Assembly (NCBI GenBank): GCA_905236265.1
Contig: CAJOOV010000050.1
Location: 1 to 34,838, forward strand
Reading direction: 5' to 3'
DNA length: 34,838 bases
Source of the DNA: an uncultured Oscillospiraceae bacterium
GTDB lineage: Bacteria; Bacillota; Clostridia; Oscillospirales; Oscillospiraceae
In this document: positions 1-34,838 of the stretch, one piece after another
Position numbering within the stretch: the stretch's first letter is position 1
Layout: the number at the start of each line of letters is the position of its first letter
Notes under the pieces: generated by a model
Seen by the model: only the letters and a program-made list of their open reading frames with translations
Told to the model about the DNA's origin: nothing
The model's database searches: none
Made by a program: the position numbers and the translations under genes

Positions 1-48
1 GTCAGCTATATGGCAGGGGGAACGACTAAGGACAGCGTACAGCCGTAA
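1..48 (+). CDS. Possible 3' end of an upstream gene (…VSYMAGGTTKDSVQP*), truncated by the window edge
   Basis: Frame 1 is open from base 1 to TAA at 46-48 and a terminator follows at 98-132. Too short to identify. Confidence 0.3.
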   Translation, partial: VSYMAGGTTKDSVQP

Positions 49-106
49 CAATAAGAATGTCCAAAGGCAGCGTACAGCCGTAACAATAAGAATGTCCAAA
101 GGCAGC
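33..106. repeat. Perfect 35-bp tandem duplication (CAGCGTACAGCCGTAACAATAAGAATGTCCAAAGG x2, plus CAGC)
   Basis: 33-67 and 68-102 are identical, and CAGC recurs at 103-106. Confidence 0.95.
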
Positions 107-132
107 AATGGTTCAGTCATTGCTGCCTTTTT
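98..132 (+). terminator. Rho-independent terminator
   Basis: Stem AAAGGCAGCAATG / CATTGCTGCCTTT with a 7-nt loop, ending in a T run. Confidence 0.8.
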
Positions 133-200
133 ACATGAAGGAGAAATATCAAAAACGAAAATATCAATAAATACTGAGGGCAAAAACGAAAGAAAGAGGA

Positions 201-229
201 TAGCGCCGGAAGAGGGAACGTGGTATAAT
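201..229 (+). promoter_or_regulatory. sigmaA-type promoter with extended -10 for the chaperone/Tat operon
   Basis: TGgTATAAT at 221-229; weak -35 (TAGCGC) 17 bp upstream. Confidence 0.6.
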
Positions 230-280
230 GCACAGGAGATGAAAAGGCGTGGGCGCAATGCCGAAGGAGGAGGAACTGGA

Positions 281-1279
281 TTGAACGAGGTACGATGTGA
301 AAAACAATTCTCCTTACCCTCCGGAGAAAAGCTGGATGCCTCCTGCGTGATTCCCGGCTACACGGGTCTGCCTGTACAGCGTCAGGAGATCGTGCTGGGG
401 CATAACGAGGTGGAGCTGGAGCTGCAGCGCAGGTGCGTGAGCCACGGGCGCTATCTCACCACTGACCAGCCAGCCATGCGGGGAGACATGGTGAACCTTG
501 ACTTTCTCGGTTCTCTGGACGGCGAGGCATTTGACGACGGTAAGATCACCGGCTATCAGCTGAAGCTGGGGAGCAATACCTTCCTCAAGGAGTTTGAGGA
601 GCAGATCATGGGTCACAGCGCAGGGGAGTCCTTCTCCATTGACGTGACCTTCCCGGAGCAGTACCCTGCCGAGGAGCTGTGCGGGCGCACGGCACGCTTT
701 GACATCACCCTGAACGAGGTTCAGCACCTGACGGTGCCCAAACCCAGTGATGAAATCGCCAGAGAAGAGGGATTCCGTGATCTGGCAGAGATGACCAAAC
801 GGGTGGAGGAGCAGCGCACCCAGCTCCACAGGGCGAAGCAGGATGCCAGACTGCAAAAGCAGATTTTGGAGCACCTGATTCAAAACGCCCGTGCGGAGAT
901 TCCGGAGGAGCTGCTGAACCACACCGTCGGCCTGTTGCGGGAGCATTTTATGGCGGATCTCAGCAGACGGGGACAGAAGCTGGAGCGCTTCCTGCGCTGG
1001 AACAATATGACCGAGGACGCACTTCAGGCGAAGATGCGCCAGAGGGCGGTTGACCTGATTATCCGCCAGCTTGTGGTTGACACCATTGCCCGGCGGGAGC
1101 GGCTGGAGCCTACGGACAAAGAGGTAGAGCAGGCGCTGGAGCGCAGGAAAAAGACCCAGAGCCACCGCAGTGCCTATAACGACGCCCAGATGACGGCGCT
1201 GCTGAGAGAACGGATGTGCTGTGAACGGGTGGAGCGGTTTTTACTGGAGCAGAGCGAGGAGCATCCATGGGTGTCCTGA
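281..1279 (+). CDS. Trigger-factor-like chaperone (FKBP-type PPIase domain + TF C-terminal domain) without the N-terminal ribosome-binding domain; PceT/RdhT-like architecture
   Basis: FKBP-like segment GDMVNLDFLGSLDGEAFDDG…LGSNTFLKEFEEQIMG…VTFPEQYPAEEL and a helical TF C-domain; no GFRxGxxP motif. Likely TTG start at 281 after AGGAGG (about 332 aa); the ORF-track start at 92 lies in the repeat/terminator. Confidence 0.85.
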   Translation: MNEVRCEKQFSLPSGEKLDASCVIPGYTGLPVQRQEIVLGHNEVELELQRRCVSHGRYLTTDQPAMRGDMVNLDFLGSLDGEAFDDGKITGYQLKLGSNTFLKEFEEQIMGHSAGESFSIDVTFPEQYPAEELCGRTARFDITLNEVQHLTVPKPSDEIAREEGFRDLAEMTKRVEEQRTQLHRAKQDARLQKQILEHLIQNARAEIPEELLNHTVGLLREHFMADLSRRGQKLERFLRWNNMTEDALQAKMRQRAVDLIIRQLVVDTIARRERLEPTDKEVEQALERRKKTQSHRSAYNDAQMTALLRERMCCERVERFLLEQSEEHPWVS

Positions 1280-2337
1280 GCGGCATGGTTTGGAACCGCC
1301 TCACTGAGCTGCCCCATCCGGTGGTGCAGGAGCGGCGGTGTATCAACTGCTTTCGCAGACACAACTGCACGGCCTGCGCCGATGTCTGCCCGGAGCAGGT
1401 GATGCAGCCGGGGGGAAAGGTGGAGAGCTGGAGCAGCTGTACTGACTGCCAGCACTGCGTCACCGCCTGCCCCACAAGGGCAATCGGCCCCTCAGAGCAG
1501 CGCCTGCAGCGGCTGCTGACCCTGCGCACGGGTGAGGAGGAGCGGCTCTGGCTGGGCTGTGACCGCTCCGGCAGGGAGAATGACCTCTCCGTGGACTGCC
1601 TTTGCGGCATGTGCTGGGAGGAGCTGGCCTATCTCAGCTTCTTCCGCCGTCTGGTGATCGACCTTGCCCCCTGCGGCGGATGTGAAAAGACAGAGTGCCG
1701 CAGGCTGCTGGGAGAACAGCTTTGCATCCTGCGCTCCTTTCTGGGGCAGGAGCGGTTTTCCCGCCGGGTGGTTCTGGTCTACGAGGACGAAGCCGAGGCG
1801 AAGCCCCGGCAGGAGCTGAGCCGGAGAGACCTGTTCCAGCAGGGGGCGAAGCTGTCAAAAAACGGCATCGAGAGCCTGCTGAGGCAGGCACCTATGATGA
1901 ACCCGGAGGAGCTGAAGCTGGACGGGCTGTCCCTGCGCTCCCTGCTTCACCGGCAGATGGAGCGCTCAGGGGAGGTCTTTTACTGGACGGTTCCCAAGGT
2001 GAGCGGGGCGTGCAACGGCTGCGAAAGCTGCGTGAAAAGCTGCCCCACTCAGGCGCTGCGCCTGAGCGGGGACGGGAAGTGGCTGGTGCTGGATCCCGGC
2101 CATTGTACCAACTGCGGCGGCTGCAGCATTGCCTGTACAAAGCGGCGCATAACCGGAACGGAGACCGTAGGTCTTCGTAGCTTTGCCCCGGTGGCGCTGG
2201 CGGAGATACATAAAATCACCTGCCGAATCTGCGGCAGGGAGATGCGCGCCGCCACTTCAAACGGAATGTGCGGGGAGTGCCTGCGCAGGAGAATGGCGGA
2301 GGCGGCACAGCGCAACAGAAGGGAGAGAGGGGAATGA
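1267..2337 (+). CDS. Polyferredoxin / 4Fe-4S binding protein
   Basis: CTACADVCP, CTDCQHCVTACP, CNGCESCVKSCP, CTNCGGCSIAC, plus CRICG…CGEC and other Cys clusters; RBS GAGGAG; overlaps the end of the upstream gene. Confidence 0.88.
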   Translation: MGVLSGMVWNRLTELPHPVVQERRCINCFRRHNCTACADVCPEQVMQPGGKVESWSSCTDCQHCVTACPTRAIGPSEQRLQRLLTLRTGEEERLWLGCDRSGRENDLSVDCLCGMCWEELAYLSFFRRLVIDLAPCGGCEKTECRRLLGEQLCILRSFLGQERFSRRVVLVYEDEAEAKPRQELSRRDLFQQGAKLSKNGIESLLRQAPMMNPEELKLDGLSLRSLLHRQMERSGEVFYWTVPKVSGACNGCESCVKSCPTQALRLSGDGKWLVLDPGHCTNCGGCSIACTKRRITGTETVGLRSFAPVALAEIHKITCRICGREMRAATSNGMCGECLRRRMAEAAQRNRRERGE

Positions 2338-2699
2338 AACTTGGATTTGCCGAGATACTGGTGGTTCTGATTGTGGCCATGCTGGTGATCGGCCCGGACA
2401 AGCTGCCCTATTACACGAGAAATGCGGGCAAGGCGCTTCAGAGCTTCCGCAAGGCGCTGAACGAGACCACGGAAGAGGTGCGGGAGACGCTGGACGAGAC
2501 GGCGGGGGACATTATGGAGCCGGTGCAGGAGTTGAGAAACCTGCAAAAGGACGTGACGGACACGGTGAAGGATGCCTTCGACCCCTTCGCCAAGCCCACA
2601 CAAAAGCAGAAGACAGAGGAGTCTTCCCCGGCGCAGGAGACCCCGGCAGAGCCGGCGGAGGCTGCCCCGGCGGAGGCAGAGGGACAAAGGGAGAGCTGA
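2334..2699 (+). CDS. tatB: Twin-arginine translocase TatA/TatB family subunit, TatB-like
   Basis: MKLGFAEILVVLIVAMLVIGPDKLP: TM helix, GPxxLP hinge, amphipathic helix and long acidic tail. ATGA overlap with the ferredoxin stop gives the start at 2334. Confidence 0.75.
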   Translation: MKLGFAEILVVLIVAMLVIGPDKLPYYTRNAGKALQSFRKALNETTEEVRETLDETAGDIMEPVQELRNLQKDVTDTVKDAFDPFAKPTQKQKTEESSPAQETPAEPAEAAPAEAEGQRES

Positions 2700-2767
2700 C
2701 CCTCTCACGAAGGGGTGTCCGCACCGCTTTGCGAGGATGGTAAGATAAACTACAGGAGGAGATTAAA

Positions 2768-2941
2768 ATGCGTATTTCAACTATGGAGCTTCTGGTCGTA
2801 TTGGTCATTGTCATTGTCATTTTTGGGCCAAAGCAGATTCCGAAGCTGGGAAAAATGCTGGGCTCCAGCATCAAGAGCTTCAAGAAGGGCATGGAAGAGG
2901 ATATGCCCGATGAGGACGAGGAGGAGAAGAAGGAGTCATGA
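2768..2941 (+). CDS. tatA: Twin-arginine translocase TatA (57 aa, not in the ORF track)
   Basis: Translated by hand: [59 protein letters not shown] hinge and FKKG motif; RBS AGGAGG; ATGA overlap with tatC. Confidence 0.92.
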
Positions 2942-3693
2942 GCAGCGCTGCTCAGGAAAAAAAGCAAGGCGGCTCCATGCCTCTGACCGGACACCTGAAG
3001 GAGCTGAGAAACCGGCTGGTGATCTGTCTGGTGCCCTTTGTGGTGCTGACTGTCGTGTTCATTCCCATGGCAGACCGGCTGGTGACCTTACTTACGGATC
3101 TGGGCAGTGAATACGGCTATCGGTATGTCTATCTGGCACCTCAGGAGCTGATGGTGGAGTACCTGCGCATCTCCGTGCTGGGCGCTGTGATCTGCTGTAT
3201 CCCGCTGATTCTGTTTCAGGTCTGGTCCTTCACCCAGCCGGGGCTGAAGGCGTCGGAACGGCGCATGTTCGGCTTTTCCATGGTGTTTGGACTGTTCTGC
3301 TTCTGTCTGGGCATCCTGTTTGCCTACAAGATCACTGTCCCGTTTATGCTCCACTTCCTCATCGGACTGAGCAATCAGGACATCTCGGCGGCAATCAGCA
3401 TCGAGAAGTATGTCAGCTTTCTGCTCACGGTCTTTCTGATTTTCGGCATCGTCTTTGAAATGCCCCTGCTCAGCGTGGTGCTGACCAATCTGGGGCTGAT
3501 TCGTCCCGAATTTCTGAAGACCGCCCGAAAGCCTGCCATTGTGGTGATCTTCTTCATCGCAGCGGTCATCACGCCCCCGGACATCTTTTCCCAGATCATG
3601 GTGGCTGTTCCCATGATCGTGCTCTATCAGGTGAGTATCCTGCTCAGCAGTCTGTTCTACCGGAAGCGGGAGGAGCAGAAAAAAGAGGATTGA
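2938..3693 (+). CDS. tatC: Twin-arginine translocase TatC
   Basis: [34 protein letters not shown] motifs; about six TM segments. Confidence 0.97.
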
Positions 3694-3702
3694 TACTGAG
3701 AG

Positions 3703-3766
3703 AAAAAAGCACTGATACGGCATCAGTGCTTTTTTTATCCCTGCCCACCGGATGAACCGGTGGGCA
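3703..3766. terminator. Bidirectional terminator plus second hairpin between convergent operons
   Basis: AAAAAAGCACTGAT-acggc-ATCAGTGCTTTTTT (3703-3735) and TGCCCACCGG-atgaa-CCGGTGGGCA (3742-3766). Confidence 0.85.
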
Positions 3767-3779
3767 TTTGCTATTCTGT

Positions 3780-5261
3780 TTATGCCCAGGGATTTTCCGT
3801 GGGATAGGGCAGGCTTGCAGGCTGGTTGTAGGCAATATCCTTCACGCCCAGGAACTTGAATACCTCAAACAGGTACTTGCCCACATGGGAGAAGGCCACA
3901 GCGCCGTGATGGGGATAGCCCTTCTGAATCAGCACATGGCGGTAGAAGCGACCCATCTCAGGAATGGCGAACACCGCAATGCCGCCGAAGGAGCGGGTGG
4001 GTACGTCCAGAATCTGACCCTGTGCGATATAGGAGCGCAGATCGCCGTTGGAATCGCACTGGAGACGGTAGAAGGTGATGTCGCTGGCGGCAATGTCCCC
4101 CTCCAGCGTTCCACGGGTGAAGTCCGGCTCGCTTCCCTCCGGCTCCAGCAGCCGGTGCTGAATGAGCTGGTACTTGATGGCCCGATCAGAGCACATCTTG
4201 CACTCCGGCGTATTGCCGCAGTGGAAGCCCATAAAGGTGTCCGTGAGTTTGCAGTCGTACCTGCCTTTAATATCCTCGTCATAGATGTACTGGGGAACGG
4301 AGTTGTTGATGTCCAGCAGGGTGACGGTATCATAGGAGACGCACATGCCGATATACTCGCTCAGTGCGCCGTATACGTCCACCTCGCAGGAGACAGGGAT
4401 ACCCCTGCTCACCAGACGGGAGTTCACATAGCAGGGCTCAAAGCCGAACTGGCTGGGGAAGGCAGGCCAGCACTTGTCAGCGAAGGCCACATACTTCCGG
4501 CTGCCCTTGTGCTGCTCCGCCCAGTCCAGCAGCGTCAGCTCGAACTGTGCCATCTTCCGGTTCAGGTCGGAGTAGTAGCGCCCCTCGCCCATCTCGCCTA
4601 CCATATCGGCGCAGACATCGGGAATGCGGGGGTCGTTTTCATGCTCCTTGTATGCCACCAGCAGATCCAGCTCGGAGTTCTCCTCAATCTCCACGCCCAG
4701 CTCATACAGACCCTTGATGGGGGCGTTGCAGGCGAAGAAATCCTGAGGACGGGGGCCGAAGGTGATGATCTTCAGGTTCTTCACGCCGATCACTGCACGG
4801 GCGACAGGCACGAAGTCAGCGATCATTCCGGCAATGTCGTCAGCAGTGCCCACGGGGTACTCCGGGATATAGCCCTTCAGGTGGCGCATACCCAGATTGT
4901 AGGAGCAGTTGAGCATACCGCAGTAGGCGTCGCCTCTGCCGTTCATCATGTCGCCGTCGCCCTCAGCCGCCGCCACATACATCACGGGGCCGTCAAAGTG
5001 CTTTGCAATCAGCGTCTCCGGAGTCTCAGGGCCGAAGTTGCCCAGAAAGACCACCAGTGCGTTGCAGTCGGCGGCCTTGACCTCCTCCACGGCCTTGAGC
5101 ATATCCAGCTCGTTTTCCACCGTGGTGGGGCAGTTGTAGAGTGCGCCCTTGTAAGCCTTGGCGATATTCTCCCGGCGCTGGGTGGACAGTGCGATGGGGA
5201 AGCAGTCACGGCTGACGGCGATAAGCCCCAGTCTGACCTCAGGAATGTTGCTGCCTAACAT
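3780..5261 (-). CDS. L-fucose/L-arabinose isomerase family protein, probably clostridial XylA-II-type xylose isomerase
   Basis: VSRDCFP, FLGNFGPE, GDAYCGMLN, VSCEVD, FHCGN, PHHGAV motifs. Start moved to ATG 5261 after AAGGAGG. Lies downstream of xylB and DUF4867. Confidence 0.8.
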   Translation of the reverse strand: MLGSNIPEVRLGLIAVSRDCFPIALSTQRRENIAKAYKGALYNCPTTVENELDMLKAVEEVKAADCNALVVFLGNFGPETPETLIAKHFDGPVMYVAAAEGDGDMMNGRGDAYCGMLNCSYNLGMRHLKGYIPEYPVGTADDIAGMIADFVPVARAVIGVKNLKIITFGPRPQDFFACNAPIKGLYELGVEIEENSELDLLVAYKEHENDPRIPDVCADMVGEMGEGRYYSDLNRKMAQFELTLLDWAEQHKGSRKYVAFADKCWPAFPSQFGFEPCYVNSRLVSRGIPVSCEVDVYGALSEYIGMCVSYDTVTLLDINNSVPQYIYDEDIKGRYDCKLTDTFMGFHCGNTPECKMCSDRAIKYQLIQHRLLEPEGSEPDFTRGTLEGDIAASDITFYRLQCDSNGDLRSYIAQGQILDVPTRSFGGIAVFAIPEMGRFYRHVLIQKGYPHHGAVAFSHVGKYLFEVFKFLGVKDIAYNQPASLPYPTENPWA

Positions 5262-5285
5262 GATTTTGTCCTCCTTCATGATTGT

Positions 5286-5924
5286 TCAAATAGAATCAGC
5301 AATGTCAATATTTGCGCCCTTCAGACCGATGACAGCGCCCTGCTTTGCCTCATCGCTGTCGGGATGGGCGAGGAGCCACTTGTTTCGTGCGGTGAGCAGC
5401 GTGTCCTCCCGGCTGGCGGGGGTGAAGTCCGGCTTTTCCGTATTCGTCCCCCAGGGCAGCGCCACCAGCACCCGGAAGCCCTTCTCCCCGTCCGTATGAC
5501 AGGGGGCGTAGTGGAGCGTGGTGGCATAGACCTCCACCATTACCCCCGCAGGCACCCGGAAGGCGAGGACATTGGCAGTATCGAACAGCCCGTCCTCCTC
5601 GATCTGTGTCTGCTTGCCCAGCAGGAGAATAAAGTCCTCCGTGCCCAGATTGAACTCGCTGTCCCGGTGGTATTCCAGACAGTTCAGCTTTGTGTTGCGG
5701 CCATTGCACCAGCCAAGCTGGATGGGCATACCGCCAAACATCTGTTCGCTGATCTCCACCATGGAGGGCAGCTCCTGCAGGATCGGATCCTCCGGGACAT
5801 ACCCGGTGCCCCGCTCCGGCATGGGGGTCTGTCTCAGCCCCTCCAGCAGCTCGCCGGTGTCATAGCCGGTGACCACTCTTCCGTACTCTTTGAACGCTTT
5901 GTCATAAACAGAATGGACTTTCAT
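5286..5924 (-). CDS. DUF4867 family protein (XylC-like, cupin-type)
   Basis: FKEYGRV, QLGWCNG, LEYHRDSE, EVYATTLHYAPC, GTN, NKWLLAH motifs. Confidence 0.8.
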   Translation of the reverse strand: MKVHSVYDKAFKEYGRVVTGYDTGELLEGLRQTPMPERGTGYVPEDPILQELPSMVEISEQMFGGMPIQLGWCNGRNTKLNCLEYHRDSEFNLGTEDFILLLGKQTQIEEDGLFDTANVLAFRVPAGVMVEVYATTLHYAPCHTDGEKGFRVLVALPWGTNTEKPDFTPASREDTLLTARNKWLLAHPDSDEAKQGAVIGLKGANIDIADSI

Positions 5925-5936
5925 ACCTGTATCACC

Positions 5937-7412
5937 TCACACGATTTCAGGAAACAGCGCCTTCATGGCGGGATAGATTTTGCTGAACTGACGGTAGCGC
6001 TCCTCATAGCGCTCGGCCAGCTCTGCCTCCGGCTCAATGGTATCAACTACATGCACCAGACGGGCGCACACCGCCTCCACGCTGGCATCCGCTCCGTGGG
6101 CAACCATGGCCAGCATGGCGCCGCCCATGCCGGGGCCCTGCTCTGTCTCCACAATGTCCAGCTTCAGATTCAGCACGTTGGCGATGATTTTCCTCCAAAG
6201 GGGGGACTTTGCCCCGCCGCCGCAGATCTTGCTGCGGCTGATCTCAATGACCTGCGCCCTCGCCACCTCCAGAGAGTCCCGGATGGCGAAGGCCACGCCC
6301 TCCAGCATTGCCTGCGTCAGGTCGGCACGGGTGGAGTCCATGGTCATGCCCACGAAGGTTCCACGGGCGTTGGTGTCGTTGATGGGGCTGCGCTCCCCCA
6401 TGAGATAGGGGAGGAAGTAGACATGGTTTCGTCCCAGTTTGTCGTCAGTGATGGGCTGCTGCTCGGCGGCGTAGTCCTTTGTGTGGAAAATCTCCTCCAT
6501 GAGCCACTTGTTGCAGCTTGCAGCGGAGAGCATACAGCCCATGAGATGATAATGCCCGTCTGCGTGGGCGAAGGAGTGGAGGGCGTTGCAGTGATCCACG
6601 GCGAACCTGTCACTGGAGATGAAGATGGTTCCGGAGGTGCCCAGAGAGATATTGCACGCCCCGTCCCCCACGGTTCCGGTGCCCACGGCGGCGGCGGCAT
6701 TGTCCCCTGCGCCTGCGGCCACCACAGTGGAGGCGGGAATGCCCAGCCTTGCGGCCATCTCCGGGAGAACCGTGCCGATTTTCTCATAGGAGCGGAACAC
6801 GGCTGCCATCTGCTCCTCCCTCACGCCGCAGATGTCCAGCATCTCCCGGCTCCAGCGCAGGTGCTCCACATCGAAGAGCAGCATACCGGAGGCGTCGGAT
6901 ACATCCGTGGCGTGAACGCCGGTGAGCTTATAGTTGATGTAGTCCTTGGGCAGCATGATCTTGCGGATCTTTGCAAACAGCTCAGGCTCGTGCCTGCGCA
7001 TCCAGAGCAGCTTCGGGGCGGTGAAGCCGGCAAAGGCGATATTGGCGGTATACTTGCTCAGCGTCTCCCTGCCCACCACCTGATTCAGGTAGTCCACCTC
7101 TTCGGCGCACCGGCCATCATTCCAGAGAATGGCGGGGCGGATGACCTCGTCGTTCTCGTCCAGCACCACCAGTCCGTGCATCTGCCCGCCTGCGCCGATG
7201 CCCGCCACCTGAGCGGCATCAAAGCCCTGCAGCAGCTCCGGTATGCCCGTTTCCACGGCACGCAGCCAGTCCTCCGGGTTCTGCTGGCTCCAGCCGGGGC
7301 GGGGAAACTCCAGCGGGTACTCTTTGGTGACGATGCTGCAGATATGTCCATCCTGATCCATCAGCAGCAGCTTAGCCGCAGAGGTGCCCAGATCAATTCC
7401 GATGTAGAGCAT
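5937..7412 (-). CDS. xylB: Xylulokinase (FGGY family)
   Basis: IGIDLGTS, GQMHG, ILWNDGR, GAGDNAA, SLGTSG, PYLMGERSP, GGGAKS motifs. Confidence 0.92.
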   Translation of the reverse strand: MLYIGIDLGTSAAKLLLMDQDGHICSIVTKEYPLEFPRPGWSQQNPEDWLRAVETGIPELLQGFDAAQVAGIGAGGQMHGLVVLDENDEVIRPAILWNDGRCAEEVDYLNQVVGRETLSKYTANIAFAGFTAPKLLWMRRHEPELFAKIRKIMLPKDYINYKLTGVHATDVSDASGMLLFDVEHLRWSREMLDICGVREEQMAAVFRSYEKIGTVLPEMAARLGIPASTVVAAGAGDNAAAAVGTGTVGDGACNISLGTSGTIFISSDRFAVDHCNALHSFAHADGHYHLMGCMLSAASCNKWLMEEIFHTKDYAAEQQPITDDKLGRNHVYFLPYLMGERSPINDTNARGTFVGMTMDSTRADLTQAMLEGVAFAIRDSLEVARAQVIEISRSKICGGGAKSPLWRKIIANVLNLKLDIVETEQGPGMGGAMLAMVAHGADASVEAVCARLVHVVDTIEPEAELAERYEERYRQFSKIYPAMKALFPEIV

Positions 7413-7514
7413 GAGTGACCTTCCTTTCCGTTGTGTTTTCTGCCTCGTGTGTCAGTATGACAAAAGTATGACACGGCGGGGGAAATCCGTCTTTGGCAAT
7501 TCTGTTTATTTCAT

Positions 7515-7543
7515 TAGACGAATTTGACCTGCTGTGATATAAT
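7515..7543 (+). promoter_or_regulatory. sigmaA promoter of the AraC gene
   Basis: TAGACG-17bp-TATAAT with extended TG. Confidence 0.7.
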
Positions 7544-7583
7544 ACCACTGATGTAGCCTTACAGCCGCAAAGGGGTGAGGGGA

Positions 7584-8528
7584 TTGAACGAATACGAAAT
7601 CATCCAGTACAGCCAGACCGGGGGACTCAACCTGTTTTTTGACACGGTGGACTACCGAACCTCCCATATCCACCCGGAGTGGGAGCTGCTCTGGGTCATT
7701 GACCAGCCCCTGAATGTGACCTACCGGCAGCGGGACTATTTTGCTGCGCCGGACACCATGCTCCTCATCAGCCCCAGACAGCCCCACCAGTACCGGAAAC
7801 AGGGGGAGAGCAGCACCTTTCTCTGCCTTCAGATCTCCCCGAAATGCTTTGAACTGGCCTGCCCGGAGCTGAAGAGCATGATGTCAGAGGAGCTGATTCC
7901 CGACAGGTATTGGACACAGCGGCAGCGCTTGCAGGCAAGGAGCCTTCTGATGAGCGTAGCGGAGCACTATTTCCGCCAGACGCCCTGTTACCAGCTCTTC
8001 TGCCTGTCTCAGGCGGCGATGCTGCTCTATATGACCCTGACGGCGGTGCCGTCCCAGCAGGTGGGACAGGCGGAGCTGCACGATCTGGAACGGCGCAACG
8101 CCCGGCTCATGCGCCTGCTGGCCTTTGTGGACGGGCATTACACCCAGAAGCTGCGCCTGACGGACTTTGCTGCACAGGAGCAGTGCTCGGTAAGCTATCT
8201 CTCCCGCTTTACCAGAGAGATGCTGAACCAGACCTTTCAGGAATATGTGGAGACTGTGCGTTTCCATGCCGCCTGCAAGCTGATTGCCACGGGGGAGACG
8301 AAAATGGTGGATGTCTATACCGCCTCCGGCTTCTCTGATTACCGGTATTTCTCCCGTGCGTTCCAAAAACGGACGGGGAAGACCCCGGAGGAGTACCGGA
8401 AGAGTCAGGCCGCAGAGCATGTGGAGCAGACCCACGTCCACAGAAGCATCCACTCTCTGGAGCGCTTTTACTCCAGAGAAAAGAGCGTCCAGATGCTGGA
8501 GGAGCTGAAAAACCGTTATAGGCAGTGA
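7584..8528 (+). CDS. AraC family transcriptional regulator (cupin sensor + double HTH)
   Basis: HIHPEWEL and PRQPHQY cupin motifs; SGFSDYRYFSRAFQKRTGKTPEEYR AraC signature. Likely TTG start at 7584 (GTG 7575 possible). Confidence 0.92.
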   Translation: MNEYEIIQYSQTGGLNLFFDTVDYRTSHIHPEWELLWVIDQPLNVTYRQRDYFAAPDTMLLISPRQPHQYRKQGESSTFLCLQISPKCFELACPELKSMMSEELIPDRYWTQRQRLQARSLLMSVAEHYFRQTPCYQLFCLSQAAMLLYMTLTAVPSQQVGQAELHDLERRNARLMRLLAFVDGHYTQKLRLTDFAAQEQCSVSYLSRFTREMLNQTFQEYVETVRFHAACKLIATGETKMVDVYTASGFSDYRYFSRAFQKRTGKTPEEYRKSQAAEHVEQTHVHRSIHSLERFYSREKSVQMLEELKNRYRQ

Positions 8529-8546
8529 TACAGAGGAGGGCTTGAG

Positions 8547-9539
8547 ATGGAGGAAATCAGACTGGGAACCATCGGCAGCGGCGCAATCGTCCGCTGCATT
8601 CTGAACAATGTGGTCAAAACGCAGGGCATCACGCTGGAGGCGGTGTACTCCCGCAGCGGGGAAAAGGCGGCGGCGCTGGCAGGGGAGTATGGGTGCGGAA
8701 AGACCTGCACCGATATGGACGCCTTTCTGGCAGACCCGGCGGTGAATACCGTCTATATTGCAACGCCTAACCTCCTCCACTATGAGCAGACGAAAAGGGC
8801 GCTTTTGGCGGGGAAAAACGTGATCTGCGAAAAGCCCTTTACCACAAGGCTGTGTCAGGCGCAGGAGCTGTCCCGGCTTGCCAGAGAGCGCAGGCTGTTT
8901 CTGGCGGAAGCGGCGCCCACAAGCTATCTCCCCAATTTTGCCCTTTTGCGCAGCGCACTGCCCAAAATCGGGAGGATACGGCTGGTGATGAGCAACTACA
9001 GCCAGTATTCCAGCCGGTATGACGCCGTGCTGAGAGGGGAGAAGCCTGCCATCTTTGACCCGGAGTACGCCGGCGGCTGTCTGATGGATATTAACTTCTA
9101 CAATGTGCTGCTCAATGTGCTCCTTTTCGGCAGACCCAAACGGGCGGCGTACTATGCCAACCGGTATCCCGGCCTGTCGGACACCTCCGGCACCATGGTG
9201 ATGGAGTATGACGGCTTTGTCAGCTCCAACACCGGGGCGAAGGACACTTGGGGGGTCAACTTCTTCCAGATCGAGGGAGAGCAGGGCTATCTCTACATTG
9301 AAAACGGGGCAAACGGCATCCAATCTGTGAGATGTGTGACAAAGACGGAGGACAAAACCTGCAACGCCCAGTCCAGCCCTGACCGCTGGTTCTATGAGGT
9401 GCAGGAACTGACCCGGCTGATGGGCAGCGGGGACTATGAGAGCATCTACGCCCGGCTGGACACCACGCTGGCCGTGGTAGAGGTGATGGAAAACGCCCGC
9501 AGGGCGGCGGGGATTCTCTTCCCCGGAGACGAGGGATAA
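8547..9539 (+). CDS. Gfo/Idh/MocA family oxidoreductase
   Basis: IGSGAI Rossmann motif, YIATPNLLH, CEKP, GGCLMDINFY. Confidence 0.92.
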   Translation: MEEIRLGTIGSGAIVRCILNNVVKTQGITLEAVYSRSGEKAAALAGEYGCGKTCTDMDAFLADPAVNTVYIATPNLLHYEQTKRALLAGKNVICEKPFTTRLCQAQELSRLARERRLFLAEAAPTSYLPNFALLRSALPKIGRIRLVMSNYSQYSSRYDAVLRGEKPAIFDPEYAGGCLMDINFYNVLLNVLLFGRPKRAAYYANRYPGLSDTSGTMVMEYDGFVSSNTGAKDTWGVNFFQIEGEQGYLYIENGANGIQSVRCVTKTEDKTCNAQSSPDRWFYEVQELTRLMGSGDYESIYARLDTTLAVVEVMENARRAAGILFPGDEG

Positions 9540-9543
9540 GCAC

Positions 9544-9584
9544 AAAAAGCAGTCTGAGTGGTTGCACCGCTCAGACTGCTTTTC
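9544..9584. terminator. Bidirectional terminator
   Basis: AAAAGCAGTCTGAG…CTCAGACTGCTTTT between convergent genes. Confidence 0.85.
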
Positions 9585-9645
9585 TCTTACATGCTCCCGG
9601 CTGTTCCTGCTGCATCAGGGAGAACCTTTCTTCCCTTGAACCCGG

Positions 9646-11460
9646 TCAGGACTGAAACCATTTCCCGTTCAGCCGTTCCCGCTCCTCCGGTGTCTCGCAG
9701 GGACGGATTGCGTCCCCGCCCCGGATACGAAACAGAATCATCTCCAATGACTCCGGCCTGTGATAATAGTATCCCTGCACCAGCTCGCAGCCGATCTCCC
9801 GGATGAAGTCCAGCTGCTCCTGCGTCTCTACGCCTTCGATCAGGGTATGCAGCTTCAGCGCTCTGGCCAGATGCACCAGATCCCTGAGAATGAGGCGGTT
9901 GGTGCCGCCGTTGTCGTCCAGATGGCGGATCAGCTCCATGTCATATTTAATCAGGTCAAACTGGAACATGCTGAACATATTGAAGGAGGAATAGCCGCTG
10001 CCAAAGTCATCCAGCCAGAGCCGGTAGCCGCTGTCCTTGATTCGCTTCACCTGCCTGCGGCAGCTCTCCGGGTCTGCGGCGATGTCCTGCTCGGTAATCT
10101 CAATAATAAAGTAGCTCTTATCCACGATCTCTCCCACACCGCTGTCCCGGTAGATCTCATCCATCTGCCCTACCACGTCGGTGTGGTCAAAGTCCTGACG
10201 GGAGAAATTGATGGATACCGGGAGCAGGGGGAGGCCGTTGTCCCTGCGCAGCCTGATCTCTTCACACACGTTTTTGAACATGCACAGATCCAGCTTATAC
10301 AGCAAATGATACTTTTGCAGCACCGGGATAAACTCGCCGGGGGAAATGGTGCCCCGCATGGGGTCAACCCACCGGGCCAGCGCCTCAAAGGCGGCGATCT
10401 TCTGGCTCTCCAGACGGTACAGGGCGTGGTAGAAGACCTTGATCCAGCCGTTCTCAATGGCCTTGTCGATATTCTCCACGATATAGCGGCTGCGCCAGTA
10501 GTCCTCGTCCAGCTCACGGGAGAAGAAGCTCACCTGCTGGTTCAGATTGTTGTTGATCCGCTTGAGGGCGTGCCTGCCGTGGTCAATGGCGGAGCCCAGC
10601 TTGTTCAGCTCCACAGGGGAGATACCGCAGCGGATGCCGCTGGTATTCCCCTTTGCGTTTCGCCTGACCCACTCGTTCACCTGCTGCAGGGCATCCTGCA
10701 GCGCTGCGTGGTCATCCACGCCGGTCAGGATGATAAAGTGATCGTCAGCGCCTCTCGTCACCAGAGATTTGGGGAAGTGATCCTTCAGGGCGGTGGAGAT
10801 CAGCCGCAGCAGATTGTCCCCCTCCTCAAAGCCGTACTGGCTGTTATAGGACTGCATGGACTCCACATCGGCATAGACCACCACAGGCTTGTGGCCGGCA
10901 GCACGGATCTGCTCTGCCTTTTCCTCTCCGAACTCGTGGAAATAGTTGATGTTGGGCAGTCCCGTCACGGAGTCCGTATAAAACCGATCCTTCTGAAACA
11001 GACCGTAGGTGTCCATCTTTTCCCGGAAGATTCTTACGGTGGCGGTGAGATTGGCATAACAGATCACGGCAAGCTCTGTGCCGTCAGGCATGGTCTGCCA
11101 GCTTCCCAGCCCGTGTATGAATACATAGTCCCGGTCAGGGAGCATCTGATCGTTTCCGGAGGGGTTATCGGGCTTCGGCGCATTGCTGAGCCTGCACCGG
11201 AACACCACGTCGTAAGGGCCTTTCCTGCGGAGAAACTCATCACTCACCTGAGAGACAAGCCCCACATCGTCCGGGTGCATCCGCTCGAACATACCCCGCC
11301 GGAGCCACGGCAGAACCTCCTCACGGCTCATCCCGGTGTTCCGGCAGAAGCCGTCCGTGGCGAGGACGGGTACAGCCTTCCCGTCAACATTCTGATAATA
11401 GACCATAGACGCAGAGACGCTCTCCAAAGCGGCTCTCAATTCATCCGGGAACGTATACAT
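9646..11460 (-). CDS. PAS-like + degenerate GGDEF + EAL protein, probable c-di-GMP phosphodiesterase
   Basis: MHPDD PAS motif; DSVTGLPN and YNSQYGFEEGD, but the A-site reads GADDHF; EAL domain with FEALARW, DDFGSGYSS, IKYD, EGVET, QGYY. Start ATG 11460 after GAGG. Confidence 0.9.
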   Translation of the reverse strand: MYTFPDELRAALESVSASMVYYQNVDGKAVPVLATDGFCRNTGMSREEVLPWLRRGMFERMHPDDVGLVSQVSDEFLRRKGPYDVVFRCRLSNAPKPDNPSGNDQMLPDRDYVFIHGLGSWQTMPDGTELAVICYANLTATVRIFREKMDTYGLFQKDRFYTDSVTGLPNINYFHEFGEEKAEQIRAAGHKPVVVYADVESMQSYNSQYGFEEGDNLLRLISTALKDHFPKSLVTRGADDHFIILTGVDDHAALQDALQQVNEWVRRNAKGNTSGIRCGISPVELNKLGSAIDHGRHALKRINNNLNQQVSFFSRELDEDYWRSRYIVENIDKAIENGWIKVFYHALYRLESQKIAAFEALARWVDPMRGTISPGEFIPVLQKYHLLYKLDLCMFKNVCEEIRLRRDNGLPLLPVSINFSRQDFDHTDVVGQMDEIYRDSGVGEIVDKSYFIIEITEQDIAADPESCRRQVKRIKDSGYRLWLDDFGSGYSSFNMFSMFQFDLIKYDMELIRHLDDNGGTNRLILRDLVHLARALKLHTLIEGVETQEQLDFIREIGCELVQGYYYHRPESLEMILFRIRGGDAIRPCETPEERERLNGKWFQS

Positions 11461-11567
11461 CTCAAATACCTCACAGCCGTGTCCGGCTTTTCCTGTCATA
11501 ATTCACAGCGCACCGCCTGTCGCAGCCCAGCAGCGCATCAGACGGCGCTGACAGTGCGCTACCGTTT

Positions 11568-11596
11568 ATTGTAACAAAACCAGACCATTCTGTCTA
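11568..11596 (-). promoter_or_regulatory. sigmaA promoter of the EAL gene
   Basis: Minus strand TAGACA-17bp-TACAAT with extended TG. Confidence 0.7.
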
Positions 11597-11649
11597 CCTG
11601 AAATCCCAATCCTTTCCCTCAAAAAAAACCGGAGGAGGGGGAGGCCGTC

Positions 11650-11678
11650 TTGCTTTCCTGGCTGTGCCTGCCTATAAT
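11650..11678 (+). promoter_or_regulatory. sigmaA promoter of the YunG-like gene
   Basis: TTGCTT-17bp-TATAAT. Confidence 0.65.
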
Positions 11679-11726
11679 GGAGCGGAAAGCTGGAACGGTA
11701 CGCACACGACAGAGAGGGAGGACACC

Positions 11727-12173
11727 ATGGCATACGGATTCTATGGCTGGCAGACAGCCGATATAAAAGACGCCCTCGGCCTGACACCGAGGGACTACTA
11801 TGACCTGCTTGCGCAACTCTGGAGCAGAGAGACCTGCGCCCCGAGAATGAGGGCGGACTGGACACCGGAGAACCCCACGCTGGGACAGTGCTCCGTCACC
11901 GCCTTCCTCATGCAGGACATCTACGGGGGCACGGTTCACGGTGTTGCGCTGGGAGACGGGAATTACCACTGTTTTAACGTGGTGGGGGACTTGGTGTTCG
12001 ACCTGACCAGCGAGCAGTTCGGAGACAGGAGGCTGGATTACACCGGCTGTCCTGCGCAGGACAGGGCGGTTCACTTTGCCAAAGCGGAGAAGCGAGAGCG
12101 CTATGAGGCGCTGAAAAGGGCGCTGTATGCCCGAAGGGCTGCCATAGAGGCGGAGTCCACGGAGCGTGGGTAG
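11727..12173 (+). CDS. YunG-like conserved protein
   Basis: WSRETC…W…NPTLGQCSVTAFLMQDIYGG…HCFN…DLTSEQF pattern; ATG 11727 after GGAGG. Confidence 0.75.
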   Translation: MAYGFYGWQTADIKDALGLTPRDYYDLLAQLWSRETCAPRMRADWTPENPTLGQCSVTAFLMQDIYGGTVHGVALGDGNYHCFNVVGDLVFDLTSEQFGDRRLDYTGCPAQDRAVHFAKAEKRERYEALKRALYARRAAIEAESTERG

Positions 12174-12223
12174 CGTCCGGGAGAGATCCGTGGTAGCATG
12201 GGAGGCGGAAGGAGGCGGTTGAA

Positions 12224-12841
12224 ATGAACCGTTATGTGACCGGAAGTGTGATACGAAAGCTGCGGGAGAGCAGAGGCATGACCCAGCAGGCACTGGCAGA
12301 GAGACTCTATGTCAGCAGCAAGGCGGTGAGCAAGTGGGAGACCGGACAGGGCTTCCCGGACATCAGCCTGCTTGAGCCGCTGGCAGGGGCGCTGGGCATC
12401 TCCGTGATTGAGCTGCTGAACGGGGAGGAGATTCAAAACCGGAACCGCTCGTCCAATCTGAAGCGGGGGAAGCTCTATGTCTGTCCGGTCTGCGGCAATG
12501 TGGTTCAGTCCATCGGAGAGGCGGTGATTAGCTGCTGCGGCATCACTCTGCCGCCTTTGGAGCCAGAGGAGGCGGAGGGGGAGCATTCCATCCACGTTGC
12601 GGTGATGGAGGATGAATACTATGTCACCGTTGACCACCCCATGGAAAAGAACCACTATATCTCCTTCCTCGCCGCCGTCTCAGACCAGAGGATACAGCTT
12701 GTGAAGCTGTATCCGGAGGGAAACGCCGAGGCCAGATTCCAGATGAACCGTGTGTCTGCCCTCTATGCCTATTGTAACCGCCACGGGCTTTTCCTTTGGA
12801 AACTGCTTCGGAAAAAGCCCTGTCCCGGCTCACAGGGATGA
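12224..12841 (+). CDS. XRE-family HTH regulator fused to a desulfoferrodoxin (superoxide reductase)-like module
   Basis: N-terminal HTH_3 (MTQQALAERL…VSKWETG…PDI), then CPVCGN…CCG and HPM…HYI…YCNRHG. Confidence 0.88.
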   Translation: MNRYVTGSVIRKLRESRGMTQQALAERLYVSSKAVSKWETGQGFPDISLLEPLAGALGISVIELLNGEEIQNRNRSSNLKRGKLYVCPVCGNVVQSIGEAVISCCGITLPPLEPEEAEGEHSIHVAVMEDEYYVTVDHPMEKNHYISFLAAVSDQRIQLVKLYPEGNAEARFQMNRVSALYAYCNRHGLFLWKLLRKKPCPGSQG

Positions 12842-12881
12842 GCGTCAGGGCAACAGAGACGAATCAACACAGATACAAAGG

Positions 12882-12929
12882 AAAACGTGGGCATTCCCGG
12901 CGTTCTGCGGCGAGAATACCCACGTTTTA
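12882..12929. terminator. Bidirectional terminator-like hairpin
   Basis: AAAACGTGGGcATTC…GAATaCCCACGTTTT between convergent genes. Confidence 0.65.
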
Positions 12930-12934
12930 TATGT

Positions 12935-13612
12935 TTAGCCCTTAGCGTCCCGAACTACATCCCGGTTTTGGTCAGCCAGCCTGACCCAGTGGCGGTAGAG
13001 CAGAAACAGTCCCCGGCTCAACAGTACGGCGCCGATAATATCCGTCGCCCAGTGAACCCCGGAGACCAGCCTTCCCGCAACCATGAACAGGGAGAACAGC
13101 AGCACAAACCATCCCACTGCCTTGCGCAGCCTTGGGCTTTTCACCCTCCGGTCAGATTGCAGCCGCAGCGTTGGCATGACGCTGAGCACCAGCAGCGTTG
13201 TGGAGGAGGGATAGGATGCCTCCAGCACGCCCTCTATAAGCACTGGCCTGTAATTCACGGGAAACAGCTCAAAAAACAGGAAAAACAGAATAACCAGAAG
13301 GTAATACACCCCCAGCAGTATAATGTCCCTGTCCACCCGGAGCAGGCTCCTGCGCTGCACCGCCTGAACAGCGCCCAGAACGCCGAAGGCGGCACAGACG
13401 CCGATGGCCAGCAGCTCCACCCAATCGGTGAGGGTGTAAAGCGCCAGATGCACCCCTGTCAGGTGATGAAACCACATGTTAAACGCTGCAAAGCCAACCT
13501 CTGACCCGTTTGGTCCAGCCGCTTGCACGTCAATGCGGCTGATGAGGATTGTCCACAGTAAAAAAGCCAGCAGGAATCCCACGCCCGCCTTCAAATCTCT
13601 CTTTTCTCCCAT
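12935..13612 (-). CDS. PAP2 family membrane phosphatase
   Basis: Multiple TM helices; NYRP, SYPSS and GRLVSGVHWATDI motifs. Confidence 0.85.
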   Translation of the reverse strand: MGEKRDLKAGVGFLLAFLLWTILISRIDVQAAGPNGSEVGFAAFNMWFHHLTGVHLALYTLTDWVELLAIGVCAAFGVLGAVQAVQRRSLLRVDRDIILLGVYYLLVILFFLFFELFPVNYRPVLIEGVLEASYPSSTTLLVLSVMPTLRLQSDRRVKSPRLRKAVGWFVLLFSLFMVAGRLVSGVHWATDIIGAVLLSRGLFLLYRHWVRLADQNRDVVRDAKG

Positions 13613-13669
13613 ACTTCTCCTGTCCTTTCTGACGGTCTGAGGGGCAGGTCATGTGACCTGCGGCGAAGC

Positions 13670-14116
13670 CTACCTCCTCTTGTAGAGCACCAGCTCCGGC
13701 TCAGAGCCGTCTACACTGTAGCTGCAAATCAGAATAAAACCGGCATCTGCCACAACGCCGTAGCAAATGCCCAGATTTGCAAAGGAAATCTGTGCGCCCA
13801 GATAGATGTTGCTGTCGTTCAGGAGCTTTACCTGCTGCCCGCCGGGCATGGTGTACTCCAGATTCACATATCTGCCTGCAAGCTCATACAGCCGCTCCAC
13901 CCTGTCCAGCTCCAGCGCAGAGAGCAGGTCATTCACCTCGTCGGTGAGCATCTGCCGGAACTGTTCATAGGCGCTGATGCCGCTGCGGCGGATGTACTCC
14001 GCTGCCACACAGCGTCCCCCAAAGGGGGAGCCGCAGCTTGCGACACAGCCGCTGCATTCTTCTCTGGACGGGCAGCTTCCGCAGTCCGCCCCGCAATAGG
14101 TAAGTGTATTGTCCAT
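13670..14116 (-). CDS. Cys-rich DUF3795-like protein
   Basis: YCGADCGSC…CSGC…C pattern at the N-terminus; ATG 14116 after GGGAGG. Confidence 0.65.
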   Translation of the reverse strand: MDNTLTYCGADCGSCPSREECSGCVASCGSPFGGRCVAAEYIRRSGISAYEQFRQMLTDEVNDLLSALELDRVERLYELAGRYVNLEYTMPGGQQVKLLNDSNIYLGAQISFANLGICYGVVADAGFILICSYSVDGSEPELVLYKRR

Positions 14117-14179
14117 GCCTGTGACCTCCCTGTTCCGCTGCCTGCAGAAGGCAGCAGGCATTGACTGTTGTTCGCCCGT

Positions 14180-14208
14180 ATTATAGTGAACGAAGGAGCA
14201 ACCGTCAA
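14180..14208 (-). promoter_or_regulatory. sigmaA promoter of the DUF3795-PAP2 unit
   Basis: Minus strand TTGACG-17bp-TATAAT. Confidence 0.8.
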
Positions 14209-14259
14209 GACCTCAGAAGCATGATCCCTCTGGCGTATCTGTCCTCTCGGAGAGGGATG

Positions 14260-14294
14260 AAAACGAGCAGCCCCATTGCCGGGACTGCTCGTTT
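14260..14294 (-). terminator. Terminator after the YARHG gene
   Basis: Hairpin AAACGAGCAG…CTGCTCGTTT with a short T run on the minus strand. Confidence 0.6.
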
Positions 14295-14308
14295 CCGTTA
14301 CGGATGGT

Positions 14309-16405
14309 TTAGTTTTCCGCAGAGGCGATTGCGCTGAGGTTGGCAACCTCATAGTCGTTCAGATAGCTCAGCACGTTGGCATCGAAGGTGGCGGCATCCA
14401 CCGTTCCCTTGTACCAGCTGCAGCTATTGAAGTAATCCTGCAGGCTCTTGTCGTTGAACTTCCTGCCGTGACGGGCATAGATCTCGTTTCTGGCCAGACG
14501 GAGCTGGGACTTAGAGAGCTTGCTCAGCTCGCTGTCGGTATAGATGTGGGAGTCGCTGTTGGGCAGGATATAGCCGCTGTTGGTCTTGCTGCCGCTGCCG
14601 CTGGTGCTGTCAGTGCTCTTCTTGCCGCCGTCCTTGGAGGAGGAGAGGTAGTCAGAGTAGACATAGCCTGTCACATCGCCCACCTTCACCTTGCTCCAGC
14701 CGTTGGAGGTGGTGCCGGTGCGGGAGACCTTCTGCCCCTTGCTCAGCGTGGTGAGAACCTTGCCGGAGGAGGAGGGCTCGGAGCGGACGTTGACGCCGCT
14801 GACGGCATACACCGTGTCGGAGCTTTCCTGTTCCTTCACATTCTTGTCACTGCTGCCGGAGGCGGAGGAGAGGTAGCTGGTGTAGACATAGCCGGTGCTG
14901 CCGTTGTAGCTCACCTGTGTCCAGCTGCCCTGCGTCTTTCCGGTGGGCGTTACCTTGTCCCCCTTGTTCAGGGTGGCCAGAATATTGCCGTTGGGCACAT
15001 CCCGGAGGTTTACGCCTCCCTTGGTAACGCTGACGGTGCCGTCGCTGCTCTTGTTGCTGCCGCTGTTATCAGAGGCAGTCACCTTGGAGGTGGACAGGTA
15101 ATTGCTGGACACATAGCCGGTCTTGCCGCCGATTTCCACACGGCTCCAGCCGGTGGAGGTGGTGCCGGTGCGCTTTACGGACTGACCTGCGGTGAGTACG
15201 TTGATGACGTTGCTGCCCTGCGTGCCGGGGTAATCCCGAACCCGCACGTCAGAGGTGGCATAGACCGTCTCGTCCGCATCAGAGATGGCAGGCAGCTGTG
15301 CGGGAGCGGCCTCAGGCTGCTGCTGTGCCTCCTGCCGGTTATCGGTGTTCTGCCCCTCAGCGTCACCGCCCTGGGAGGCGGCGTTCTGCGCCTCACCGTT
15401 TTGCGCCTCGGCGTTGTTGGCAGTCTCATCGTTTCCGGTCTCGGCATTGCCGCCCTGCTGGGTCTGCTGATTCTCTGCAGCGAGATCGGGGTCTTCTGCG
15501 TTGATCTCCTCAGCGTCGCCCTGCTCGGCGTCCTCACCGGTCTGGGCAGGCTCCTCCGTCACGATCTCCGTCTCCTCTGTAGGTGCGGGGGTCTGCTCCT
15601 GCGGGGTCTCATCGGGAAGGGTTTCCTCCTGCTGCTGGGCAGTGTTGTCCTTGCTGTCCACAGGCGTGCCGGTGTTGCCGCTGAAAATCATCTTGCCGAA
15701 GGCCACCAGAATGGCGACAATCAGAAGGGCGAGGAAGGCGCACACCGCAACCACGATTCTCCGGGAGGACTTGGTCTTTTCACGGGTGTGCTTGCGCTCG
15801 CTCCACTTCACATCGCCGTTTTTCTTCTCAGCAGCCTTGGCGTCCTTGGGTGCCATGCGGCTGGGGGGAGGCGTTTGGGCCGCCTTTGCCCCGGTCTCCT
15901 GTGCGTTTCTGGCCTTGATTGCATTCTGTGTCGCCTGATAGACCCGCTTTGCGGAGTCGGCGGCGACAACGGTGGTATCCATATCCTGCGCCCGCTGGGC
16001 TGCTTTTTTCCGCTGGCGGCCTCTGGGACGGCGGGACTGGGGAGGGGGAGGAGGCTGTGCGCCGGGGACATTTTCCTTTTTCTCCTTCGTTTCATCGATT
16101 ACGAAGGGAGAATCCACTTCGGCGGCACTCTCTGCCTCTTCCGCCTGCTTTTTCTCCGCCTCTACCGTGGACTGCACGATAGAGGAAATGGTCTTTTGAA
16201 CATCCTCTGCGTAAAGCTCTGTATTCACAGGGGCAGACCCTGTCTCAGCGCCGGGGGCAGGCTGCTGCGGTTCCGGCTGCTCAGGGGCGGGGGAGGGCTC
16301 AACGGAGGGCTCAACGGAAGGCGCTTCATCAAGGGAGCTGCCGCAGATGGAACAAACGTGTACGATGTCGGAATGCTCGACACCACAGACAGGACATTTT
16401 TTCAT
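14309..16405 (-). CDS. Membrane-anchored protein: zinc ribbon, low-complexity linker, TM helix, three SH3b domains, C-terminal YARHG domain
   Basis: CPVCG…CSICG; TM IVVAVCAFLALLIVAILVAFG; three VxxR…W…GYV..YL repeats; RNEIYARHGRKF. ATG 16405 after GGAG. Confidence 0.88.
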   Translation of the reverse strand: MKKCPVCGVEHSDIVHVCSICGSSLDEAPSVEPSVEPSPAPEQPEPQQPAPGAETGSAPVNTELYAEDVQKTISSIVQSTVEAEKKQAEEAESAAEVDSPFVIDETKEKKENVPGAQPPPPPQSRRPRGRQRKKAAQRAQDMDTTVVAADSAKRVYQATQNAIKARNAQETGAKAAQTPPPSRMAPKDAKAAEKKNGDVKWSERKHTREKTKSSRRIVVAVCAFLALLIVAILVAFGKMIFSGNTGTPVDSKDNTAQQQEETLPDETPQEQTPAPTEETEIVTEEPAQTGEDAEQGDAEEINAEDPDLAAENQQTQQGGNAETGNDETANNAEAQNGEAQNAASQGGDAEGQNTDNRQEAQQQPEAAPAQLPAISDADETVYATSDVRVRDYPGTQGSNVINVLTAGQSVKRTGTTSTGWSRVEIGGKTGYVSSNYLSTSKVTASDNSGSNKSSDGTVSVTKGGVNLRDVPNGNILATLNKGDKVTPTGKTQGSWTQVSYNGSTGYVYTSYLSSASGSSDKNVKEQESSDTVYAVSGVNVRSEPSSSGKVLTTLSKGQKVSRTGTTSNGWSKVKVGDVTGYVYSDYLSSSKDGGKKSTDSTSGSGSKTNSGYILPNSDSHIYTDSELSKLSKSQLRLARNEIYARHGRKFNDKSLQDYFNSCSWYKGTVDAATFDANVLSYLNDYEVANLSAIASAEN

Positions 16406-16462
16406 TTTGTTACTCCTATCCAAAAGTAAAGGTTGCATATCATTCTAAAATGATACATAATA

Positions 16463-16491
16463 ATCTTAATCTCATTCCCTATGTTTGTCAA
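16463..16491 (-). promoter_or_regulatory. sigmaA promoter of the YARHG gene
   Basis: Minus strand TTGACA-17bp-TAAGAT. Confidence 0.7.
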
Positions 16492-16545
16492 TTGCGCAGA
16501 CAAATCTTTTATCCTTTTATAAGAAATGCAAGGGAGGTTGTCACA

Positions 16546-17277
16546 ATGAGCCAATCGGAGGAGAAGATTCAACAGCTCCAGCAGTGGATTGACGAGAGCA
16601 AGCGCATTGTCTTTTTCGGCGGCGCAGGGGTATCCACGGAGAGCGGTGTGCCGGATTTCCGCAGCGTGGACGGACTGTACCACCAGAAATACAGCGAGCC
16701 GCCGGAAACCATCCTCAGCCATACCTATTTCCAGCGGAACACGGAGGGCTTTTTCCGCTTCTACCGGGACAAGCTGCTGCCCACCGGCGCCCAGCCCAAC
16801 GACGCACACAAGAAGCTGGCGGAGCTGGAGCAGGCGGGGAAGCTGACTGCGGTAGTGACCCAGAATATCGACGGGCTCCACCAGAAGGCGGGGAGCCGGG
16901 AGGTGCTGGAGCTGCACGGCTCAGTGCTGCGCAACTACTGCCAGCGCTGCCATAGGTTCTACGGCGTGGAGGCGGTGGAGCAGTCTCAGGGCGTGCCCCG
17001 CTGTACCTGCGGCGGCATCATCAAGCCGGACGTGGTGCTCTATGAGGAGCCGCTGGACGAGGGGGTCATGTACCGTGCCGTGGAGCATATCCGTCAGGCG
17101 GATATGCTGATTATCGGCGGCACCTCGCTGGTGGTCTACCCGGCGGCGGGACTGGTGAACTACTATCAGGGGCACAGGCTGGTGCTGATTAACCTGCAGA
17201 GCACCCCCTACGACAAATACGCAGACCTCACCATCAACGAAAAGATCGGACAGGTTTTCCGTCAAATCCACGTCTGA
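16546..17277 (+). CDS. cobB: NAD-dependent protein deacylase (sirtuin)
   Basis: GAGVSTESGVPDFRS, TQNIDGLHQKAG, LHGS, KPDVVLYEE, GTSLVVYPAA; ATG 16546 after GGGAGG. Confidence 0.95.
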   Translation: MSQSEEKIQQLQQWIDESKRIVFFGGAGVSTESGVPDFRSVDGLYHQKYSEPPETILSHTYFQRNTEGFFRFYRDKLLPTGAQPNDAHKKLAELEQAGKLTAVVTQNIDGLHQKAGSREVLELHGSVLRNYCQRCHRFYGVEAVEQSQGVPRCTCGGIIKPDVVLYEEPLDEGVMYRAVEHIRQADMLIIGGTSLVVYPAAGLVNYYQGHRLVLINLQSTPYDKYADLTINEKIGQVFRQIHV

Positions 17278-17330
17278 GGTAGATTCCGCCTTTTTCCCAC
17301 TGGTCACAATGGCGAAATATGGCAGGACAC

Positions 17331-17359
17331 TTGCCAAAAATGAAGCGTGAACGTATAAT
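17331..17359 (+). promoter_or_regulatory. sigmaA promoter of icd
   Basis: TTGCCA-17bp-TATAAT. Confidence 0.8.
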
Positions 17360-17424
17360 TGTTGCATATTTTCGGGGAAAGGCAGCGGCTTGCCGCCGTT
17401 CCCGCATAAAGAGAGGTCAGTTCT

Positions 17425-18645
17425 ATGCAAAAAATCACGATGACCACGCCCATCGTCGAGATGGACGGGGACGAGATGACAAGGATCCTCTGGCAGGAGA
17501 TCAAGGATGAGGTCATCCTGCCCTATGTGGATCTGAAGACGGAATACTATGATCTGGGGCTGAAGCACCGGGAGGAGACGCAGGATCAGGTGACAATTGA
17601 CGCCGCTAACGCCAATAAAAAATACGGCGTGGCAGTCAAGTGCGCCACCATCACCCCCAACGCCCAGCGGGTGGAGGAGTACAACCTGAGCAGGATGTGG
17701 AAAAGTCCCAACGGCACGATCCGTGCCATTCTGGACGGCACCGTGTTTCGTGCCCCCATTATGGTGAAGGGCATCTCCCCTGTGGTCAAGACGTGGAAGC
17801 AGCCCATCACCATTGCCCGCCATGCCTTCGGAGACGTGTACAAGGCCACAGAGTTCCGTGTCCCGGAGAAGGGAACGGCAAGCATCCGCTTTGTCTCCCA
17901 GTCCGGGGAGACGCTGCTGGACGAGACGGTGTATGAGTTCGAGTGCCCCGGCGTCCTTCAGGGGCAGTTTAACAAGGACAGCTCTATCCGCTCCTTTGCC
18001 CATTCCTGCTTCCGCTATGCCATCAGCACCAGACAGGATCTGTGGTTCTCCACGAAGGACACCATCTCCAAGCTCTATGACCACACCTTTAAGGACATCT
18101 TTCAGGAGATCTATGAGCAGGAGTATCAAAAGACCTTTGAAGAGCTGGGCATCACCTACTTCTACACCCTGATCGACGATGCAGTGGCACGGGTCATCCG
18201 CTCTAAGGGCGGCTTTATCTGGGCCTGCAAGAATTATGACGGCGACGTGATGAGCGATATGGTGTCCACCGCCTTCGGCTCTCTGGCGATGATGACCTCC
18301 GTGCTGGTCTCCCCAGACGGGAACTACGAGTATGAGGCCGCCCATGGCACCGTCACCCGCCACTACTACAGGTATCTGAAGGGGGAGGAGACCTCCACCA
18401 ACCCCATGGCCATGATCTTCGCATGGTCCGGTGCGCTGCGCAAGCGGGGGGAGATGGACGGAAACGATGCGCTGTGCGCCTTTGCCGACCGGCTGGAGGC
18501 CGCCTCCATCGCCACGATTGAGTCCGGCGTTATGACCGGCGACCTCTACGCCATGTGGGAGGGGGAGGTTCCCGCCCGGAAGGTCACGTCCGTGGAGTTC
18601 CTGCGGGAGATTCGCAGGAGGCTGGATCTGGCGGCGGCTCGCTGA
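17425..18645 (+). CDS. icd: NADP-dependent isocitrate dehydrogenase (IDH1/2-like subfamily)
   Basis: [49 protein letters not shown] motifs. Confidence 0.97.
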
Positions 18646-18685
18646 CCCTTTTTCAGGGCGGTGTTTCTGCCTGCCGCCGCATGGA

Positions 18686-18730
18686 AAAAGAAAAATGCGC
18701 ATTCCCGGAACCTCACCGGGAATGCGCATT
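18686..18730 (-). terminator. Terminator between icd and the NlpC/P60 gene
   Basis: 15-bp stem AATGCGCATTCCCGG / CCGGGAATGCGCATT with a T-rich tail on the minus strand. Confidence 0.8.
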
Positions 18731-18741
18731 CTGTCTCTCTG

Positions 18742-19773
18742 TCAGAGCATCCGACGAATACCGACAACGTCCATAATATCAACTCTGCTGTACACGATAC
18801 CAACACGGCTGTTCAGAGCGTTGATAATCTTGCCGTCCCCGGCATAGATACCCACATGGCCGCTGTAGCACACCACGTCGCCCGGCTGCATCTCCGAGCG
18901 GGAGACGGCACGGCCGCAGTGGCGGATAGAGGCGGAGCTGTGGGGAAGGCTGATGCCGAAGTGCTCATAGACCTTCATGACGAAGCCGGAGCAGTCGCAT
19001 CCACGGGTCAGGCTGGTGCCGCCCCAGACATAGGGGTTGCCCTCAAACTGAACGGCGTAGTCCACTACGGCCTGACCGGTGGACATGGAGGGGTCTTTTA
19101 CCACGCAGTCCTCTGTTGCGTCCACATATCTGCTGTTGACATATCCGGTCTGCCCCTCAAAGGTGACCTGAATCCACTCGCCCTCGGCCTGCTCCGGGGA
19201 GATGACGGTGTTGCGGGGCAGTACCGTCAGCACCTCGCAGTCCGTATTCGGCTCGGTGCGGAGATTCAGGCGGGCATTGGTGACAATATCCGCATCCACC
19301 TCGGACACCGCAAGAAATCCGGTCTGGCTGCCCACCTGAACAAAATACCAGCTGTCGTTGTAGCCCAGAATCTGTACCGGGGCATCCTCTGCCAGCTCGT
19401 CCATGACCTCGGAGCCGGAGTCCGCCTCGTTGAGGAGTACGGCGCTCTCGGCGAGCACAGTGGCCTGACCAAGGGACTCGGGGGCGAGGCTGTCCATATC
19501 CATGTACCCGGTGATGACCTCGTCTCCGTCCTCCCATGCGGCGGGCTGAAGCCCGCTCTGCTCGTTGCTGAGCAGCACGACCACATCGCCCTCAGAGAGA
19601 GTGACCAGTGCATCGGAATCCGTATCGTCGGATTCGTAGAGAATGGCGGAATCTGCGGTCACAGCCGCCTGATAGGGGACAAAGGTGTCCTTCGCAAAGG
19701 CGGGAAGAGAGCACAGAGCCACGGCGGAGCCGGCAATTAACATCTTTCGAAACAGGTTATCTAATCGTTTCAT
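18742..19773 (-). CDS. Secreted SH3b-repeat NlpC/P60 (C40) peptidoglycan endopeptidase
   Basis: Signal peptide (…ALCSLPAFA), SH3b-like repeats, NPYVWGG…DCSGF…HVGIY; ATG 19773 after GGAGG. Confidence 0.92.
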   Translation of the reverse strand: MKRLDNLFRKMLIAGSAVALCSLPAFAKDTFVPYQAAVTADSAILYESDDTDSDALVTLSEGDVVVLLSNEQSGLQPAAWEDGDEVITGYMDMDSLAPESLGQATVLAESAVLLNEADSGSEVMDELAEDAPVQILGYNDSWYFVQVGSQTGFLAVSEVDADIVTNARLNLRTEPNTDCEVLTVLPRNTVISPEQAEGEWIQVTFEGQTGYVNSRYVDATEDCVVKDPSMSTGQAVVDYAVQFEGNPYVWGGTSLTRGCDCSGFVMKVYEHFGISLPHSSASIRHCGRAVSRSEMQPGDVVCYSGHVGIYAGDGKIINALNSRVGIVYSRVDIMDVVGIRRML

Positions 19774-19811
19774 GGGACCTCCCATCGGGTTTTTGTTGGT
19801 TTCTCTCTGTT

Positions 19812-20108
19812 TTATCTGGCGTTCAGGGCACGGTTCAGCCACACATAGGCCAGATCCATTGCCGCATACAGGCTGTTCTTCTCACTGCTGCGCACCACCC
19901 GGTCACGGCTGCGCTGGTTCTGATCCGTGCTCTGGAGCTGGACGGACACCTTCGTGGCCATGGTCATCTCCTCGTCCACCGGGATGCTTCCCATTATCTG
20001 AAGCTGGATGATATACGGGTCGGACATCTTGCCGTAGTAGATCATGTTGTCCTTGCGCACCAGCGGATAGCCTTTATATTCCAGAGGGAGCTTTGTCGCT
20101 TCAGCCAT
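19812..20108 (-). CDS. Conserved hypothetical protein (98 aa)
   Basis: ATG 20108 after GGAGG, own promoter, co-oriented with the NlpC/P60 gene; globular-looking sequence (YKGYPLVRKDNMIYYG…). Confidence 0.75.
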   Translation of the reverse strand: MAEATKLPLEYKGYPLVRKDNMIYYGKMSDPYIIQLQIMGSIPVDEEMTMATKVSVQLQSTDQNQRSRDRVVRSSEKNSLYAAMDLAYVWLNRALNAR

Positions 20109-20130
20109 ATCTGTAACCTCCATTCAAAAC

Positions 20131-20168
20131 TGTAACCGAATTGTAACACATTGAATTCAAACTGTCAA
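20131..20168 (-). promoter_or_regulatory. sigmaA promoter overlapped by a WalR/OmpR-like direct repeat
   Basis: Minus strand TTGACA(20168-63)-17bp-TACAAT(20145-40); plus strand TGTAAC-N5-TGTAAC at 20131-20147. Confidence 0.7.
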
Positions 20169-20295
20169 CCCCTCCTGAGAATTGAGGCTGTGTAGGCCGA
20201 TTCTGTATCGGACAGAATAAAATCTCCCCAAGGTGTGGTCTTTTTCCGGGGAATGTGGTATCATTTCCGGTAACGTATGCAAGGGGGTATGAGAT

Positions 20296-22953
20296 GTGAA
20301 GCTGATGGCATTGGATGGAAATTCCATCGTCAACCGTGCCTTTTATGGGATACGCCTGCTCAGCACACGGGAGGGGCTGTATACCAATGCGGTATACGGG
20401 TTTCTCACGATTCTGCAGCGTATGCTGGACGAGGAGCGCCCGGATGCGCTGTGCGTCACCTTTGACCTGAAAGCGCCCACCTTCCGCCATCTGGCCTATG
20501 AGGGCTATAAGGCAACCCGCCACGGGATGCCGGAGGAGCTGGCAGTTCAAATGCCGGTGCTGAAGGAGGTTCTGGCGGCGATGAGGATACCCTGCTATGA
20601 GCTCTCCGGCTGGGAGGCGGACGACCTGCTGGGCACGATTTCCCGCAGGTGCGAGGAAAAGGGCTGGGACTGCGTGATTGTCACGGGAGACAAGGACTCT
20701 TTGCAGCTCATCACTGACCGCACCACGGTGGATTTGGTCTCCACCCGCATGGGGCAGACCACCACGAAGCGGATGACCCCGGAGGCCTTCCGGGAGGAAT
20801 ACGGCTTTGACCCGGTTCACATGATCGACCTGAAGAGCCTTATGGGAGATGCCTCTGACAATATCCCCGGCGTGAAGGGCATAGGGGAAAAGACCGCCAT
20901 GACCCTGATCCGTCGCTATGGCTCCATGGAGGCGCTGTATGAGGACTTTGAGAACGCCCCGCTCAAGCCTGCCCAGCGGAAAAAGCTGGACGAGGGCAGG
21001 GACATGGCAAAGCTGTCCTACGATCTGGCGACGATTCGCTGCAATGCGCCCATTGATTTCACCCCGGAGGAGAACCTTTGCCGGGAGCCGGACAACGATA
21101 CCCTCTATGCCCTGTTCCTGAAGCTGGAGTTTGCCAAGCTCATCCAGCGCTACCGGCTCCACGCCCCAGAGGAGAGTGTGCAGGCTCCTGTACAGCAGGA
21201 GCACAGCACTCAGGCGGTGGACATCACCTCTCAGGCGCAGATGGAGCCTTACTGGCAGGAGTTGGAGGCAGCGGAGTATGTGACGCTGCTGCCTCTGCCC
21301 GGTCTGGAGGGCGTAACCGTGGCGCTGGACAGGGGAGAGGGGGAGTCTCTGCTGCTGGACGTGCGAAGCAGACGCTATGAGGGGGACTACAACGCCTTTC
21401 TCCGCCGGCTGTTCTCCGGCAGCGTGGGCAAGGTGGTCCACGGGGCAAAGACCATCTGTGAGGAACTGATACAGCAGGGGCTGGACGCAGAGGGCTTTGT
21501 CTTTGACACGGAGCTTGCCGCCTATCTGCTGGACCCCACGGCGGGCAGCTATGCGCTGGACAAGCTGGTGATGCAGTATTTTAAGCAGGAGCGGGAGGCA
21601 AACGCCGCCTACAGGCAGCAGGACGCTTTCTCTGCCCTGTCAGACGATTTGAAGGCGCAGACGGAGTGGTACGAGGATACCGCATGGATTGAGGCGCTGC
21701 ATAAGCATTTCCGCCCCCTTCTGGAGGAGAACGGGCTGATGAGGGTGCTGACGGAGATTGACCTGCCCCTGTGCCCGGTGCTGGCGGAGATGGAGCAGGC
21801 GGGTGTGCTGGTGGACCGTCAGGCGCTGGTGGACTTTGGAGCCATGCTGAGCGGGAATATTGACAAGGCGCAGAGAGCCATCTACGACATGGCAGGCAGC
21901 GAGTTCAATATCAACTCCACCCAGCAGCTGGGCAAGGTGCTGTTTGAAGACCTTGACCTGCCCGCCGTGAAAAAGACCAAGCGGGGCTACTCCACCAATG
22001 CCGAGGTGCTGGACAAGCTCAAGCCCTACCACCCCATCATCCAGCAGATTCTGGATTACCGCCAGCTCACCAAGCTGAAATCCACCTATGTGGACGGCCT
22101 GACCAAGGTGATCGGGGAGGACGGGAGAATCCACACCAGCTTCCAGAATACCGTCACCGCCACCGGGCGGCTCTCCTCCGCAGAGCCGAACCTGCAGAAT
22201 ATCCCTGTCCGCACGCCGCTGGGAGCGGAGATGCGGAAAATGTTTCAGGCTGCCCCCGGCAACGTGCTGGTGGATGCGGACTATTCCCAGATTGAACTGC
22301 GCCTTCTGGCGCACATCGCCCGGGACGAGGCCATGATTCAGGGCTTTCAGACCGGTGCGGACATCCACGCAGCCACGGCGGCGCAGGTCTTTGGCGTTTC
22401 GGAGGAGCAGGTGACAAAGCAGATGCGCTCCTCTGCCAAGGCGGTGAACTTCGGCATTGTCTACGGCATTTCCGCCTTCTCTCTGGCGCAGGACATCGGC
22501 GTGAGTAACTATCAGGCGAAGGAGTATATGCAGCGCTATTTCGACAAGTATTCCGGTATCCGTATGTATCAGAAGAACATCGTCCGTCAGGCGAAGGAGG
22601 ACGGCTATGTGTCCACGGAGTTTGGCCGCCGCCGCTGGCTGCCGGAGCTGAAGAGCAGCAATTTCAATATGCGCTCTTTTGGGGAGAGGGTGGCGCTGAA
22701 CATGCCCATTCAGGGCACGGCGGCGGACATCATCAAGCTGGCCATGATCCGTGTGCGAAACCGCCTGCGCACAGAGGGACTGCAGGGCAGGCTTGTCCTT
22801 CAGGTTCACGACGAGCTGATCGTGGAGTGCCCAGAGGCCGAGGGAGAGCAGATCGCCCGGCTGCTGGAGGAGGAGATGGAGCAGGTGGTGCGCCTGAGCG
22901 TCCCCTTGCTGGCTGAGGCGAAGATCGGACACAGCTGGGCGGATGCCCACTGA
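20296..22953 (+). CDS. polA: DNA polymerase I
   Basis: 5'-3' exonuclease motifs (DGNS, EADD, GDKD, GDASDNIPGV) and Pol A motifs (DYSQIELR, AKAVNFGIVYG, QGTAADIIK, QVHDEL). Confidence 0.98.
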   Translation: MKLMALDGNSIVNRAFYGIRLLSTREGLYTNAVYGFLTILQRMLDEERPDALCVTFDLKAPTFRHLAYEGYKATRHGMPEELAVQMPVLKEVLAAMRIPCYELSGWEADDLLGTISRRCEEKGWDCVIVTGDKDSLQLITDRTTVDLVSTRMGQTTTKRMTPEAFREEYGFDPVHMIDLKSLMGDASDNIPGVKGIGEKTAMTLIRRYGSMEALYEDFENAPLKPAQRKKLDEGRDMAKLSYDLATIRCNAPIDFTPEENLCREPDNDTLYALFLKLEFAKLIQRYRLHAPEESVQAPVQQEHSTQAVDITSQAQMEPYWQELEAAEYVTLLPLPGLEGVTVALDRGEGESLLLDVRSRRYEGDYNAFLRRLFSGSVGKVVHGAKTICEELIQQGLDAEGFVFDTELAAYLLDPTAGSYALDKLVMQYFKQEREANAAYRQQDAFSALSDDLKAQTEWYEDTAWIEALHKHFRPLLEENGLMRVLTEIDLPLCPVLAEMEQAGVLVDRQALVDFGAMLSGNIDKAQRAIYDMAGSEFNINSTQQLGKVLFEDLDLPAVKKTKRGYSTNAEVLDKLKPYHPIIQQILDYRQLTKLKSTYVDGLTKVIGEDGRIHTSFQNTVTATGRLSSAEPNLQNIPVRTPLGAEMRKMFQAAPGNVLVDADYSQIELRLLAHIARDEAMIQGFQTGADIHAATAAQVFGVSEEQVTKQMRSSAKAVNFGIVYGISAFSLAQDIGVSNYQAKEYMQRYFDKYSGIRMYQKNIVRQAKEDGYVSTEFGRRRWLPELKSSNFNMRSFGERVALNMPIQGTAADIIKLAMIRVRNRLRTEGLQGRLVLQVHDELIVECPEAEGEQIARLLEEEMEQVVRLSVPLLAEAKIGHSWADAH

Positions 22954-22990
22954 CGGAAAACCAAAACACAGCAGAGAAAAAGGAGCAGAT

Positions 22991-23509
22991 ATGACCAATT
23001 TTACACCCGTAATGGGCTCCGTTCCCGCAAAACCGGCAAAGCCGGTATCCTACCGGCTGGTACCCATGAACCGGGAGCTGATCGCCCAGATTGCAGACAT
23101 CGAACGTGCGTGCTTCTCTGTGCCGTGGACGCAGGAGATGCTTTTGGAGGAGCTGGAGAGCCTGAACTCCACCTGCATTGTGGCGGTGACGCAGGAGAAT
23201 GAAGTGCTGGGCTATGCCAGCTTGACGGTGGTGCTGGACGAGGGCTATATCAATAATATCGCCGTAAAGCGGCAGTACCGCCGCATGGGGCTGGGCGGGG
23301 AGCTTTTGAAGGTGTTTATCCGCTTCGCTCAGGCAAACGGACTTGCCTTCCTCACCCTTGAGGTGCGTGATACAAATCTCGCCGCCCGGAGCCTCTATTC
23401 CGGCTTCGGCTTTCAGGAGGTGGGCAGGCGGAAAAACTACTACGACAAGCCCACGGAGGATGCCATTTTAATGACGAAATTCTTCCACCAAGAGGAAGAA
23501 AAACTGTGA
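22991..23509 (+). CDS. rimI: RimI-like GNAT N-acetyltransferase
   Basis: INNIAV…RRMGLG, LEVR..N..A..LY...GF...GRRKNYY..P.EDA; ATG 22991 after AGGAG. Confidence 0.88.
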   Translation: MTNFTPVMGSVPAKPAKPVSYRLVPMNRELIAQIADIERACFSVPWTQEMLLEELESLNSTCIVAVTQENEVLGYASLTVVLDEGYINNIAVKRQYRRMGLGGELLKVFIRFAQANGLAFLTLEVRDTNLAARSLYSGFGFQEVGRRKNYYDKPTEDAILMTKFFHQEEEKL

Positions 23510-23524
23510 AATCAAGGTGATAGC

Positions 23525-24196
23525 ATGGACAAAAAGCTCCTCCTTCAGGCGCTGACGAAGCTGGTTTCCGGCATGAGCCTTGTTGCCCTGCTTCTGTTTC
23601 CCGCCGCAGGCACGCCGGGGTTTCTCCGGGGATGGCTGCTGATGGGCGTGCTGTTTCTTCCCATGACGGCGGCAGGCTTTGTGATGCTGTTTCGTGCGCC
23701 TGAGCTGCTGCGCAGGCGGCTGAACGCCAACGAGCAGGAACAGACCCAGCGATGGGTGATTGCCCTGAGCGGGCTTATGTTTGCGGCAGCCTTCCTGCTG
23801 GCCGGACTGGATTACCGCTTTGGCTGGAGCAGCCTGCCCGGATGGGTTTCGGCTGCGGCCTGTCTGGTGTTCCTGCTGGGTTATGGGATGTTTGCTGTTG
23901 TACTGCGGGAGAATGTCTGGCTTTCCCGCACGGTGGAGGTGCAGAAGGGGCAGCAGGTGGTGGATACCGGGCTGTATGCTGTGGTGCGCCATCCCATGTA
24001 TTCCGCCACTTTACTTCTCTTTCTCTCTATGCCGCTGATTCTGGGCTCGCTGGTCTCCTTCGCCGTAATGCTGCTCTATCTGCCCATCCTGTATGTGCGC
24101 ATACGCAATGAGGAGCGGGTTCTGGAACAGGGACTCTCCGGCTATACCGACTATCAGCGCCGGGTGCGTTACCGGCTGATTCCCTTTCTCTGGTGA
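23525..24196 (+). CDS. Isoprenylcysteine carboxyl methyltransferase family membrane protein
   Basis: VVDTGLYAVVRHPMY, RIRNEERVL, Y..Y...VRYRLIP motifs; multiple TM helices. Confidence 0.88.
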   Translation: MDKKLLLQALTKLVSGMSLVALLLFPAAGTPGFLRGWLLMGVLFLPMTAAGFVMLFRAPELLRRRLNANEQEQTQRWVIALSGLMFAAAFLLAGLDYRFGWSSLPGWVSAAACLVFLLGYGMFAVVLRENVWLSRTVEVQKGQQVVDTGLYAVVRHPMYSATLLLFLSMPLILGSLVSFAVMLLYLPILYVRIRNEERVLEQGLSGYTDYQRRVRYRLIPFLW

Positions 24197-24261
24197 GGGA
24201 GCATTGCCCATTGGCACACTGTATGAATGACCAAATACTTTGAAAAAGAGGAAACCGATCT

Positions 24262-25269
24262 ATGAAAATACTGGCAGTAGAATCCTCCTGCGACGAGACG
24301 GCAGTTGCCATTGTGGAGGACGGCAGGCGGGTGCTCTCCGACGCTGTGGCCTCCCAGATCGAGATGCACACCATCTACGGCGGGGTCGTGCCGGAAATCG
24401 CTTCAAGAAAGCACTTGGAGGCGATCTGCCTCATGGCAGATCAGGCGCTGGAGCAGGCGGGGCTGGAGCGGCGTGATTTGGACGCCGTGGCCTGCACCTA
24501 TGCCCCCGGACTCATCGGCGCAGTGCTGGTGGGAGTAAACTTTGCCAAGAGCGTGGCCTACGCCCTGAACCTGCCCCTGATTCCCGTTCACCACATCCGG
24601 GGACACATCGCCGCAAACTACATCACACATCCTGCGCTGGAGCCGCCCTTTCTCTGCCTGTGCGTCAGCGGCGGGAATACCATGATCGTGGACGTTCAGG
24701 ACTACACCCGCATGGAGCTTCTGGGCGCAACCAGAGACGATGCGGCAGGGGAGTGCTTCGACAAGGTCGCCCGTGTGCTGGGGATCGGCTATCCCGGCGG
24801 CGGCCCCATGGATCGGCTGGCGCAGGGGGGAGATGAAAAGAAATACCCCCTGCCCCGCTCCAAGGTGGACGGCGCACCGCTGGATATGTCCTTCTCCGGG
24901 CTGAAAACCGCCGCCTTGAACACCATCCACAACGCCAGCCAGAAGGGAGAGGCGCTGGATCTGCCCTCCTTTGCCGCCTCCTTCGGTCAGGCGGTGAGCG
25001 ACGAGCTGGTGCCAAGAGTGCTGCAGGCGGCGCAGATGACCGGGCGTAGGCGCATTGCCGCCGCCGGGGGTGTCTCCGCCAACAGCCGTATCCGGGGCGA
25101 TTTGCAGCGCATGTGCGCCCTGCATGGCTATGAGCTGTACCTCCCGGAGCTGAAGCTCTGCGGCGACAACGGCGCCATGATCGGCGCACAGGGGTATTAC
25201 GAGTATCTCGCCGGACATGTTGCGGATTCCACCCTGAACGGCTATGCAGGCAGACGGATTGACGAATGA
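24262..25269 (+). CDS. tsaD: tRNA t6A37 threonylcarbamoyltransferase TsaD
   Basis: ESSCDET, GGVVPEIASRKH, HHIRGH, VSGG, DDAAGECFDK, SFSGLKT, DNGAMIG. Confidence 0.97.
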   Translation: MKILAVESSCDETAVAIVEDGRRVLSDAVASQIEMHTIYGGVVPEIASRKHLEAICLMADQALEQAGLERRDLDAVACTYAPGLIGAVLVGVNFAKSVAYALNLPLIPVHHIRGHIAANYITHPALEPPFLCLCVSGGNTMIVDVQDYTRMELLGATRDDAAGECFDKVARVLGIGYPGGGPMDRLAQGGDEKKYPLPRSKVDGAPLDMSFSGLKTAALNTIHNASQKGEALDLPSFAASFGQAVSDELVPRVLQAAQMTGRRRIAAAGGVSANSRIRGDLQRMCALHGYELYLPELKLCGDNGAMIGAQGYYEYLAGHVADSTLNGYAGRRIDE

Positions 25270-25367
25270 TGATTATGTAAACTAAAGACGGAAAATCCCT
25301 GCCTCCGAAAGAGAGTGCGCCTGCGGCGGAAAAACGGGGAAAAGCGTTGAAAACACTGCAATCCCAA

Positions 25368-25397
25368 TGTGCAAAACTCTGTGGAAATTGTGGACAA
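25368..25397. promoter_or_regulatory. Cluster of three co-oriented DnaA-box-like 9-mers
   Basis: TGTGCAAAA (25368-76), TGTGGAAAT (25380-88) and TGTGGACAA (25389-97) versus the consensus TGTGNAWAA. Confidence 0.6.
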
Positions 25398-25493
25398 CCT
25401 CCCCGGTGCGCCCCAGTTGCAGCAAGCGTTATGGACGAGGCGGCGGAGAGAGGGGCGGCGCAGGGGAGGAGGGAATCTTTTCTCCGGGACTGA

Positions 25494-25522
25494 TTGAACA
25501 TTTCCCCCAAGTGTGCTACAAT
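25494..25522 (+). promoter_or_regulatory. sigmaA promoter of trpS
   Basis: TTGAAC-17bp-TACAAT with extended TG. Confidence 0.7.
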
Positions 25523-25581
25523 AGGGGGCATTCGCAAAGACGAAACCCCTTTTCGGGACGATAGAGAAGGACGTGTCAGAA

Positions 25582-26583
25582 ATGGAAGAGAAAAAACAGG
25601 TGATGCTCTCCGGCATCCAGCCCAGCGGCGAGCTGACGCTGGGCTCCTATCTGGGAGCCATCCGCAACTGGGCGGAGCGTGCGGATCAGTTTGACTGTTA
25701 TTATTTTATGGCGGATATGCACACCATCACCGTGCGCCAGAACCCGGCTGACCTGCGCCGGCGCACCCTGAGCCAGCTTGCCGCCTATATCGCCTGCGGC
25801 CTTGACCCGGAAAAGAACACGCTGTTCATCCAGAGCCATGTGCCGGAGCACGCCCAGCTTGGCTGGGTGCTGAACTGCTATACCATGTACGGTGAGCTGA
25901 CCCGGATGACCCAGTTCAAGGCAAAGAGCGCCCAGCACGCAGAGAACATCAACGCCGGACTGTTTGACTACCCGGTGCTGATGGCGGCGGACATTCTGAT
26001 CTACCAGCCGGACTATGTGCCCGTGGGGGATGACCAGAAGCAGCATGTGGAGCTGTGCCGGGACATTGCCGAGCGGTTCAACGGCATTTACGGGGATGTG
26101 TTCCGGATTCCCCAGCCCTATATCCCCAAGGTGGGTGCCAGAGTGATGAGCCTGACCAGCCCGGAGAACAAGATGTCCAAGTCTGACCATGACCCCAACG
26201 GCTGCGTCTATCTCCTTGAGCGCCCGGAGGACATTGCCCGCAAGTTCAAGCGCGCCGTGACGGACAGCGAGATGAGCGTGCGCTTTGACCCGGCGGCCAA
26301 GCCCGGCATCTCCAACCTGATGCAGATTTACGCCTGCGCCACCGGCAGCAGCTATGACCAGATTCAGCAGGAGTTTGACGGCAGGGGCTACGGCGCATTC
26401 AAAACGGCGGTGGGCGAGGCGGTCATCGAGATGAGCCGCCCCATCCGGGAGGAGACGGAGCGGCTTCTGAAGGACAAGGCCTATCTGGAGCAGGTCTACC
26501 GATCCGGCGCCGAGAAGGCCAGCTATATCGCAGGCAAGACCCTGCGCAAGGTCTACAAGAAGGTGGGCTTTATTCCCCGCTGA
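25582..26583 (+). CDS. trpS: Tryptophan--tRNA ligase
   Basis: SGIQPSG.LTLG, YPVLMAADIL, VPVGDDQKQH, KMSKS; ATG 25582 is better spaced from the RBS than GTG 25573. Confidence 0.97.
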   Translation: MEEKKQVMLSGIQPSGELTLGSYLGAIRNWAERADQFDCYYFMADMHTITVRQNPADLRRRTLSQLAAYIACGLDPEKNTLFIQSHVPEHAQLGWVLNCYTMYGELTRMTQFKAKSAQHAENINAGLFDYPVLMAADILIYQPDYVPVGDDQKQHVELCRDIAERFNGIYGDVFRIPQPYIPKVGARVMSLTSPENKMSKSDHDPNGCVYLLERPEDIARKFKRAVTDSEMSVRFDPAAKPGISNLMQIYACATGSSYDQIQQEFDGRGYGAFKTAVGEAVIEMSRPIREETERLLKDKAYLEQVYRSGAEKASYIAGKTLRKVYKKVGFIPR

Positions 26584-26630
26584 GGGCGGATTCACTATTA
26601 TGCCTGAGTGAGGGAGCAGGGTTTCGTAAC

Positions 26631-27770
26631 ATGAAGCTATTCAATTATCAATCCATGGCGATTGTGGTGGCGGCGCTGCTGATCTCCATGGTGGTGACCA
26701 TGGTCATGATGCCGCTGGTGCGCAGGCTTGCCCTGCGCTTGGGCGCCATTGACATGCCCGGAAAGGTGGGCACAGACAGCGAGCGCCACCTCCACACCAC
26801 GCCCACGCCGAGAATGGGAGGGCTTGCCATCTTTGCGGGGTTCCTTGCGGCAATGCTTACCTTTGTGGAGATCAATCTCCGGCTGGGAACGATGCTGCTG
26901 GGCGCTGTCATTCTGGTGGTGCTGGGCATGGTGGACGATGTAAAAAACCTCTCGGCGGGCTTTAAGCTGGTGGTGCAGGTGGCTGCTGCCTCCATCGCCG
27001 CCTCCGGCGGGAACATGATCCACTATCTCAGCGCCCCCCGGTTCCTCTTTGAGAGCGGGCATCTGGATCTGGGCATCTGGGCCATGCCGGTGACGGTGTT
27101 CTGGATTGTGCTGATTACCAACGCCGTGAACCTGATTGACGGTCTGGACGGGCTTGCCGCAGGGGTGTCGGTGATCTCCTCCATCTGTCTGGTGGTGGTG
27201 GCGCTGGTGTACTCCGATATGACCGTGGCGGTGCTGTGCGGGGCGCTGGCAGGGGGCTGCGTGGGCTTTCTGCCCTATAATATCAGCCCTGCCCGCATCT
27301 TTATGGGGGACACCGGCTCCACCTTCATCGGCTATGTCCTCGCCCTTGCCTCCGTGCAGGGTCTGTTTAAGATTTACGCATTGATCTCCTTTGCCGTGCC
27401 GTTTTTCATGCTGGGACTTCCCATTTTTGACGTGTGCTTTGCGGTAATCTCACGGGTCAGCCACGGTGAGAGCCCTATGAAGGCGGATCGGAAGCATGTC
27501 CACTACCGTCTGCTGGATATGGGTCTGAGCAAGCAGCAGACGGTTGCGGTGCTGTATGTGGTCTCCGGCATTCTGGGGGTCACCGCCGTGCTGCTCAGCA
27601 CGGTGAAGAGCCTTCGCTGGGTGCCCTTCGGGGTTGCGATTCTCTTCTTCGGCTATGTGGCCTACCGCTTCTACCACCACCGCCGGGCGCTGCTCCGGGG
27701 GGAGGGGCATAAGCACAGGGAGATCAGGGTTGACGTGCTCAGCGTGGGGCACAGGGAGAAAAAAGAGTAG
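26631..27770 (+). CDS. MraY/WecA/TagO family undecaprenyl-phosphate GlcNAc-1-P transferase
   Basis: PRMGGLAI, GMVDD, NAVNLIDGLDGLA, FMGDTGS, DRKHVHYRL; many TM helices. Confidence 0.92.
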   Translation: MKLFNYQSMAIVVAALLISMVVTMVMMPLVRRLALRLGAIDMPGKVGTDSERHLHTTPTPRMGGLAIFAGFLAAMLTFVEINLRLGTMLLGAVILVVLGMVDDVKNLSAGFKLVVQVAAASIAASGGNMIHYLSAPRFLFESGHLDLGIWAMPVTVFWIVLITNAVNLIDGLDGLAAGVSVISSICLVVVALVYSDMTVAVLCGALAGGCVGFLPYNISPARIFMGDTGSTFIGYVLALASVQGLFKIYALISFAVPFFMLGLPIFDVCFAVISRVSHGESPMKADRKHVHYRLLDMGLSKQQTVAVLYVVSGILGVTAVLLSTVKSLRWVPFGVAILFFGYVAYRFYHHRRALLRGEGHKHREIRVDVLSVGHREKKE

Positions 27771-27783
27771 TGCTGCCGACCGG

Positions 27784-28059
27784 TCATCCCAGACCCATCA
27801 GCAGCACCAGCGCAAGGATAATCAGCCACTCCTCGTCCTCTGACTCCCGGAACAGATAGATCAGCACCAGCAGCAGGAGGATGTCCCCTGTGTCCAGCTT
27901 CCCCAGCCCCAGCAGATCCAGAATGCCGCCGCCCCCGGCATTCTTTTCATTTCCCAGTAGACGCTGCAGAAAGGACAGGGGAGAGCCGCCGCCCGGATGC
28001 TCTTCCGGTGCCGGCTCCAGAGGCTGAAAGCCCTCCTGAGGCGCATAGCGGTTATACAT
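27784..28059 (-). CDS. Small hypothetical protein with hydrophobic C-terminal hairpin
   Basis: RBS GGGAGG; overlaps the upstream gene by 8 bp; DxGDILLLLVLIYL…WLIILALVLL. Confidence 0.7.
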   Translation of the reverse strand: MYNRYAPQEGFQPLEPAPEEHPGGGSPLSFLQRLLGNEKNAGGGGILDLLGLGKLDTGDILLLLVLIYLFRESEDEEWLIILALVLLMGLG

Positions 28060-28429
28060 CGCCGCCCTCCCGGAGCAGCCCCATGGCGGCCTTAATGACC
28101 CGGCTCAGGCGGGTGATGCGGATGGCCTGATCCAGCTTGCCTGCCCGCTCCTCCCGCAGAAAGGGCTTCATGGCCTGAAGCAGCCGGGTCTTGTCGTCCT
28201 CTCCCTGCTGATAGACGGAGATCAGGGGCATCAGCTTGCCCAGAAGGGCGGGGTCCAGCATCTGGGACAGGGGGTTGGACTCCTGCACGGAGGGGGCGGC
28301 GGCATCCTGGGGCGGCGTATCCCCGCCGGGCGTCTGCTCCCCGGACAGGGAGTTTGCCAGCGACATGATCTGCTCCATGGCCTGGGGAGACGAGAGTATC
28401 TGGTTCAGTTTATCCTCAAACTCGGCCAT
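28052..28429 (-). CDS. Hypothetical helical protein
   Basis: RBS GGAGG; IL..P..M..I..LA..L N-terminus and LL.A.KPFL...R..K.D.AI C-terminus. Confidence 0.75.
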   Translation of the reverse strand: MAEFEDKLNQILSSPQAMEQIMSLANSLSGEQTPGGDTPPQDAAAPSVQESNPLSQMLDPALLGKLMPLISVYQQGEDDKTRLLQAMKPFLREERAGKLDQAIRITRLSRVIKAAMGLLREGGDV

Positions 28430-28447
28430 AGAGACCGCCTCCCGTCT

Positions 28448-28714
28448 TTATTTCGGCATCTGCTTTTTCAGTGAATCCAGCACCCTTCCCCCCTCCGGGC
28501 TCTGACCGACCCGGTTGAGCATGGACTGAAGGGCTGCTGTGTCCCCGTTTTTGGCCTGCTTTGCCGCCTCGTTCAAATCCCCCTGCCGCTGCAGCATCTG
28601 AATCAGCTCCCTCGCCTGAGGGGACTGAACCAGCGTGCGAATGGCGGTGGGGTCATTGAGAATGGACTTCGCCTGAGGGTGCTCCAAAGGGGAAAAGGTT
28701 TGACGATCCGGCAT
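28448..28714 (-). CDS. Small hypothetical protein
   Basis: RBS GGGAGG; first of three tightly spaced co-oriented genes. Confidence 0.7.
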   Translation of the reverse strand: MPDRQTFSPLEHPQAKSILNDPTAIRTLVQSPQARELIQMLQRQGDLNEAAKQAKNGDTAALQSMLNRVGQSPEGGRVLDSLKKQMPK

Positions 28715-28743
28715 ATTGCTTCCTCCCTGTGATAATCTGTTCC

Positions 28744-28772
28744 TATTCTATGCACCGGATAAAGGAGATGTG
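28744..28772 (-). promoter_or_regulatory. sigmaK-like (mother-cell sporulation) promoter
   Basis: Minus strand CACA-16bp-CATAGAATA, matching mACm-N16-CATANNNTA, about 30 nt upstream of the ATG. Confidence 0.55.
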
Positions 28773-28778
28773 TACCCT

Positions 28779-29267
28779 ATGAAGCTCTTAATCCTGTCTG
28801 ATTCCCACGGAAGCGCAGAGAATATGCGCAGGGTGGTTTTGATTGAAAACCCGGATATGCTCCTGTTTCTGGGGGACGGCCAGTGCGACCTGCAGATGAT
28901 TCTGAAGGAGTTTCCGGCGCTGGAATGTCACGCAGTGCGGGGAAACTGCGATTACGCCAGCGACCTTGCGGAGGAAGCGCTGGTAGAGGCGCAGGGCGTG
29001 CGGATTTTCATGTGCCACGGACACACCTACGGCGTGAAGCACAGCTATGACCGGCTGCTGCGCCGGGGATACCTAAAGCGGGCGAAGCTGGTGTTGTCGG
29101 GACATACCCATACTGCGCTGATTCGGGAGCGGCTGGGGCTGACGCTGATAAACCCCGGCTCCGTGGGCTATTATTACGATCCCACCTATGCCGTGGTGTG
29201 GGTGGAGGACGCAAGCGTGGTCAGACAGGAGATCCGGCATTTGCAGTCTCCGGTTTTTGAACCGTGA
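28779..29267 (+). CDS. YfcE/MJ0936-type metallophosphoesterase
   Basis: SDSHG, LGD, RGNCD, HGH, GHTH, NPGS motifs; ATG 28779 after AAGGAG. Confidence 0.92.
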   Translation: MKLLILSDSHGSAENMRRVVLIENPDMLLFLGDGQCDLQMILKEFPALECHAVRGNCDYASDLAEEALVEAQGVRIFMCHGHTYGVKHSYDRLLRRGYLKRAKLVLSGHTHTALIRERLGLTLINPGSVGYYYDPTYAVVWVEDASVVRQEIRHLQSPVFEP

Positions 29268-29281
29268 GCGGCAAATTTCTG

Positions 29282-29309
29282 TTGCCCTGCTGGGGATTCG
29301 TGATATAAT
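29282..29309 (+). promoter_or_regulatory. sigmaA promoter of the murB-rapZ-whiA-dnaE unit
   Basis: TTGCCC-16bp-TATAAT with extended TG. Confidence 0.65.
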
Positions 29310-29395
29310 GGAGCAGCGCTGTCCCATCGGCTGATGCAGACAGCCATCAGATCCGCCTTCTTGCAGGCGGCAGCAAATCAACAGGAGGCATTGCG

Positions 29396-30310
29396 TTGAA
29401 TACCTTCCAGCTATTGAAAACGGAGCTGCACCGGGTCTGTCCCGGTCTTCAGATAAAGGAACACGAGCCTATGAAGGCCCACACCTCCTTCCGCATCGGC
29501 GGGCCTGTGGCGATGATGGCGTTCCCCGTCACCACGGAGGAGACCATTGCCACCATTCAGGCCGCCCGGCGTGTGGGCATCAAGCCGATTCTGCTGGGCA
29601 GGGGGACGAATCTCCTGTGCGGAGACGGCGAGCTGAACTATTTTATGATTAAAACCTATCCCGGACTGAGCCACATGGAGCAGGTGGGCAAAAACGGCAT
29701 CCTCTGCGGCGCAGGCATCCCCATGCGTCAGGTGGCCAGCTTTGCCCAGCAGCACAGTCTGACGGGTCTGGAATTTGCCCACGGCATCCCCGGCTCCATC
29801 GGGGGCGGCGTGGTGATGAACGCCGGTGCCTACGGGGGAGAGCTGGCAAATGTGGTGAAGCAGACCACGGCGCTGGATGAAAACGGAGAGGTCAAGATCT
29901 TCCGGGGGGAGGAGCAGGAGTTTGCCTACCGCAGCAGCGTTTTTATGAAACAGAAGCTGCTGGTGCTGGATGCCCTCATTGAGCTTGCGCCGGGGGACTC
30001 CGTGGCGATTCAGGCGAAGATGGACGACTTTCTTGCCCGCCGCAAGCGGACGCAGCCGCTGGAATACGCCAGCGGCGGCTCCATGTTCAAACGCCCTCAG
30101 GGCGCTTATGCCGCAGCGCTGATCGACAAGTGCGGTCTGAAGGGCTTTCGCATCGGGGATGCGCAGGTGTCGGAGAAGCACGCCGGTTTTGTCATCAACC
30201 GGGATCAAGCCACCTGCGAGGAGATCATGGCGCTGGTGAGCCATGTCCAGAGGGTCGTGCTGGAAAAGACAGGTTTCTCGCTGGAGATGGAGGTCATCCG
30301 TCTGTTCTGA
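29396..30310 (+). CDS. murB: UDP-N-acetylenolpyruvoylglucosamine reductase
   Basis: HTSFRIGG, GLEFAHGIPGSIGG.V.MNAGAYG, QPLEY.S.GS.FKRP, SEKHAGF; TTG start after AGGAGG. Confidence 0.97.
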   Translation: MNTFQLLKTELHRVCPGLQIKEHEPMKAHTSFRIGGPVAMMAFPVTTEETIATIQAARRVGIKPILLGRGTNLLCGDGELNYFMIKTYPGLSHMEQVGKNGILCGAGIPMRQVASFAQQHSLTGLEFAHGIPGSIGGGVVMNAGAYGGELANVVKQTTALDENGEVKIFRGEEQEFAYRSSVFMKQKLLVLDALIELAPGDSVAIQAKMDDFLARRKRTQPLEYASGGSMFKRPQGAYAAALIDKCGLKGFRIGDAQVSEKHAGFVINRDQATCEEIMALVSHVQRVVLEKTGFSLEMEVIRLF

Positions 30311-30358
30311 GCAGATGGGATATACGCAAAGAGAGCTGCCGGAGAGGAGAGAGGACAG

Positions 30359-31234
30359 ATGCGGTTCGTTATCATTTCAGGACTTTCCGGCGCAGGAAAG
30401 AGCAAGGCGGGGGAGTTTCTGGAGGACATCGGCTTTTATACGATAGACAATATGCCCCCGGCACTGATGCCCCGTTTTGCGGAGCTGGCCAAAAGCAATA
30501 CCAGCGGAACCTATGACAGGGTGGCGCTGGTCAGCGACATCCGGGGCGGGCACAGCTTTGAGGCGCTCTTTCAGGCCATGGACGAGATTCGCGATATGGG
30601 CTGTGAGTGCAAGCTGCTGTTTCTGGAGGCCAGCGTGCCCACGGTCATCGCACGCTACAAGGAGACCCGCCGCAGCCATCCCCTTGCCGCAGCAGGGGAG
30701 GGGCTGGAGAGTGCGATCATCAGAGAAAAGCAGCTTCTGGAGCCGGTGCGGGTGCGGGCGGACTATATTCTGGACTCCACCCAGTTCCACACCACGGCGC
30801 AGCTTCGGATTGCGCTTTTGGAGATGTTCTCCCACGGGGAGGACACCCGCCCGGTCTTTACCGTCACGGTACAGTCCTTCGGGTATAAATACGGTATCCC
30901 GCTGGACGGGGACTGGATTATGGACGTGCGCTTTCTGCCAAACCCGTTTTATATCACCCAGCTTCGGAGAAAGACGGGACTGGATCAGGAGGTGGTGGAC
31001 TATCTCAACGGCTTTGCCGCTACGGGGGAGTTTTGCGCCTATATGGAGCAGATGCTGCGCTTTCTCCTGCCTTTGTATGAGGAGGAGGGCAAGACCAATC
31101 TGGTGATCTGTATGGGCTGCACCGGGGGACAGCACCGCTCTGTGGCCATGGCGCACGCTGTGGCAGAAATGGTGGAGCGGCTGGGCTATCCGGTGAGCGA
31201 GACCCACCGGGACATGAACCGGGAGCGGAAATAA
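30359..31234 (+). CDS. rapZ: RapZ/YvcJ family nucleotide-binding protein
   Basis: GLSGAGKS P-loop, DNMP, ETRR.HP, SFGYKYG.P, DVRFLPNP, GCTGGQHRSV. Confidence 0.95.
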   Translation: MRFVIISGLSGAGKSKAGEFLEDIGFYTIDNMPPALMPRFAELAKSNTSGTYDRVALVSDIRGGHSFEALFQAMDEIRDMGCECKLLFLEASVPTVIARYKETRRSHPLAAAGEGLESAIIREKQLLEPVRVRADYILDSTQFHTTAQLRIALLEMFSHGEDTRPVFTVTVQSFGYKYGIPLDGDWIMDVRFLPNPFYITQLRRKTGLDQEVVDYLNGFAATGEFCAYMEQMLRFLLPLYEEEGKTNLVICMGCTGGQHRSVAMAHAVAEMVERLGYPVSETHRDMNRERK

Positions 31235-31276
31235 CCAAAGCGCCGCCGGGAGCATTGACAGAAGAGGGGAGCAGAG

Positions 31277-32173
31277 ATGGCAAAGGAGAGTTTTTCCAGA
31301 GCGGCCAAGGGCGAGCTGTGCCGGGAGAGAATCACGGATACGGCCTGCGCACTGGCGGAGGCATATGGAATCCTGTTGTTTTGCAATACCTTTCAGCCCA
31401 GCGAGATTCGTATGATTACAACCTCCGAGCCGGTGGCAAAGCGATTGCCCCGGCTTTTTTCCCGTGCCTTTGACGTGACCTTCGACCAGCTGCCGGAGCC
31501 GGGCAGCGGGAAATATCACTTCGCCCTGTCAGACGGGGAGAAGCTGGGCAGAATCATGGCCGCTCTGGGATATGACCGGAAGGAACTCTCCATGCACCTG
31601 AACTACGCCGTTTTGGAGGCGGAGGGGACGATTGCCGCCTTTTTCCGGGGCGCATTTCTGGCGGGAGGCTCTGTGTCCGACCCCCGCAAGCGCTACCAGC
31701 TGGAGCTGTCCACCTCCCACTATCGGGCGGCCATGGGACTGCAGCCGCTGATTGCGGAGCTTGGCCTCGCCCCTAAGACGGTGGAGCGGGGGGCAAACTA
31801 TATCACCTACTTCAAACAGAGTGAGGCGATTTCCGATTTCCTCACCGCCATCGGCGCACCGCTGGCGGCCATGGAGATTATGAACGCCAAGCTGGAAAAA
31901 AATATCTATAACAAGGTCAACCGCCGCTCCAACTGCGATATGGCCAATCTGGACAAGGCGGTGGAGGCGGCGCAGAAGAAAATCGCCGATATACAGCGCC
32001 TGAAGGAGAGCGGGGCGTGGGAGACGCTGCCGGAGCCCCTCCGGGAGACCGGGGAGCTTCGGCTGAACCACCCGGAGCTTTCCCTCAGCCAGCTTGCCCA
32101 GCTTGCCGGCGTGTCCAAATCCTGCCTGAACCACCGCCTGAGAAGACTGGCGGAGCTGTCTTTACTCCAATAG
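31277..32173 (+). CDS. whiA: DNA-binding protein WhiA
   Basis: FFRGAFLAGGSVSDP…Y.LE, NRRSNCDMANLDK, RL.HPE.SL..LA, SKS..NHRLR. Confidence 0.95.
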   Translation: MAKESFSRAAKGELCRERITDTACALAEAYGILLFCNTFQPSEIRMITTSEPVAKRLPRLFSRAFDVTFDQLPEPGSGKYHFALSDGEKLGRIMAALGYDRKELSMHLNYAVLEAEGTIAAFFRGAFLAGGSVSDPRKRYQLELSTSHYRAAMGLQPLIAELGLAPKTVERGANYITYFKQSEAISDFLTAIGAPLAAMEIMNAKLEKNIYNKVNRRSNCDMANLDKAVEAAQKKIADIQRLKESGAWETLPEPLRETGELRLNHPELSLSQLAQLAGVSKSCLNHRLRRLAELSLLQ

Positions 32174-32188
32174 AAGGGGGCTTTACCT

Positions 32189-34838
32189 ATGGCATTTGTC
32201 CATCTGCATCTCCATACCGAGTTCTCCCTGCTGGACGGCGCCTGCCGGATTCAGGAGCTGATGCAGCGGCTGAAGGAGCTGGGACAGACCGCTGCTGCCA
32301 TCACTGACCACGGCAATATGTACGGCGTGGTGGACTTCTACAAGGCGTGTCAGAAGGAGGGCATCCACCCGGTCATCGGCTGCGAGGTCTATGTTGCGCC
32401 AAGAACCCGGTTCGACAAGAGCCGGGAGCTTGACATGGGCGCCCGGCATCTGATTCTGCTGTGCAAGAACGAGACAGGGTATCGAAACCTGTCCTATCTT
32501 GTGACAAGGGCAAATCTGGACGGCTTTTATATGCGCCCCCGGATTGACCTTGACCTGCTGCGGGAGCACCATGAGGGGCTGATTGCCCTCTCCGCCTGTC
32601 TGGCCGGGGAGATTCCCCGCCGCCTGCGCAACGGGGACTACCGCGGCGCACGGGAGCACGCCGCCATGATGGCAGAGCTGATGGGAGAGGGAAACTACTA
32701 TATCGAGGTGCAGAACCACAACATCCCGGAGCAGCAGCGGATTCTCCCGGAACTGATCCGCCTTGCCCGTGAGCTGAACCTGCCCCTTGCCGCCACCAAC
32801 GACTGCCACTACCTGCGTAAGGAGGACGCACAGGCACAGGACGTGCTCATGTGCATCCAGACGGGTAAGACGGTGGACGACCCTGACCGCATCCGCATGG
32901 AGACGGAGGAGTTCTACGTCAAGAGCGAGGAGGAAATGCGCGCTCTCTTCCCGGACTGCCCGGAGGCCATTGACAACACGGCGGAGATTGCCCGGCGGTG
33001 TCAGGTGGACTTCCGCTTCGGGCAGTATCACCTGCCGGAGTTTACCTATCCCAAGGGCTACGACGGGGACAGCCTGCTGCTGGAGCTGTGCCAGAAGGGC
33101 TATGAAAGGCGCTATCCCTCCGACCCGCCCGGCTACCGCCAAAGGCTGGAATATGAGCTGAATATGATTCGCACCATGGGCTTTGTGGACTACTTTCTCA
33201 TTGTGGCGGACTTTGTGGGCTACGCCAAGTCAAACAGCATTCCCGTGGGGCCGGGCAGAGGCAGCGCCGCCGGGTCCATGGTGGCATACTGCCTGAATAT
33301 CACCGACGTTGACCCCATGAAGTACGCCCTCTATTTTGAGCGCTTCCTGAACCCGGAGCGGGTCACCATGCCGGATATCGACATGGACTTCTGCTACCGC
33401 CGCCGGGGGGAGGTCATCGACTATGTGAACCGGAAGTACGGGGAAGACCATGTGGCGCAGATCGTCACCTTCGGCACCATGGCGGCACGGGGCGTGCTGC
33501 GGGATGTGGGGCGTGTGCTGAAAATGCCCTACGGCGAGGTGGATCAGATTGCCAAGCAGGTGCCCACCACGCTGCATATCACGCTGGACGAGGCGCTGAA
33601 GGTATCCCCTCAGCTCCGGGAGCGCTACGAGAAGGAGCCCCAGGTCAGGCTTCTCATCGACACCTCCAAAAAAATCGAGGGAATGCCCCGCCATGCCTCC
33701 AGACATGCGGCGGGGGTGGTGATTACCAAGCGCCCGGTCTATGAATATGTCCCTCTGGCCAAAAACGACGACAGCGTGGTCACCCAGTACATCATGACCA
33801 CGCTGGAGGAGCTGGGACTGCTGAAGATGGACTTTCTGGGGCTGAGGAACCTGACGGTGCTGGACGATGCCCAGAGGATGATTCGCCGGAAGAATCCCGG
33901 CTTTGACCTGAACCAAATCCCTGACGACGACCCGGATACCTTTAAAATGCTGCAGGCAGGGCAGACGGCGGGGGTGTTCCAGATGGAGTCTGCGGGCATG
34001 ACCGGCGTGTGCGTCCAGATGAAGGCCTCCAGCATTGAGGACCTGACGGCAATCGTGGCGCTGTACCGCCCCGGCCCTATGGAGTCCATTCCCCGGTTCG
34101 TCCAGTGTAAGACCGACCCCTCCAAAATCCGCTACCTCCACCCCAAGCTGGAGCCGATTCTCTCCGTCACCTACGGCTGCATCGTCTATCAGGAGCAGGT
34201 GATGATGATTTTCCAGCAGCTTGCAGGCTACTCTCTGGGCGGGGCGGACATGGTGCGCCGGGCCATCTCCAAGAAAAAGGCAAAGCAGATTCAGCAGGAG
34301 GAGCAGGCGTTTATCTACGGCGACCCTGAGCGGGGCATTGCCGGGTGCGTGGCAAACGGCATCCCGGAGGAGACAGCGAAAAAGATTTACGGCGAGATCT
34401 ACGACTTTGCCAACTATGCCTTCAACAAGGCGCACGCCGTGTGCTATGCCATTGTGGCCTACCAGACCGCCTATTTCAAATGCCACTACCCTCAGGAGTA
34501 TATGGCGGCGCTGCTGACCAGCATTCTGGACTCCAGCGCAAAGGTGGCGGAGTACATCTCCGCCTGTAAGGATATGGGCATCCGCCTGCTGCCCCCGGAC
34601 GTGAACCAGTCCGGGGCGGACTTCACCGTCTCCGGTTCGGATATCCGCTTCGGCCTTGCGGCGGTGAAGGGCGTGGGACGCACCGTTGTAGAGCGCCTGA
34701 CGGCAGAGCGGGAGGCCAACGGCCCCTTTGCCAGCTTTCAGCAGTTCTGCGAGCGCACCTTTGAGCTGGACTTGAACCGCAGGGCGTTGGAGAACCTGAT
34801 CCGATGCGGTGCCTTTGACAGCATGGGTCTGCGGCGCA
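32189..34838 (+). CDS. dnaE: DNA polymerase III alpha subunit (runs off the window end)
   Basis: MAFVHLHLHTEFSLLDG PHP start, TDHG, GPGRGSAAGS, PDID, YAFNKAH, all checked in the same frame; absent from the ORF track because there is no stop in the window. Confidence 0.97.
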   Translation, partial: MAFVHLHLHTEFSLLDGACRIQELMQRLKELGQTAAAITDHGNMYGVVDFYKACQKEGIHPVIGCEVYVAPRTRFDKSRELDMGARHLILLCKNETGYRNLSYLVTRANLDGFYMRPRIDLDLLREHHEGLIALSACLAGEIPRRLRNGDYRGAREHAAMMAELMGEGNYYIEVQNHNIPEQQRILPELIRLARELNLPLAATNDCHYLRKEDAQAQDVLMCIQTGKTVDDPDRIRMETEEFYVKSEEEMRALFPDCPEAIDNTAEIARRCQVDFRFGQYHLPEFTYPKGYDGDSLLLELCQKGYERRYPSDPPGYRQRLEYELNMIRTMGFVDYFLIVADFVGYAKSNSIPVGPGRGSAAGSMVAYCLNITDVDPMKYALYFERFLNPERVTMPDIDMDFCYRRRGEVIDYVNRKYGEDHVAQIVTFGTMAARGVLRDVGRVLKMPYGEVDQIAKQVPTTLHITLDEALKVSPQLRERYEKEPQVRLLIDTSKKIEGMPRHASRHAAGVVITKRPVYEYVPLAKNDDSVVTQYIMTTLEELGLLKMDFLGLRNLTVLDDAQRMIRRKNPGFDLNQIPDDDPDTFKMLQAGQTAGVFQMESAGMTGVCVQMKASSIEDLTAIVALYRPGPMESIPRFVQCKTDPSKIRYLHPKLEPILSVTYGCIVYQEQVMMIFQQLAGYSLGGADMVRRAISKKKAKQIQQEEQAFIYGDPERGIAGCVANGIPEETAKKIYGEIYDFANYAFNKAHAVCYAIVAYQTAYFKCHYPQEYMAALLTSILDSSAKVAEYISACKDMGIRLLPPDVNQSGADFTVSGSDIRFGLAAVKGVGRTVVERLTAEREANGPFASFQQFCERTFELDLNRRALENLIRCGAFDSMGLRR

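Follow-up and report, generated by a model that had tools for sequence, protein, structure and literature searches.

Why would a clostridium place a trigger-factor paralogue and a polyferredoxin directly in front of the genes of a twin-arginine translocase (Tat), and which protein does such a module serve? The module lies at the start of the window, the whole 34,838-nucleotide stretch analysed from contig CAJOOV010000050.1 of an uncultured Oscillospiraceae bacterium. The host assembly (G000) is 81% complete and consists of 310 contigs; two relatives, G012 and the 98%-complete G017, also bear the module. The initial annotation proposed a self-contained kit that folds, loads and exports an anaerobic respiratory enzyme, possibly encoded just upstream. 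We propose instead, with a probability of about 0.55, that the operon encodes the sole TatC translocase found, that this translocase likely exports a flavoprotein encoded on contig C24, and that the trigger-factor paralogue (TF*) and the polyferredoxin (Fd) are likely cytoplasmic helpers that came from molybdenum/tungsten (Mo/W) enzyme clusters.

Organization of the operon

The window contains the following features.

1..48, + strand: 3' end of the gene for a LacI-family regulator, stop codon included, outside the operon and setting its upstream context
33..102, + strand: 35-bp tandem duplication across the LacI stop, read in the window sequence
98..132, + strand: intrinsic-terminator-like hairpin (stem of -20.4 kcal/mol, then a T run) that closes the LacI gene and parts it from the module
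221..229, + strand: candidate extended -10 promoter box (TG-n-TATAAT), visible in the sequence, with a weak -35
281..1279, + strand: TF*, trigger-factor paralogue, 332 aa (FKBP_C and Trigger_C, no Trigger_N)
1267..2337, + strand: Fd, polyferredoxin, 356 aa (4Fe-4S domains)
1819..1836, + strand: Fd codons 185-190, internal S-R-R-D-L-F that resembles the Tat signal motif (from the family alignment)
2334..2699, + strand: TatB-like subunit of the long TatA/B family, 121 aa (PF02416; TIGR01410 just below cut-off)
2768..2941, + strand: TatA, 57 aa, with its own ribosome-binding site after a hairpin-bearing spacer (TIGR01411 above cut-off)
2938..3693, + strand: TatC, 251 aa (TIGR00945 above cut-off)
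3703..3736, strand (.): bidirectional terminator-like hairpin 3' of tatC (fold prediction)
3742..3766: second terminator-like hairpin 3' of tatC (computed)

All five open reading frames lie on the + strand in the order TF*, Fd, tatB, tatA and tatC, and coordinates and domains confirm the reading of five co-oriented genes with three of four junctions overlapping (by 13, 4 and 4 nt). The remaining junction, tatB-tatA, is a 68-nt gap that holds a hairpin of -21.4 kcal/mol. Purine-rich stretches resembling ribosome-binding sites precede every one of the five genes. The claim that the module has its own promoter and terminator stands for the terminator-like hairpins on both sides (98-132, 3703-3736 and 3742-3766) and only partly for the promoter: the extended -10 box at 221-229 has a poor -35 and is absent from the output of a consensus promoter scan. 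No RNA dataset containing the window is listed. Contigs from sequencing runs of three studies cover the module and bridge terminator to TF* (run X2), TF* to Fd (X1) and Fd through tatB and tatA to tatC (X4), which rules out a gene order created by misassembly.

What lies upstream of base 1? Window positions 1-71 are identical to positions 3813-3883 of contig C90 of the same assembly, which carries the remainder of the LacI gene within a GH32-AraC-LacI sugar cluster, and this LacI gene also lies 5' of the module in G012 and G017. A Tat substrate just upstream, as initially supposed, is thus rejected. The 35-bp repeat is single-copy on C90 and in run X1, where the joint skips 35 bp, and a loose end in run X4 hints at the same form; the duplication is either strain-specific or an assembly feature.

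The Tat translocase and its probable flavoprotein cargo

The module encodes a Tat translocase, as judged by a TatC that matches its six-TM family and keeps the residues known to bind the signal. TatC scores 185.7 bits against the TIGR00945 cut-off of 132.7, and its residues E22, R24, R26, F98, E107, E174 and D215 are invariant across 23 aligned TatC proteins. The TatB-like subunit reaches 55.4 bits against the TIGR01410 cut-off of 56.5, and given that it falls about 1 bit short, both "TatB" and "long TatA" fit this second paralogue. The tat complement of G000 comprises one TatC and two TatA/B genes, all inside the window. This count covers the assembly, in which the stretch between apbE on contig C26 and the flavoprotein gene on C24 is unassembled, so a second tatC may lie there. 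At the corresponding tatBA-flavoprotein junction of G017, none of the contigs from four runs is bridging, and the gap in G000 therefore remains.

Which protein could this translocase export? Exactly one protein of G000 exceeds the cut-off of the Tat-signal model TIGR01409: a flavoprotein at C24:9735-11768 (24.4 bits against 16.7). The expected Tat-signal redox enzyme is thus present in the genome. The flavoprotein combines FMN_bind and FAD_binding_2 domains. A lipobox-like cysteine is also present, as is a flavinylation-like motif; G000 has T-S-A-T here, and most of the congeners read have S-G-A-T. The flavoprotein gene is followed by rnfC, rnfD-G, rnfE, rnfA and rnfB, and the ApbE gene of G000 resides on C26. 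The export signal, FMN_bind with its motif, FAD_binding_2 and a genomic ApbE together fit a flavinylated extracytosolic reductase, although the protein reaches the cut-off of none of the NCBIfam models matched and, in the PDB, aligns only in part with flavocytochrome c fumarate reductase. Flavinylated fumarate-reductase-like enzymes are described as extracytosolic respiratory reductases in the accessible part of PMC8238504. The C24 cargo shares its two flavin domains, export signal and ApbE with Listeria FrdA, Shewanella UrdA and the gut "respiratory-like reductases", as far as the portions available of PMC8238504 and bioRxiv 10.1101/2022.12.26.521950 describe them; unlike these enzymes, it is a twin-arginine lipoprotein that heads an rnf operon. 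Among the enzyme types suggested initially, a flavin reductase is therefore the option that stands: the 81%-complete G000 yielded no match to a molybdopterin enzyme (PF00384), MoeA or AFOR/WOR, and no RdhA (TIGR02486) above cut-off.

The genus-wide distribution ties tatC to this flavoprotein. TatC is rare in the order, where it exceeds the cut-off in 7 of 401 genomes, in agreement with the initial statement that many fermentative clostridia lack Tat. Despite this rarity, Tat is common within the host genus, with TatC in 25 of 43 genomes. A flavoprotein match occurs in all 25; the 18 genomes lacking TatC contain one C-terminal flavoprotein fragment and one weak match of 34%. The module is missing from 22 of the TatC-positive genomes; in 21 of these, tatC immediately precedes the flavoprotein gene, and the 22nd has a contig end there. 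TF* and Fd are absent from these 21 tatC-flavoprotein loci. In the module-bearing relatives, the flavoprotein locus has no tatC: G017 keeps tatB and tatA, and G012 keeps tatA alone. The module TatCs form a clade of their own (support 97/99) in a tree whose base is poorly resolved, and share 46-54% identity with the flavoprotein-adjacent TatCs, while the flavoproteins meanwhile share 69-77%. The divergent module tatC thus likely took over from the flavoprotein-adjacent copy.

TF*, a trigger factor detached from the ribosome

TF* fails as a housekeeping trigger factor. Neither Trigger_N, even when the frame was scanned in full from base 2, nor the ribosome-binding GFRxGK motif was found in it, which bears out the initial view of a ribosome-detached paralogue. 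Its alignment spans only residues 112-425 of the host's full-length Tig, whose gene lies in tig-clpP-clpX on contig C290. The AF2 model of TF* (pLDDT 92.7) has trigger factors as its top Foldseek matches. TF* still passes the TIGR00115 cut-off, and annotation pipelines will therefore mislabel it. TF* and the Fd-paired homologues of Faecalibacterium form their own clade (support 92/93) with long branches. In a genome-wide search of the genus, two of 43 genomes had TF*, and the module of G017 lacks it. Plasmid searches returned trigger factors only at 21-37% identity and no Fd.

PceT and RdhT, candidate functional analogues, have no ribosome-binding domain. TF* resembles PceT, to which we liken it by domain make-up and description. 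PceT binds the Tat signal of PceA (accessible text of PMC8905343), and RdhT is a trigger-factor homologue according to the available part of PMC3306737. PceT and RdhT (pceABCT and cprTKZEBACD of Desulfitobacterium and Dehalobacter) are like TF* in being Tat-tied trigger-factor homologues. Unlike them, TF* adjoins tat genes and a ferredoxin rather than its substrate, and G000 holds no RdhA above cut-off.

Fd, a polyferredoxin with an internal twin-arginine motif

Fd is predicted to contain two 2x[4Fe-4S] domains and further conserved cysteine sets, and its AF2 model is confident (pLDDT 92.0, pTM 0.87). The family comprises 163 clusters (50% identity) at E<=1e-30. Across 113 full-length representatives, R186 is conserved in 107 and R187 in 104, S/T precedes the arginine pair (RR) in 100 and F or L occupies position 190 in 99, so that the S/T-R-R-x-x-F motif is nearly as conserved as the Fd cysteines. 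The motif opens a predicted helix (186-210), and no hydrophobic h-region follows.

A Foldseek search with the Fd model gave no match at E<=0.001, and a VIA search reached a Z of 7.6 at best, over single ferredoxin domains, which marks the fold neither as new nor as known; PDB sequence matches were confined to the ferredoxin stretches. Complex prediction of TatC with Fd scored 0.01 twice against a mark of 0.32, with controls that did not fold, and so speaks neither for nor against a contact. A single-protein search of genome contigs found nothing, an alignment-based search mostly returned a distant Collinsella family (three loci read, lacking Tat neighbours), and nearly all matches of a metagenome search were generic ferredoxins. 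At least eight further clusters each of TF* and Fd have module-type sequence. The accessible part of a C. pasteurianum hydrogenase paper (PMC5506873) mentions neither Tat nor Fd.

Fd was found in 3 of 42 genus genomes searched. Partial matches in G019, G028 and G036 are not orthologues; their neighbours and N-termini resemble glycyl-radical activases. The three module genomes each encode a full-length Fd that keeps the cysteines and RR, at 49-57% identity, and dN/dS values of 0.23-0.39 indicate purifying selection; eight of the nine strain differences listed in Fd are synonymous. Between G000 and G017, dN/dS is 0.39 for Fd versus 0.15 for TatC and 0.07 for the flavoprotein. Fd belongs to an unnamed family and is the more novel component of the system.

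How widely is Fd linked to Tat? Both the chaperone and the ferredoxin are linked to Tat outside G000 as well, as the initial annotation required. In the order draw, all four Fd genomes have TatC, against 7 of 401 overall. The phylum draw places Fd in 74 of 400 genomes, 73 of which have TatC against 222 of 400 overall; these genomes span 26 families, and kin among them are not independent. Among 20 phylum loci read, 12 have a Tat-type Mo/W enzyme, TorD or tat genes next to Fd; in the other eight, neither a Tat nor a Mo gene lies within 6.5 kb of it. The usual neighbour is a PF02613 chaperone of the TorD type. A strict coupling of RR to a Tat neighbourhood was considered and rejected, with RR lost in one clade (three non-Tat loci) and kept at five further loci that lack Tat neighbours. 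In the Fd tree, the module, Faecalibacterium and a second copy of G491 group together (100/97) with G106 as sister (94/81); the G106 Fd and the second G491 copy reside in Mo-enzyme/TorD clusters. In G600, an apparently independent Trigger_C-only gene is followed by Fd and an RR-WorS/WorL pair.

Of the 15 Faecalibacterium-type genomes read, 14 have TF* directly 5' of Fd, making the pair near-core in Faecalibacterium, where it is not adjacent to tatBAC. In the window and in Faecalibacterium, TF* takes the place that TorD/DmsD would occupy beside Fd; unlike the TorD/DmsD systems, its fold is unrelated and the module has neither TorD nor a Mo enzyme. Tat-signal WorS/WorL of the class V WOR type (YdhV-like, from gut Clostridia; available text of PMC13328260) follow Trigger_C-Fd in G600 and adjoin tatAC in G106.

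NapF provides a further comparison, carrying an N-terminal RR-like motif in a protein about half the length of Fd. Fd differs in being about twice as long, with a central non-ferredoxin domain and an internal RR. The NapF model TIGR00402 scores 24.9 bits on Fd against a cut-off of 102.2 and is absent from the 25 families listed for 99 Fd members at E<=1e-12. NapF is a cytoplasmic 4x[4Fe-4S] polyferredoxin that matures Tat-exported NapA and is dispensable in some organisms, as the accessible part of PMC10609526 states. Many Fd-family members are multi-[4Fe-4S] proteins encoded beside a Tat-exported Mo enzyme; the window copy has no Mo enzyme. ArxB2 of the arsenite-oxidase clusters (arxB2ABCD) is a predicted ferredoxin of unclear role whose gene stands beside those for a Mo enzyme, a TorD-like protein and a membrane subunit, and arxB2 is described as specific to arx clusters in the available portion of PMC6549141. 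This layout, likened by description, is that of many Fd loci; unlike ArxB2, the Fd family is broad in the phylum (74/400).

Discussion

How might the module work? The flavoprotein would fold and take up FAD in the cytoplasm while TF* holds its signal peptide, as PceT does with PceA and TorD does in Mo operons. TatBC would then recognise the RR signal and TatA would let the folded protein through; once outside, it would be lipid-anchored and flavinylated by ApbE and would transfer electrons from Rnf to an acceptor. Fd may act at the chaperone or translocase step through its internal RR motif on a hypothetical partner. Historically, a TF*-Fd-tatB-tatA-tatC cassette may have been inserted behind the LacI of a fructan cluster, after which the older flavoprotein-adjacent tatC would have been lost. 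For the flavoprotein cargo, TF* and Fd are accessory rather than essential; they are unneeded for its export given that they are absent from the 21 congener loci and that G017 lacks TF*. These same observations do not fit a self-contained kit. The cargo lacks Fe-S clusters, and a polyferredoxin is of no obvious use to it; the Tat-signal WOR found in two closed Faecalibacterium-type genomes is a better metallo-client.

The dispensability of both helpers opens the possibility, lesser but real, that only tatB-tatA-tatC matter and that TF* and Fd are remnants of a cassette that once matured a Mo/W enzyme, either of the DMSO-reductase type or a class V WOR; the genes for the enzyme itself would have disappeared or never have been acquired. 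The lack of a molybdopterin enzyme, MoeA and WOR in G000 and G017, the missing TF* of G017, the Mo operons of the closest Fd relatives, the elevated Fd dN/dS relative to TatC and the bare congener loci all agree with decay. However, Fd is intact in all three module genomes, its dN/dS lies far under 1 with mostly synonymous strain differences, and further clusters of each gene have module-type sequence. A client in the unassembled fifth of the genome, either a molybdoenzyme or a reductive dehalogenase as first envisaged, is very improbable. The incomplete, fragmented assembly, the usual Mo/W company of the Fd family and the pairing of PceT with RdhA (accessible text of PMC8905343) leave room for it, but LacI occupies the upstream position, G000 has none of the marker proteins, and the near-complete G017 has no PF00384, MoeA or AFOR match. 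The sole PF00384 protein of G012 lacks an RR signal, WOR was found in none of G000, G012 and G017, and the module neighbourhoods of G012 and G017 contain no RdhA.

TF* and Fd could also provide general quality control of Tat cargo for non-redox RR lipoproteins, mainly solute-binding proteins, although we regard this as unlikely. In G012 and G017 the module lies 3' of a fructan ABC cluster with an RR-signal binding protein, the gene 3' of Fd in Faecalibacterium often encodes an RR-signal family-5 binding protein, and two closed genomes yield 38 and 39 TIGR01409 matches at E<=1, with a lipobox in 16 of the 19 read. Yet the G000 assembly yielded no binding protein with an RR signal, the module is set apart from the sugar cluster by a terminator, tatC is linked to the flavoprotein across the genus, and the Fe-S protein is left unexplained. 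Thus, we favour export of the C24 flavoprotein with TF* and Fd as helpers. A bolder extension, which we advance tentatively and consider rather unlikely, is that Fd is the founding example of a so far unrecognised kind of Tat accessory factor that extends across the phylum. In this view it is an Fe-S protein of the cytoplasm whose RR pseudo-signal would engage the translocase or a signal-peptide chaperone and gate folded-cargo export on metal or redox status. TF* would replace TorD in the near-core Faecalibacterium pair, and here one operon with tatBAC would serve a flavin reductase that works outside the cell on electrons from Rnf, in a gut clostridium that lives by fermentation.

Tat and its flavoprotein cargo are ordinary in kind here. 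What is new is an Fe-S family with a near-invariant internal RR motif that tracks TatC across Bacillota. The operon also supplies a direct gene link from TF*-Fd to tatBAC that the scattered arrangement in Faecalibacterium, a major gut genus, hides. We infer respiration in the host. A second new point, the occurrence in 25 of 43 genomes of the genus of Tat with an RR flavin reductase heading rnf, points to extracellular electron disposal in bacteria commonly regarded as purely fermentative.

The module and its surroundings

The five open reading frames claimed in the initial annotation were present on ORF reading with Pfam and NCBIfam. They encode a trigger-factor paralogue (TF*), a 356-aa polyferredoxin with an internal twin-arginine (RR) motif (Fd) and three Tat proteins.

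Genes of the module (Pfam and NCBIfam matches)
281-1279, + strand: TF*; FKBP_C and Trigger_C, Trigger_N absent
1267-2337, + strand: Fd; 4Fe-4S domains
2334-2699, + strand: tatB; TatA/B family match
2768-2941, + strand: tatA; TatA/B family match
2938-3693, + strand: tatC; TatC match

Three junctions overlap as described, and the chaperone indeed lacks the ribosome-binding domain, given that the domain scan detected Trigger_N neither in the TF* frame nor in the open frame 5' of its start. The TF* profile aligns with residues 112-425 of the ordinary trigger factor (Tig) of the same assembly (G000), which is encoded in tig-clpP-clpX on contig C290. Hairpins flank the module on both sides. A candidate promoter, an extended -10 visible at 221-229, is absent from the scan's list. 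The window is one entire contig (C50) of this 1.97-Mb, 310-contig, 81% complete assembly, and contigs of three studies (one labelled sheep gut metagenome) span the module, bridging its junctions.

Window positions 1-71 match C90:3813-3883 without a difference; a LacI gene of a GH32-AraC-LacI cluster ends there, and the same LacI lies immediately 5' of the module in two module-bearing congeners (G012 and G017). Thus, the substrate gene is not just upstream of base 1, as had been suggested; the LacI of a GH32 sugar cluster is there instead. C90 continues into a repeat with about 30 matches in the genome, and the assembly therefore forks at this point. This ~180-bp intergenic repeat (C90 3911-4090 (L414) and about 30 further sites, e.g. 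C24 4488-4668), most copies of which are 88-97% identical to each other and often at contig ends, is possibly a MITE or structured RNA. The LacI end and terminator occur on two contigs with differing continuations (window 33-102; C90 3813-3907), and the window copy carries a 35-bp tandem duplication (33-102). A mixture of strains, a population in which some members have lost the module, or an assembly error may lie behind this.

The window also holds genes of pentose-type catabolism (3780-7412, - strand; 7575-9539, + strand). They comprise fucose-isomerase-like, DUF4867 and FGGY kinase genes and, in divergent orientation, those for an AraC regulator and a Gfo/Idh/MocA oxidoreductase. At 12224-12841 lies an HTH regulator of the XRE type, the C-terminus of which gives a weak desulfoferrodoxin-like match. 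The remaining genes are housekeeping (polA, tsaD, trpS-like, murB, rapZ, whiA, dnaE).

A twin-arginine flavoprotein and its tatC

A Tat-exported molybdopterin oxidoreductase or dehalogenase had been envisaged, which is not supported by the 81%-complete G000 assembly: PF00384, MoeA and AFOR gave no match, and RdhA none over the cut-off. The genome does encode a Tat-signal redox enzyme. The single clear Tat-signal protein (motif scan and TIGR01409) is a 678-aa flavoprotein (C24:9735-11768) with FMN_bind and FAD_binding_2 domains and a lipobox-like cysteine; rnfC, fused rnfD-G, rnfE, rnfA and rnfB follow 3' in turn, and the ApbE gene is on C26. Across the genus, the conserved order is apbE / NusG_II / (HepS) - tatBAC - RR flavoprotein - rnfC, fused rnfD-G, E, A, B, in which the flavoprotein gene is single or repeated in tandem. 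The locus is a candidate system for extracellular reduction fed by Rnf.

apbE-tatBAC-flavoprotein-rnf locus: G000 C24 4729-11768 (L035) and C26 1780-3247 (L415); congeners L066-L085, L292, L293

A second exported flavoprotein, of the flavocytochrome-c family (C178 3920-6100, L036), has multiple FMN_bind domains, and its N-terminal segment is not of the RR type; it passes the NF005064 and TIGR01813 cut-offs and is divergent from a NusG_II gene.

TatC was found in 25/43 genus genomes and flavoprotein matches in 27/43, including all 25 TatC-positive genomes; the two matches without TatC are a C-terminal fragment (G021) and a 34% match (G031). The 131-aa remnant in G021, which is 100% complete, lies 5' of rnfC (L294 5856-6248) and would fit a history in which Tat and its cargo were lost together. 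Among TatC-positive genus genomes without a window-type module, tatC is immediately 5' of at least one flavoprotein copy in 21 of 22, and in the remaining one (G062) the contig stops after tatC. The flavoprotein locus retains tatB and tatA in G017 and tatA alone in G012, and the sole tatC of each is that of the module. Module TatCs form one clade (97/99), separate from 21 flavoprotein-adjacent and nine Faecalibacterium-type TatCs, in a tree whose base is unresolved and which omits the split tatC of G061. They share 46-54% identity with flavoprotein-adjacent TatCs, and the flavoproteins are 69-77% identical. These comparisons suggest that the cassette's tatC displaced the ancestral tatC; in G000 the apbE-flavoprotein interval is unassembled, and this step is visible in G012 and G017 only.

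Distribution of TF* and Fd

TF* occurs in 2/43 genus genomes and full-length Fd in 3/42 (G066 lay outside the search). In an order-wide draw, TatC exceeded the cut-off in 7/401 genomes, Tat thus being rare in this order, and Fd was present in four, all TatC-positive. Two of these four belong to g167, a genus taken as Faecalibacterium because its Fd shares a clade with that of named Faecalibacterium records; there, Fd is found in 76/81 and TatC in 78/81 genomes, and each in 35/35 high-quality ones. TF* lies immediately 5' of Fd in 14/15 Faecalibacterium-type genomes read (one copy truncated), is missing beside Fd in G503 and the named record L117, and is separate from tatBAC. The TF* of both genera form one group (92/93), outside of which fall full-length Tig and the other short paralogues; this support is moderate, the branches are long, and the careful run dropped 17/47 rows.

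Window-type TF* and full-length Tig share an invariant Phe in the FKBP domain (F105 in the window's TF*), which is substituted in two Faecalibacterium-type TF* (among L269-L278 and L290); going by E. coli data, the substitution would lower isomerase activity. Faecalibacterium-type genomes (L344, L346, L349-L351) encode 4-5 Trigger_C proteins apiece, including a full-length paralogue without GFRxGK. L115, a record under the title Collinsella, matches Faecalibacterium-type loci in gene order, has TF* and Fd near-identical to theirs and is probably a mis-binned contig.

PF00384 had no match in three closed g167 genomes, and both closed genomes tested carry a Tat-signal WorS, WorL and Moco genes. 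A class V-type WOR with RR-signal WorS and Moco genes lies at L420 9529-12349 (G469) and L421 6112-8931 (G483); in G469, WorL is divided between two overlapping ORFs. Class V WORs are reported for Faecalibacterium (PMC13328260), and these WorS/WorL fit them. The two WOR-bearing genomes also have 38 and 39 TIGR01409 matches, mostly lipoproteins (16/19 read, one misread).

The Fd family

A profile search at E<=1e-30 collected 163 Fd clusters. Among 113 full-length representatives, R186 is kept in 107, R187 in 104 and the cysteines in 103-112, and the RR context is S/T-R-R-E/D-x-F. In the AF2 model (pLDDT 92.0), the motif opens a long helix (186-210) with a low-confidence distal end. No NCBIfam model covers the family, the commonest match among 99 members being a generic ferredoxin model (26/99), and database names are '4Fe-4S binding protein' or 'ferredoxin' only.

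In a phylum draw, Fd was present in 74/400 genomes and TatC in 222/400; 73 of the 74 Fd genomes, in 26 families, have TatC, a co-occurrence for which genome kinship inflates any p-value. Of 20 loci read, picked among the stronger matches, 12 have Fd next to tat genes, TorD or a Mo/W enzyme of Tat type, and 8 lack such neighbors. In G600, one of the 20, Fd directly follows a gene with Trigger_C alone and is itself followed by RR-WorS and then WorL. The RR is present in 27/31 aligned copies and is KR in one; the other three form a single non-Tat clade. The window Fd clusters with Faecalibacterium copies and one Mo-operon copy (100/97), and another Mo-operon copy is sister to this group (94/81). 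Between module genomes, dN/dS of Fd is 0.23-0.39 (dS large), indicating purifying selection, and in the closest pair Fd is less tightly constrained than TatC or the flavoprotein.

Proposed function and novelty

Gene content, linkage, co-occurrence and motif conservation are observed. We propose that the folded flavoprotein would be exported by TatBAC and lipid-anchored, that ApbE would flavinylate it, and that Rnf would supply electrons, by analogy with the flavinylated extracytosolic reductases described in PMC8238504 and bioRxiv 10.1101/2022.12.26.521950. TF* would bind RR signal peptides, as PceT does (PMC8905343), and would occupy the place of TorD beside Fd. Fd would act through its RR motif as a cytoplasmic maturation factor like NapF (PMC10609526).

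A self-contained, dedicated kit, as the initial annotation had it, fits poorly with the finding that most congeners lack both helpers, that G017 lacks TF*, and that no Fe-S or pterin cargo was seen in G000. The same three observations lead us to retain, as an unlikely alternative to a working helper pair, the possibility that TF* and Fd are left-overs in this module.

In full-text searches over mostly non-subscription literature, we found no description of the TF*-Fd pair, of an internal twin-arginine ferredoxin family, or, WorS aside, of Tat use in Faecalibacterium. The loci may appear in the supplements of PMC8238504 and PMC13328260, and ArxB2 (PMC6549141) may be a named relative. The operon is real, with known parts in a new arrangement, and Fd represents one uncharacterized Tat-linked family that is worth following.
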